A DNA stretch of 64,000 nt from Coraliomargarita sp. (GCA_965216325.1 OZ244160.1:672001-736000), one strand, 5' to 3'; counted from the stretch's first letter, positions 1 through 64,000 are shown. A program made the numbers and translations. The notes: generated by a model from the sequence alone, not told the origin.

Positions 1-767
1 TCACCGTCTTGCATGAGTAGGCTCACTCCATTCTCATGCCTCTGGATGGTTTGCGGCGCCGCGTTGAGTTGTGGTGGATGTTTGAAGGTTTTGAGCATGG
101 CTTGCACGTAGGTGCGTGAGCCGCCTTTGACGTATTTCCACTGTGGTCGGTTGGTCAGGCGCAAGAGTCCATGATTCTCCAGAAAGTGTAGATAGGGCTG
201 GGCTGGAAACTCGCGTAGCTCTTGAATCGGAGACGACCAAATTGCGGCCCCCATGGGATAGAGGTAGTGATGCAGGAAGGCCTGACCGAATTTTCGCTCG
301 TCGCAGTAGTCACCTAATGTGCGGCCTGCCAAATAGCCGGATTGTAAGTCTCGGTAGCCCACTTTAGCAAAGCGCCAGAGATCGCTCACGAAGGCCAGGT
401 GAGCGGGCTTGAAATAGTAGCCAAGAGATGGGAAAAGGCTGCCGATCGAATTGCCCGAGTAGGCATAGCCACTCACTGTGTCATTGAAACTGAAGGTCAT
501 TGAACTGTCCGCGAGTTCGACCTTCAATTGTCGAAGCACTTCTGTGAAGTGCGGATAGTTTCGATGGTTCATTACGATGAACCCGGTATCAACGGGAGTG
601 CCTGCGTCGGGCCCATCCGTGATGTCCAATGTGCGTGTGTGGCCACCAGGATAATCATTCTTTTCGAAGAGGTGAACTTCGTGTTTGCGGCTGAGCAGCC
701 AAGCCGCAGTTAGACCCGCAACGCCGCATCCGATGACAGCGATTTTCAAGGGAGAATCTGTTTGCAT
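1..767 (-). CDS. FAD-dependent oxidoreductase, amine-oxidase-like (runs off the window start)
   Basis: Not in the ORF track. Manual translation from ATG at 767 gives MQTDSPLKIAVIGCGVAGLTAAWLLSRKHEVHLFEK...GGH...VDTGFIVMNHRNYP...PMGAAIWS...FLENHGLL...GGSRTYV. This has a Rossmann GxGxxG and the signature of the family found beside cfa-like genes. Confidence 0.9.
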   Translation of the reverse strand, partial: MQTDSPLKIAVIGCGVAGLTAAWLLSRKHEVHLFEKNDYPGGHTRTLDITDGPDAGTPVDTGFIVMNHRNYPHFTEVLRQLKVELADSSMTFSFNDTVSGYAYSGNSIGSLFPSLGYYFKPAHLAFVSDLWRFAKVGYRDLQSGYLAGRTLGDYCDERKFGQAFLHHYLYPMGAAIWSSPIQELREFPAQPYLHFLENHGLLRLTNRPQWKYVKGGSRTYVQAMLKTFKHPPQLNAAPQTIQRHENGVSLLMQDG

Positions 768-779
768 ACGAGTAATAAG

Positions 780-898
780 GGTAGGGCTGTCTCGCTGAGG
801 CAGCCGTTGGGCAATGATGCCTGAAATTGGTGATCCACTATGGCTTGGTGACTCTTATCAACATGGGCGAACGACAGCCTCGGCGAGGCTGCCCTACC
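780..898. repeat. GTAG-type REP doublet (inverted pair)
   Basis: GGTAGGGCTGTCTCGCTGAGGCAGCCGTT at 780-808 and an inverted copy at 870-898. Near-identical units lie at 59210-59238 and 59332-59360. Confidence 0.8.
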
Positions 899-906
899 AA
901 AATAAA

Positions 907-1935
907 TTAATTGGCCTGATCGGGTTTGCTGAAACGGTAGTGCATCACGCACCACTCATTTCCATCACGATAGGCGAATAGTTCAGAACATGCCATATAG
1001 AAAATGCGCCATCGCTGCAGCCAGACCTTGGCCTGCTTACCATAGCAGTCGCGGAAGAGCCTGAGCACTTCGGTTTCGTTTTGATCCTGGAGTTGTAGCC
1101 AGGTTTCAAGGGTTTTGCTGTAGTGTAGCCCGTTGACCTCCCAGCGTTCTTCTTCCTCCAAGATGCCTTTGGCTGCGGTCGGCAGCAGGTCGGCGGATGG
1201 CATGATTCCTCCAGTGAAAAAGTATTTCGACATCCAGTCCTTACTACTGCGTGGTTCAAACAGATAGCAGTGTTGCTTGTTGGCGAACACGTGCAGGAAC
1301 ACTTTGCCTCCCGGGTGTAGCCAATCGGTGATGCGCCCAAAGAGCTGACGGTGATTGCGGACATGTTCAAACATTTCGACGGATACAATGCGATCAAAGC
1401 GTCCTTGCGGAATGAACTCGTTGATGTCGCAAGTGATGACTCTCAAGTTACGCAGCCCACGTACTTTTGCCTGAGCATCAATGTAGGACTTTTGTGAGTG
1501 GGAGTTGCTAATGGATACGATCTCGCTGCCCGGGTAATGGGCAGCCATCCATAGACTGAGTGAGCCCCAGCCGCAGCCGAGTTCGAGAATACTTTGGCCA
1601 TTGCGGATTTGGGCACGTTCGCAGCTGAGTTGCAGCATGGCCATCTCTGCGGATTCAAGGCTGTGGCAGTCCTGACTCCAATAGCCACTACTGTATTTTA
1701 GATGGGGGCCGAGCACCAACTGGAAGTAGGGAGCGGGCACTTCATAATGCTGCTCATTTGCAGCATCGGTTTGCTCGGCGATAGGACGTTGACTCAGATC
1801 GTCGACCCATTGCTCCGCAGTGCGGGGGGATGCCTCCAGTTGCTCGATACGTTCCTTCAAGAGCTTGCCGATCCCAATGCGGATTAGGGCGTCATTGAGA
1901 AGGCGGTGCTCGGCTAAATTGATGGCTAGGTTCAT
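907..1935 (-). CDS. SAM-dependent methyltransferase, cyclopropane-fatty-acyl-phospholipid synthase-like
   Basis: Motifs ANEQHYE, LKYSS, ILELGCGWGS, IVSVEMFEH, FFTGGIMPS. ATG 1935 is preferred over GTG 1968. Confidence 0.85.
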   Translation of the reverse strand: MNLAINLAEHRLLNDALIRIGIGKLLKERIEQLEASPRTAEQWVDDLSQRPIAEQTDAANEQHYEVPAPYFQLVLGPHLKYSSGYWSQDCHSLESAEMAMLQLSCERAQIRNGQSILELGCGWGSLSLWMAAHYPGSEIVSISNSHSQKSYIDAQAKVRGLRNLRVITCDINEFIPQGRFDRIVSVEMFEHVRNHRQLFGRITDWLHPGGKVFLHVFANKQHCYLFEPRSSKDWMSKYFFTGGIMPSADLLPTAAKGILEEEERWEVNGLHYSKTLETWLQLQDQNETEVLRLFRDCYGKQAKVWLQRWRIFYMACSELFAYRDGNEWCVMHYRFSKPDQAN

Positions 1936-2005
1936 TGGCAGATATAGTTGTGTAAATATAACGCTCACGGGGCTTTAATACTTACAACTGCAGTGGCTGA
2001 TTTTG

Positions 2006-2088
2006 GGTAGCGCGGCCGCGTCTTGAGGCGCATTATGTTCAAGCTCCATCGTTTCGCCTAGTGCGGTGCGAGACGCACCTGCTCTACC
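2006..2088. repeat. GTAG-type REP doublet (second subfamily)
   Basis: GGTAGCGCGGCCGCGTCTTG... at 2006 and an inverted GGTAGAGCAGGTGCGTCTCGCACCGCA at 2062-2088. A related copy lies at 59177-59203. Confidence 0.7.
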
Positions 2089-2139
2089 ACCATGTTACGA
2101 CAAAATGTAAGGTCGTCCATGCACCACCGAATACTTCCT

Positions 2140-2742
2140 ATGAAACTATTTGTTCAGCTTCAGCACATGCTGCTGTTTCCTTTAGCACTCTTTCTCACTA
2201 GCTGCTCCTCTTCTGAAAACATGCACACACAGACTGTTCCAGATGCTGCTTACACGATGGCGCTTGAGACGTCCGATCCATCCAAGTTCAACTTGCCTGA
2301 GCCCGGTTCTCAAGCTGAGGCTGAAATGCTACAGGGCATTCAAGACTTGTTCAGCACCTATACCTACGAGAATCTGGATGTGAACACGCAGAAGGTCTAT
2401 GCGGATGAAGTCTACTTCAGAGATGCGTTCCGTCTGATCACCAACTCCGCGGATCTACGCGACTACATGTTGCATGGTCTCAAGCCCTTGGAGGGCGCGG
2501 AATTTATCTTTAATGATGTGGCGCGCAGTGGTGGTGATTTTTATCTGAATTGGACGATGCGACTCGACTTTAAGAAAACCCCAACGGGCACATGGGAAGA
2601 GTCGATCGGCATGACACGCATACGCTTCAACTCGGAAGGACAGGTTATTTTTCATCAGGACTTTTGGGATCCGACGGATATTGTGTATCGCCGCATCCCG
2701 ATCGCTCGCGGTCTAATTGGTTACGTTAAAAAGAAGCTTTGA
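2140..2742 (+). CDS. SnoaL/NTF2-like family protein, probable lipoprotein
   Basis: Lipobox-like FLTSC; motifs VYADEVYFRDAF and FHQDFWD...YRRIP. Start uncertain (2092-2168). Confidence 0.75.
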   Translation: MKLFVQLQHMLLFPLALFLTSCSSSENMHTQTVPDAAYTMALETSDPSKFNLPEPGSQAEAEMLQGIQDLFSTYTYENLDVNTQKVYADEVYFRDAFRLITNSADLRDYMLHGLKPLEGAEFIFNDVARSGGDFYLNWTMRLDFKKTPTGTWEESIGMTRIRFNSEGQVIFHQDFWDPTDIVYRRIPIARGLIGYVKKKL

Positions 2743-2805
2743 TTTAGCCGCTATAGGTAGGGGCTGTCTCGAGCACAACGGCGGGACTTGTTCCTAGGAG
2801 CGGTC

Positions 2806-2844
<39 letters not shown>

Positions 2845-2867
2845 CAGGTGAGAGTTCCGCGCAGACA

Positions 2868-3013
<146 letters not shown>

Positions 3014-3199
3014 GAAATGGATAGGGGGCTTTTTTCAGAGATCAACCCCAAATTTCGTAAAAATGTAACTTTTCTGGATTCTTTTGAAAAAAGCTGCGGT
3101 GGAGCTTGAATGTTGGGTGCCTTTCCCTTAGCAACGAGGGCCTTATCAATAACACACTCTAACTTCCGCTAACCTTTGGTTACGTTTACCTTATCGGCT

Positions 3200-4861
3200 A
3201 TGTCAGAAAACTCCAACGACACGTCTAAGCAGTCTCTCGATCTCTCTTCACTCTCTGGCCTTGATTTTGGCCCATCTTGGACTGATGGAAAGTCTGGCTC
3301 GTCGAAGGACCAGGCGAAGCAATTCGATAAGCCGCGTGGCTCTGGTCGTGGTGGCCGTGATTCAGGTAAGCGTAGTGGAGGAGGCCCGAATCGTGACCGC
3401 CGCAGCGGCGGTCGTCCGCAGCGTAGTCACGCTGGTGGCGGTGCTGGTGGAGAAAGCCGTGGTCGCCGTGAAGGCGGAGATAGTCGTCGTGAGCGCCGTG
3501 GCGGGGATCGTCGTCCGCATGCGCCGAAGCCATTTGAGCCGACAATTAAAGTCGACCTCTATCCACAGGACGAAGCCTTTGATGCACTGGTGAAGCGTTT
3601 GACTGCCACCTCGCGCACGTATCAACTTTTTGAAATCGCTCACTTGTTGCTGGAAAAGCCGGAGCGTTTCGTCGTGGTGGTCGGTAATCTGCCAAACAAG
3701 GATGCTGGAGGCGAAGTCGCGCCACTTTACTTTGCAGTTCCGGGGCATCTGCCGTTTGAGACCGAGGAAGATGCAGTCAATCATGTGCTGAATAACCATT
3801 TGGATCTGTTCTTCGATATTGAGGAAATTGAGGTCGAGCCACCGAAAGGTAGCTTCCAAGTGGTCAACCGCTGTACGCTTACTGGCGAGTTGCTTGGGCC
3901 GCCGAACTATCACCGTTATCAGGAATTTGTGCAACGCCACTACAGCTCGCGCATCACCGGTATGTCTTTTGAGCGTTTCCAGTCGAAGATTGAGACGGTT
4001 AAGGAGCAGGAAGTGATCGATGCTTGGCTCGACTCCATGAAGAAGGGTGCGCGTTACACTTTGAAGGAGCGCGCTGAAGGCGAACCAGAGTCGTTTGAAA
4101 CAATGGAAGCCGTGCGCCACTTCCTTCTACATCACCGCAAGGACAAGGTCGTCGGTTCTGGTAGTACTGTGCGTTTTGCTGGGCGTGACATTGAGCGTCT
4201 GCCAAAGGGTGACATCCGTCGTTCAGTAGAAGCATACGTCGAGCAACAACAGAAGTTCCCGCTTGATTCGGCCAACAATATTCGTGGCCGTCTGCGTCGT
4301 CACCACTTCACCGTCTATAAGAAGGGGGGCAAGGGCATCTCTTATGTCTGTGCAGTAAAGCGTAAATTCCGCGACAGCAGCACCAAGTTCTCGGATTCGA
4401 TTCAGGCGCTGATTGAGTTCCTTGATCAGAACAACAATATTTTGGCGACTGATTTGCCGAAGGCTTATCTCAACATCGAGGTGCCACAAAAGGCGGCAAA
4501 GCCAGAACAGTTGAAGATGGCAGAGCCGGAGGCGGCTGCGGCTGAGGGAGAAACTCCCGCTGAGGAAGTGAAGTCTGAAGAGGCTCCGGTTGCGGAAGCA
4601 CCAGTAGAGCTATCGGCTGATGACAATGCGCGCCTTGAGGCAATGATGATCGACCTGCGTTGGTTGATTACCGAGGGCTACGTGACTGAGTATGGTGATG
4701 GCACTTTATTGGCTCCACCGCCGATGCCTGAACCTAAGAAAAAGGAAGCGCCTGTGACAGAGGCGAAGCCTGCTGAAGTTGCGGCTGAGGCACCGGTTGC
4801 TGAAGAGCCAAAGGACGCGGCGGCGGAAGCGGGCGATCCTGAGCCAACGAAAGAGGCGTAA
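3200..4861 (+). CDS. Hypothetical protein with Arg/Gly-rich disordered N-terminus, globular core and acidic Ala/Glu/Pro tail
   Basis: Long ORF with strongly biased codon use and no recognisable catalytic motif. ATG 3200 is preferred. Confidence 0.8.
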   Translation: MSENSNDTSKQSLDLSSLSGLDFGPSWTDGKSGSSKDQAKQFDKPRGSGRGGRDSGKRSGGGPNRDRRSGGRPQRSHAGGGAGGESRGRREGGDSRRERRGGDRRPHAPKPFEPTIKVDLYPQDEAFDALVKRLTATSRTYQLFEIAHLLLEKPERFVVVVGNLPNKDAGGEVAPLYFAVPGHLPFETEEDAVNHVLNNHLDLFFDIEEIEVEPPKGSFQVVNRCTLTGELLGPPNYHRYQEFVQRHYSSRITGMSFERFQSKIETVKEQEVIDAWLDSMKKGARYTLKERAEGEPESFETMEAVRHFLLHHRKDKVVGSGSTVRFAGRDIERLPKGDIRRSVEAYVEQQQKFPLDSANNIRGRLRRHHFTVYKKGGKGISYVCAVKRKFRDSSTKFSDSIQALIEFLDQNNNILATDLPKAYLNIEVPQKAAKPEQLKMAEPEAAAAEGETPAEEVKSEEAPVAEAPVELSADDNARLEAMMIDLRWLITEGYVTEYGDGTLLAPPPMPEPKKKEAPVTEAKPAEVAAEAPVAEEPKDAAAEAGDPEPTKEA

Positions 4862-4865
4862 CTCT

Positions 4866-4938
4866 GTAGCGTAGGCGTCTCGCCTGCGCATTTGGCTAAG
4901 GCTGCTCTTCCAATGAACAGGCAGGGTGCCTCTTCTAC
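4866..4938. repeat. GTAG-type REP-like doublet between convergent genes
   Basis: GTAGCGTAGGCGTCTCGCCTGCGC at 4866-4889 and a degenerate inverted partner ending CTAC at 4938. Confidence 0.6.
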
Positions 4939-5543
4939 TGCTCACTCTTTGCCAGTGCTTTGCAATAGATTTCGCGGCTGACCCAGGCGTCGGTCGCGGC
5001 GTAGCGGATCTGTTTGGCGTCCAGTTCTTGGCGTGCCCAATTCGAGACTTGTGCTGCCTTACTGATGCGGCCGTTGAGTAGTAGGCCTGCGAGTGCGCGT
5101 AGCCCTTTGTTTTCGTAGCCCAGCTTCGTCGTTAGCTCAGTGACTTCACCAAAGCCTGCTGGTGTAAAATCAGCCATTTTGCGTAGCTCTTTGACGTCTT
5201 CTTTGATGCCGACGCCGGTTTTCAGGATGTCGGCTGATTCAAGGATTGGGAGTAATGGCTGGAAACTTTGAATGGCTGAGATGCGAAAAAGATAGACGCA
5301 TTCGGCTGTACCGAGCTGGATGAGTGCTGGTGGGTAGTATTCGCCTTTCTTAAAAGTTGGGCGTGTTTCTGTGTCGAAGCCTAGGTGTGTTTCGTTGAGT
5401 AGCTGGGCTACTGCGGCTTCCATTGCTTCGACTGTATCCAAGACTTCGATACGTCCGTCCCAGAAAATGAGCGGTAGCTCATTGATCTCGGCTTTGGAGA
5501 TGTGCTTCTTTTCTGTGTCTTGAGGCTTTTCTGAGGCAGGCAT
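4935..5543 (-). CDS. 3'-5' exonuclease (DEDDy, RNase D/WRN-like)
   Basis: Motifs LGFDTET, LIQL, SNW...Q..YAATDAW. Confidence 0.9.
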   Translation of the reverse strand: MPASEKPQDTEKKHISKAEINELPLIFWDGRIEVLDTVEAMEAAVAQLLNETHLGFDTETRPTFKKGEYYPPALIQLGTAECVYLFRISAIQSFQPLLPILESADILKTGVGIKEDVKELRKMADFTPAGFGEVTELTTKLGYENKGLRALAGLLLNGRISKAAQVSNWARQELDAKQIRYAATDAWVSREIYCKALAKSEQ

Positions 5544-5564
5544 GAAATATGGAACTGAGGCCGT

Positions 5565-6521
5565 TCAAGCTTCGACGCTGAGTCCGTCGTAAGCGAGTTG
5601 TATACTCTTTGGGTAACCGGTGTTGTCTTGGCTTTGTTGCTGAAATTCTAAGGCTGCGCTGTGTATCTTCTCAATCTCAGTATCCGAGTAGCCCGGCTCA
5701 TGGTGGAAAATGAGTAGTTGTTTCACTTGGGCGCGAGAAGCGAGATCGAGCGCAGTGCTGTGGTCCGAGTGCCCCCAGTTCCGCTTCTCTCCTTTGACTT
5801 GTTCGAGCGTATATTGTCCGTCGAAGATTAAGATATCGGCGTTGCGGAAGAATTCGATAAATGGGTAGTCCTTTTCGGCGGACTCCGGGCCGTGTTCGGA
5901 GTCGGATGAATAGACAATCGATTTGCCGTGTTGCTCGAAGCGGAAGCCCCAAGAATCTCCAGGGTGCTCTTGCTTAATCGTGCTTACTGAGACGTCGCCG
6001 ATTTGAAAGCTGGCACCTTCCTCCTGCACATCGAATTCGATGTCGGCTTGCATGGCTTCAAAAGGCACTGGGAAGCAAGGAGCGTTCATTTGCTCACGGA
6101 TTGCCTGCTCTGTGGCGGCGTGGAAGGTGTGGAAGATGATACGGTTACCTCTGGTGTAGGCTGGGGTGAAGAAGGGAAAGCCTTGAATGTGATCCCAGTG
6201 GAGGTGTGAGACAAAAATGTGAAACGTCTTGGGGGCGCCGACGGGCAGGGTTTGGGCAAAGTCACGAATGCCGGTGCCAGCGTCGCAGAGAATGACATCT
6301 TCAGTGTTAGCGGCAATCTGCACACAGGATGTGTTGGCACGGTAAGTGCCTCTTTTGCTATGTGGGAGCTGGTCAATGTAGGCATCCAGTTCCGTCTCGT
6401 CCTTAAAGTTGCGGTCCCGTGCCTGCCATAGGGCGGCTTTCACCTTTTCTCTGATTTCAGCAGAGGTCGTTGGTGATGGAAGGGAGCCGCAAGAGCCCCA
6501 GATGATTGCTTTGATACTCAC
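5565..6521 (-). CDS. MBL-fold metallo-hydrolase
   Basis: Motifs GSxGSLP, NTSCV, DAGTG, SHLHWDHIQG, WGHS, FHHEP. Confidence 0.9.
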   Translation of the reverse strand: MSIKAIIWGSCGSLPSPTTSAEIREKVKAALWQARDRNFKDETELDAYIDQLPHSKRGTYRANTSCVQIAANTEDVILCDAGTGIRDFAQTLPVGAPKTFHIFVSHLHWDHIQGFPFFTPAYTRGNRIIFHTFHAATEQAIREQMNAPCFPVPFEAMQADIEFDVQEEGASFQIGDVSVSTIKQEHPGDSWGFRFEQHGKSIVYSSDSEHGPESAEKDYPFIEFFRNADILIFDGQYTLEQVKGEKRNWGHSDHSTALDLASRAQVKQLLIFHHEPGYSDTEIEKIHSAALEFQQQSQDNTGYPKSIQLAYDGLSVEA

Positions 6522-6665
6522 GTTCAGGATAAGCCGCGTTTATAGGGTAATTCAGCCTGTCGAGTCAAAACAAAGGGCTCGAGAACGCTCATTTTTGCGA
6601 CGATCACGTAGAGATGACCTTTTCAGGCTTTAGTGAGACGCGTTCTCGATCTATTACACTGCTTT

Positions 6666-8096
6666 ATGTCAGATTTATCGCCGTCTCGTCGTTCGTTTCT
6701 CAAAGGGGCAGGGCTCATGGGAGCCGCTTCATTGCTTAGCACTAAGGCTGTAGATGCGGTCTCGCCCCAGAAGCCGTCACATCTTGGTTCCGCTAAGAAT
6801 TTGATCTTTTTAGTCGCCGATGGCATGGGCACGGGGACTTTATCGCTTGCAAATCACTGGAAGCTACGAAACCAGCAAGCTGCTTTGAGTTGGATGGATC
6901 TATATGGTCGTGAGGGGCTTACGACTTCGATGCAAGATACGGCGTCTGCCAGTTCGCCTGTTACGGATTCCGCGGCCGCGGGTTCGGCTTGGGGCTGCGG
7001 CCATCGGGTGAATAATAAGTCGATCAATGTTGGAGTGGACGGTCAGGAGCGAACCCCCATTTGGATCTACGCTAAGCAAGCTGGTAAACGCACCGGCGTT
7101 GTCACTACCTGTCGTGTGACACACGCGACACCGGCCGCATTTTGTGCAAATGTGGCGTATCGAGATTCCGAGGATGTGATCGCGCAGCAGTATCTCGAGC
7201 GGGAGATCGATGTTATTTTGGGTGGGGGCAAAATGCATTTCGATCGAGTAGCGATGCCGGGGAAGCTTCCGGGGGAGAGGGTGCCCGCGGTCGATTTATT
7301 GTCAGATTATACAGCAAAGGGCTATCGCTTCGTGGCAGACAAGTCTGCCTTGGAGAATGCCAGAGGCGAGGGCCGTCTGTTGGGCTTGTTTGCGGAAGGC
7401 CATATTCCGTATGCGATTGATCGGGAGTATGATCCGCAACTGAGCCAGGTGCCGAGTCTGGTGGAGATGTTTGAGGCTGCGTTGCATGCCTTGAGCGCTA
7501 GCGAGGATGGATTTGTCCTGCAGGTCGAGGGCGGGCGTGTGGATCACGCGGGCCATGTAAATGATCCAGCAGCGATTTTGCATGAGATGCTCGATTTTGA
7601 TGCCTGTATTCCGGTTGCGATGAGCTTTTTGGAGTCAAATCCGGATACACTTGTGATTGTCACCACTGACCATGGCACTGGTGGCTGCCAATTAAATGGA
7701 GAGGGCCCTGCCTATGCGGACAGTGGCCCAGCGTTGGATCGGATCAATGCTTTCCGCGGTAGTTTGGAAGCGCTTGAGAAGCAGTGTATTTTGACGGGGC
7801 GATTTAGCCGCTTCGCCTTCCAGCGGATTACTGGAATACAAGTGACCAAGGACCAAGCGGATTTGATTCAGGCTGCGGTCGATGCGAAGGCTCCGTATTT
7901 GGCTGGTGTGATGGCGGATGCCGTGAAGGATCAACTTGGATTGAAGACTGCAGTCGGTTGGACTTCGCATAATCACACCTCAGAGCATGTGCCTCTGCTG
8001 GCCTTCGGCCCAGGTAGTCAGGTGATACCGCCGCTGATTCAAAATAATCAGCTGTTCCATTACATGACTCAAGCACTTGGGCTGAAAACAGTCTGA
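6666..8096 (+). CDS. Alkaline phosphatase (PhoA family) with twin-arginine signal peptide
   Basis: Tat motif SRRSFLK; motifs [16 protein letters not shown] (catalytic Ser), [23 protein letters not shown]. Confidence 0.9.
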
Positions 8097-8101
8097 GTGG
8101 A

Positions 8102-8764
8102 TTAAGTGGACTGCGTGACTGTTGCGTTGAAGGCCTTACGGTCTTCGGCTTTGAAGAATGCGGTGCCGGCGACTAGCGTGTCGACTCCACGCTCGGTGCA
8201 CAGTCCTGCGGTGTTCAGGTCGACTCCGCCATCGACTTCCAGGCGATAATCGAGACCGAGTTCGTTGCGCCACTTGCTGAAGGTTTCCATCTTGGGTAAA
8301 ACATCTTCACGGAAGCTTTGCCCGCCAAAGCCAGGTTGCACGGTCATTAGGAGCACGATGTCACAGAGTTCAAGGTAGGGCTTTGCTGCCTCTGCTTCGG
8401 TTCCAGGGTTGAGCACGACGCCACATTTTATACCGCGCGACTTGATGTGCTTGAGTGTCTCCGCAATTGGGTAGTCGGGTTCGACGTGGATGGTGATCTG
8501 GTCGGCTCCGGCATCGATAAAGGCGTCGACGAACTTATCTGGATTATCGAGCATCAGGTGCACATCAAAGAACAGCTTGGTGGCGGGGCGCATGGCTTTA
8601 ATTGTCTGGGGGCCAAAGGTCAGATTTGGCACGAAGTGGCCGTCCATTATGTCGAGATGCACCCAGTCAAGACCTGCGGCTTCGATTTCGCGCAGACTGC
8701 TTTTGAGGTCGGCGTGGTCGCCGGCGAGAATGGAGGGAGCAAGGATGATGTTTTTCTCTGACAT
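8102..8764 (-). CDS. rpe: Ribulose-phosphate 3-epimerase
   Basis: Motifs APSIL, HLDIMDGHFVPNLTFG, DVHLM, MTVQPGFGGQ, EVDGG. Confidence 0.97.
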   Translation of the reverse strand: MSEKNIILAPSILAGDHADLKSSLREIEAAGLDWVHLDIMDGHFVPNLTFGPQTIKAMRPATKLFFDVHLMLDNPDKFVDAFIDAGADQITIHVEPDYPIAETLKHIKSRGIKCGVVLNPGTEAEAAKPYLELCDIVLLMTVQPGFGGQSFREDVLPKMETFSKWRNELGLDYRLEVDGGVDLNTAGLCTERGVDTLVAGTAFFKAEDRKAFNATVTQST

Positions 8765-8891
8765 GCCACGAGTTATGGCGGTGCATGCTTGGCTGGCAAG
8801 TCTTGGACGGCAGAGATTTTATTGTAAAAACCGCTTGCCATGCGGCTTGGGCGCTTACACCTTGGATTTTTATAACAAACCCCGAAGTTAC

Positions 8892-9149
8892 ATGCGTAAA
8901 CTCCTTGTTCTGACATCTCTGGCTGCTACAGCCCTCGTATTCACTGGTTGCGGTGGCGACACTGGCAAGACTGCCATGGGTCCTAAAGAAACCAATATTC
9001 TCGGCATTTATAAGCACGAAGAGGCCAACTACACTCCAACACACGCAAACACCTTTGCCATTCACACTGACGAGCTTACTGGCCGTGCAAATTACTCTGG
9101 TGACAAGACCACGCTGCTTTGGGGCTTTGTCACGATCAAGGATTACTAA
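8892..9149 (+). CDS. Small lipoprotein, hypothetical (85 aa)
   Basis: MRKLLVLTSLAATALVFTGC lipobox; followed by a terminator. It is the 3' part of track ORF 8490..9149. Confidence 0.8.
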   Translation: MRKLLVLTSLAATALVFTGCGGDTGKTAMGPKETNILGIYKHEEANYTPTHANTFAIHTDELTGRANYSGDKTTLLWGFVTIKDY

Positions 9150-9183
9150 GCCGACTTACGCTTAGATCCATTATTACTTTTCT

Positions 9184-9213
9184 AAAAGCCGTCCCCAGTG
9201 GGGCGGCTTTTTT
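9184..9213 (+). terminator. Rho-independent terminator
   Basis: AAAAGCCGTCCC-CAGT-GGGGCGGCTTTTTT. Confidence 0.85.
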
Positions 9214-9260
9214 GTTGGCAGTATCGATCCGCTCAGCATGGTTTTGCTGCTAAACTGCTG

Positions 9261-10886
9261 ATGCCACACAACGTAGCCCACTTCTTATCCGAACAAGCCG
9301 GAGTGAATCCGGATAATCCTGCAGTGCGTGCGCCCAATGGTCGAAACCTGAATGGATCGATCCGTTATGTGGAGCGGAGCTTTGCTGAGCTTGAAGCGGA
9401 GGCTTCGGCGACGGCACAGTATTTCTCGTCTGAAGGTATACGGCGGGGGACGCGTGTGTTGCTGATGGTCAAGCCCGGGCTGGATCTGATTCGGATTGTA
9501 TTTGCCTTATTCAAAATTGGAGCCGTGCCAATTGTGATTGATCCGGGCATGGGACTGAAGAAGTTTTTGCGTTGTGTGCGACACTCTAAGCCGGAGGCAT
9601 TGGTGGGTATCCCGGCAGCGATTTGGGTCGGCCGTCTGTTTCGGCCAAGCTTTCGTGGTGTGGACATCCGCGTTGCGGTGAATGGTGGCTTTGAGCGGCG
9701 AATCCGGCAGTTTGAGCCAGAGGGGAGTTTTCCGGTGGTGGACTCTGCCGCAAGTGAGCTGGCTGCAATATTATTTACCTCGGGCTCTACTGGACCGGCT
9801 AAGGGTGTGTGTTACGAGCATGGCATGTTTGCTGCGCAGGTGGACTCAATTGGTAAGCAATACGAAATTCAGGCAGGAGAGATTGATCTGCCGATGTTGC
9901 CGGTGTTTGCACTTTTTAATCCGGCGCTGGGTATGTGCACCGTGGTGCCGGAGATGAACCCAAGCCGCCCAGCGACTGTAGATCCGGAAAAGATCGTTCG
10001 AGCGATTCAACAGAATCAGGTGACTAACAGCTTTGGCTCACCGGCTTTATGGACCAAGATCGCGCGTTACTGTGAGGCGCAGAACGAAACCCTTCCTAGC
10101 ATTAAGCGCATCCTGATGGCTGGTGCGCCGGTCCCACCTGCCTTGATGGAACAGATGCGTTCGATCATACCCAATGGTGAAATCCATACCCCGTATGGCG
10201 CGACCGAGGCGCTACCGGTCAGTTCGATTTCGGCGATTGAAGTGTTGACCGATACGGCGGCACGCACCCAGCAGGGCGATGGCACTTGTGTCGGTGGAGC
10301 ATTGCCTGGTGTCGATGTGCGAATTATTCAACCTGTGGACGGGCCGATTCGAAGCATTGAGGATGTGTCTGACTGCAATTCCGGTGAGGTCGGGGAAATT
10401 ATTGTGCGTGGTCCGTCGGTGACGAAAGGATACGACGCACTACCTGAGGCTGATGCGAATTCGAAGATCGCGGACGGCGATCGGCATTGGCACCGCATGG
10501 GCGATATGGGGTGGATCGGTTCGAAGAATCGCTTGTGGTTTTGTGGGCGCAAAGCCGAGCGTGTCCTGACTGTTGAGGGACCACGTTACACGGATTGTTG
10601 TGAGGCGATCTTTAATCAGCACCCGCAGGTGTTTCGTTCGGCATTGATCGATTTGGGGGGCGGTAAGCCGGGGATGGTTATCGAGCCGGAGAAGGGTGCA
10701 TTTCCTACGAAGCCTGCCGAGCGTGATGTATTCATTCAGTCACTACAGGAGCTAGCTCAATCGAATGCGATGACCGCTTTAGTGGAGACCTTTTTCTTTG
10801 AGCACAGCTTTCCGGTAGATGTGCGCCACAACGCGAAAATTCACCGATTGACGCTTGCCGAGAAGTATCGGAATGCGAATCTCTGA
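9261..10886 (+). CDS. oleC: Olefin beta-lactone synthetase (AMP-dependent ligase)
   Basis: Motifs IDPGMG, ILFTSGSTGPAKG, TPYGATEALPV, WHRMGD, WFCGRK, FPVDVRHNAKI; adjacent to oleD. Confidence 0.85.
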   Translation: MPHNVAHFLSEQAGVNPDNPAVRAPNGRNLNGSIRYVERSFAELEAEASATAQYFSSEGIRRGTRVLLMVKPGLDLIRIVFALFKIGAVPIVIDPGMGLKKFLRCVRHSKPEALVGIPAAIWVGRLFRPSFRGVDIRVAVNGGFERRIRQFEPEGSFPVVDSAASELAAILFTSGSTGPAKGVCYEHGMFAAQVDSIGKQYEIQAGEIDLPMLPVFALFNPALGMCTVVPEMNPSRPATVDPEKIVRAIQQNQVTNSFGSPALWTKIARYCEAQNETLPSIKRILMAGAPVPPALMEQMRSIIPNGEIHTPYGATEALPVSSISAIEVLTDTAARTQQGDGTCVGGALPGVDVRIIQPVDGPIRSIEDVSDCNSGEVGEIIVRGPSVTKGYDALPEADANSKIADGDRHWHRMGDMGWIGSKNRLWFCGRKAERVLTVEGPRYTDCCEAIFNQHPQVFRSALIDLGGGKPGMVIEPEKGAFPTKPAERDVFIQSLQELAQSNAMTALVETFFFEHSFPVDVRHNAKIHRLTLAEKYRNANL

Positions 10887-10889
10887 GGC

Positions 10890-11882
10890 ATGAAAGTCTT
10901 GGTAACTGGAGGCGGTGGATTTGTTGGCGGCTACGTAATTGAGCGCTTGCTCAAGCGTGGTTACACGGTGCGCTCGATCGGGCGCTCGGCACAGCCCGAG
11001 CTCGAAGCGCTTGGAGTCGAAGTAGTGCGTTGTGATTTGAGTGATGCTCTGGCCGTGCAGTCTGCCTGCGAGGGAATGGATGCCGTCTTTCATATCGCGG
11101 CGAAGGCAGGCGTTTGGGGTACTTGGGATAGCTTTTATCAGCCAAATGTGATCGGCACGCGTAATATTGTGGCAGCCTGTCAGGCCAATCAGATCGGACG
11201 CTTGATCTATACCAGCACGCCAAGTGTCGTGTTTAATGGTCAGCCGATTTCCGGTTTAAATGAGTCGATGCCTTATGGCCGCGATTGGTTGTGTCATTAC
11301 GCGCATACTAAAGCGATCGCCGAGGAGGAGGCACTCGCTGCAAATTCGGATGACTTGAAGGTGGTCGCTCTCAGGCCTCATTTGATTTTTGGGCCAGGAG
11401 ATCCTCATTTGCTGCCGCGTGTGATTGAGAGCGTTAAAGCAGGTCGTCTCAAGATCGTCGGTGATGGTCAGACGCGGGTCGATGTGTCCTATGTTGGCAA
11501 TGTGGCTGATGCGCACATTGATGCCTTCGATGCTCTGGGGCAGGGGAAGGGAGCCGGGAAGGCCTACTTTATTTCGCAAGGAGAGCCAGTGGAGCTCTGG
11601 CCATGGCTCAATGAGATTTTGGCAGGCCTTGGCCATGCGCCGCTGCGCAAACGAATTTCGCTCAAGAAAGCCTATGCGGCTGCTAGCGTGATTGAGGCAG
11701 TCTGGAAATTGTTCCGTCTGAAGGGGGAGCCGCCGATTACACGATTCGTGGCGGTAGAGTTGGCCAAAGACCATTATTTTGATATTGCCGCTGCGAGGCG
11801 GGACCTTGGCTACCAGGCCGAGGTGGAGATGCAATCCGCGCTCAAGGCGACTATCGGTGACCTGAAATTACGCGGGTTTTAG
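10890..11882 (+). CDS. oleD: 2-alkyl-3-oxoalkanoate reductase (NAD-dependent, 3-beta-HSD-like)
   Basis: Motifs TGGGGFVG, HIAAKAGVWG, YTSTPSVV, YAHTK, LRPHLIFGPGD. Confidence 0.85.
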   Translation: MKVLVTGGGGFVGGYVIERLLKRGYTVRSIGRSAQPELEALGVEVVRCDLSDALAVQSACEGMDAVFHIAAKAGVWGTWDSFYQPNVIGTRNIVAACQANQIGRLIYTSTPSVVFNGQPISGLNESMPYGRDWLCHYAHTKAIAEEEALAANSDDLKVVALRPHLIFGPGDPHLLPRVIESVKAGRLKIVGDGQTRVDVSYVGNVADAHIDAFDALGQGKGAGKAYFISQGEPVELWPWLNEILAGLGHAPLRKRISLKKAYAAASVIEAVWKLFRLKGEPPITRFVAVELAKDHYFDIAAARRDLGYQAEVEMQSALKATIGDLKLRGF

Positions 11883-11939
11883 TAGGGTATAGACACCATA
11901 TCGGTTGACATCGGTGCATCCTTGGCATCCTGTGTTGTT

Positions 11940-13253
11940 ATGCCCTCTGAGCCGATTGTTTCGATTGTTGTTCTGTGTGTGATTGTCGGATTGATCGCAA
12001 TCATTGTCTGGCAGCGCAAACAATTAGCACAGCGGGCGGTGGCGAAGCCCGATTCGACTGAGTCGGTCATGCCTGCAGATGGACCGATTGATAATCGTTC
12101 GCAGGCTCTGTTTGCCACGCTTTCGCATGAGTTGAGGACTCCACTGAACGGCTTGCTGGGTATTTCCCAGATGCTCAATGAAGAGCGCGAGGATGAAGAC
12201 ATTCAGGCAATTGAAGGCTGCGCACGGCACATGATCGCGGTGCTGCATACACTGGTGAATCTGTCTAAAATTCAGGCCGAATGGGACGACCTCCCTGAGT
12301 ATCGCGAGTGGGTCAATGTTTACGAGCTGACCGAGCAGTTGAAAAAGAATCTACAGTTTCGGGCACAGTTGCGCGGCTTGAGTTTAGAAGTGGTTCATCA
12401 GGATAAGTCAGTTCGTATTCGAGGCGATTGGGATCACTACCGCACAATTCTTGAGAATGCATTACTGGGGTCGATCGAAGGGGTGAATCTTTCGAAAGTG
12501 CCGACGGATCTTCAGCCGATGCGATTGACATGGGCTGCTCAGGGACAAGACGTTTTGATTTCGATTGCGAATCCGCTGGAGGAGTTTGATCCAAGTGCGA
12601 AGCAAAAAATCAATGATGCGTTTCCTATGACAACAGGCGCAAGTCATGCACGGATCAATATGCAGTATCTGTATGGTGCGGTGGCAACGGCGCTACTTGA
12701 AAAACATAATGGAGTCATGCTTACTAGCGAACTGGATAATGGTGGGGTGCAGACTAAGTTGAGTTTTGAGGCGGAACAGATGCAGGCCTCTGCCTCCAGT
12801 AATCTACCAGTCGGAGGTTTGAGTCTGAGTCAGCGTGCAAGCACGAATACGAAAAGTTCACTAAAAATTCCTGTGCAACTTTCTGTGTTGGTTGCGGAAG
12901 ATGACCCGATTGCTCGCAGCTTGATGGAGTCAGTGCTCAAGCATATGGGCCAAGAGGTGACTTTTGCGCTCAATGGCCGCGAAGTTTTGGAGCACATGAG
13001 TCAGTCCAAGTTCGACGTGATCCTAATGGATATTGATATGCCCTTGATGGATGGCGTCAGTGCTGCGATTGCACTGAGAAATGGTGAAGCGGGGGAGCTG
13101 GGTGGCCATATCCCGATTGTTGCAGTGACGGCCTTTAGCACGCTATCAGATCAGGGGAAGTTTAAGAATGCAGGGATGGATTATTTCTTACCCAAGCCAG
13201 TGCGCTTGAAGGAGCTGCGACGCGTTCTCGTAGAGGTTATCCGTAAGGAATAG
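11940..13253 (+). CDS. Membrane-anchored hybrid sensor (HisKA, degenerate HATPase, receiver)
   Basis: N-terminal TM segment; H-box SHELRTPLNG; receiver VAEDD...LMDIDMP...VTA...PKP. Confidence 0.85.
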   Translation: MPSEPIVSIVVLCVIVGLIAIIVWQRKQLAQRAVAKPDSTESVMPADGPIDNRSQALFATLSHELRTPLNGLLGISQMLNEEREDEDIQAIEGCARHMIAVLHTLVNLSKIQAEWDDLPEYREWVNVYELTEQLKKNLQFRAQLRGLSLEVVHQDKSVRIRGDWDHYRTILENALLGSIEGVNLSKVPTDLQPMRLTWAAQGQDVLISIANPLEEFDPSAKQKINDAFPMTTGASHARINMQYLYGAVATALLEKHNGVMLTSELDNGGVQTKLSFEAEQMQASASSNLPVGGLSLSQRASTNTKSSLKIPVQLSVLVAEDDPIARSLMESVLKHMGQEVTFALNGREVLEHMSQSKFDVILMDIDMPLMDGVSAAIALRNGEAGELGGHIPIVAVTAFSTLSDQGKFKNAGMDYFLPKPVRLKELRRVLVEVIRKE

Positions 13254-13545
13254 CATATTGCGACAGTTGAGTAACGTAGTGTAAATCGGGTCTGTGTGCT
13301 GTTTTCCGGATTGAATGTAAAAGAATTCTGATCACCTAGGTGGGTGCAGTAAAAACACGTAGCGAGCCTCTAGTTTGAGTAAGGCGATTGCTTTGCTGAT
13401 CGAATACGTGATTCAACGTAGCGATTCAATTCGAGTAAAAAATCTATTTATCAGATGTAAGAAAAGTATGTAAGTGATTGACCAGGAGTGTTCTGGGTTG
13501 ATTGGGCGGTTCGAAGCTGTGGGCTTTGGATAAACACTTAGCTCA

Positions 13546-16500
13546 ATGAAATTCCCCCTTACCCTAAACTCAGTGCTTCTACGTATTCTTCCCGCGGCTG
13601 CTCTCATCGCTGCCGGACTGACCACATCGCTAAACGCAGATCTAGCCCCCGAGGGGTATCGCGAACGGTGGGTTAATGGTATCACACAATTTGGCATAGG
13701 CCCGGCGAAGCATGCTAGATCTGAGTTTAGTAAGGCCTTAGATGGCGAAACAAAGACCACTTACATTACAGCTAAGGTCCCCGGGCCTGTCTTTGTTGGT
13801 TATGACCTTGGTAAGCCCGCAAAGCCTCTTATCCTTCGATATAAGCCACGGAAAGGTTTTGAGAGTCATCTGGTGGGAGGCCAATTTCAGGGCTCCAATG
13901 AAAGTCCCTACACTGGCTATGTGACCTTGCATGAGGTTGGTGTGAAGCCATCAAAGAAATGGCAGACGGTTTCGTTGAATGTAGAAGGCAGCTATCGCTA
14001 CTTCCGCTATCTGGCCCCGCATGGTCGCCGCGGGCATCTCAATGAGTTTATATTTGATGTTGAGTATTCAGAGCCTGAGTCTGAGCTGGCACCTGTATTA
14101 CCTCCATCCTTGGGGCTGACTCCGGGACCCGAGTTAACACCGGATCCTGAGGCTGCGGCACTCAGCCTTTCAGCGAAATCAATTGGTCAGCAAGGTGTAT
14201 CGTTTGTATTTGATTTAGCCAAAGCTGAGCGTGTCTCAGCCGCAGTATATGATCAGAATGATCGTCAGGTTAGGACATTGCTATATGGAGAAGAATTCAG
14301 TTCGGGGCTGCACAAATTACTCTGGGATGGATTGGACCGGAATGGCCAAGCGGTCGCTGCAGGTGACTATACCTTGAAGTTGTTACGCTCGAACGGTCTG
14401 AAGGCAGAGTATATTACGTCGCTTGGAATCAATCCGGACTCGAATCCTTATGACACATGGGTGGGCAATCATGATGGGGCTGCATCTGTTGCAGTGGATT
14501 CCACGGGAATGTATATTGCCGCGCAAAAAACGGAAACGGCACCGGTCTTGTTGAAGCAGAGTTTGGATGGCACTGTGCGTCACTGGACTGTCACTCGGAA
14601 CGATGTAACTGAAGGGCGTTTTCAAGGAGGGATCTCGCTGGCGACCGATAAGGCCGGGCGCGTTTTCATGTTGCAGCAGAATGGTTGGTTGCAGGTGATC
14701 CGTGCTTCGGATGGTGATTTACGCGATAGTTGGGATGTCTTGCCCGCAAACGTAAGCCGCTCCAGTGCTACCTATGAGCTGCTCTATGAGCATAGTGAAA
14801 CTCGTGTGGCCGAGGCGGACTTGGCCTTTGGTGCTTCGACGCTGGTCGTCAGTTTTCGTGACGAAAATCTCATTCGCTGGGTTGATCCCGAATCGGGTGT
14901 CATTTTGGCCGATATTAGCGTGGCTGAGCCACGAGGGCTTGCAGTGTCCAACAAGGGAGAAGTCTATGTTGTCTCGGGCAGTCATATCCTGCGCGTTGAA
15001 AGTAATGGCTCAACTCAGGTCATCGTTAGCGCGGAGTTAGCTGCTCCGCAGCGAATTTGTATTGATATCGACAATACACTGTTGGTTACCGATGGCGTTA
15101 CCAATACACAGGTGAAGCGTTTCTCCCTGTCCGGTGAATTGCTCGCGACGTATGGGCACTCAGAAGGCCGCGGCATGGGTGCTTATATTGCGTCGGATTA
15201 TTATGCCGTCCGCGACATTACCTCAGATGGACAGGGTGGGTATTTGATCTCTGAGCCAGAATGTCCGCCGCGGCGCATCGCACATTTTCAGGGCGATGGA
15301 ACGGTCTTGAACGAATGGTATGGTGGACAGCCCTATTATGCCTGGGCAGAGCCGGATCCGCGTGATTCCAGTAAGGTCTGGGTCTTTAGCGGAGATGGTT
15401 TAATCTTTGCTGAAGTTGATTTTGATCAGCATGATTGGCGTGTCCTCGAGACTTGGGATGTCGGTGCTTTGACGAATGGTTTGATGAAGCACGACGATGG
15501 GCACGTGGCTCGATGGCGTGTGCTGTATTCAGGTGAGCAATGTTTTTTGGTCAGTGAGGAGGAGCCACAAGTCCTACGCCGCGAGCCTGGCAAGTTGATT
15601 CCCTATTCAGTCTCTAGTAATGACTCGGACGAGCTGGCTCGGGCGATTGAAATTGCGGGTTGGACTAGTTCGGCCAAATCTTTCCGCTGGTTGGATACGA
15701 ACGGAGATGGCATTCCGCAGCCGGCAGAGTTTACATTCTCAGGCAGTAGTTCAGAGCCCAAAGGAGAGCATGTCGCCAGTGATTTTTCCTTATTGGACTA
15801 TGACCGAAGCAGCACTTCGTTTGCAGTGGTCAGAACAGAGCCGAAGTGGACGCAGTTTGGTCCTTACTATCCGGTTGGCGGGGAGGCCGGTATGGATACG
15901 ACCGTCGCTGAAACAGCAACTATCAGTCGTGCGGGAACGCGTGGTAGTGGAGTCTATCGTGATGCGGAGGGCGCATACTATGGGCATTTCAATATCGACA
16001 ATGAAGCGCATGGTATGGCGTGGCCGACCTATTGGGCGGGGATCTCGCGTTTTGTTAAATGGAGTGAGTCCGGAGATGAATTATGGAGTGTGGGGCGGCA
16101 TGCCTATCATGGTGGCTTAGCTGGCACGACGAATAGCCGAGCCTATTTGAAGACGCCAAATGGGCAGATGCATGTGCCATCTCGAGTGATTGGAGAGACC
16201 GAGAATGCAGTGGTATTGGCAGACCGGGTTGAATCGATGGGCACTGTTTGGACGAAAGATGGTCTCTATGTTGGAGCCTTACTCGAAGATCGTATTGAGG
16301 ATGGCTTACCGGACTCTGTGTATTCATGGAATGTGACTGCAACTGGAGCTGATGCGATCACTACGACCGATAACGCTACGGGCGGGAGTCTCTGCCAATA
16401 TCCTGACGGGAGAGTCGTCTGGCTCACACAGGGGCGCAACAGTGTGCCGATGTATGCAATAACTGGCTGGGGTGAGTGGGCACGTTCAGAACTCGGTTTC

Positions 16501-17454
16501 ACTTTGGAGTCCTCAGCTGTGCAGGCAAAGGCTGCTGGGAATGGTTTACTGGCTCACTACTTCAACGGCGCGAATTTTGATGCAGCCGCAGGCTCCCGCA
16601 CGGAGACTCAGGTGTGGCATGGCTTAAATGTAAACGCGGCTGAGTGGGACGAGGTGATCGATGGCTTCAACGGAGCTATCTATGATTGGACAAATGGTGC
16701 TGAGTATGTTGATAGTTCGAAACCATTTTCGGTGCGTTGGATGGGGGAACTCGAAGCACCCACAACCGAATCCTTTACCTTCTCAGTGTATGCCAGAGGT
16801 GGCGCGCGACTGTGGCTAAATGGTCGTCAAATACTCTTCCATTGGAATGAGATGAGCGCTCGGTTGGAGTCCGAACCGATTGATTTGTTCGCCGCAGAGC
16901 GTTACCATATTCAATTGGATTATTATACAACGAGTGCGGATGCCGCGGTAAGTTTGAATTGGGAGTCGATGAGTATCGACCGCCAGCGTATTCCGACCAA
17001 GTATCTATATGCCACGTCGGGGGTAGCCGTAGAAACCGCATCGCGAACAACTCGTGACACGCTGCTTGCTTCCAGCTTTGAGGTCGCTTCCTCTGGAATT
17101 CTCGATTCCGATGTCGATGTGTATTCGGTTCAAGGCTTACGCCAACGGTCGTTTGGTCAATCAGGTGCCTTCCTTGGCTATGAACGCGTTCTATTCTCGG
17201 GCAAAGAAACTCAGTTGGTTGTGCATGGGACTGGTGAGGAATCAGGCGACCATCTTGATTTTGATGTCACTCTGGAAGTTCGTTTGGGTAGCCCGAATGG
17301 AAGCTTACTCGCAGAAGTCATCATGCCGAAAACAATCGACACTGTATCGGTTCCACTGAGCACAGTCCTCAGCGGAGAGCATGACTTATATATCGTTAAC
17401 CGGACGACGGATGAGTGGCATTATATTGAGCTGCGCTGGATCCGTTTTGAATAA
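13546..17454 (+). CDS. Large secreted multidomain protein (galactose-binding-like, FlgD-Ig, beta-propeller/NHL, PA14, CBM6-like)
   Basis: Signal peptide; YRYFRY; VRTL...WDGLDRNG...GDY (FlgD-Ig); PRGLAV-type repeats; DTNGDG Ca-binding motif; GLLAHYF...FSVRWMG...GARLWLNG (PA14); C-terminal LEVRLGSPNG...GEHDLY. Confidence 0.75.
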   Translation: MKFPLTLNSVLLRILPAAALIAAGLTTSLNADLAPEGYRERWVNGITQFGIGPAKHARSEFSKALDGETKTTYITAKVPGPVFVGYDLGKPAKPLILRYKPRKGFESHLVGGQFQGSNESPYTGYVTLHEVGVKPSKKWQTVSLNVEGSYRYFRYLAPHGRRGHLNEFIFDVEYSEPESELAPVLPPSLGLTPGPELTPDPEAAALSLSAKSIGQQGVSFVFDLAKAERVSAAVYDQNDRQVRTLLYGEEFSSGLHKLLWDGLDRNGQAVAAGDYTLKLLRSNGLKAEYITSLGINPDSNPYDTWVGNHDGAASVAVDSTGMYIAAQKTETAPVLLKQSLDGTVRHWTVTRNDVTEGRFQGGISLATDKAGRVFMLQQNGWLQVIRASDGDLRDSWDVLPANVSRSSATYELLYEHSETRVAEADLAFGASTLVVSFRDENLIRWVDPESGVILADISVAEPRGLAVSNKGEVYVVSGSHILRVESNGSTQVIVSAELAAPQRICIDIDNTLLVTDGVTNTQVKRFSLSGELLATYGHSEGRGMGAYIASDYYAVRDITSDGQGGYLISEPECPPRRIAHFQGDGTVLNEWYGGQPYYAWAEPDPRDSSKVWVFSGDGLIFAEVDFDQHDWRVLETWDVGALTNGLMKHDDGHVARWRVLYSGEQCFLVSEEEPQVLRREPGKLIPYSVSSNDSDELARAIEIAGWTSSAKSFRWLDTNGDGIPQPAEFTFSGSSSEPKGEHVASDFSLLDYDRSSTSFAVVRTEPKWTQFGPYYPVGGEAGMDTTVAETATISRAGTRGSGVYRDAEGAYYGHFNIDNEAHGMAWPTYWAGISRFVKWSESGDELWSVGRHAYHGGLAGTTNSRAYLKTPNGQMHVPSRVIGETENAVVLADRVESMGTVWTKDGLYVGALLEDRIEDGLPDSVYSWNVTATGADAITTTDNATGGSLCQYPDGRVVWLTQGRNSVPMYAITGWGEWARSELGFTLESSAVQAKAAGNGLLAHYFNGANFDAAAGSRTETQVWHGLNVNAAEWDEVIDGFNGAIYDWTNGAEYVDSSKPFSVRWMGELEAPTTESFTFSVYARGGARLWLNGRQILFHWNEMSARLESEPIDLFAAERYHIQLDYYTTSADAAVSLNWESMSIDRQRIPTKYLYATSGVAVETASRTTRDTLLASSFEVASSGILDSDVDVYSVQGLRQRSFGQSGAFLGYERVLFSGKETQLVVHGTGEESGDHLDFDVTLEVRLGSPNGSLLAEVIMPKTIDTVSVPLSTVLSGEHDLYIVNRTTDEWHYIELRWIRFE

Positions 17455-17475
17455 GCCGGGGTGTTTCGCCGAGAG

Positions 17476-18651
17476 CTAAGACTTCAGTCCAATTTTTCGT
17501 AATAGACGTCCACCCAGTATCTTTATCTGAGCTGAGAAGTATTCGCCCACCAGCCTGAGAAATAAGCGGTGTTCACCTTTGCCGCACCAGAAGATTGAGA
17601 CGTCTTTGCGAAATGGGTTCGCTTTCACCAGTGCGCGAGCAAAGCCCTTGTTAAACATAAACTCAATGGACTGTGGCATCATCCAGACGATACGTCCCGA
17701 ACCCGCGGCTTCGGGCTGTTCCTCGCCACCGGTGAGGCTCGTATACAGGGCTTGATCGACTTCAATTCCCTCTAGGTGCATCGCTGGCACCGTTGTGGTG
17801 CAGCGCCCAAGATGTGGATCAATGAGTCTGTAGTCGCCAGGTGAGCGCTCGATCCAGTCGAATCCTGTGATACCACTGATTTTACCCGCGTTGGCAATCT
17901 GCTTACAGATTTCACCGAGTGCATGTTGTTTGGTGAACTGCCTCAGTGCAGAAGGGCCAAGTCCACCAGCCAAGCAGGCAAATTTCTCCGAAGAGCAGTG
18001 GGCGTAGACTTTGCCATCTTTACAGATGAAAGTGGTCGAGCCGAGTGGTCCGGAGCTATATTCCTGCACGACCCAAGTCTCTGAGATCGAAGGATCCAAG
18101 CTCTCTAACTGCTGTTCGAGTTCGGTCTCACTATTTAGGACAAAGACAGTCTTGCCCCCTGAGCCAACGGCTCCTTTGAGAACGAGTGGATACCCAATTT
18201 TTGCTGCGTGTTCCATGATCTCAGAAATATTCTCGGCAATATACGCCTTGGGGACAGGAATCGAATGTGCGACACACCATTTGTGAAATTCGACCTTATC
18301 GGTTGAAGCTTCGAAGAGGCCGGAATCTTTAGGGAAGGGCAGATAGGGCTGTAGGGCATGATGGTCGGACTCCTTATAGAGGAGTGCACGCGCGGGTTCG
18401 TCGACGCAGATTACGGCATCATAATTTCGCTGCTCAATAGCACTGAGCAGGGTCGGTAGAAAGCTATCCGGATTCTCAAAAGGCATATGTTTCCTCAACC
18501 ATGCAGAGTGACGAATTACGTGGTCGGGAGGGCTCATGGCGTCTACGGTAATGAGTTTGTTTTTGCCCAATGCCCATGGATATGCAGTGAAGCTGCTGCT
18601 AAAACGCCCGTAGATTAATAAGACGTTAACTGCTGACCTGTTATTGCCCAT
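17476..18651 (-). CDS. ATP-grasp domain protein
   Basis: Motifs DK...IPVPK, GYPLVLKG..GSGGK, VVQEY, GITGFDW. Confidence 0.8.
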   Translation of the reverse strand: MGNNRSAVNVLLIYGRFSSSFTAYPWALGKNKLITVDAMSPPDHVIRHSAWLRKHMPFENPDSFLPTLLSAIEQRNYDAVICVDEPARALLYKESDHHALQPYLPFPKDSGLFEASTDKVEFHKWCVAHSIPVPKAYIAENISEIMEHAAKIGYPLVLKGAVGSGGKTVFVLNSETELEQQLESLDPSISETWVVQEYSSGPLGSTTFICKDGKVYAHCSSEKFACLAGGLGPSALRQFTKQHALGEICKQIANAGKISGITGFDWIERSPGDYRLIDPHLGRCTTTVPAMHLEGIEVDQALYTSLTGGEEQPEAAGSGRIVWMMPQSIEFMFNKGFARALVKANPFRKDVSIFWCGKGEHRLFLRLVGEYFSAQIKILGGRLLRKIGLKS

Positions 18652-18909
18652 ATTCGCTACTATCGTCGTGGTGACGGAACTAAGGCAAGCGAATAGCGGG
18701 GCGCGTAGTGCTCCGGGGGCGCGGATTGATTCTGTCTCGACTTATATGGGCGAATTCAGAATCTTTGTTAATGGCTACGAGCGATGCTGCGCACATAGTC
18801 ACATTCTCGTCACTTACTAACCCATTACGCTCAGGAATCCTATAGCCATCTGTATGCTTCAATTTGCAGTCATTACTGAGTGCGGCGCTGCTGTTAAGAT
18901 CGATTCTGT

Positions 18910-20220
18910 ATGCTTAAGACCATGAAGGGCGAGGGGACTGGCAAACGCAGCAGGCTCCGAAGGTGGGGTATACTCTTGTCGACCTTCTTCGCGGGACAAG
19001 GGTCGATGCAAGTGTTACAGCTGCTGACGGGCTTTCTCCTGATCAACTGGTTGAGTAAAGATGTCTATGCCGACTATACATTGGTTGTCGCGATCACCGG
19101 CACGACTTCGTTGTTGGTGAGTCTTGGGTTTTCACAATGTTTGACCGGATTGATTGGTGCGAATGTGAAGGATTCAACGCTTGTTGGGCGTTATCTGGCA
19201 GCATGCTTATATTATAGAAATCGCCTGCTCGTTTTGGGGAGTCTTGGCTTGCTTCCAATTCTTCTCTACATTGCCAACGGTGTTGGATGGTCGTTGAGTG
19301 GGGCGCTTGTTTTTTGGGGCTTAATTTCAGTGGGCCTTTACTTTCAGGCCCAGCAATCGGTCTTTCGTCCCGTGCTGCTATTGGAGGAGCGTCTATCTAA
19401 ACTGTATGCGATTAGTTTAGCCTCTAGCCTAATCCGCTTTGTGCTACTTCTCGCGGCCTACCTGTGTGGTTTGCTTTCGGCTCCGATCGCAATCGCATGT
19501 GGTGTCATTCAGGAATTGATCATCGGTGTTGGCAATTGGCAGGCAACCAAGCGCGCTATCTCGTGGCCCAGTGCTGTGGCTGACTTTCGGAATGAACGCA
19601 GCGAAGTATGGGGGCAGACAGTTCCGCGTATGCCGAGCTTGGTTTTTACTGCGTTTAGCGGGCAGCTCATGGTCTTTTTTATCGGTATCTTTGGGACTAA
19701 AGACGGTATTGCTGAAATTGGTGCGCTGAGTCGTTTAGCGATGCTCTTTGTAGTGCTGAAAAAAGCATCCGGGGTGCTGGTGGCTCCATACTTTGCGAAG
19801 CTGAATGCGTCACAAGTGCCAGGTCGGGTTGGCCTGACCTATGCCGGACTCGTAGCTTTAATCGTTGGAGTGAGTTTACCTGTGTTTCTTTACCCGGACC
19901 CACTGTTATGGATCTTGGGCGATGGTTACCAGCATCTTGGTTATGAGGCCTTTCTCGTCGTGCTGGCTGCGTTGATACGAGTTAGTTCGATGTTGATTTT
20001 CTCGGTGTGTAATGCGCGTAAGATTGTCTTTGCTTGGTATTCGATAGTCGACGTGCTGCCGCAAGTTGCAGTCATTGCACTCTGGTTGTTATGCTTTGAT
20101 TTGTCCGTTTTGGAGAACGTGCTTTATTTCGCCATTGCGATTGCCTGCGTGAAGCTGTTGTCCAAGTCGTTTATCCTGTTTTGTGGTTTGCGGCAAGCGA
20201 AGCGATCTGCTGATTCTTGA
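18910..20220 (+). CDS. Polysaccharide flippase-like membrane protein (Wzx-like)
   Basis: About 10-12 hydrophobic segments; located in a polysaccharide locus. Confidence 0.7.
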   Translation: MLKTMKGEGTGKRSRLRRWGILLSTFFAGQGSMQVLQLLTGFLLINWLSKDVYADYTLVVAITGTTSLLVSLGFSQCLTGLIGANVKDSTLVGRYLAACLYYRNRLLVLGSLGLLPILLYIANGVGWSLSGALVFWGLISVGLYFQAQQSVFRPVLLLEERLSKLYAISLASSLIRFVLLLAAYLCGLLSAPIAIACGVIQELIIGVGNWQATKRAISWPSAVADFRNERSEVWGQTVPRMPSLVFTAFSGQLMVFFIGIFGTKDGIAEIGALSRLAMLFVVLKKASGVLVAPYFAKLNASQVPGRVGLTYAGLVALIVGVSLPVFLYPDPLLWILGDGYQHLGYEAFLVVLAALIRVSSMLIFSVCNARKIVFAWYSIVDVLPQVAVIALWLLCFDLSVLENVLYFAIAIACVKLLSKSFILFCGLRQAKRSADS

Positions 20221-21239
20221 CTTTTGATGCTATGAGTAGTGATGAACCAGGGCCAGTGCATGCGCAGTTGCAGCAGTATCTTGAGGAGACTTTGGGATGC
20301 GGGGAATTTTCGGTGGTTCATGTGGCCGAGCGGACGAGTCGTGAGAACTACATCATTCAGCAAGCGAGTGGTCAGCGTTCTATTTTGCACACCAAGAAGG
20401 GACAGCCCACGGAACTCTATGCGGGGGCAATCGAGTTTCAGATGTATTTGCAAAGGTGTGGCGCACCTGTCGCGAAGACGATCGGTGTGCCGACTTATTT
20501 GGATGCGGCGGATTGTTCGGTTCAATTGTGTGAGTTTGTGGATGGTCAGCATCTGAGCGTCTTCAAGCCGGAGGATGCTTATGCCTTGGGGCAGTCGATT
20601 GCTGGTTTACACCAATTCAGTTTGGCTGCGGTCGCAGAAGGGCGTTTTGATCACGCGCTGCCAGTGCCTCCAGTGAGTCGTTCATTGCGTAAAGCACGGC
20701 GGCGGCAGACGCTTCGTGGGCTTGGCAGTTATCTGAAAGCAATCATAGGTGCAAAACAACACGCGCCTGTGAGTTGGGTTTGGGATGCGCTGAGGCAGCC
20801 CAAGGATCTGGTTTCGAAGGTCCATGCATTGCCTGAGGGCTATACGCATGGCGACTTACATGCATCCAATCTATTTTACCAGCATAGCGAAGGGCTCGCG
20901 CAGCTAGTTGCGTATATCGATTTTGAGTATGCCAACTTCAGGCCTTTGGTCTGTGATATCGGTGATTGTATCGCCAAAACGATTTGCAAGGACACACTAC
21001 ATTACGAGGACGCAAAAGCGAATGTTGAAAGCTTGCTTGCGGGGTATCAATCAGTGCGCCGTTTGGAGTCCAATGAGCTACAAGCCATTCCGCTCGCCCT
21101 ACGCCAGCGGCTGAACAAGGTTTTACTGCGTCAAGTTTGCCGTTGGCACCGTTTGTCGCAGGATGCTGCGGAGCAGTTCATTCGCAACCAGGCTTGTCTT
21201 CGAGAACTAGAGGAGAAGTTCCTGAATCGTCTGCCTTAA
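20217..21239 (+). CDS. Phosphotransferase (APH/homoserine kinase type II fold)
   Basis: Brenner motif HGDLHASN and IDFE. Confidence 0.8.
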   Translation: MTFDAMSSDEPGPVHAQLQQYLEETLGCGEFSVVHVAERTSRENYIIQQASGQRSILHTKKGQPTELYAGAIEFQMYLQRCGAPVAKTIGVPTYLDAADCSVQLCEFVDGQHLSVFKPEDAYALGQSIAGLHQFSLAAVAEGRFDHALPVPPVSRSLRKARRRQTLRGLGSYLKAIIGAKQHAPVSWVWDALRQPKDLVSKVHALPEGYTHGDLHASNLFYQHSEGLAQLVAYIDFEYANFRPLVCDIGDCIAKTICKDTLHYEDAKANVESLLAGYQSVRRLESNELQAIPLALRQRLNKVLLRQVCRWHRLSQDAAEQFIRNQACLRELEEKFLNRLP

Positions 21240-21808
21240 GCGTCCGTGGAGTTGATTACTCGGTCTTTAATCGGTCTACATGGATTGCCCGCGCAAATTT
21301 TCCACGCTGGCATCGCTTTAGTGACCACTGAATTTGCACCGATCACGCAACCTCGGCCGAGCGTGATACCCGGGCCAATGAAGGCACCGGAAGCCACCCA
21401 GCTTTCGGCTTCAATATGAATTGGCTTAAACTGTAACTGGAAGTGGGGATCACTTGGGTCATGCGTGCCCGTGCACAGGTGACTGTGTTGAGAGATGACC
21501 GTCATTGAATCGATCTGCAGGGTGGCGAAATTGAGGATGCGTGTGTGGTGAGCCAATGCAACGTAGTCCCCCAACTGAAGGTTCCACGGCATGAGGATAT
21601 CCACGCCGTATTGAATATTACAATTCTGACCAATCTCTGCTCCACATAAACGCAGCATTCCGATACGCAGCTGTCGAGTGGGTAGCAGACGATAGAGGGG
21701 CTTTAAAAAAAACTGCCAAATGCCGCGCTTGATCTTCAGTCCGGTGCTCCAGTTGGTGCGACACTGACTGAGGTCAATTTTAAAGGACTCGGGATCGTGG
21801 CTACTCAT
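21236..21808 (-). CDS. Hexapeptide-repeat acetyltransferase, WcaF-like
   Basis: Motifs PWNLQLGD, ISQHSHLCTGTHD, GCVIGANSVV, AGNP. Confidence 0.9.
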   Translation of the reverse strand: MSSHDPESFKIDLSQCRTNWSTGLKIKRGIWQFFLKPLYRLLPTRQLRIGMLRLCGAEIGQNCNIQYGVDILMPWNLQLGDYVALAHHTRILNFATLQIDSMTVISQHSHLCTGTHDPSDPHFQLQFKPIHIEAESWVASGAFIGPGITLGRGCVIGANSVVTKAMPAWKICAGNPCRPIKDRVINSTDA

Positions 21809-21810
21809 AC

Positions 21811-22965
21811 TTAAGTGATTTCTAATTGAATAGTCTGAACCAGTCGCTTTGTCGATTCGCGGATGTCAAAATTTGTTTGGAAGACCTGTTTGGCCGCTTG
21901 AGCCATTGCGCTGCGTTCTTCCACGGACATCGATAGCCATTGCTCTAGGAGTGCGTGCGTTCCCGCGAGTGTGTCCTCCTCAACTAGACCCGCCGCTCCG
22001 CTCTGTATTTCACTCCAGATATTTACTTTATTGGAAATCAGCACCGGAGTCGCGACCGATAGAGCTTCCGCGACGACAATGCCAAAATTCTCCTGATGTG
22101 AGGGTAAGACGAGTGCTTCGGCAGCGGATAACGCTTGCAGCTTGAACGCTCCTGACAATGCGCCGACCCAATGGATACCTGTTTGGTCAAAGCGGTTGCG
22201 GATTTGCTGGGCGTAGTCGGGTTGCTGTTCGGGGCCTGCTATGACCAGGTCAGGCATCTCCGCAGAGGACTTTCTGAGGTCCGTATAAGCCTCGACGAGA
22301 AGGTCCAAGCCTTTCTTCTCCTGAATGCGCGACATGAACAGCAGAAAGGGGCGCTTCCCCCATGTCGGGGGGGATTCACTAAACTGCTGGAGTAAAGACT
22401 GCTCACTTTGGTCCGGTGCATTCGTTCCGTAGCCAATAACTTTTTCGTTCACCGTATAGGGGGCGAAGCTTTGACGTGCTAGACGGCATTCCTCTGAGCA
22501 GGTGAACAGCACGGCCTTGGCATGCTTCAGCACTCGATGCTCATAGCGCCAATACAACTGCTTTTTGAGTTTTTTGAGCGGATAGGTTTTGTTAAACCAC
22601 GGGTCGAGCATTCCGTGCGGGAAAATGTAGTAGGGCACGCCCTGCGCGATACATGCGTTGGCAGTCGCTAGGCCGTGATACTGCCAGTTGCCATGAATGA
22701 TGACCGCATCAAATTGAGTTAACTGTGTGTTGAGCCACTCGCGTAGTTTGGGTGCGTAACTATAAGCGCCGAATTTACCTGGCCCCAAGGCATGCACCGT
22801 CCAAGGCAGGGCAGTCGCTTCGTGAGCTAAGCTCTCCGCACGATCCAGACTGGCAATTTCGACTTCGACTCCGAGTTCGGTCATCACCTTGGAGCTTTGC
22901 TTTAAGCCTTCGATTGGACCGCCGGATTCAGGCGAGATGGTATGAATGACACGCAGGAGCTTCAT
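21811..22965 (-). CDS. Glycosyltransferase family 4
   Basis: Motifs GGP, PHGMLDPW, SRIQEKKG, LPSHQENFGIVVAEA. Confidence 0.92.
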   Translation of the reverse strand: MKLLRVIHTISPESGGPIEGLKQSSKVMTELGVEVEIASLDRAESLAHEATALPWTVHALGPGKFGAYSYAPKLREWLNTQLTQFDAVIIHGNWQYHGLATANACIAQGVPYYIFPHGMLDPWFNKTYPLKKLKKQLYWRYEHRVLKHAKAVLFTCSEECRLARQSFAPYTVNEKVIGYGTNAPDQSEQSLLQQFSESPPTWGKRPFLLFMSRIQEKKGLDLLVEAYTDLRKSSAEMPDLVIAGPEQQPDYAQQIRNRFDQTGIHWVGALSGAFKLQALSAAEALVLPSHQENFGIVVAEALSVATPVLISNKVNIWSEIQSGAAGLVEEDTLAGTHALLEQWLSMSVEERSAMAQAAKQVFQTNFDIRESTKRLVQTIQLEIT

Positions 22966-24116
22966 TTGAAATCGTGTGCAATGACCTCTTGATAGAGTTC
23001 GTGATACGCTTTGGCTGACGCAGCGTTGGTAAACTGAGCCGCAAAATTGCGAGCGGTTTCTTGCAGTGCGGACTTTTGCTCGGTGGTTTGCTGCATGTAG
23101 TCGAGGGCTGCAGCTGCGAGTTCGTGCGCCTCAGATCCATTGCCCACTGTGAGGCTAGAGAGCGCATTCAAAGAGCGCATGGGTTCCATTTTGTAAGTTG
23201 CCACCGGACAGCCGCAGGCTTGTGCTTCAATGATCGGCCAACCGAAGCCTTCTACGTGCGAGGGGAAGAGGAGGAGTTCGGCTCCTCGGTAGAGCTCGCT
23301 CAGTTCTTGGTCGGAAATGCCGCTCTGATAATAAATGCGCTCTTTCAGCGAGGTGCACTGGGTTGCATCGAGCACCTCATCGCTAAATTCAGGTCCTACG
23401 ATCAGCAAGTCCAGTTGAGGATGACTGGCTGCAAGAATGGAGAAGATTTCCAAGACTGCTTTGCGATTCTTATACCATTTTTCACCACCAATGTGCATGA
23501 CGTATGGCTGTGTGTTCGTAGATGCTTCAGAAGTGGTTTTTGCTGCTTGGATGAAATGATCGTTGAGTGCATTCGGGATGAGGTGCTGTCGGGCGAGCTG
23601 CGTGCCGACCAGTCGCGCTACATCCTGACGTGTGGCTTCCGACACACTTGCTATATAACGGCTGCGCTTCAGACCACGTAGAATCATTGCTTGCTGTTGC
23701 TTGCCGGTCCATCTCGGTTCGTGCTGAGGAATTTCACCGAGTGCGCAGCGTATCGCGAGTAAGTCGTGGCAGGTGACTAGGTGGGGGGTGCTTTGCAGAT
23801 ACTTTGCGTATGGGGCGTTGGAGTGGTCGATGATGTGCACCAAGGTTTCCGGTGGCAGCTGCTTAAGTTTACGTCGTAGCAGCCAAGGGAAGACCAGATA
23901 TTTATCGATATAGCCAATCCATTTGCCAATGCCGGAGCCCTTGGCTCCAAGCTTCCCGATCAGCACTGGAACTGCGTAAATCTCGACCGATAGGCCACGC
24001 ACTTGAAGGCCTTCCGCAAGCTGTTCTGTAAAGCGACGCATACTATACTGCCGATCGGGAGGATAATTTGCGAGCAGCACAATATGCGGATCTGATTGTG
24101 GCGAGGGCGAGGACAT
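22962..24116 (-). CDS. Glycosyltransferase family 4
   Basis: Motifs VTCHDL, FPSHVEGFGWPIIEAQACG. ATG 24116 is preferred because it avoids overlap with the upstream gene. Confidence 0.9.
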   Translation of the reverse strand: MSSPSPQSDPHIVLLANYPPDRQYSMRRFTEQLAEGLQVRGLSVEIYAVPVLIGKLGAKGSGIGKWIGYIDKYLVFPWLLRRKLKQLPPETLVHIIDHSNAPYAKYLQSTPHLVTCHDLLAIRCALGEIPQHEPRWTGKQQQAMILRGLKRSRYIASVSEATRQDVARLVGTQLARQHLIPNALNDHFIQAAKTTSEASTNTQPYVMHIGGEKWYKNRKAVLEIFSILAASHPQLDLLIVGPEFSDEVLDATQCTSLKERIYYQSGISDQELSELYRGAELLLFPSHVEGFGWPIIEAQACGCPVATYKMEPMRSLNALSSLTVGNGSEAHELAAAALDYMQQTTEQKSALQETARNFAAQFTNAASAKAYHELYQEVIAHDFK

Positions 24117-24120
24117 GTTT

Positions 24121-24855
24121 CTACTTCGAGTCGTCAGAATACCTGCGTTGTTCCCGTTCGAGGAGTTCCTGATAGACGCGGTTCGCTCGCTCAAGTGCGG
24201 GTTGCACCGGAGCTGAAGCGAGTATTGAGCGCATCGCATCCTTGATCGCATTGCGCTGAGGGTTGGGGGAGAGGTGAAAGCCTCCTTTATCGAAGAGCTG
24301 TACGTCGTTTTCTTGGCTGTTGTGGTAGAGAGTGAATGCTGTGTTGTGCTGCTGGTTGATACGCTGAATGATACGCTCGTAGTGGTTCGTTACGATAGAG
24401 AACTCTGCGATGACAACTGAATCATACACCGTCAGCGTGTCGCGGTAAAAGCGTTCATAGGCCTCGAGGTTGGCAATGATGGTCTGAGTGGCTTCTTCAG
24501 TTGAAATGTCGTCCGCATTCACAGCGGTAATCTCATAGTCTAAAGCAACAAGGGAGAGGCAGGCATCCGCAGGTACGCGCAACAGCACCATTGTTGGGAT
24601 CCCGAGCTTTACCGAATGGCGGACTTGAGCAGCAGAGTGCACATGCGTCGCGATGCGAAGTTTCTCCGGCTGTGCCGCGATGAAAGCCGCACGCGCAAAG
24701 CTGTTTCCAGAGCGAGGAAAGCCTTCGATGGTGATGTCGGTGTCGGAGCAGACGATCCAACGTTGGGACCAGTGCCCGGTTCGCTTGAGACGCAGCAGCG
24801 TTAGATAGAGTTGAGGGCTACGCTCAAGAAGTGCTTTGATTTTCGCTTTGAGCAT
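24121..24855 (-). CDS. Sulfotransferase-like protein
   Basis: IEGFPRSGNSF resembles the PAPS 5'-PSB loop; LLRVPADACLS resembles the 3'-PB motif (R..P.D...S). Confidence 0.6.
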   Translation of the reverse strand: MLKAKIKALLERSPQLYLTLLRLKRTGHWSQRWIVCSDTDITIEGFPRSGNSFARAAFIAAQPEKLRIATHVHSAAQVRHSVKLGIPTMVLLRVPADACLSLVALDYEITAVNADDISTEEATQTIIANLEAYERFYRDTLTVYDSVVIAEFSIVTNHYERIIQRINQQHNTAFTLYHNSQENDVQLFDKGGFHLSPNPQRNAIKDAMRSILASAPVQPALERANRVYQELLEREQRRYSDDSK

Positions 24856-26176
24856 GAGTGTTGGTAGGTGTCAGTTTGTATTCTTTTGGAACACGCATTG
24901 CGGCGATTGTCAGGCCAATGCCCATCACCGTAAAGCCGTTAATCGTCGGTTGTCCCATTTGCCCAACGAAGAGATTATACGCGGTAGCAGAGAGAAGGAT
25001 CAGGCCAAGCCCATGGCCAGTCCGTAAGGAGCGCAGAGAGTAGTGGAATAGTTTTATACCAATCCATAAACGCCAGAATATATACAGCGAGCCCAAGATG
25101 ATGCCGCCTTCTCCGATCAAGCGATACCATTCACTTTCGCCCAGATAAAACCCCTTTTTGCCAGTTAGGATTTGGCCGCCGATTTGCGTGCCGGCTCCAA
25201 GTCCTTCACCGAGGATGGAAACATCGTCGTTCTCGATAAATGGTCCGACGAATTCGCGGGCAATCCGCCATACAATCATGGTTTGCACGCCTCCTTTGTC
25301 TTCACGGGTGGAACGTTCCCAGCGGTGCAGGAAGGCCTCTTTGGCTTCTTCGAATACGGTGAATTGGCTAGCGATCATCAGGCCGGCACCTGCGAGTAGG
25401 GCGATGCGGAAGTAGCGGGCGAGCATGTGCTTTTGGAAGGCCGATGCGCAAATGCCTGTGAGTGCAGTCACCGCCGCAGCCAGAATCAGTGAGCGACTAA
25501 TCGATACTGGGATCGCCAAACATAAGGCAATCGAACTGAGGGTGAGCAGTGTGCGCGAATAGAAGCGATATTGCGTCAGGCCTGCTGCCAAAAATGCGGT
25601 CGAGAACGTGTAAAACCAAACGATGCCCACGATGAAACTAAAGGTTCCCGGTGGACGATATTTCCCGAGTGCACCACTGAAACCGCCTCCCTCCATGCCG
25701 CCTGGGGCTTTATTGATCCAGGCGGATTGTGTTGAGTAAAACTGCAGCACCAACAGAGCGGTCATGAGCAGTGTGCCCCAGAGCCACCAGCGTCCAATCT
25801 TGATGACGTCTTTAAAATTAAAGCTTTGCCCAATAATAAAGGCGAAGGGGATATGCCAAAAGTTGGCTCTGAAGCCGTAAGCGACTACGAAGGGGTTGCC
25901 GTGTCCAAAGAGGAATGCCGTCAGCGATGCGACGACCATTAAGGCAAAACCGGTAATGACGTATCGGTTGAAGGGGAAGCGATTATTGGTGAGCGCAATG
26001 AAATAGGCTAGCAGGACGATTGGCTCACGAATCAACAGGAGTGGGTTCGAGAGACCCGGAAGCACCCATTTGCGGAGCGCGCCTTCCAATACCAATAAGA
26101 TCATATAGGCATAACAAAGATACTGCAGTTGCTTGTCTGCGTCCTTTAGGAACCCTTTTATGGCGGCTGTAGGCAT
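24824..26176 (-). CDS. Polysaccharide polymerase/O-antigen ligase-like membrane protein (Wzy-like)
   Basis: Multi-TM protein; motifs EGALRKW, RPPGTFSF, SISRS, GEGLGAGT. Confidence 0.65.
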   Translation of the reverse strand: MPTAAIKGFLKDADKQLQYLCYAYMILLVLEGALRKWVLPGLSNPLLLIREPIVLLAYFIALTNNRFPFNRYVITGFALMVVASLTAFLFGHGNPFVVAYGFRANFWHIPFAFIIGQSFNFKDVIKIGRWWLWGTLLMTALLVLQFYSTQSAWINKAPGGMEGGGFSGALGKYRPPGTFSFIVGIVWFYTFSTAFLAAGLTQYRFYSRTLLTLSSIALCLAIPVSISRSLILAAAVTALTGICASAFQKHMLARYFRIALLAGAGLMIASQFTVFEEAKEAFLHRWERSTREDKGGVQTMIVWRIAREFVGPFIENDDVSILGEGLGAGTQIGGQILTGKKGFYLGESEWYRLIGEGGIILGSLYIFWRLWIGIKLFHYSLRSLRTGHGLGLILLSATAYNLFVGQMGQPTINGFTVMGIGLTIAAMRVPKEYKLTPTNTHAQSENQSTS

Positions 26177-27289
26177 CTAGGCAGTATGATTCAAATCGTG
26201 GATAAATTGATCCGCAACAGTTGGTAGCTGTGGATTGGCTGATTCGCGCGCGGGTTCGCGGAAGAGCTGAATTAGGCGCTCCTCGGAATCGAAAAAACTA
26301 TAGAGCTGATTAGAGGCATTCGCTGCCGGTTTGAAGCGCTTTGAGATGGGTTCAGTGATCGTGCAAATGACCGGTAGGCCGTGTTCAGTCATTGCCGCGA
26401 CCGCACCGCTCTTTCCGGCGAGTGCAATGTGTGCCGAACTGATGCCGATGTCTGCCGCATGCATATACTTTGAAAGTGTGGCTTCATCTTGGGGACCGAG
26501 TCGTTCACAGCTCCAGTTTCTAGAGGCACAGAAGGTTTGAATTTGTGGCCAGTGCGGATTGCCCGCGTGTAGCTTACCGATCTGTATGAGTCGCAGTGAT
26601 ACCCCGGCTTTCTTTGACAGTGAATCGAGTTGCTCGAGCGTTTCTTGGACATTCCAGTCGTGCCGCTGGCTAAAGGGAAACAACAGTGTGCGTAGATTTT
26701 CGTCTGAGGGACTGGATGTGTCCGGCTTCCCTGTAATGGGGATGTTGCTAAACAGTGGCAGAATGGTTGATGCGTAGTTGTGTTGTTTGAGAATGAATTG
26801 GTAGAGCAGATTGCTGGTGTGGATTCGATCACTGTGCCAAAGTTTCAGTGCCTTCAGCATCAGGTGGCGTTGAATTAAGCCCATTACTTTATGTTTGAAC
26901 GGCAGAGAGGGTTGCTCCCCAACCCATAGCTCGTGGAACATGATGTGTAGCTTCGAGGCTCTACGGACATCCTGAATAAATGGGCTGAGTTTATGAATGA
27001 ATCCCTTCGGGTGAAAGCCGAAGCAGACGAATTGGAGGCTAATCCAATCCGGTTTCCAGTTCGTGATGCTGTTCGACACGGCTGCTGATTTTCCGGGGTT
27101 GTTCAGCACCTGCGTATTTCGAAGAATCTGTAGATGGTCTGTTACATCATTAGAGTCTTCGCTATCATTGATTGCCACGAGCTGGCATTGATGGCCGCTT
27201 TGGCTAAGCTTTTGTGCGAGCGCTCGGGTATAATCTCCCACGCCATCATGCCCGGGATTCAGGGAGCCACATATAAAGGTGATTTTCAT
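26177..27289 (-). CDS. Glycosyltransferase (GT-B fold)
   Basis: Motifs DGVGDYT, MFHELW, KSGAVAAMTEHGLPVI. Confidence 0.8.
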   Translation of the reverse strand: MKITFICGSLNPGHDGVGDYTRALAQKLSQSGHQCQLVAINDSEDSNDVTDHLQILRNTQVLNNPGKSAAVSNSITNWKPDWISLQFVCFGFHPKGFIHKLSPFIQDVRRASKLHIMFHELWVGEQPSLPFKHKVMGLIQRHLMLKALKLWHSDRIHTSNLLYQFILKQHNYASTILPLFSNIPITGKPDTSSPSDENLRTLLFPFSQRHDWNVQETLEQLDSLSKKAGVSLRLIQIGKLHAGNPHWPQIQTFCASRNWSCERLGPQDEATLSKYMHAADIGISSAHIALAGKSGAVAAMTEHGLPVICTITEPISKRFKPAANASNQLYSFFDSEERLIQLFREPARESANPQLPTVADQFIHDLNHTA

Positions 27290-28509
27290 TCCGAGCTCAG
27301 TGCGTGAACGGCTGCGACGAGTTGCGTTTGATAGTTCGCCCAGGTTATTTCAGCCGCACGCTTGAGCGCATGCTCCTTCATTGCATGCAAGCGGTCGCGG
27401 TCTTGATCGAGAGCTTCGAGCGCATTACAGATAGCCTCTGAATCTCTGATAGGTGTAATGATGCCTTCCTTGCCATCTTCGATAATGTCGGGAGCGCAGG
27501 TATGTGGGGTCGCGATTATAGGAAGCCCTTGAGACAGTGCTTCGGTCATTACGAGCCCAAATCCCTCAAATAGGGAAGGGAAAACAAACACGTCCTGTTG
27601 ATGCATCAACTCAAGGATTTCCGAATGGGGTAGGCTATCGATCCATCGATAGCGCGGTAATGCGGTATCAAGGGGTTTACACTCACCAACACGCTTGCCG
27701 ACGATCGTGAGCTCAATCGCATTGCCGAGCCGCTCCGCTGCTTCGAGTAAATAGGCGAGCCCCTTACGTTGTGTCAGGCCGCCGACATAAAGCACTTTTA
27801 GAGGCTTATCGGATGATGTCGGTGGGCACTGGTCTGCCAGTTTACTCGGGCAGCCGTAAGGAATGATGGATGGTTTGGGGAGCTCGAAGGGTGCCTCCTT
27901 TAGGGTGTCGGCTGTAAACTGGCTGGCGACGATGATCGCATCGGATAGCTGAAGCTCCTGATCTTTGCGTTCCAATTTGGGTGCACTGTCTCGAAGCGCA
28001 GGCATTGTCGCAGCCCATTCGGGCTGCCGCTCAGCTTCTTCAGTTTGGATTCTACGCGCAGACCGCCAGTAGCCGATCGGCAGGTCATAGATGCAACGAA
28101 GCCCTTTTTTGTGGGCTATTTGGAAACTGTCCAGGGCACCATCCTCATAGGCGTAGATCGCCTTTAGTTCCGCATTTGCAGTGTTGAGAACGCGGGCAAC
28201 TTTTTGATCCAGACTATGGTAGATCTTGTCGACCGAGAGGGCACCGGTCTCATGTGTTCGTAGTGCAGGAAGACAGTTCAGCTTTTGGGTGAACAGGCGT
28301 AGCAATTCACGCGCTGGTTGTGTTCTGATCTTCGTATTCGGGATCGCACAGTAACGCTGTTGGTATAGCTTTCGCGCGAGGGCGCTGGTTGAGTTATCAC
28401 CGACTGCGATGCAGGTGTGGAATTCTTGCAGCAGTCCATGTTGGTGAAATGCCTCGGCCGCCGCACGCGAGAATGTGTTTCCAGTTGGATGTGAGAGGAG
28501 AATGCTCAT
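27286..28509 (-). CDS. Glycosyltransferase family 4
   Basis: Motifs YVGGLTQRKG, FPSLFEGFGLVMTEA. Confidence 0.92.
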   Translation of the reverse strand: MSILLSHPTGNTFSRAAAEAFHQHGLLQEFHTCIAVGDNSTSALARKLYQQRYCAIPNTKIRTQPARELLRLFTQKLNCLPALRTHETGALSVDKIYHSLDQKVARVLNTANAELKAIYAYEDGALDSFQIAHKKGLRCIYDLPIGYWRSARRIQTEEAERQPEWAATMPALRDSAPKLERKDQELQLSDAIIVASQFTADTLKEAPFELPKPSIIPYGCPSKLADQCPPTSSDKPLKVLYVGGLTQRKGLAYLLEAAERLGNAIELTIVGKRVGECKPLDTALPRYRWIDSLPHSEILELMHQQDVFVFPSLFEGFGLVMTEALSQGLPIIATPHTCAPDIIEDGKEGIITPIRDSEAICNALEALDQDRDRLHAMKEHALKRAAEITWANYQTQLVAAVHALSSE

Positions 28510-29267
28510 GAGCTTCTAGGCATCTCGGTGCCCCATTGATTCAGTAGTGCACGCAAATGTCGGGCCCTCCAGTAGCGAGGAAAGAAGTCCTTCGGGTTTT
28601 GTAAAATGCGAAGCAGCCAGCCGATGTATATGCGGTCCGCCCAAGTTGGGATACTTGCTTGCTGCCCGGTCAGAAACGCGATGGCTGCGCCGATGCAGAT
28701 GATGCTTGGTTCGTAGTCGAGCTTGTCACGCAGCCAGTGGCCGAGCACTTCCTGTTTACCTCCAGCGATGGCTAGAATGACATAATCGGGGCGACGCTCG
28801 CGGATTATTGTGAGCAGTTCGTTATCTTCGATCGGAAAGTCTTGGTAGAAGGGCGCTTGGTAGAAGTGGTTCTCCTCAACTTCGATCTCTTGGCTGCGTA
28901 GATAACTGGCGGTTGCCGTTTGATGCTCTTGATTCGGGACAACCCATAGCTGACGGGAGTTTTGTTTGAATGCCGGCATGTCGATCAGCGCCTTAATGAA
29001 TTTCAGGCCAGAGTGACGTTGCAAAGCTTTCCCTGTGCGCTGCTTCCACAGCAGGGCTAAGTAACCGCTGTCGATTAGGTTGATGTCAGCGTTTTGAACG
29101 GCCGAATCATAGTGTGGGTTTTGTCCGAGTTCCGCGAGTCCGGGACCGGATGGAGCCAGGAATAGACCGCCTTGGTTACGTGCTATGTCCAATGCAAGGT
29201 CCAAGCTGTCATCATAGAAGTCGATGCCGAGAATACGTGTTGTCTGAAAAGGGGCTTCCATATGCAA
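28506..29267 (-). CDS. WecB/TagA/CpsF family glycosyltransferase
   Basis: Motifs DSG, AIAGGKQE, CIGAAIAFLTG, GWLLR...P. Confidence 0.85.
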   Translation of the reverse strand: MHMEAPFQTTRILGIDFYDDSLDLALDIARNQGGLFLAPSGPGLAELGQNPHYDSAVQNADINLIDSGYLALLWKQRTGKALQRHSGLKFIKALIDMPAFKQNSRQLWVVPNQEHQTATASYLRSQEIEVEENHFYQAPFYQDFPIEDNELLTIIRERRPDYVILAIAGGKQEVLGHWLRDKLDYEPSIICIGAAIAFLTGQQASIPTWADRIYIGWLLRILQNPKDFFPRYWRARHLRALLNQWGTEMPRSS

Positions 29268-29284
29268 GAGCGTGCGATTCGCAC

Positions 29285-29827
29285 TTAGCCGCCTTCGGGG
29301 GCTAGAAGTATGTCGTCTGCACTGACTGCCACGGTGATTTCCTGACCGAGGAATTCGAGTAAAATTTGTATTCGGTTGTCTGCGGGGAGTTGTGCGATGA
29401 CCTCGCCATTGAGGCCCTTTAGGCTTCCGGAAACAAATTCGATGCGTGCGCCTGGCTCAATACTGGGATCGGGGGCCTCGATTACACCTTCGGGTAGACT
29501 GCTACGTAAGCCTTCAATCAAGCTTTCTGGAATCGCACTACGGTTGCCGTGTTTGACTAAGTAAGTGACGCCTTGGGTATGAATGACGCGACGATAGTGC
29601 TCACTTAGCGAGAAACGTGCGAACAAATAGCCAGGGAAGAGGGCTTCAATAAAGCGTTTTTTGCCCGCTCTGGTTTTTTTGATTTGTTGGATTCGCGGGC
29701 AGAAGACTTCGATACCATCGATCTTATCCAGCATTGCCGCTGCGATATGCTCACGCTTGATTTGAGCCTTCAGGCAAAACCAATCCGTCGGAGGGCTCGG
29801 TGTATCTTCAGTTGTGTGCGACGTCAT
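29285..29827 (-). CDS. NusG-paralogue transcription antitermination factor (RfaH/UpxY-like)
   Basis: Motifs WFCL, FCPRI, ALFPGYLFARF, KOW-like GSLKGLNG; first gene of the GT operon. Alternative start at 29884. Confidence 0.88.
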   Translation of the reverse strand: MTSHTTEDTPSPPTDWFCLKAQIKREHIAAAMLDKIDGIEVFCPRIQQIKKTRAGKKRFIEALFPGYLFARFSLSEHYRRVIHTQGVTYLVKHGNRSAIPESLIEGLRSSLPEGVIEAPDPSIEPGARIEFVSGSLKGLNGEVIAQLPADNRIQILLEFLGQEITVAVSADDILLAPEGG

Positions 29828-29958
29828 GTCGTGGATTAAGCTAGTCAGAGGTTCGGTGCTTACAATGGTAAAGGATACGCTCACGAATATTGCAACGGTT
29901 CGCTTTATTTTCTTGGGTATGTTAAAGTATGCGTTAGCGATAACAGTAACCCTCTCTT

Positions 29959-31380
29959 ATGATCGCCAATCGTTCCCAAGGCCTGCGTGTATTGAGCCAC
30001 TCTCTTGTGGTGGTTTACATGCTGCTGTTATTTTGCCTGTTGTTTGCAATCAGTGTGTTTGGTTTCGAACGCATTCGCTCTGATCTGATCAATTTCTACC
30101 TGTATTTACTTGGGGTATCGCTCGCGGGAATTTTATCATTCCGCCATCAGCAGTCCGAATCGAGTGATACCACGTTGACTTCCTTTCGCTGGGTTCGCGC
30201 AATCAGGCAGTCGAATCGGCAAGTGCTCATTCTGTCTTTGCTACTCTTTGCGATTGTATTCTCGACTAAGGATAAGGCAATCAGCCGTATCTTTCTTGGG
30301 TCCTTTCTAGCGATTTATTGGCTAACCGCGATACCGTTGAATCCGTATACTCCGGATTGGGTGGCGCGGATTGCATTTCGTCGCAAGGATTCGGTTCGCA
30401 CCGTGTTTTTGGGAAGTGCCAAATCGGCGCATCAACTTGAAGGCTGGGCGGCACGCCAACCTTTTTTCGGTATCGATGTGCTCGGAGTCATTACTTACGA
30501 AATGGCCGCAGCATCGACTACTTTAAAGATGCCGATTCTCGGTGAATTCATGGAGTTGCCCGAACTGATTCGTGAGCACAATGTCGACCAGGTGGTGTTG
30601 CTGGAGACTCGGAATTCGGATTGGTGGGTCGATACGGTGGTTGAGATCTGCGAGAAAGAAGGCTGTCGTATCCTCATTTATAACCCGTGGGAACAATATT
30701 TTGACCAGGAGTTACTTCCAGTCCATCAGGGCGGTCATACCTTTTTCAGCATTCAAGAAGAGCCGTTAGAAAATCCCATTAATCGTGTGATCAAGCGAAG
30801 TATGGACCTGTTTGTGTCCGTGCCTGTTGTGCTGCTTGTTTTACCTTGGATGTGTTTCTTGGTTTGGTTGATGCAGCGCAGGCAGTCTCCGGGGCCCTTG
30901 TTTTTTAAACAGGAACGCAGCGGTCAGAATGGACGAAGCTTTACGATTCTTAAATTTCGTTCCATGCACTACGAAGCTCCAGAGGTGGCCGACGAGGCGA
31001 AGCAGGCTCAAGTCGGCGACACACGCATCTTTAGCTTCGGAGCATTCATACGTAAAACCAGTATCGATGAATTTCCACAGTTTCTCAATGTGTTGAAGGG
31101 CAATATGAGTGCCATCGGACCGCGTCCACACCTCATGCAGCACGACGATGTGTTTAGCGAGCAGGTGAATATTTATCGCACCCGCCATTTTGTGAAACCC
31201 GGTATCACAGGCCTCGCGCAGTGCAAAGGCTTTCGCGGCGAGGTGACGGACAAACAGTTGATCGAAGAGCGAGTGCGGTATGATTTGCAGTATATCCGCG
31301 GCTGGTCGTTCTGGTTGGATATTTGGATCCTGCTAAAGACTCTGTCACAGATCGTTTTCCCGCCGAAGACGGCCTATTAA
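29959..31380 (+). CDS. Polyprenyl glycosylphosphotransferase (priming GT, WcaJ-like)
   Basis: Four N-terminal TMs; motifs [37 protein letters not shown]. Confidence 0.93.
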
Positions 31381-32634
31381 TTAGCGCCCACGGCCACTTC
31401 CGGGATGGCCTCGGCCCCATGCACGTGCCTTGCTCAAGCGCTCTTTGTCCTCATCGCTGAAGTCGCTGTCATCGAGGTAGCCTTGGAAGCCATCGGGGTC
31501 TTGCTGTTTCCAGTTTGCGGCAACCTGTTCGGTCATACGCAGGCGCATGCGTTCGTTGTTGATCGATTCGGCCCAAGTAATTGCTGACTGTGGGTCTTCT
31601 TGTGCCGCGCGGAAGGTGTAGCTTGCGACCGCCCAGTCGAGTTCTGGAGAGGCGGGGAGCGAGTTGAGCCACTCAGCTGAAGCGCTCAGGTCATAACGTG
31701 CCCATTCACGGATGATTTCAGCGCTTGCGCGTCCGACGACTGGGTCACCTTCCGGCAAGGCACTCAGCCATGCGGCGGCAGCGGCTGGATCGCTGAGCGC
31801 CCATTCGTTGATGAGGGCGTTCTTGAGACTGCTAGGGGCGTCTTCTCCGAGCGAGAGCACATAGTCTGCTGCGTTTTTCGGATCAAACCGTGCCCACTCG
31901 CCGACCATCTCGCGCATGAGATCGTTTTTGATGTCGCCATCTGGTAGCTGCTCGATCGTCTGTTTGGCAATGAAGAGCTCGCCGTTGCGGATCTGCGTTT
32001 CAACGACTTCGGATAAGGCGCGTCGTTTGAGGTTGGCTGCTTGCACACTGCTGTCGTCCAGTTGCATGGCTGCGTTAAAGGCGGCTGCAGGATTGAGCTC
32101 GGCATAGCCGCGGAAAATCGCGCTGATTTGAGATTCACGCAGGCGGCTAGGGACGTTCGCCAAATTCGCATCCGCCCAGGCTAAGGCGGCAATCGGATCG
32201 TTGGACGCCCAGGTCTCTAGAATGCTAAGTTTGGCGTCTTCGCTGGCGCGGAGCGACTCGATGTTATTCGCCAGTTGAAGCGCTTCCTCGGGATGAGTCT
32301 CGGCGAGTTGCTTCAGTAGGGTGTGGATGCTGCGTTCGCGACTGGGGTCGGACTGCGTGAGTGCGAATGCACTCATCAGTTGAACACGTAACTGCTCCGG
32401 GCTGAGTTGCTCGACTCGCTCAATGGCTTCTGAGAGCTCAAGGTTGTCCAGCGCAGGTGGAACATCATCAATGTTGGCTTTGGTCGCATTCTCCTGATTC
32501 GCCTGCATTTGAATATCGGAATCTGTGCCAGCTAAGCCTTCAACAGTCGGGCTTTGAGTGCTCTGGCCAAGCCAGTAGCCGATTCCGAGTGAGCCGAAGC
32601 AGGTAGCAGTGAACAGAAGGGTCGAGGCTTTCAT
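31381..32634 (-). CDS. Secreted or anchored helical-repeat protein (W..xDPxAAxxW repeats)
   Basis: Repeated WASNDPIAALAW, WARFDPKNAADY, WALSDPAAAAAW, WARYDLSASAEW, QEDPQSAITW. Confidence 0.75.
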   Translation of the reverse strand: MKASTLLFTATCFGSLGIGYWLGQSTQSPTVEGLAGTDSDIQMQANQENATKANIDDVPPALDNLELSEAIERVEQLSPEQLRVQLMSAFALTQSDPSRERSIHTLLKQLAETHPEEALQLANNIESLRASEDAKLSILETWASNDPIAALAWADANLANVPSRLRESQISAIFRGYAELNPAAAFNAAMQLDDSSVQAANLKRRALSEVVETQIRNGELFIAKQTIEQLPDGDIKNDLMREMVGEWARFDPKNAADYVLSLGEDAPSSLKNALINEWALSDPAAAAAWLSALPEGDPVVGRASAEIIREWARYDLSASAEWLNSLPASPELDWAVASYTFRAAQEDPQSAITWAESINNERMRLRMTEQVAANWKQQDPDGFQGYLDDSDFSDEDKERLSKARAWGRGHPGSGRGR

Positions 32635-32688
32635 GGTTTGTGATGACTATATCGAACTTGAAGGGATCGCAAAGCCGAGGTGAAAGTT

Positions 32689-33230
32689 TCAGTTTTCGGT
32701 GATCCATAGCAGATCGCCTTCCTTGACTGTCTCAAACAATTCAACGACGTCTTGATTTAGCATCTCAACACAGCCGCCGCTGAAAGGTTCGCTAATTCGA
32801 TCTTCGTGGTTGGTGCCGTGAATGTAGACATAGCGTGCGTAGCTGTCGCAGCCATCGCCGGAGTTCTTTCCCGGTTCTAAGCCGCGTATCCGAATAATCC
32901 GCGTCGTGATTAGGTTGGCTGCCTGCTCCTCATCGCTGAATTCGGAGTAGTGCTTCATCGGCACGCGGCCCTTAAAGACCATGCCCAACGGTTCGCCGTT
33001 GCCAATCTTATCGCCCAGCTGGTGGAGCCCCGTCGGTGTGCCATACGAATCCGCGAGGCAGGAGGGCGGATTTTTCGAGGTTGAGACCGGGAATACCCGC
33101 TCAATTTGACCCTCATTTAGGAGTGTAAGCGTTTGATCCGCAATCGATACGATTATCACGCGAGGCGTCGGGGTTATTGACAAGGCCTCGCAGCTCTGAT
33201 TTACACGCGCGTTTTCCTGAAATACATCCA

Positions 33231-33237
<7 letters not shown>
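32689..33237 (-). CDS. L,D-transpeptidase family (YkuD) protein
   Basis: Motifs VSIADQTL, FPVSTS, TPTG, YIHGT...SGGCV (HxxCys catalytic motif). Start uncertain. Confidence 0.88.
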
Positions 33238-34259
<1,022 letters not shown>

Positions 34260-34271
34260 CGATTCTGATGC

Positions 34272-34295
34272 GGGCGCCGCAAGCAGCGCCCCTAC
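34272..34295. repeat. Single REP-like palindrome
   Basis: GGGCGCCGCAAGCAGCGCCCCTAC, i.e. a GTAG-headed hairpin on the minus strand. Confidence 0.6.
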
Positions 34296-34304
34296 AATTT
34301 TTTC

Positions 34305-34339
34305 ACGTCCAAGCGCCTCGTGCGCTTGGGCGTTTTTTG
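34305..34339 (+). terminator. Rho-independent terminator after asd
   Basis: ACGTCCAAGCGC-CTCGT-GCGCTTGGGCGT followed by TTTTT. Confidence 0.85.
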
Positions 34340-34673
34340 TGTCCACAGCTTGGATATACTGAACAGAGTCATTTTTTACAAAATCTAAGTAGATTGGCGT
34401 ATTTTGATTCTGAGGCGTTTGCTTAGTGTTTATGTGGCTTAGTCCATGAGCGATTGCGGAGTTTGGGCATGACTTGAGATATTCTATGCGCTTACTTATA
34501 GGGCGTTAATGTAGTGCTGTTTCGTCTATTATCTATTGTAGGTGAACACTTTGTAACTGTGCTGTTAAACGAGTGGGGGCTGCCTGAATCAGCTTGCCAG
34601 TTAGACGAAGTTTCGGATTTTGGCCCATCCCTACACACTGCATCCCTGCGAACCTCTTACCAACAATCCTACT

Positions 34674-35159
34674 ATGCGCACTCATCCATCCCTAGTCTTA
34701 TTGCGTATTCTCTCGGTCATGCTCGGCTTTGCCGCATGCGGTAGTCTCAAGGCGGAGGTCTCGAGTTATGAGCGCCAGATCATCGCCTCTGTCTTGGTGT
34801 TGGAAGCGGCGAATCAGGGCGAAGAGGGGATGCTGGCTGTGCTGCATGTGATCAACAATCGTGCGGGGGGAAATCCCGAAAACGCGATTTATCAAGTGGC
34901 ACGTCGCAAAGCGTTTTCCTGCCTCAACGGTATCACTGCGCAGAAGCATCCAGATTATGGCCCTGCGATTGGCCGTGCGATGCGTGACCGCTCTTGGGAT
35001 TGGGCGCTTGCAACGGTGAATGCCTATTGCGCTGGCCAGCTGCCACCGGACAACACCGGTGGTGCGACTCATTACTGCATCGAACCACCGCGATCTTGGA
35101 TCGAGCAAATGGCCTTCACCAAGCGCATTGGCGCACACTCCTTCTTTCGCGAAGGGTAA
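34674..35159 (+). CDS. Cell wall hydrolase, SleB/Hydrolase_2 family
   Basis: Signal peptide; motifs LEAANQGEEGMLAVLHVINNR, AFSCLN, DNTGGATHY, IGAHSFF. Confidence 0.85.
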   Translation: MRTHPSLVLLRILSVMLGFAACGSLKAEVSSYERQIIASVLVLEAANQGEEGMLAVLHVINNRAGGNPENAIYQVARRKAFSCLNGITAQKHPDYGPAIGRAMRDRSWDWALATVNAYCAGQLPPDNTGGATHYCIEPPRSWIEQMAFTKRIGAHSFFREG

Positions 35160-35213
35160 TACCAATCCGTGGAGAAGAAGTGCGTGATGTGGATTGATTT
35201 GATTTTGATGTTG

Positions 35214-35282
35214 GCCCACAAATTACACGAATCACCACGAATTTCTGCTTGGGATTCGTGCAGATTGGTGTAATGCGTGGGC
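35214..35282. repeat. Inverted hairpin built from ~9-nt periodic units
   Basis: GCCCACAAATTACACGAATCACCACGAATTTC ... GGGATTCGTGCAGATTGGTGTAATGCGTGGGC. Confidence 0.7.
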
Positions 35283-35474
35283 TCTATCATTAGAGTAGTC
35301 AGAGTTTGAGTGACTAACTGTTAGCTATCGAGTGCTAGGGATGCTTCCTAAGGTGATCATCTGGGCTTATATGTGAGCGCGGCCTCTGACTTCGATTGAC
35401 TCTTTTGTCCTGCCTGCATGCCATCACCGACCTGTCGAGTAGTTCGGCTGATTTTAAATTAAATTAAAATTAAC

Positions 35475-36113
35475 ATGGCTAATGTAGAGAGTTCTCAAGG
35501 TAACCCCGCTGTCGTCGGGCTTGCAGGTTTTGGTGTCACCACCTTGGTGTTGCAGTTCCACAATGTGGGATGGTGCGGAATAGGTCCAGTTTTCGCGCTG
35601 GCGCTGATTTTCGGTGGCTTGGCGCAGTTGATTGCCGGTTTTCAAGAGTTTAAATGCGGTAACAACTTTGGCTACAGTGCCTTTGTTGCCTATGGTGCCT
35701 TCTGGTTGGCCTTCGGTGTGATTCTGATCTGCAATCACCTCGGCGTTTACAAGTCGAGTCACCAGGATGTTGGCTTCTTCCTGATTGGTTATACGGTCTA
35801 TACCTTCGTCATGTGGGTGCCTGCCATGCGCGTGCATGGTATGATGGCGCTGACATTTACGCTGCTGCTGATTGGTTTCATCCTACTGGACTTGGCGCAC
35901 TTCGCTCCGGAGGCTTTGGCAGGGAAGCTAACAGTGGCTGCCGGCTATGAGCTCATGCTCTGTGCACTGTGCGCGCTCTACATGATGGCGAGCATCATTT
36001 ACCAGCAAGTGTTTGGTCGTGTGATCCTGCCGCTTGGCAAGCCATGGATCAAGCTCGAGGCAAAGCAGGCAGACCTCGTTGGAGGCAACTTGGCGACTGA
36101 CAGCGCTTCGTAA
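35475..36113 (+). CDS. satP: Acetate/succinate transporter, GPR1/FUN34/YaaH family
   Basis: Motifs NPAVVGLAGF, GGLAQLIAG..E, YGAFW; six TM segments. Confidence 0.85.
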   Translation: MANVESSQGNPAVVGLAGFGVTTLVLQFHNVGWCGIGPVFALALIFGGLAQLIAGFQEFKCGNNFGYSAFVAYGAFWLAFGVILICNHLGVYKSSHQDVGFFLIGYTVYTFVMWVPAMRVHGMMALTFTLLLIGFILLDLAHFAPEALAGKLTVAAGYELMLCALCALYMMASIIYQQVFGRVILPLGKPWIKLEAKQADLVGGNLATDSAS

Positions 36114-36156
36114 GCGAAGCGTATAATACTGATTCAATAAGGGTTTGCTCTGATAT

Positions 36157-36285
36157 ACCCCTCCCACCTGACCAGCAGGTGACCTCCCCTTGGCAGGGGA
36201 GGAGCTTTTCAGCTCCAGCTCTCCTCCTTTTGCAGGAGGAGTGGTCGGCTTGCACCCAAGGGCATAATAACCGACCGAGGTAGTT
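36157..36285. repeat. Composite palindromic element (CCTCCCC/GGGGAGG-type hairpins)
   Basis: CACCTG-accag-CAGGTG, CCTCCCCT-tggc-AGGGGAGG, CTCCTCCT-tttgc-AGGAGGAG, GGTCGG...CCGACC. Confidence 0.6.
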
Positions 36286-36367
36286 AACTTGTTGAGGGTG
36301 AGGGAGGGCGCGAAACGAGACGTTGTGGTGCCTATTAGGCCAAGCCTTTTAATTCATCTTTTCTAAT

Positions 36368-36397
36368 AAGCCTTCGGAGATTTCCGGAGGCTTTTTT
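36368..36397 (+). terminator. Rho-independent terminator (probably bidirectional)
   Basis: AAGCCTTCGGA-GATT-TCCGGAGGCTTTTTT between the convergent satP and MIF-like genes. Confidence 0.8.
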
Positions 36398-36415
36398 ACG
36401 CATTGGCTGCAGCAC

Positions 36416-36760
36416 TCAGCCGAAAGTTTTGCCATTCCAGCCCCATGTGTTGGGTGCCACATTGTGGAAGCGGATGTAAATGCGCTCGGCTTGGATGTCT
36501 GTAGTCAGGCGTATGCGTTCGCAGAGTTCCGGAGACAGGCGCTGTGGCGCGTCATCGGGCAGTCGTAATGAGCAGAGGTCGACGAAGATGGTGGGGGCTT
36601 CAGTTCCAGCCATGGTCATCTTGGCGTTGGTCCAGCTGGTCATCACGTAGTCTTCCGACTTATCGAGCAGCTCTGCGACCGCTTTTGAGAGCGTCAGCAG
36701 GCAGTTCGACTTTTCAGGGTCGGTGAGTGCTAGGTTCGAGGTGACTTGTATCAATGGCAT
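36416..36760 (-). CDS. MIF-family (phenylpyruvate tautomerase-like) protein
   Basis: Pro directly after Met (MPLIQVTSN); motifs KSEDYVM, RIYIRF, WGWNGKTF; 114 aa. Confidence 0.9.
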   Translation of the reverse strand: MPLIQVTSNLALTDPEKSNCLLTLSKAVAELLDKSEDYVMTSWTNAKMTMAGTEAPTIFVDLCSLRLPDDAPQRLSPELCERIRLTTDIQAERIYIRFHNVAPNTWGWNGKTFG

Positions 36761-36825
36761 ATGAGTAAGCTAACGCTAACTTGCTGTGAGGCAACTGAGT
36801 GGGGGTGTTTCAATGGTATTGTGAG

Positions 36826-36903
36826 CGTAGGGCTTCTGCTTGCAGGATGCCGTCGTTTATGAGCCCCCCTGATTAGCGGCGTCGTGCAAGCACGAGCCCT
36901 ACG
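36826..36903. repeat. GTAG-type REP doublet (third subfamily)
   Basis: CGTAGGGCTTCTGCTTGCAGGATGCCG ... CGGCGTCGTGCAAGCACGAGCCCTACG, an inverted pair. Confidence 0.75.
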
Positions 36904-36909
36904 AGGTTG

Positions 36910-36940
<31 letters not shown>

Positions 36941-36954
36941 ATGCGTGCTTAATT

Positions 36955-37226
36955 GGGGTTCCTCGTCGAATCGGGTGAAAGGCAGAGATTCATGCTCGGG
37001 GTGCGATCACTTTGCCCCACGATAGGCAACAAGTAGCCCGACGGCAACTGGCAAACTTGAGCAGGACAGGAATGTCCTGCCTCCTTTCGAAAACATGGTC
37101 TCGCCAAAGGAGGACGGACATGGTCCGGTCCACTCCGTGCCCGGTCTTGTCGTTCCACTCGGAACCTGTCCGTCGCTTTAACCCGCACAGCCATGTAGGG
37201 ATTCCCCGGTAATCGACGAGGACCCC
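36955..37226. ncRNA. Unassigned 272-nt structured element (candidate ncRNA or MITE)
   Basis: Termini GGGGTTCCTCGTCGA / TCGACGAGGACCCC pair with each other; nested long-range stems and at least five internal hairpins; no credible ORF. Confidence 0.55.
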
Positions 37227-37258
37227 AAAAAAGCCCCCGGTTTTCACCGGAGGCTTTT
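37227..37258 (-). terminator. Rho-independent terminator after serC (bidirectional)
   Basis: AAAAAAGCCCCCGG-TTTTCA-CCGGAGGCTTTT. Confidence 0.85.
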
Positions 37259-37279
37259 GTATTCAATTTGATGGCTGGT

Positions 37280-38425
37280 TTAGCTTTGGATCTCAGCGAA
37301 GGCCCAGTCGAGCCATGGGAGTAGGGCTTCGATGTCGGCGGTGTCAACGGTTGCGCCACCCCAGATACGGAGACCGGCTGGTGCGTCGCGGTAGCTGCCG
37401 AAGTCGTAACCGACGCCTTCCTTGTCGAGCAGGCTGACGAGTTGCTTGGCTTTCGCGGCTTGCTCTTCGTCGGAGAGCTCCTGATACCAGGGTGCCACGA
37501 TCTTCAAGCAGATCGATGTGTTGGAAATCGTCGCAGGATCTTCGGCTAGGAACTCGATCCAGTCGGTCTTTTCGACCCAATCAGCGATTGCCTTGAGGTT
37601 GGCTTCGGAGCGCTCAATCAGTGCCGGCAGACCGCCGATGCTTTCTGCCCAGCGAAGGCCGTCGACTGCGTCTTCGATACAGAGCATGGAGACGGTGTTG
37701 ATGGTGGCACCGCTGAAGATGCCCTTGATGAGTTTGCCGCCCTTGGTGAGGCGGAAGATCTTTGGTAGTGGCCATGCCGGAGTGTAGGACTCAAGGCGCT
37801 CAATTGCGCGTGGGCTCAACACGATCATGCCGTGGGCACCTTCGCCACCCATGACCTTTTGCCAGGACCAGGTGACGACATCGAGCTTGCTGTAATCGAT
37901 GTCCATTGCAAAGACCGCAGAAGTCGCGTCGCAAATGGTGAGACCTTCGCGATCGGCAGGGATCCAGTCGAGGTTCGGAACCTTTACGCCGGATGTGGTG
38001 CCATTGTAGGTGAAGACCACGTCATTGCTGAAGTTGATCTTGGAGAAATCCGGAAGCTTACCGTAGTCGGCTTCGTGCTTGGTGACATTGTCGAGCTTGA
38101 GCTGCTTGACGACGTCGGTGACCCAACCAGAGCCAAAAGATTCCCAAGCACACATGTCGACGCCGCGTGCGCCGAGCAGGGACCAGAGTGCCATTTCAAC
38201 TGCACCGGTGTCGGATGCTGGTACGATACCGCAGACGTAGCCCTCTGGGAGTCCGAGAATGGAGGAGGACTTTTCAATAACTTCTTCGATGCGCGCCTTA
38301 GCAGGCTTTGCGCGGTGAGAACGGCCTACCAGTGCGTTGTTGAGCGCTTCAAGCGTCCAACCGGGGCGCTTGGAACAAGGGCCGGATGAGAAATAGGGAC
38401 GAGTTGGTTTTGTGTCTGGTTTCAT
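37280..38425 (-). CDS. serC: Phosphoserine aminotransferase (Methanosarcina/alphaproteobacterial-type)
   Basis: Motifs [40 protein letters not shown] (PLP lysine), [13 protein letters not shown]. Confidence 0.95.
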
Positions 38426-38439
38426 GGAAAAGTGGAATG

Positions 38440-38533
38440 AACATCGAACGTCGAACGCTGAACGTCCAACTTCGAATGGTGTGACTATCTATGTTATTCG
38501 ATGTTCAATGTTGGAAGTTCGATGTTGGACGTT
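38440..38533. repeat. Inverted heptamer-repeat hairpin
   Basis: AACATCG AACGTCG AACGCTG AACGTCC AACTTCG AAT, then a spacer, then the inverted ATTCGATGTTCAATGTTGGAAGTTCGATGTTGGACGTT. Confidence 0.8.
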
Positions 38534-38542
38534 TGGCGGAAT

Positions 38543-41125
38543 TTATTCCGACGCCTTCTTCGCTGCTTTCTTGGCAGGGCGTGGAGCAAATTCGAAGCCG
38601 ATCTTGCCAGTTTCGAAGTCGAGCGTGAGGTGCGCCTTGAATGGGCGCTTGGTGCGCTTGGAAATGAAGCCGTCGAGTAGTGGAGTCTTGCCCTCGGTGA
38701 AGAGCTTTTCAACTTCCTCGGGCTGGAGCTCTTTTTGCAAGATGGTCTTGCCGAGGCGGAAGCCTTCAGGCGCGTCCTTGGTCTTGAGCTGCGGCAGGTG
38801 GTAGGCCTTTTCGGTGGCGTAGAGCTTGCCTTCAGTGCCATCTTGGAGGGTGAGCTCCTTGAGCATTTGGTCGTCGCGGAGGTCTTCGGAGGGCTCGAGA
38901 TCTTCGTCGAAGACAAAGTCGATCTTCCATTTGCCGATCTTGCCAGTCTTGCTGACGGAGCGTGCGAGCTTGAGGCCGGCTTCGAATGGCTTGTTGAAGC
39001 GTGAACGGAAGCCGTCCATCTCTCGGAGTTCCTTTTCAGTGAAGAGCTTGATGGCTTCTTCTTCACTGAGTGTGCGGCCAGCAATGTGCTTGGATACCTT
39101 GAAGTCGCAGTCCACGTCGCGGCACTCGTAAGTGGCGTCGGTTTGCTTGAGGCGCGGTGCGCCGCAGTTCGGGCAGGGTGTTTCGAGATCCGGGAAGACG
39201 CGATTGACGGCTTCGTTCATATGGGCCTTGGCCTTGCCAACTACTTCTTCGGTGAAGCGATTGATCTCCTGCATGAAGGTTTCACGCTTAATCTCGCCGT
39301 GCTGCATCTTGTTGAGCTTGGCTTCCCAGTCGCCCGTCATGGATGGCGAGGTGAGTGCTTCGATCTTCATCTCTTCGCAGAGCTCGATCAGGCGCAGGCC
39401 TTTGCCGGTTACGTTCAGTTCGCGACCTTCGCGGGCAATGTATTTCTGGCGGAGCAGACCTTCGATGGTGGCCGCACGGGTTGCCGGCGTGCCGAGACCG
39501 CGCTCGACCATGGCTTCGCGCAACTCTTCGTCGTCGATGAGTTTACCCGCACCTTCCATGGCCGCGAGCAGGGTGGATTCCGTAAAGCGTGCCGGTGGCT
39601 TGGTGGCCTTGTCTTGGCGACGGATCGGTGCTTGTGGCTCTTCGTCTTCTTCGACGGGGAGTGGTGCTGTTGGGACGCGGGCGCTTTCGCCTTCTTGGAC
39701 GGCGACGAGCTCGTCCTTGCCGGCTGCGACGCCAGCGACGCGGCCGTAAACTGCCAGCCAGCCAGGGTTAACGAGTGTCTTACCTTGAGTGAGGAAGTTG
39801 TCCTGCTCAGCACCGTGATCGATGATGGTGATGCGCTTGGTGACTTCGAACTCGGCCTGCGGGTAGAAGACTGCGATGAAGCGCTTGACGATCATATCGT
39901 AGACCTTGGCCTCTTGTTCGGTCAGCTTGACCATGCGACCGGTTGGGATGATCGCAAAGTGATCGGAGACCTTGGCGTTGTTGAAGATCCGCTTGTTAAA
40001 CTTGATCTTGTCCTCTTCGATCGCTTTGGCGGCCCATTGTGCGGCTGGGTGTGCGGTGCCAGAGAGGTCACGCATGGTCTCGTAGACCTTACTCATATAG
40101 TCTTCCGGCAGATAGCGGGAATCCGTTCTCGGGTAGGTGACCATCTTGTGGCGCTCGTAGAGTGCTTGAGCAATGCCGAGTGTGTTCTTCGCGGTGAACG
40201 GAGCCTCACGTTGAAGGGTGGTGAGATCGTACAGCTGTGGCGCGATTTGCTTGGTCGGCTTCTTTTCTTCGCTGACGCTGCCAGTCTTGCCGACGCAGCG
40301 TTCGCAGATCGCATCAGCTGCTTCCTTGCTCCAGATGCGCTCGGCTTTGCCGTGTGGCTTGGCCTTGTCCTTTTTGTAATTCGGGTCGAACCAGCGTCCA
40401 ACGTAGTTGCCCTTGGTAACGCTGAAGTCGGCGTGCACTTCCCAATAGTCCTCAGGAGTGAAGGCTTTGATTTCGCGCTCGCGCTTGGCGAGGATCGCCA
40501 GAGTCGGGGTCTGTACACGGCCTGCGGCGGTGATGTTGAAGCCACCATGGCGTGAGCGGAAACAGGTCATCGCGCGGGTGGTGTTGAGGCCGACCAGCCA
40601 GTCCGACTCAGAACGGCACTTCGCCGCATCGGCGAGGTTGGACATGTCGCTGCCATCACGCAGGTTTTGCCAGGCTTCTTGAATCGCGCCGGTGGTCATG
40701 GACTGCATCCAGAGGCGTTTGACCGGCTTGTTCACCTTGCCGATGTCCATGATATATTGGAAAATCAGCTCACCCTCGCGACCGGCGTCACATGCGTTGA
40801 CGATGACGTCGATGTCCTTCTTGCGAGCCAAAGCAAGCACGTGCTTGAGACGGTTGGCGCTTTGTTCGATTGGCTGAAGCTCAAACTTTTTCGGAATCGC
40901 CGGGAGCACGTTGAAGTTCCACGGCAGGTTTTTACCATTCGGGCCGGTGGGCATTTTCAGCTCAACCAAGTGACCGACTGCCGAGGTAATTGCGGCGTTG
41001 TCGTTTTCGAAATACTGAGCATCACGCGACTTTCCCTTCTTCTCAAACTTGCCGAGAGTTTTGGCGAGGGCTTTGGACAGGTCGGTGGCGACGGAGGGTT
41101 TCTCCGCGATGATCAAATATTTCAT
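38543..41125 (-). CDS. topB: Type IA DNA topoisomerase (topoisomerase III-like, with C-terminal repeats)
   Basis: Motifs [59 protein letters not shown] and GFxS..KPF repeats. Confidence 0.88.
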
Positions 41126-41298
41126 AATTTGTTAAAGTGTCGTGCTTTAGAAGCGTTTGAGCCCCCGTGTGTGACGGAGGCTCGTTGAAAGTTGAAGTGA
41201 AATTGAGTTAACAGAGAGTTGCAGTGCAGGTCAGTGTTGCGTCGGGTAGGCAGCGAGCTTTGGGGGCTGCTCGGTCGGTTGTCTGATCGATCACTTGC

Positions 41299-41314
41299 AT
41301 ACTATATAGAGTGT
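41299..41314. promoter_or_regulatory. Candidate NrdR box upstream of the topoisomerase gene
   Basis: Minus strand ACACTCTATATAGTAT matches acaCwAtATaTwGtgt at 14 of 16 positions. Only one copy seen. Confidence 0.45.
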
Positions 41315-41596
41315 GCTGGCTGCGGTTTGAGTAATGGTTGTTTCCGTCTATTTCGTGGCCATCGGGCTGCGAAAGGGAAATTTCGGTAAAAAGAGGCGAT
41401 TAATTGAGACGTCAATCATCTTTCTATTTTTCGAGAACAGATGAGCAGGTCGGGTGCAGCTTCAGCCAACCCTTTGTGGATGGAGTCTGAGCTATCGGGT
41501 ACTTCTGTTTTTTGAAGCGTTTGCTGAAGCTGCATACTACGTTTTAATTCAAAATCGTTTTGCCTCTGAGCACGGAGCTGTTGAGAAACAGGAGAG

Positions 41597-42838
41597 ATGC
41601 TTAACGACTTCCGCGAAAAACTAGAGACCAAGGCCAACGAATTTGCTCAATTTACGGCCGATGTTATCTATGACCGTGCCCATGGGCGTGCAGCGGAGAT
41701 TATGGGGAGCTGCTTGTATGGGCTGTCGTTTATCTTCCATGGGCTGGTTCGCCTGCGCTGGTATTTTTACGAGCATCGCATCCTTCGTAACAAGCCGCTG
41801 GGCTGCCTGGTGGTCGTGGTCGGTAACCTGACGGTCGGCGGCACGGGTAAGACGCCCGTAGTGGAAAAGTTTGCCCGCACGCTGACCGAGCGGGGGCGTA
41901 AGGTAGCGATTCTCAGTCGTGGCTATAAGAGCAAAAAGGAACCCTTGCTAAAGAAACTCTGGCGCAAGCTGACCCACGGTCAGGAGGATCCGCCGAAGAT
42001 CGTGAGCGATGGTAAAGACGTCTTGCTCGATTCGGAAATCGCGGGTGACGAGCCCTTCATGCTGGCGAGTAATCTGCCCGGTGTGGTGGTGCTGTGTGAT
42101 AAGAACCGTGTGAAAGCGGGCTCCTATGCGATTCGTCATTTCGGTTGCGATACGCTCATTTTGGACGACGGTTTCCAGTATTTGCCGCTCAAGGGAAGGC
42201 TGAATTTGCTCTTGGTGGATAAGACCAACCCATTTGGAAACCAGCACTTGTTACCGCGTGGCATTCTGCGCGAACCCATCAACCACTTGAAGCGGGCGAG
42301 CTATATTTTCCTGACCAAGTCGGATGGTCAGCGTGACGAAGCGCTGTTGGAATTGATTCGCGAACACAATTCAGAGGCGGAAATTATTGAGTGTGCGCAC
42401 CGTCCGCAGTATCTGCAGGAAGTTGGGAGCGATGAACGCATCCCGCTGGATAAATTGCAAGGCGCGCACATTGCCGCGTTCAGTGGTATTGCGGTGCCGG
42501 AGAGTTTCGAAGGGATGCTACGCGGCTTTGGTGCCGAGATTCGCTACAACAAGCGCTTCCTCGATCACCACCGCTTTACGCGACACGAAATCGAGCACAT
42601 CTATGACAAGGCTGCTGAAGCGGGACTCGATATGATCGTGACTACCGAGAAGGATGCAGTGCGTCTATTCGACGATCTGAAGCCGAAAATCCCCATCTAC
42701 TTCCTGCGCTTGGAAATTGATATCCTGTCAGGCGAGGAGGACTTTGATCATGCGGCGACGCGTATTTGCCTACCAAGGAATTCGCCTTCGCAATTTACAC
42801 GTGCGCCGTTTTCGAACAAAATGCCTGCATCGGAATGA
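41597..42838 (+). CDS. lpxK: Tetraacyldisaccharide 4'-kinase
   Basis: Motifs [50 protein letters not shown]. Confidence 0.95.
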
Positions 42839-42913
42839 AACTTGCAAGGTGCGCTTAGAGCACTCTAACTCCAGCCATTAATAACCCAACCGCCCTTATT
42901 AATTACTAGCAAA

Positions 42914-44128
42914 ATGGCAGCAAAGACAGCCGACAACGAACCTACCGAGACCACAACAGTCCAAGACCTCGAAGTTAAAGACGCGCAGATTATCTTCAGT
43001 TCCGTGTGGGCCACACTGGAAGAAGAACTCGGTGAAGAGAACCTACGGTTCCCGAAAGAGATTTTCTGGCTTAACGGTGCACCGGGTGCGGGTAAGGGCA
43101 CCAACACGAACTTCATCATGCAGTATCGTGACCTCACTGCACCGCCATTGGTGGTGAGCTCGCTGTTGCAAAGCCCAGAGGCACGCAAGCGCATCGACGC
43201 TGGTCTGCTGGTTGGTGACCGTGAGGTGATCGAGATCATGCTGCGCAAGTTGCTTGAGCCGGTCTATAAGTCAGGGGCAGTGGTGGACGGGTTCCCCCGC
43301 ACGAAGGTGCAGGTGGAGTGTGTGAAGCTACTTTATAATAAGCTGATTGAGCTGCGTCTGAAGTATAAGGATACCCTCTACGCTGAGTTCTTCAAAAAGC
43401 CGCACTTCCACATCGTGGTGCTGTTTGTGGATGAGAAGGAGAGTGTGGCGCGTCAGGTAAAGCGCGGTCACCAAGCGATTGCTCACAACGAAGAGGTGCG
43501 TGAATCCGGCGTTGGTGAACTGCTCGAAGTGCGCCCGACAGATCTCGACCCAGAGGCTGCGCTGAATCGTTACCGCACCTTTAAGGAAAAGACCTATGGC
43601 GCGTTGAAGGACCTGCGTGAAATTTTCTTCTACCACTTCATTAATGCGCACGGTTCGATTGAGGACGTTCGTAAGCGTATTGATGAGGAGCTTTCGTATC
43701 AGGGTTCGCTTGAACTCGACGAGGCAACCTACGATCGCATCTCTTCGATTCCAATCGCTCGCAAGCTCTCTCAGCATGCGCGTCAGGATTTGGTCGACCG
43801 CTTGGAAGGCTATGAGGCGCGTTCGCCAGAGCTCTTTACTCGGATTGTTGATGTGATTCAGTCGGAATTTTTGCCGATCATTAAACGTCACGCGATTTCC
43901 GGCACTGCGGTGATCAACTCCGAGGACACCATTTTCGAGGAAGATGATGCGTTGGCGATGTTGATCGATGTGTTCTCTGAGCGTGGTTACTTTGCGATCG
44001 TGGATGTGAACCGGATGGATGTTCCTGAGTCGATCGATCCGAAGACCTTCAAGATTAAGAATCGGATCAAGAAGGTCTATCGCGTGCGTGTCCGCTTCCA
44101 AGGGTCGGAAATTCGCCGCGGCCGCTAG
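42914..44128 (+). CDS. Adenylate kinase-like nucleoside monophosphate kinase with N- and C-terminal extensions
   Basis: P-loop GAPGAGKGT; motifs GLLVGD, VDGFPRT..Q, R.TD; 404 aa. Confidence 0.85.
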
Positions 44129-44146
44129 TGGAGGTTGTTTTTTTGA

Positions 44147-44182
44147 ACCGTTAATTAACGTTAATTGACGTTAATTGACGGT
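44147..44182. repeat. Tandem 10-mer, self-complementary
   Basis: ACCG TTAATTAACG TTAATTGACG TTAATTGACG GT. Confidence 0.75.
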
Positions 44183-45050
44183 CTCATCTACAGTGCGATC
44201 GTTTGTGGAATTTGTAGGCCCCAGTTCGGTTGTTTGTTTAGAAGGAGCATGTGCTGTAAGTGTTGAGCAACTTGCTGCGCGGTTTCAGTTGTCTATTATC
44301 GACGGTTCGTCACTGGCGGCTGCTAAGCCGAAGCACTTGCGGCGTTTTCTCTTGGAGCAATTGGGCAGTGAGGCTGGCTTTGTCTTTTTGTATGATGCGG
44401 ATGGCTTGCGGCTGTATGCGACTGGCGAACTGGATCTCAATGTTCGTGCAGATTTCTACAGTCCAAGTGTTACCTATCGGCGTAAGCAGGGCGGCGGGCG
44501 TGGCCAATTGATTGCACGCGCAGTTGGGTTTAAGGCCAACTATGCGCCGAAGGTATTGGATGGAACGGCTGGACTCGGGGGCGACGCCTTTGTGCTGGCG
44601 AGCTTGGGTTGCCAGGTTCGCATGTGTGAGCGTGTTCCTGCGGTGCGTGCCCTGCTTGAAGACGGATTGGTTCAGGCTCGTAAGTATGCCGATGCTCAGG
44701 ATGCACAGCTTGGGGTGGTCTTGGATCGCATGGACCTCGTTCAAACTGACACGGTCTCCTATCTAAAGACACTTCCTGCAGCTCAGCGACCCGATGTGAT
44801 TTATCTCGATCCGATGTTTCCTGAGCGGACAAAGTCGGCCCTGGTCAAAAAGGAGATGCGAGTCTTTCACGATCTGGTGGGTGCCGACGCGGATGCGGAT
44901 CAGTTGCTCGAAGCTGCTTTGCCAGTTGCGCTGCAGCGTGTGGTGGTCAAACGCCCCCGGTTGGCGCCAACCTTGAAAGGTCCTAAACCGAGTAATGTGC
45001 TCGAAGGGAAAACGAGTCGCTACGATATTTACCAGTCCTCGAATGCTTAA
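44175..45050 (+). CDS. rsmJ: 16S rRNA m2G1516 methyltransferase
   Basis: Motifs [44 protein letters not shown]. Start uncertain. Confidence 0.9.
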
Positions 45051-45108
45051 TCGCAATCCTACTCCTGATCTTAATCTACGGTGTGAGAGATTATGAATAA
45101 GATTAAGA
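45046..45108. repeat. Inverted hexamer-periodic hairpin
   Basis: CTTAATCGCAATCCTACTCCTGATCTTAATCT ... AGATTATGAATAAGATTAAGA. Confidence 0.6.
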
Positions 45109-45146
45109 TGTTGTTCTGCCATGAACCTTCTTAACTCTCTCTTGAT

Positions 45147-47144
45147 ATGTCCGAACTCAAATCTGCTTCATCGAATCCTGCCGTCGTTTGCACGACGGAC
45201 GATCAGGCCTGCGATGATCTGGATGTGAAGCTTTCCAAGTCGTGGCTGCGGATCGCGATCGCCGCGGTCTTTGCCGGTCAGGGGATGATGCTCTCTTTGG
45301 CGCTGAGTATGACGCCACCGGAGTTCGGCACTCCCGTCTATTGGGTCTTGCATGGCGGATTGATCTTCTCCGCGCTGATTGTGATCCTGTTTCTCGGTGG
45401 GCCTTTGTTTGCGTCGACCTTTGGGATGCTTCGGTCGAAGCGTCTTTCGATCGAAGGTTTGTTTACTTTGAGTTTATTGGGAGCCTTTGTTGGTTCACTA
45501 GTGAGCACGCTTACCGGTGCGGGAGCTGTGTTTTATGAGGTCGTCTCGATCGTGATCGCGATCTATACGCTTGGGCGAATGCTCAGTGAGCGCTCGAAGG
45601 CGAAATTACGGATGGAGAGTGATCGGGTGCGTGAGCGCTACGATACGGCTTGTGTTTTGGTTGAGGGGCAGTGGGTGGAAATGCCGGTTGCTGAAGTGAC
45701 GCTTGGCTCGCTGGTGCGAGTTGCGCCAGGGGAACCCTTCTCGGTCGATGGCCGAGTGGTTCGTGGTGTCGGCTATGTAAAGGAGACAGCATTGACCGGA
45801 GAGCCGCTGCCGGTGGTGCGGCATGCGGGAGATGTCGTTCGAGCGGGCACTTGGTCTGAGGATGGTAGTTTTGAGGTCGAGGTGACTGCTGCGGCGGGGG
45901 CGCGCGAACTCGATGGTATTTTACAAACGGTTGAAGATGCTACAGGGCGTCCCTCGGAATTGCAGGGGCAGGCAAACGATTTAATTCAGGGTTTCTTGCC
46001 CTTGGTTGCGGGCGTCAGCATGGCGACGGCGATCTACTGGAGCTTTATGGGCACCTGGATTGATGCAGTGCTCAATAGTATGGCGGTCTTACTGGTCGCT
46101 TGCCCGTGCGCGCTTGGCTTGGCGACGCCGGTTGCCATTTGGCAGGGCTTATTCCAGCTTTCGCGTTTTGGCTTGGTGAGCCGCGACGGCGCGCTCATCG
46201 ATGTGCTGGCGCAGACGCGGCAATTGTTTTTTGATAAGACCGGCACTTTGAGCGAATCCACCATGCGTGTGACGGAGTGCCTGATAGTGCCGGAGTGGGA
46301 GGCACAACGAACTGATTTATTGGCAGGCGTTGCTGCGGTGGAGTCGCAATTGAAGCATCCGATCGCTCGAGCGATCAGCGAGTTTATTGGCGCTGCGTCT
46401 GCGGCTTCAGCTGTTGAGGAGTTGCAGCTGGTGGCAGGGCAGGGGGTGCGGGCCCGAGTGACTGTCGCGGGCCGCGAAGCGGAGTTTCAAATTGGAGAGC
46501 CTGAACTCGGTGATAGTTTCGAGGCTACCGAGACACTCACACGGTTGAAAGAGCAGGGGGGCAAGCGAGTCTGTGTCTTTGTGGATGAGTCGCTTGCAGC
46601 CGTATTCGTATTGCGCGAACGCTTGCGTGAGGGTGTGCCAACCGTCTGGCAAACACTTGCGGAACATGGTATTCAGGCAGCGGTGCTTACTGGAGATCCG
46701 AACCCTGACATCGAGTTGCCACAGGGTGTGACCCTACAATCCGGGCTCTCGGCGGCTGAAAAATCAGCGATTGTCAGTAAGTCGAATGAGAACGGGGACT
46801 TCCCGATTTTAATTGGTGACGGGATTAATGACGCGGGGGCGATGGCGATGGCGTCGGCTTCGATTGCGATGGGCAGTGGCACTGGACTCACGCGAACGGC
46901 TGCGAGCGGGCAGCTGATTTCGGATCGACTGGAGGCGCTCGCAGAGGCCATTGAACTTGCCGGAGTTATTCGTAAGCGATTGCGGGGCAATTTGATATAC
47001 GCCGCCGCCTACAATGTGCTCGGCATGGGACTCGCTGCTGCAGGTCTATTGCACCCGGTTGTAGCCGCCTTGATTATGTTGATTTCCAGTGCCTGGGTAA
47101 CAGCCCGCGCACTACAAATTCGGCTTCCAGATAAAATTATTTAA
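45147..47144 (+). CDS. Heavy-metal P1B-type ATPase (probably CcoI-like Cu ATPase for oxidase assembly)
   Basis: Motifs TGE, ACPCALGLATP, DKTGT, HP, GDGINDA, YN...M..SS; lies directly upstream of the ACIII/cbb3 cluster. Confidence 0.88.
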   Translation: MSELKSASSNPAVVCTTDDQACDDLDVKLSKSWLRIAIAAVFAGQGMMLSLALSMTPPEFGTPVYWVLHGGLIFSALIVILFLGGPLFASTFGMLRSKRLSIEGLFTLSLLGAFVGSLVSTLTGAGAVFYEVVSIVIAIYTLGRMLSERSKAKLRMESDRVRERYDTACVLVEGQWVEMPVAEVTLGSLVRVAPGEPFSVDGRVVRGVGYVKETALTGEPLPVVRHAGDVVRAGTWSEDGSFEVEVTAAAGARELDGILQTVEDATGRPSELQGQANDLIQGFLPLVAGVSMATAIYWSFMGTWIDAVLNSMAVLLVACPCALGLATPVAIWQGLFQLSRFGLVSRDGALIDVLAQTRQLFFDKTGTLSESTMRVTECLIVPEWEAQRTDLLAGVAAVESQLKHPIARAISEFIGAASAASAVEELQLVAGQGVRARVTVAGREAEFQIGEPELGDSFEATETLTRLKEQGGKRVCVFVDESLAAVFVLRERLREGVPTVWQTLAEHGIQAAVLTGDPNPDIELPQGVTLQSGLSAAEKSAIVSKSNENGDFPILIGDGINDAGAMAMASASIAMGSGTGLTRTAASGQLISDRLEALAEAIELAGVIRKRLRGNLIYAAAYNVLGMGLAAAGLLHPVVAALIMLISSAWVTARALQIRLPDKII

Positions 47145-47396
47145 TACTGATTATCTGATTGTCTAATTGTTCTTCATATATGTAACAAGGCGTTGCATTC
47201 GCGGGGTTCGTTTCCTTAATCCCGCAACATACACACTAACCCGAGCTCCATGCCGCTTATACCAAGGCATGAGTTTGTTAATATCTCTACTAACCGCTTT
47301 GATATCATGCGTTTTCGCGCGTGCTGTCTGTCCGTTGATAAAAAACGGTTGCCAAGTGAATTAGCCGGACTTTTAACAAATCGCTTAATTTTTCTG

Positions 47397-47612
47397 ATGG
47401 ACCGCACGACAAACACTACCCGAAAAGGATTTCTTCAACGAGCAGGCCTGGCGATCGCTGGGGCGTTCGCGTTGACTGGAACTTCGAATGCTACGACCAC
47501 GCAGACTTCGAAAGGTTCCGTAAATGGCTCCACAGGCACCAATCATGAGTTGCCTGCGATGTCGCGTATTCGCACTGCCAAGGGCGCAGTCGAGCGTAAT
47601 TCGGCCAGCTAA
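47397..47612 (+). CDS. Small exported peptide with Tat-like signal (71 aa)
   Basis: MDRTTNTTRKGFLQRAGLAIAGAFALTGTSNA; ends 37 bp before actA. Confidence 0.65.
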   Translation: MDRTTNTTRKGFLQRAGLAIAGAFALTGTSNATTTQTSKGSVNGSTGTNHELPAMSRIRTAKGAVERNSAS

Positions 47613-47649
47613 ATCCCGCACACTTTTCAAAACAGACTGATACTAAGCC

Positions 47650-48303
47650 ATGGCGAATGTATTTCCTAAATGGGTCAACACGGTCCCGATCAAAGTGATC
47701 ATTGCGATCATCCTGATCAAGACAGCGGTCGTGCTTGGCGTTACCTACTACTTCACTCCGAAGTATACACGCGTCGGATATGCGCCGACCCAGCCTGTGG
47801 CCTTCAGCCACGAGCTTCACGCTGGTCAGCTCGAGATCGACTGCCGTTACTGCCACACTTTTGTGGACCGTTCCGAGCACTCGAATATTCCTGGCGCGAA
47901 TGTGTGTATGACTTGCCACAGCATGGTGCGTAAGGGCGACCCAATGCTGGCTCCGGTTAAGGAGAGCTACGAGTCGGGTGAGCCGATTCCTTGGGTGCGA
48001 ATCCACAAGACTCCGGACTACGTCTACTTCAATCACTCCGTGCACGTAAACCGCGGCATCAGCTGTGTGGAATGTCACGGTCGTATTGACGAGATGGAAG
48101 TGGTCGAGCACGCGAAGCCATTGAGCATGAGCTTCTGCTTGGACTGTCACCGGAACCCAGAGGACTACATCCGACCACAGGAAGAAGTTTACAACCTCGA
48201 TTGGGAGCGTCCCGACACCGAAGAATTCCAGAAGCAAGCTGAAGGCTTCGTGCACGACTGGAAGGTTAACCCACCGCAAAGCTGCTCTGGCTGCCACCGC
48301 TAA
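47650..48303 (+). CDS. actA: Alternative complex III pentahaem cytochrome c subunit
   Basis: N-terminal TM; QPVAFSHELHAG; five CxxCH motifs (CRYCH, CMTCH, CVECH, CLDCH, CSGCH). Confidence 0.93.
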   Translation: MANVFPKWVNTVPIKVIIAIILIKTAVVLGVTYYFTPKYTRVGYAPTQPVAFSHELHAGQLEIDCRYCHTFVDRSEHSNIPGANVCMTCHSMVRKGDPMLAPVKESYESGEPIPWVRIHKTPDYVYFNHSVHVNRGISCVECHGRIDEMEVVEHAKPLSMSFCLDCHRNPEDYIRPQEEVYNLDWERPDTEEFQKQAEGFVHDWKVNPPQSCSGCHR

Positions 48304-48315
48304 TACGAGATTTTT

Positions 48316-51300
48316 TTGAAGATGAACGACACTGAATTTTCAGGACCACGTTACTGGAAAGGCCTCGACGATCTAGCGGAGACTCCCGCGTTTAAGGATT
48401 GGGTCGAGCGTGAATTCCCTGCAGGCGCCTCCGAACTCGATGGTGTAAACCGTCGCCAGTTCATGAAGGTCATGGCAGCATCCTTTGGCCTCGCCGGACT
48501 CGGCATGGCTGGTTGCCGTCGCCCAGAGCAGACAATTCTCCCGTACTCCAAGCAGCCGGAGAATGTTATTCCGGGTGTTCCAGTATACTACACTTCCTCA
48601 CAACCAACTGGCCGCGACAATGTGCCGGTGATCGTGGAGACCCACAGTGGTCGTCCAACCAAGATCGAGGGTAACCCAAGCTACAAGCCATACGGTGGTG
48701 CTACGACTGTTTACACACAGGCGAGCGTGCTCGATCTTTACGATCCAGACCGCGCGACCAAGAGCGTTGCAGGCACTGCAACTCTTTCTCCGGCAGCTGT
48801 TCGTGACCGTCTCGCTGAAATCAGCGCGGCACACTCTGCCGACAAGGGCGCAGGTCTTGTCTTCCTTGCTGAGCCAAGCACTTCTCCGAGCCGTGCAGCA
48901 TTGGTTCAGGAAATTAAGAAGGCGTTCCCGAAGGCAACTTGGACTGAATATGCTCCAGTTGACCTGAGCACTTCCGAGCAAGCTGCTCAAGCTGTGTTCG
49001 GTAAGACGCTTCGTTCGCTTCCACAATTTGCTAAGGCAAAGCGTGTGCTTTCACTTGACGCCGACTTCTTGTCCGGCGCAGACGGCCACACGGCGTTCAC
49101 TCGCGACTTCGCAAAGTCCCGCAAGGTTAAGGACAGCAAGGACGCGAAAAAGATGAGCCGTCTCTACTCAGTAGAGAGCACATTGACGGCAACCGGAGCA
49201 GCTGCGGATCACCGCCTGCGTCTCAGCTCCACGCAAATCGGTGCTTTTGCTGCACTCGTTGGTGCTGAAATCCTCAAGGCGAAGAAAGCGGGTGGGGCAG
49301 CCATCGCGAAGCTCGAAAAGGCAGGTGCATCCCTCAACGTGGATTCCAAGTGGATCGAGGAGTGTGCCGCCGATCTCGTCGAGAACGCAGGCAAGTCGCT
49401 TGTCGTTGCAGGCGAGAATCTGCCGAAGTCTGTTCACGCAATTGTTTTTGCAATCAACGACGCACTCAACGCACCGGTTAAGTATGTTGAAGTCGCCACC
49501 GCAGCAGCTAGTATTGAAGCTGCCGCTGCGCGCCTCAACAAGGGTGACGTGAAGACACTCGTCGTGCTCGGTGGTAACCCGGTTTACGACGCACCGGTCG
49601 ATCTCGAGTGGGCTGCGACACAAGCAAAGGCCGAAACCAGCATTTATCTTGGCAACGCAGCCAACGAAACTTCTGCGGTTTCCAGCCTCTTCATCGCTCG
49701 CTCGCACTACCTCGAAACATGGGCTGACGGTCGCACTTTCGACGGCACACTGGTTCCAGTGCAGCCAATGATCGAGCCACTGTTCGACACACTCAGCGAC
49801 CTCGAAGTGCTCGCGCGTCTTGCAGGTGCATCTGCAACGGACGGTTACAGCATCGCACAAGCAACTTTCAAGGCACTCGGTGGCACGGACTACAATAAGT
49901 TCCTCTCCGACGGTCTCCTGGAAGGCAGCGAATACAAGTCAGTGAAGGCCAAGGCTGAGCCAGCTAAGGTCGCTGCGGCAATCAATGCTGACGAGCTTGT
50001 TGCGGTTGAACTCAACAAGGACGCGCTCGAAATTCGCTTCAAGCCAAGCTCACACGCTGGCGACGGACGCTACGCCAACAATGGTTGGATGATGGAGTGC
50101 CCGGACCCAATCACGAAGCTGACTTGGGACAATGCGATTTTGATCAGCCCACGTCTTGCCAAGGAATTGGAAGAACGTGACGGCGTGCAGATCTTCCCGT
50201 CCAAGAAGCCAATGAACAAGCACAGCGACTTCTTCGAAGCCGCCAAGGGAACACTCCAAAACAACAAGGCAGTGTTCAACCGCGGCAAGGAAATGGCTGT
50301 GGTTGCTGAGTTGACCATTAACGGTCGCACCATCGAAGCACCGATCCACGTCGTTCCAGGTATGGCGAACTACACGATCGAGTTGCCACTCGGTTTTGGT
50401 CGCACTTCCGTTGGCCGCGTTGGTCAAGGCACCGGTTTCAATGCGTATGCAGTTCGTGATTCCAAGGGCCTCTTCAGCGCACTTGGTGCAGCACTCAAGC
50501 TGACCGAAAAGACTTACAAGCTCGCCAACACACAAGAGCACTGGTCCATGGAAGGCCGCGCGATTGTTCGTGAAGGCACTGCAGCTTACTACGCGAAGAA
50601 GCCAAACTTCGCTCAGAAGATGGGCGTTGAGTCGCACGCTCCTGCCAACCTCGGCAAGGACAAGAAGATGGCTCCAGCCGATCAAGCGAAGTTCACTCCA
50701 CGTGGTAACTCCGCATACGAGCACCCTGATTTCCAAGGTCCTCCACCAAACGTCGACGTTTGGAAGGGCAATGAAGACAAGTTCCCACAAATCCAGCAGT
50801 GGGGCATGGCGATTGACATGAATTCCTGCTTCGGCTGCTCCGCTTGTGTGGTGGCATGTCAAAGCGAGAATAATGTTCCGATCGTTGGTAAGGACCAAGT
50901 TCTCCGTGGTCGTGAAATGCACTGGATCCGCCTTGACCGTTACTTCTCTGCGGAGAAATACGATCAGGAAGAGGTTCCGGAGGACGTGCAAGTCTCTTAC
51001 ATGAGCGTCATGTGCCAGCACTGTGAGAACGCACCATGTGAATCTGTCTGCCCGGTGAATGCGACCGTTCACGACCGCCAAGGTCTGAACACCATGGCTT
51101 ACAACCGTTGCGTTGGCACCCGTTACTGTGCAAATAACTGCCCGTATAAGGTCCGCCGCTTCAACTTCTTTGATTGGAACAAGCGCCAGATCGGTGAAGT
51201 TTACAAGGGCCCACTCGGTCCAGTCGACGAGCCCGAACTGGAAAAGATGCAGAAGAACCCGAACGTCACAGTCCGCATGCGCGGTGTGATGGAAAAGTGC

Positions 51301-51699
51301 ACCTTCTGCACGCAGCGTATCGAATCCGCAAAGATCGAGCGTAAGCGCCTCGCAGGTGCTTCCGGCGACATCAAGATTGCTGACGGCGATTTGAAGACTG
51401 CATGTCAACAAGTCTGCCCAACCGACGCGATTACCTTCGGCGACATCACCGATCCTAACTCGGAAGTGTCCAAGATGAAGGCAAGCGATCGCAACTACTC
51501 GGTGCTCGGCTACTTGAATGCACGTCCACGCACGACTTACCTTGCACGCCTGCGCAACCCGAATCCGAAGATGCCAGACGCTTACAAGAAGCCATATGCA
51601 TATGCTCAGTATAAGGAGCGTTATGGTAGCGGTTCCCACGCCGCACACGGTGACGACCACGGCAAGGGCCACGATGATCACGCACACTCTGCTCACTAA
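48316..51699 (+). CDS. actB: Alternative complex III subunit B (molybdopterin-oxidoreductase-like plus Fe-S domain)
   Basis: Tat/lipoprotein signal VNRRQFMK...AGC; motifs [52 protein letters not shown]. Confidence 0.93.
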
Positions 51700-51723
51700 T
51701 TTATAACCAGCGAACTGATAGAC

Positions 51724-53222
<1,499 letters not shown>

Positions 53223-53223
<1 letters not shown>

Positions 53224-53753
53224 TGGCTAAGACACACTCAATTATTGCTTCTTTCAAGGACACCCCGTCCTTCTTCCATGCAGCGGAAAAGGTTCGCGAT
53301 GCCGGATACAAGAAGTGGGATACTTATTCCTCTTTCCCGGTTCACGGCATGCCGGCCGCTCAAGGCCAGCCACGTTCCAAGGTGCCTTTATTCACCTTCT
53401 GTGGTGGTATCACAGGGTTCACACTGGGCACATCCATCGTGGCATTCATGGGTTTCTTTGACTACCCGCTGATTGTTGGTGGTAAGCCATTCTTCAGCCC
53501 AGTCTTCCCATTTCCGATTATGTATGAGTTGACCATTCTGCTCGCTGCATTCGGCACACTGGGCGGCATGTTTATCACCAATTTGCTCCCACAGCACTAC
53601 AACCCGTTGTTCAACAGCGAAAAATTCCTGGAGGTCTCCGGAGACCGTCTCGTCATTGCGATCGAGACACGTGATCCGAAGTTCGACTCTGAAGCCACAC
53701 GCCGTTTCCTTGAGGAAATCGGTGGAACTGATATCGAGGAGGTCTCTGCGTAG
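53223..53753 (+). CDS. actD: Alternative complex III subunit D (DUF3341)
   Basis: Motifs [34 protein letters not shown] overlap with actC. Confidence 0.92.
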
Positions 53754-53762
53754 AATTTAGCC

Positions 53763-54416
53763 ATGCGTATTTTTCTCTCAATCTTTGCACTAGCCATTAT
53801 TGCGGTGGTCTCGATCTTTGGTTTCCAAGGATCCACCAGCAAGAAGACTCCAATCGAGATCTTCCCTGACATGGACCGCCAGGCACGCTACAAGCCACAG
53901 GCTGAAAACAGCTTCTTCGCGGATGGTCGTAACGATCGCCCGGTTCCTGCGAACACCGTAGCACGTGGTAATTACTTCAATCAAGCAGACGTGTTCTCCG
54001 CTGACTTCGAAGACGCTCGCCTCGGCGATACCGTTCTTCTGGAAGGTAAGAATGCTGATGGTTCTTTCGCTCAGAAGCTTCCGCTTGAAGTGACCAACGA
54101 GCTGATGGCTCAAGGTCAAGAGAAGTATGACATCTTCTGTGCGATTTGCCACGGTGCTGCCGGTGACGGCAATGGCGTGACCAAGTCTTACGGCGTGCTG
54201 GCTGCTTCTTATCATGACGACCGCCTGCGTGGTGAGTCCGACGGCTACCTTTTCGACGTAATCACCAACGGTAAGGGCTTGATGCTTGGTCTTAAGGACC
54301 GCCTCACACCTGAAGAACGTTGGGCAATCGTCCTCTACGTTCGTGCACTTCAGCTTTCTCAAAATGCTGAGGCTGACGCACTCACTGACGCACAACGCTC
54401 TGAGTTAGGATTTTAA
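53763..54416 (+). CDS. actE: Alternative complex III monohaem cytochrome c subunit E
   Basis: Motifs PDMDRQ, PVPANTVARG, CAICH, GLM, RWAIVLYVRALQ. Confidence 0.92.
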   Translation: MRIFLSIFALAIIAVVSIFGFQGSTSKKTPIEIFPDMDRQARYKPQAENSFFADGRNDRPVPANTVARGNYFNQADVFSADFEDARLGDTVLLEGKNADGSFAQKLPLEVTNELMAQGQEKYDIFCAICHGAAGDGNGVTKSYGVLAASYHDDRLRGESDGYLFDVITNGKGLMLGLKDRLTPEERWAIVLYVRALQLSQNAEADALTDAQRSELGF

Positions 54417-54418
54417 AA

Positions 54419-55669
<1,251 letters not shown>

Positions 55670-55676
55670 TTTCAAG

Positions 55677-55997
55677 ATGTCTCAAGAAGAACCATCCATT
55701 AATAACAACGTGCTGACCTTCCTTGGAAGCGTTGGTGGCATCCTGATCTTTGGTATCCTGCTCTTTGTTGCATATATCCCAGGTCGTGCGGCACCAGCTG
55801 ATCTCGAAGCCTCCGAGCAACGTCAGATCAAGGCTGACGAAGCTCGTGCTGCGGGGGCAGCAAAGATTACTGCTACTGAAGTAATCGACGCTGAGAAGAA
55901 GATTGCACGTATTCCCGTCGCTGAGGCGATGGAACTGACTGTTAACGCTTACAATGCGCCAGCACCTGCTGCGCCTGCTGCTGAAACCGCCGAGTAA
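55677..55997 (+). CDS. Small single-TM protein, ActG-like accessory subunit
   Basis: MSQEEPSINN..., one TM segment, ARIPVAEAMEL motif; sits between actF and ccoS. Confidence 0.65.
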   Translation: MSQEEPSINNNVLTFLGSVGGILIFGILLFVAYIPGRAAPADLEASEQRQIKADEARAAGAAKITATEVIDAEKKIARIPVAEAMELTVNAYNAPAPAAPAAETAE

Positions 55998-56203
55998 TGC
56001 CTGTTCATAGTTATCTGGAGCTGCTTCCCATCATTCTGCTAGGAATTTTCTTCTTCGCAGTATCGATTGGCACGCTCTACTGGGTCGCCAAACAGGGCCA
56101 GCTCCGGAATTTCGATGAACAAGCGAGCGATATTTTCACCGAGGAAGAACCAGAGGGGCAAGTCTCCGATGTTTTTCCGTCTAAACGAACCAAATTAAAT
56201 TAG
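55997..56203 (+). CDS. ccoS: cbb3-type cytochrome oxidase assembly protein
   Basis: TM segment followed by LYWVAKQGQLRNFDEQASDIF..EEP. Confidence 0.85.
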   Translation: MPVHSYLELLPIILLGIFFFAVSIGTLYWVAKQGQLRNFDEQASDIFTEEEPEGQVSDVFPSKRTKLN

Positions 56204-56305
56204 GAATTAGTGATTAAGAATTAGGAATGTGGCTGGCGATGACAGCTTATATCCCGCACTCGATAACTAAAAGATTCTGACTTCTAAGTCCTTACTTCTA
56301 ACTTC
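56198..56305. repeat. Inverted heptamer-periodic element inside the respiratory cluster
   Basis: AATTAGG AATTAGT GATTAAG AATTAGG ... TTCTGAC TTCTAAG TCCTTAC TTCTAAC. Confidence 0.65.
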
Positions 56306-56312
56306 ATTTTAA

Positions 56313-57791
56313 ATGAGCGACGCTCTCCAAACCTCAAATCAGCCGGTTAGTCCGTATTCGTCGAAAGACGTGTCGGTGCGTGCCGAGTTGAGTGAGATCG
56401 ATGCCTCGATTCGCACGGCATCGATTTTCTTCACGATCTCGGCTATTTCCTGGTTGGTCATCGGCACAGTGTTTGCGCTGTTAGCCGCCGTCAAAATGCA
56501 CAGTCCGGATTTCGCGGCTGGCAGTGAATTCACGACCTTCGGCCGTATGCGTTCGGCTCACCTCAATGCGATGGCGTTGGGCTTTGGTAACAACGCGATT
56601 TTCGCGGTTGGTCTGTGGATTATGGCGCGCCTTTGCCGCACGCCGATTCGCCACGGTGGCATGCTTTTAATCGCGGGTTGCTTCTGGAACATCGGTCTGA
56701 CGATCGGTCTGTTTGGTATGATCCGTGGTGATATCACTTCGGTCGAGTGGTTGGAGATTCCTGCTTACGCGACTCCACTACTTGCAGTTTCTTATATCCT
56801 GATTGGTGTCTGGGGCATCATGGCCTTCAAGAATCGCCGCTGTGAACACGTCTATGTGTCGCAATGGTATATCCTTGGTGCGCTTTTCTGGTTCCCATGG
56901 CTATACGTCATCGCACAGATCATGATCATCTGGTTCCCGGCACAAGGTGTTGTCCAGTCGGTGACGAACTGGTGGTTCGCGCACAATGTGTTGGGTCTCT
57001 GGCTGACTCCGATGGCGCTGGGTGCGACTTACTACTTGATTCCGAAGGTGCTCGGTCGCCCGATTTATTCTTACTACTTGTCCGTGCTTGGGTTCTGGTC
57101 GCTTGCACTGTTCTACAACTGGGCAGGTATGCACCACTTGATTGGTGGTCCGGTTCCAGTATGGCTGACTTCCGCCGGTATCGTTGCTTCCGTGATGATG
57201 GTCATTCCGGTGATCGTTGCGGGTATCAACCACCACATGTCGATCGTTGGTTTCCATAAAGAAGGCTGGCGTAGTCCGACCATCCGCTTCGTGGTCTTCG
57301 GTGCGATCAACTACACCTTTGCCAGTGGCATCGGCTCTGCGATGGCACTCCGTGATGTGAATGTGGTCACTCACTTCACACACTTTACAGTCGGTCACGC
57401 GCACCACGGTGCGTATGCATTCTTCGCGATGATTATGTTCGGCGGTATCTACTACATGATGCCACGTATGCTGAACCGCGAATGGCCATCCTCGACATTG
57501 ATCTCCATCCACTGGTGGGGTTCCGCTGTGGGTATCCTCCTGATGGTCTGTGCATTGCAGATCGGTGGTTGGATCCAAGGTTTGGAAATGAACAACCCGG
57601 CAATCAACTTCTTGGATGTGGTTCAAAACACCATGCCATGGCTGAAGGCACGTTCCGTTTCCGGTGTGCTGCTGCTAATTGCTCACGTCGCATTTGCGAT
57701 TAACTTCTTCTGGATGCTATTTGCAGCCGGTAGCGTGAAGGCCAAGCAAGGTCCGACGCTGCTCAACGTTAAAGGAGAGGAGGCCGCGTAA
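56313..57791 (+). CDS. ccoN: cbb3-type cytochrome c oxidase subunit I
   Basis: Motifs [46 protein letters not shown]; all six His ligands present. Confidence 0.93.
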
Positions 57792-58441
57792 TGCATAACA
57801 TGGCACTACTTTTCTGCGGGATTTTCTTTACGCTCGCATTTTCATTCACTGGCCTGATCCTTTCCAGTAACAATCAGTTTGGTGCGCTTAAGCAAACCAC
57901 TGAGACACTCGAAGATGACGGCAGCCTTGTTGAGGGTGAACCACTCTTCCCACGTGCGGAAGGCGGTCTCGCACTTCAAGGTAAGCAGGTCTACATCGAA
58001 ATGGGCTGTATCTACTGCCACAGTCAGCAGATCCGTCGCCAAGGTTTCGGTGCGGACTACGACCGCTCATGGGGCCCACGTGCAACGGTTGCTCGTGACT
58101 ACATCATGCAGGAGCGCGTCTTGCTCGGAACCATGCGCACCGGTCCGGACCTCGCCAATGTTGGTGGTCGGGCATTAACTGCTGACTGGCATCACCAGCA
58201 CTTGTATGATCCGCAAATCACTTCGAAGGGCTCGAACATGCCTCCGTTCCCGTTCCTTTACGAAGTTCGCGAGATCGACGGCGAGCCATCTCCTAATGCA
58301 ATTGATGTGCCTGAGGATTCCTCACACTACCCGGGCGCTGGTTATGAAGTAGTCCCAACGCAGCGTGCGGAAGCACTGGTTGCGTATCTACTCAGCCTGA
58401 AGATTGATTACAGCCTGCCTGAAGCACCGATTCTAGACTAA
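57791..58441 (+). CDS. ccoO: cbb3-type cytochrome c oxidase subunit II
   Basis: Motifs [38 protein letters not shown]. Confidence 0.92.
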
Positions 58442-59109
58442 TGAGCGACGAGAATACAAACGACAGCAAGGCCTCACTCGAGAAGGCCGCGATGCAGGAT
58501 GCGGATGTGCAAAGCCTCCACGCTCAGCTCATGCGCGAAAAGGACGAACCGGAAGAAGGTTTCTCTCCGGTGCCGATCGCTCTGATTTTCCTCTTCTGTG
58601 CACTTTGCTTCTGGGGCGGTGTTTATCTGATTCAAAACGGCGGCCAGTTCCGCTGGGACGTCTATGATCCTGACTTTAAGGGCGGGGAGATCAAGAAGCC
58701 TGAGCCGAAGCCATTGGGTGAAGTGGGCGCAAAGGTCTTCCGTGGCCAATGTGCTCAGTGTCACCAAGCCAACGGTGCAGGTGTTCCCGGTTCCTTCCCT
58801 CCACTCGTTGGTTCCAAGTGGGTCACTGGTAGCGAAGAGCGTCTTGCACGAATCTTGATCAACGGCCTGAACGGTCCAATCGAAGTGAAGGGTGAAACCT
58901 ATAACGGTAATATGCCTGCCTTTGGTCCGAACGGTTTGAACCTGAAGCCACGTCAAATCGCAGGTGTGCTGACTTACATCCGCGCAGAGTGGGGCAATGC
59001 CGCACCGGAAGTGACTGAAGAAGCACTTAAGGGCTACTTGGATAGCTACGGCGACCGCAGCACTCCATGGACTGCCGAGGAACTACTCGCAGATCATCCG
59101 ATGGAGTAA
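58441..59109 (+). CDS. Membrane-anchored monohaem cytochrome c (in the CcoP position)
   Basis: One TM segment; single CAQCH; motifs FPPLVGS, YNGNMP, VLTYIR..WGN. Confidence 0.85.
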
Positions 59110-59134
59110 GTCACCAGACGATAGCAACTTTATC

Positions 59135-59165
59135 AAACGCCGCTCAACTTGAGCGGCGTTTTTTT
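59135..59165 (+). terminator. Rho-independent terminator closing the respiratory cluster
   Basis: AAACGCCGCTCAA-C-TTGAGCGGCGTTTTTTT. Confidence 0.9.
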
Positions 59166-59176
59166 GTATTCAGATA

Positions 59177-59360
59177 GGTAGCGCAGGCGCGTCTCGCGCC
59201 GCATGGTTTGGTAGGGCAGTCTCGCCGAGGCTGCCGTTCGCTAAGCTAGCCTTGAACTTCAATACGTTCAGGATGGTAGGTCGGCGCTGTCTCACAATCG
59301 ACCTTATACGGGCATGCAGTATCGTTTGTCGAACAGTCGTCTCGGCGAGACGACCCTACC
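59177..59360. repeat. Cluster of GTAG-type REP units (BIME-like)
   Basis: GGTAG-headed hairpins at 59177, 59210 and about 59275, plus an inverted unit at 59332-59360. Confidence 0.8.
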
Positions 59361-59379
59361 TAACTTTCGTGGTGCCCGG

Positions 59380-60651
59380 CTACGATCTGCTCTCCGGTAT
59401 CGTCGAAGACGAGCCGTCCCGATTCGCTTGATACGCTGGGGAGGTGATCTCGACCTGATGTCCATGGAATTGATCGAGAATGTTGGCGTGCAGATTGGAG
59501 TAGATCTTGGGCAGCATCTCTGTGTTCTGCGTCCAACCATTGATCTCGTAGCTGACATAGTTGTCGTCGAGCGAGGTCTGCAGCACATAGGGCTCGGGAT
59601 CCGATTCAATATGCTCAGTTTTGCGAGCTGCGGCGATTAAGAGCTCATGCACTTGCTGCCAAGGCACATCATAGCCAATAGTGATGCTGGTGTGCACAAA
59701 CAGTCCACGTCGTCCGCGATTCTGGCTGTAGTTGACGATATTGGTATTGAGCACTTTGGAGTTCGGGACGGATACAATCACACTCTTGAGTGTCTGAATT
59801 CGCGTAACGAAGGTGCTGCGTTCAACGACACGCCCTCGAATGTCATCGATGGATACCTGGTCGCCGATCTTCAGGGCACGGGTGTAGGTGAGAACGGTGC
59901 CAGCGACGACATTGGCGACCGCTGTGGTTGATCCGAGCGAGACCAAGAGGCCGATAAATATCGAAATTCCTCTGAATGCCGGTGAACTCGACCCTGGCAG
60001 ATAGGGGAAGATGATCACTGCCGTCATGGTATAAATCAAGAGACGTGTGATGCCGTAGCTCGGGTCTGCCCATTCCGGATAGAAGTTGGGGATATGGATC
60101 CGGCGCCGCTTGATTCCGTCGAAGACCAAACTGATCGTATGCACGAGAAAGCGTGCCAGCGCACAGATCACGATGATGGTGATTAGATTCGGTAGGTATT
60201 CGATTGCCGAGCTCCATGCGAATTTCAGCGGAGCCAGCAGCAGGCCGATCATTTGCGCCGCAAGCGTCAGCGTCCACTGAGAGAGCATCAGAAAGCCAGT
60301 GATTGTGGTGAAGCATAGGAACAGCATCAGCGCCCGTCCAACCCAGACCAGAACAATGATGCGGAAACGCTTCATGTCTTTCGAGGATACCAAGTCCTGG
60401 CGTTGCAGTCGTAATGGTTTAAAGCATCTGTGATGGGCATGCATCATGCGCTTAAAGCGTTTTCGCACCGTCAGCTTGGTGATCAGTAAGCAAAGTAAGG
60501 AGAGTCCGATAATCACCCCTGCGATGACTAATCGGAGAAGGGGCGAGACTTCATCTAGGTGATTAAAGTATTCAACAAATTGAATGACTTTCTCGGCTTC
60601 TTGTTCAACCGCTTGGGTTGTTTGTTCCAAGGTCGCATCGTTCGCAGGCAT
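59380..60651 (-). CDS. Mechanosensitive ion channel MscS family
   Basis: Motifs SLGS...ANVVAG, IGDQV, VPNSKVL...IVNYS, ITIGYDVPW. Confidence 0.92.
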   Translation of the reverse strand: MPANDATLEQTTQAVEQEAEKVIQFVEYFNHLDEVSPLLRLVIAGVIIGLSLLCLLITKLTVRKRFKRMMHAHHRCFKPLRLQRQDLVSSKDMKRFRIIVLVWVGRALMLFLCFTTITGFLMLSQWTLTLAAQMIGLLLAPLKFAWSSAIEYLPNLITIIVICALARFLVHTISLVFDGIKRRRIHIPNFYPEWADPSYGITRLLIYTMTAVIIFPYLPGSSSPAFRGISIFIGLLVSLGSTTAVANVVAGTVLTYTRALKIGDQVSIDDIRGRVVERSTFVTRIQTLKSVIVSVPNSKVLNTNIVNYSQNRGRRGLFVHTSITIGYDVPWQQVHELLIAAARKTEHIESDPEPYVLQTSLDDNYVSYEINGWTQNTEMLPKIYSNLHANILDQFHGHQVEITSPAYQANRDGSSSTIPESRS

Positions 60652-60805
60652 ACTTAAACCTGCTCAGTTTTAAGCTTAAATCAAATGACGGTCACCATCA
60701 CTGAAGCGTCAGTTATCGGCGAATGGCACTACCTGATGAACATTGCAGTTCGCGATCAGATGGGTTGGGCAGTCTTAAAGTACGCATATGCTTCTTATGG
60801 TCTTC

Positions 60806-61735
60806 TTAGCTCCCAAGCTGAATCAGGCAGATGCCGGCTAGTATGCCTAAGATGCAGAGTCCTTTGAGACGAAAGTTTTTCTCCTTGTAGAGTGTGATAC
60901 CGCCAAGGAAGCTCACGATGACTGCGCCACGTCGAATGGGCGAAATTACTGAGATCAGTGCGTCTTCTTGAGCGATCGCGGTGAAGTAGAGGTAGTCGGC
61001 AATCAGGAGCAGAATACCAATCATGGGTATTGTCCATCGCCACTGAAACGTTCCCCGCGGCCAAGTGCCGCGCAGCCACAGCAGGTAGAAGGGGAGCATG
61101 ACCGCGACGAGATAGATCGAGAACCAAGCTTGCACGGTAGATGGGCTTAGGTCCGCGCGTTGTAGCAGGTATTTATCATAAAGAGCGCTGCAGCTACCTA
61201 GTAGCGTTGCGGCAATAATGAAGCCAACCCACTTATCGCGGTGAAAGCGAATGCCCTCGAGTTTGCCTACCAGCGAAAATGCATAGAAGGCGGCGAGCAC
61301 CACTGCGATGCCGATCCATTGCCAACGTTCCGGTCGCTCCGCCATGAGGAAAACGGCGAGTAGGATCGTCCACAGCGGCGAGGTTGCCCGAATGGGCCCC
61401 GCGACCGATAGCGGCAGGTGTTTAATGGCAAAGTAACCGAAGATCCATGAAGTGCCGACCAGTGCGGATTTCGCAAAAAGCTGCAGATGATTCGTCAGAC
61501 CGAGGGAGTCGACCTCGAGCTGTGCGAGCGGCAAGCTGTCGGGTGCGAGCGCAGACCAGATCACAAACGGCAGCCAGATCAATGCCGATGCCAGCACGCT
61601 GAAGAACAGCACCAGTGCGACAGCGTTGTCCTTCACTGAATGTTTCTTGGCTAGATCATAGAATCCAAGAAACAAGGCTGAACAGATACTCAGAGCGATC
61701 CATGACATGTGGGCATTGATGTCTTGAGCTCGCAT
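60806..61735 (-). CDS. DMT/EamA family transporter
   Basis: Ten TM segments in a duplicated EamA pattern. Start at 61735 or 61708. Confidence 0.85.
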   Translation of the reverse strand: MRAQDINAHMSWIALSICSALFLGFYDLAKKHSVKDNAVALVLFFSVLASALIWLPFVIWSALAPDSLPLAQLEVDSLGLTNHLQLFAKSALVGTSWIFGYFAIKHLPLSVAGPIRATSPLWTILLAVFLMAERPERWQWIGIAVVLAAFYAFSLVGKLEGIRFHRDKWVGFIIAATLLGSCSALYDKYLLQRADLSPSTVQAWFSIYLVAVMLPFYLLWLRGTWPRGTFQWRWTIPMIGILLLIADYLYFTAIAQEDALISVISPIRRGAVIVSFLGGITLYKEKNFRLKGLCILGILAGICLIQLGS

Positions 61736-61861
61736 GTTCTGTCGAGGAATAAACCATTCGGCTTGTGGGCGCGCAGCACTTTTCTGAATGGAATGAGCAT
61801 AAGGGCTTATTGGTTAGGGCAGCCTTGCAGTTCGACAGGCTCACTGCCCTGAGTTTATCGA

Positions 61862-61992
61862 AGGGCCGAGGCTACCGTTCGCCCAAGCAAGGTCGTAAAC
61901 CGAGACATTGCGTTTTGGCGACAGGTTGATGCGGTGCCAGAGGCACCTGCGCTACCTGAAAGTGAGCTCTTCAGACTCGCAACTTTGGCCTT
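61862..61992 (+). ncRNA. Candidate cis-regulatory RNA (four-way junction, weak Moco-riboswitch resemblance)
   Basis: P1 AGGGCCGAGG/CTTTGGCCTT, P2 61879-61921, P3 CAGGT..ACCTG, P4 GTGAG/CTCGC; ends 20 nt before the TauE start codon. Confidence 0.4.
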
Positions 61993-62012
61993 GGCGGACT
62001 TGTGTGCCTTAA

Positions 62013-62744
62013 ATGCTACCCGAATCCTACAGTCTGATCCTCTGCTTCTTCGTAGTGGCCTTGCTCTATGCCTCGGTCGGGCATGGCGGAGCATCGGGCT
62101 ATTTGGCAGTGATGTCACTGTTTGCAGTGGAAGCTGCGGTGCTGCGTCCGACGGCACTGACGCTGAATGTTGTGGTGTCTACTTTGGGCACACTAGCCTT
62201 TATTCGAGCAGGCTATTTTCGGAGCCGCTTATTCTGGCCCTTGGCCCTCTGTGCGATTCCTTGTGCCTATCTTGGTGGTAGTGTGGAGCTGAACGAGTTT
62301 TATTTCCGCAAGCTGTTGGGCGTGGTGCTGGTCATCGCCTTTCTGCGTTTGGTGTTGCCGAATAAGCGCTCGCAGGAAACGCATCAGCCGCCTCTATGGC
62401 AACTCGTGGGCGCGGGCTGTTGTATGGGCTTCGCCTCTGGGTTAATCGGAGTCGGCGGCGGTATCTTTCTCACGCCGCTTGCAATCTTCTTGCGCTGGGC
62501 CAGCCCGAAAGAAGCGGCTGCGATTTCAGCGCCGTTTATCTGGGTGAATTCGATTGCTGGTTTGGCGGGCTTACAGCCCAGTCTGAATGATCTGCATCCA
62601 GATATTGGGTGGTTGATTGTCGCGGTCGTTGTCGCTGGCCTGATCGGTGTGTATTGGGGCAGTGTCCGCGCGCGTGGTCAGCAAATTCGCAAAGTCTTGG
62701 CTGTGGTGCTGGCGTTGGCGGCAGTGAAGCTACTGTTGACCTAA
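62013..62744 (+). CDS. Sulfite exporter TauE/SafE family protein
   Basis: Motifs YASVGHGGASGYLA, SGLIGVGGGIFLTP, FIWVNSIAG. Confidence 0.9.
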   Translation: MLPESYSLILCFFVVALLYASVGHGGASGYLAVMSLFAVEAAVLRPTALTLNVVVSTLGTLAFIRAGYFRSRLFWPLALCAIPCAYLGGSVELNEFYFRKLLGVVLVIAFLRLVLPNKRSQETHQPPLWQLVGAGCCMGFASGLIGVGGGIFLTPLAIFLRWASPKEAAAISAPFIWVNSIAGLAGLQPSLNDLHPDIGWLIVAVVVAGLIGVYWGSVRARGQQIRKVLAVVLALAAVKLLLT

Positions 62745-62927
62745 TTCGGTTCGTCTATGCTCACAGTTCAGTAGGATCTCGCGCTTTGCTTCGTCAGGCT
62801 TGCGTCCCCAGCCAGCAATCTCGTCGATATGACGATAGCAGCCTGTGCATATTTTATCTGCATTGAGCACACAGTCGTCCGTGCATGGACTGGCGACAGG
62901 ATCTGCTGGTTGTGAGTTGTTGGACAT
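62730..62927 (-). CDS. DUF1289 family small Cys-rich protein
   Basis: SPCTDDC....CTGCYRHIDEIAGW. Confidence 0.85.
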   Translation of the reverse strand: MSNNSQPADPVASPCTDDCVLNADKICTGCYRHIDEIAGWGRKPDEAKREILLNCEHRRTELGQQ

Positions 62928-62997
62928 CGTCATATATGAGGCGAGAAAGCCTACAGAGGGCAATGCTTGGCTGTCTTGGATTCTTTGTCAGGCTTGA

Positions 62998-63726
62998 TTA
63001 CAGAGCAACTAAAACTGCAGCTTTCAGTGCTGCGACGCGTTGATCCAGTTTGACGGCCGACGGCGTTTCCAGTGTATAGTTGAGTCCGCCGAATGCTTGC
63101 TTGAAGTAGATTGCCTCGGGATGCCCTTCTTCGATTTCGGGCAGGCTGTCTGGCCGGATCAAGCCCGGTGCGTTTGAGGGGCTACCATCGATTTCAGAAG
63201 CTGTCTCGATCGGGATATACTTTTCAACGGCATCCAGAAGCAGTGCAGCCAGTCCTTCCTTGGGGCCGAAGTTGAGCTCATACAGATAAAAACCCTTCGA
63301 TTCCCAATCCTCGTGCAGGTGCAGGCCGATATTCAGAGACTTTATCTGCTGCTTAGCCCAGGCCGTATGGCTGCGAATCTCCTCAGAGTCGAAATCACGG
63401 TAGTCGCGGTTGAGGTCGAGGCCATCGGTATTCTCGCGTTTGCCAGCGTCAAGACCACTTGGATTCAGCACCGGGCAAATCCAATAATTGTGCTCCTTGG
63501 GCAAGGCATCCTCTTTGAACAATTCCAGTAAGGCGAGTGGCCCCGCGGGCTCATCACCGTGGATTCCGGCCGAGATATAAATGTTTTGCCCGCTGTTATT
63601 CTGCGCGCGACGTGTCATGCCCAGCAGTGGCCAATCTCCGATTTGACCAAAAGTCTCGACTTCAAAGCCGACGCCCTTCGCGGAGAGCGCCAGCTGACTG
63701 ATAAGCTCTGAGGTGGATAAGTTCAT
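62998..63726 (-). CDS. M14 family metallocarboxypeptidase / succinylglutamate desuccinylase-like
   Basis: Motifs AGIHGDEPAG, NPSG, RENTDGLDLNRD, LHED, TLETPS. Confidence 0.9.
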   Translation of the reverse strand: MNLSTSELISQLALSAKGVGFEVETFGQIGDWPLLGMTRRAQNNSGQNIYISAGIHGDEPAGPLALLELFKEDALPKEHNYWICPVLNPSGLDAGKRENTDGLDLNRDYRDFDSEEIRSHTAWAKQQIKSLNIGLHLHEDWESKGFYLYELNFGPKEGLAALLLDAVEKYIPIETASEIDGSPSNAPGLIRPDSLPEIEEGHPEAIYFKQAFGGLNYTLETPSAVKLDQRVAALKAAVLVAL

Positions 63727-63727
63727 C

Positions 63728-64000
63728 TTAGAGGAATTTGGCTGTTACGCTGCCCTTGGTTTTCTTTAGGCCAGCGACATTGCCTTGGTAGAGCAATTGA
63801 CCTCCGGCATCGCCGCCCTGCGGACCTATCTCGACCAGATAGTCGGCGTCCTTGATGAGGTCGAGGTGATGTTCGATGACGAGGACGGTGTGGCCTTTAT
63901 CGACGAGACGATGCAGGAGTTCGGTGAGGCGCTCGACGTCGCTGAGGTGAAGTCCGATCGTTGGCTCTTCGAGGATGTAGAGGTTGCCTTGACCTTTGTT
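63728..64000 (-). CDS. uvrA: Excinuclease ABC subunit A, C-terminal part (gene starts beyond the window)
   Basis: Manual translation: NLYILEEPTIGLHLSDVERL...LVDKGHTVLVIEHHLDLIKDADYLVEIGPQGGDAGGQLLYQG...KFL*. Confidence 0.9.
   Translation of the reverse strand, partial: NKGQGNLYILEEPTIGLHLSDVERLTELLHRLVDKGHTVLVIEHHLDLIKDADYLVEIGPQGGDAGGQLLYQGNVAGLKKTKGSVTAKFL

Follow-up and report, generated by a model that had tools for sequence, protein, structure and literature searches.

Positions 36918-37225 of the window (the whole stretch of 64,000 nt of Coraliomargarita sp. DNA analysed here) very probably represent a 308-bp non-coding MITE that derives from the ISL3 family and lies inserted in the A/T run of the serC terminator. 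ISL3-derived MITEs are an already known and ordinary kind of element, and the present one is a further example. The suggestion in the initial annotation that a non-autonomous mobile element might be found at terminators is borne out by genomic copies, by terminal inverted repeats (TIRs) of the ISL3 type, by an 8-bp target duplication, by empty sites and by terminator hairpins beside five of five elements.

Boundaries, copies and target site of the element

The region had been described as an unexplained structured unit of 272 nt at 36955-37226. Its inverted ends are real (arms 36953-36969 and 37213-37229, 17 nt, 88% complementary), a 15-nt end motif matches twice in the window against 0.23 matches expected in a pattern search, and the hairpins of the unit stand as well; its boundaries do not, as the true unit, 36918-37225, starts 37 nt further left. 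The proposed check for more copies yielded three full ones in the genome that contains the window (G000, 3.06 Mb), with identities of 100% (copy A, that of the window), 97% (copy B) and 95% (copy C). When the copies were aligned together with their flanks, similarity began ~37 nt left of 36955 and ended at the right end originally given; the flanks were mutually unrelated, and a distinct terminator-like hairpin followed each copy. An inverted-repeat search placed TIRs of 25 nt, 80% complementary, at 36918-36942 (R1) and 37201-37225 (R3), and a further copy of this ~25-nt repeat unit, R2, lies internally in direct orientation relative to R1 (Table 1). A coding element is ruled out: none of the three mechanical ORFs within the element matches a Pfam family at E up to 0.1, and a 5-nt insertion in copy C shifts and breaks the frames.

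Table 1. Features of the element, its locus and its relatives in the host genome. Positions are those of the window unless marked G000.
Feature	Position	Strand	Observation
Whole mobile unit, probable 308-bp MITE (copy A)	36918..37225	.	three G000 copies; ORFs without Pfam family
Copy B	G000 1811092-1811399		97% identity to the window copy
Copy C	G000 2007535-2007841		95% identity; left tip truncated
R1, left terminal inverted repeat, plus 11 nt	36918..36953 (R1 = 36918-36942)	+	33/36 nt as in the G001 IS end; pairs with 37201-37225
R2, third (internal) copy of the terminal repeat	36955..36983	+	GGTTCCTCGTC motif at G000 708957; inverted repeat with the right end
R3, right terminal inverted repeat	37201..37225	-	copy B version 24/25 nt as in both inverted repeats of the G080 IS
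Left copy of target duplication, 8 bp, CAAAAAAA	36910..36917	.	single C+A7 before GCCCCC in the empty allele
Right copy of target duplication, CAAAAAA, one A short	37226..37232	.	minus-strand U-run of the serC terminator
serC intrinsic terminator hairpin	37229..37258	-	13-nt arms, 92%; terminator-like site call
serC (phosphoserine transaminase), upstream minus-strand neighbour	37280..38425	-	NF002841, 679 bits, E 1.4e-204
MIF/tautomerase-like gene, downstream minus-strand neighbour	36416..36760	-	PF01187, E 3.2e-10
REP2 palindrome pair, left of the MITE and outside it	36826..36903	.	27-nt arms, 85% complementary
REP1 palindrome GCAGGACAGGAATGTCCTGC with CTCCTTT/AAAGGAG stem	37061..37121	.	half of a BIME-like pair; inverted repeat
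REP1-like stem GACGGACA/TGTCCGTC around M2 (37120-37174)	37113..37174	+	inverted repeat; M2 covariance model 65.9 bits
Element of the same inverted-repeat class, 244 bp	G000 44868-45111		
Element of the same inverted-repeat class, ~970 bp	G000 467922-468890		

With the boundary moved to 36918 an 8-bp target duplication appears, so that the earlier statement that no clear duplication was present no longer applies. At copy A it is imperfect, with 8 nt on the left and 7 nt on the right. Copy B has the exact 8-mer ATAAAAAA at both flanks, and its site in same-genus genomes holds a single 8-mer without the element, reading ATGAAAAA in G001 and ACAAAAAG in G002. The site of copy A is likewise without the element in G001, where a single A-run reads CATCAAAAAAGCCCCCGG. 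Copy C lacks ~8 nt of its left tip as well as the left duplication, and its site is also empty in G001. The comparison of empty with filled sites, proposed at the outset, returned clean empty sites in same-genus genomes: G001 is empty at all three MITE loci and G002 at site B.

Metagenome data point in the same direction. In run X5, a 3073-nt contig fuses position 36911 to 37227 and omits 315 nt, with 7 nt that fit either side. The depth of the MITE interior is ~2.6-4.5 times that of the flanks in runs X5, X7 and X9, and some loose ends found at the MITE continue into the flanking sequence of copy B or copy C, others into additional, different flanks. Presence/absence polymorphism at the MITE loci is thus seen both in relatives and in the metagenome. 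As side observations, the spacer at the position of copy C holds a ~150-nt microsatellite of the GGGATAYGGGATWT type instead in G003 (contig C2, L072), and an unrelated 168-nt insert in G002.

That the element adjoins the serC terminator, as first described, was confirmed by the hairpin and by the protein-family match of serC; the gene beyond serC encodes an 860-aa type IA topoisomerase. The terminator is 100% identical in G001, which is without the MITE, and by this comparison it is older than the insertion and still intact. The presence of the MITE makes the serC-MIF spacer ~430 nt longer than in the same-genus relative. The REP2 pair to the left of the element is also absent from the orthologous G001 spacer. 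The REP2 family (core ~GTAGGGCT..GCAAGCACGAGCCCTAC) has dozens of partial copies in G000, including the region 3007675-3008382, where REP2 stands on both flanks of a Y1_Tnp gene (3007977-3008234).

Parent insertion sequences and association with terminators

The initial annotation had seen no related transposase. The ends of the MITE, however, match those of ISL3 insertion sequences (ISs) in two relatives. G080, a member of another genus, carries a 1301-bp IS (L084) with the duplication AAAAAAAA and inverted repeats that agree with R3 at 24 of 25 nt. Its 398-aa transposase contains the domains DDE_Tnp_ISL3 (PF01610, E 6.9e-67), HTH_Tnp_ISL3 (PF13542, E 2.2e-14) and Zn_ribbon_ISL3 (PF14690, E 1.7e-07). 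In G001, which belongs to the same genus as the host, contig C13 carries a 1302-bp IS (L121) whose frame is 71% identical to the G080 transposase over residues 3-398 (E 6.8e-198). The end of this IS on the side of the transposase stop agrees with the left 36 nt of the MITE at 33 of 36 positions; the IS has the duplication AAAAAGAA, and a terminator hairpin adjoins it. By this match, the leftmost 36 nt of the MITE are what is left of the parental ISL3-family IS on its transposase-stop side. In this regard, TGCTTAAT, a candidate -10 box, was rejected as such and is instead part of the relic IS end that bears the transposase stop.

The host genome has an ISL3 IS of its own, present in three copies of 1301 bp, with inverted repeats that start GGTTCTTCGTAAATTCC, the duplication TCAAAAAT and a 412-aa transposase carrying the same three domains (DDE_Tnp_ISL3, HTH_Tnp_ISL3 and Zn_ribbon_ISL3). 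Its tip agrees with that of the MITE exactly over the first 10 nt and at ~14 of the first 17, and its transposase shares 29% identity with the cognate enzyme seen in G080 and G001. A PF01610 search that covered all but 24 kb of G000 found no gene for the cognate transposase, only the three copies of the 29%-identical type. The sole trace of the cognate enzyme in G000 is a 37-residue relic at 2198469-2198579, with 65% identity to residues 282-318. Two of the resident IS copies, at 137027-138327 and 1281126-1282426, are inverted with respect to each other and have exchanged their 8-bp flanks (ATAAAAAG / TAATTTTC), which points to a ~1.1 Mb chromosomal inversion by recombination between them.

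More broadly, the terminal repeat was searched for in 101 family genomes. Matches came from 12 genomes, which represent 5 of the 20 genera, while the control gave 2, and several of the matches fall at contig ends. Relatives of the cognate transposase occur in Coraliomargarita sp., Pelagicoccus mobilis, an Opitutaceae bacterium and two Vibrio species; their ISs have 8-bp A/T duplications (AAATTTTA, TTTTTTAT), with a hairpin and T-run at the junction in three of them (L115, L117 and L120). A/T-rich 8-bp duplications of the ISL3 type were found for the resident IS, for those of G080 and G001, and for further IS copies. At G000 803596-804308, three tandem units of 345-bp period each contain a sequence weakly similar to the IS end (GGTTCATTGTTACCTTCCAGGAA, 5 mismatches); this tandem repeat is probably unrelated.

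The repeat class of the MITE extends to other non-autonomous elements. Besides the two further G000 elements of Table 1, several solo ends occur in that genome. In G003, a 118-bp element of the same inverted-repeat class sits at exactly site B. In G013, an element of ~300 bp, of the same class and with an unrelated interior, adjoins a terminator and has the exact CAAAAAAA duplication; it was considered as an orthologous serC insertion and rejected, as a tblastn search of its locus (L035) for serC and MIF gave no match and the terminator is a different one.

A hairpin with T-run adjoins all five complete non-autonomous elements of the repeat class in G000. As background in the same genome, a hairpin is found at 291 of 1397 T-runs of at least 6 (21%) and at 96 of 341 T-runs of at least 7 (28%). 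At the tested flank, none of the three resident IS copies and none of three solo or other ends in G000 had a hairpin. The association with terminators could reflect targeting or the survival of harmless insertions, and the comparison with T-runs fits both. Terminator-like sequences have been found over-represented immediately upstream of ISs, as stated in the available passages of PMC13548323, and a preference for A/T-rich targets is given for the ISL3-type IS31831 in those of PMC1590026. The parts available of PMC9208149, PMC4133298 and 10.1101/2024.01.18.576133 hold nothing on the targets of ISL3 MITEs.

A separate cluster at G000 465060-468950 has ISL3-type left ends at 465122, 466578 and 467922 and one right end at 468890. 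A terminator T-run immediately precedes each left end, with genes for secreted proteins downstream of it, and two of the left ends, 1344 bp apart, share identical 41-nt contexts. The cluster may consist of nested or tandem non-autonomous elements with passenger genes.

On the model of the ISL3 family, a DDE transposase supplied in trans would bind and cleave at the 25-nt repeats R1 and R3. Insertion would take place with an 8-bp stagger, the target being an A/T-rich 8-mer; in the present case this is the A/T run at the base of the serC terminator. Repair of the staggered cut would duplicate the 8-mer and regenerate the terminator U-run. As the target 8-mer is itself the terminator A/T run, six U residues would have been restored behind the serC hairpin, and serC termination should be unaffected. 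These catalytic steps we infer from the family; present-day mobility of the MITE is putative. The R1-R2...R3 anatomy further suggests a nested origin of the 308-bp unit, in which an older 272-bp MITE (R2 to R3) would have landed at the AT-rich sequence TTAAT, immediately inward of an IS end, R1 and R3 afterwards being taken by the transposase as a new pair of ends.

Place among known mobile elements

The closest published counterpart is a MITE of Microcystis aeruginosa, described in the available passages of PMC11448079 as 187 nt long, with GGCTCTTCG ends and 8-nt duplications, and attributed to ISL3 transposases. The tip at 36918, GGTTCTTCG, matches the GGCTCTTCG motif as printed there at 8 of 9 positions. 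As far as that description goes, the two elements share a non-coding sequence, an ISL3-type tip, an 8-nt duplication, a predicted stem-loop and insertion polymorphism among strains. They differ in that the present element belongs to another host lineage and has an unrelated interior, an extra internal repeat and a nested cargo of REP-like palindromes and M2; in addition, its three copies all lie on terminator A/T runs, and the search of the host genome turned up no cognate transposase.

With the ISL3 ISs themselves (those of G080 and G001 and the resident one) the element shares the repeat class, A/T-rich 8-bp duplications and a frequent location beside terminator T-runs. Unlike them, it is a MITE without a transposase gene that keeps only 36 nt of the left end and ~25 nt of the right. 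Its interior hairpins come from a REP-like family with members on both sides of a Y1_Tnp gene, and in this they resemble REP/BIME sequences mobilised by a RAYT; REPs, however, are units of ~20-40 nt without DDE-type TIRs or 8-bp duplications, and here they are cargo or neighbour and not the mobile unit.

Tn3-derived TIMEs have a length of ~260 bp or more, a GGGG-type repeat start, AT-rich targets, 38-bp inverted repeats and 5-6-bp duplications, according to the available passages of PMC4133298. To the extent of that account, the present element resembles them as a small non-autonomous unit with a GGGG-type start and an AT-rich target, but the 8-bp duplication and the ~25-nt inverted repeats of the ISL3 type rule out a Tn3-derived TIME.

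Bacterial class C group II introns insert directly beside intrinsic terminator hairpins. In contrast to them, the present element has no intron RNA domains in the Rfam search and no RT, and it carries TIRs together with a target duplication; it is a DNA transposon derivative and not a terminator-targeting retroelement.

Together, these comparisons define a clade of MITEs and ISs that accumulate on terminator A/T runs in a marine bacterial family. The clade is a source of assembly breaks, as the TIR matches at contig ends indicate, and of strain polymorphism. The present element is a further instance of the published pattern of ISs and their derivatives beside intrinsic terminators, in which the U-run is regenerated and the insertion is probably harmless.

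Predicted fold, interior cargo and the M2 motif

The stretch 36955-37226 has a strong predicted fold, with -120.4 kcal/mol (z -4.24) on the minus strand and -117.2 kcal/mol (z -4.52) on the plus strand; none of 200 shuffles folds as well on either strand. The fold arises from the terminal repeats and from palindromic cargo, namely a REP-like pair and the M2 hairpin. The base of the 'rod' pictured in the initial annotation is R2 paired with R3, and its 'multibranch head' corresponds to this cargo, a REP-like palindrome pair and M2, both of which occur elsewhere in G000. The hairpins GTTCC-GAGT-GGAAC and CGGAC-CAT-GTCCG noted there are those of 37113-37174, the REP1-like stem and M2. Other parts of the drawing fared less well: the TTGCC/GGCAA side hairpin is present in copy A and broken in copies B and C (GACAA), and the inner stems CATG/CATG, GTGCG/CGCAC and CGACGG/CCGTCG gave no significant repeats in the inverted-repeat search.

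REP1 (GCAGGACAGGAATGTCCTGC) occurs 19 times in G000 when up to 2 mismatches are allowed, and 16 of these sites are not in a MITE copy. Together with its partner GACGGACATTCYTGTCCGTC it flanks a RAYT-like Y1_Tnp gene at 1561930-1562172 (region 1561419-1562382), so that the interior hairpins belong to short genome-wide palindromes of the kind that flank a Y1_Tnp gene. REP1 pairs also lie within a ~200-nt repeat (for example at 199039, 1648618 and 2471235), which is found in G002 as well.

Two readings that dispense with a transposon can be weighed against these data. A stand-alone gene for a large structured ncRNA, a 6S-like rod with an expanded head triplicated in the genome, was the other proposal of the initial annotation, and the strength of the predicted fold and the terminator hairpin after each copy speak for it. 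The terminators, however, differ between copies and occur without the element in relatives, which assigns them to the host sites, and the element is bounded by IS ends and by target duplications, with empty sites as their counterpart. A DNA search found a full-length element in none of 40 relatives. The G-U pairs once taken to suggest selection of a minus-strand RNA do not support that argument, since both strands fold equally well, and the ~10 differences among the three near-identical copies include no compensatory changes. As had been noted, hallmarks of known RNAs are absent. In the whole window, Rfam 15, whose families include 6S, tmRNA, RNase P, SRP, group II intron domains, ribozymes and HEARO, returned at gathering score only a tRNA at 2899-2982. 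An E-value scan of 36700-37350 gave a best match of 25.4 bits, where the gathering score is 60, its terminator-like sub-threshold matches (21-25 bits, far below threshold) being centred on the terminator. With neither an Rfam match nor strand asymmetry nor covariation among copies, we consider an ncRNA gene of this kind very improbable. An sRNA gene with its own promoter was likewise rejected, as 36600-37400 contains no sigma-70-like site. The probability of a chance palindrome, or of a cluster of REP/BIME sequences that lacks transposon ends, is in our view practically negligible: two REP-like families are indeed abundant in G000, which has 16 Y1_Tnp matches at ~12 loci, but such a cluster leaves three sharp-edged 308-bp copies of 95-100% identity, the 8-bp duplications and the IS-type TIRs unexplained. 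The identification as a MITE removes a false ncRNA candidate from the annotation.

The cargo motif M2 deserves separate attention. It spans 55 nt and consists of TGGTCCGRTY, a variable hairpin, YCGGTCTTGTCG and then CTCGGAAC, with an invariant single-stranded GGTCTTGTCG. The window has two sites, that of the MITE on the plus strand (37120-37174) and one on the minus strand behind a tRNA (2781-2842). Its hairpin covaries: 95.3% of the cells are paired, pair 9-32 is GC in 17 and AU in 7 with none broken, and 13 cells show double changes against 3.5 in shuffles, a value that none of 500 shuffles reaches. The M2 covariance model finds 41 matches in G000 and matches 27 of 36 other family genomes, but none of 24 genomes from 24 other families of the order, and the motif has no match in Rfam.

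Many copies of M2 follow genes for stable RNAs. Among 38 nhmmer matches in G000, 11 follow the 3' end of a tRNA at a distance of no more than 300 nt, and 10 of these are co-oriented with the tRNA gene, at 32-152 nt, against ~0.2 expected by chance. Among 30 loci from five other genera, four lie at 34-42 nt behind tRNA genes and one at 47 nt behind a tmRNA gene, all five co-oriented and coming from four of the five genera sampled. Many other copies are antisense, shortly behind the stop codons of converging genes (by crude ORF calls). The strands of the G000 copies show no replichore pattern by eye, and M2 as the REP of a RAYT was rejected, as a comparison of positions by eye places no copy closer than 1 kb to a Y1_Tnp locus of G000. 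M2 could be either a selfish hairpin repeat or a 3'-end signal.

These properties bear on whether the MITE has been exapted, in the sense that the element or its M2/REP cargo acts as an RNA (a structure that forms or stabilises 3' ends, or an sRNA) spread by transposition. Conservation of M2 across the family, its compensatory changes and its co-oriented position behind tRNA and tmRNA genes would favour this, as would an RNA library (X19) in which one 247-nt contig spans 36957-37203 at depth 2.8 with flanks at 0. That signal, however, is a single low-depth contig of a multi-copy repeat, shows neither strand nor transcript ends and could stem from DNA carry-over, and four further presumed RNA runs with the same species label have next to no matching words. 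The M2 of copy A is antisense to both serC and the MIF-like gene, the region is devoid of promoter-like sites, the three MITE copies show no compensatory changes among them, and a hairpin needed at the DNA level would yield the same covariation. On balance, we regard exaptation as unlikely. An idea of similarly low probability is that the MITE serves as the vehicle of a functional RNA or transcription module, M2 being a putative new signal for 3'-end formation or processing of stable RNAs, or else a bidirectional terminator of a non-canonical type; if true, ISL3-type MITEs would spread M2 to the 3' ends of new genes. Our preferred reading remains an ordinary ISL3-derived MITE with M2 as part of its cargo.

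M2 itself could matter more than the element that carries it, as a family-wide covarying hairpin that trails tRNA and tmRNA genes and is without an Rfam family. One of its copies in G000, at 1429753-1430040 (L106), forms part of a tandem duplication of 111-nt period that comprises the 3' end of a tRNA-Met gene together with M2 and resembles an att-site-like repeat at a tRNA 3' end.
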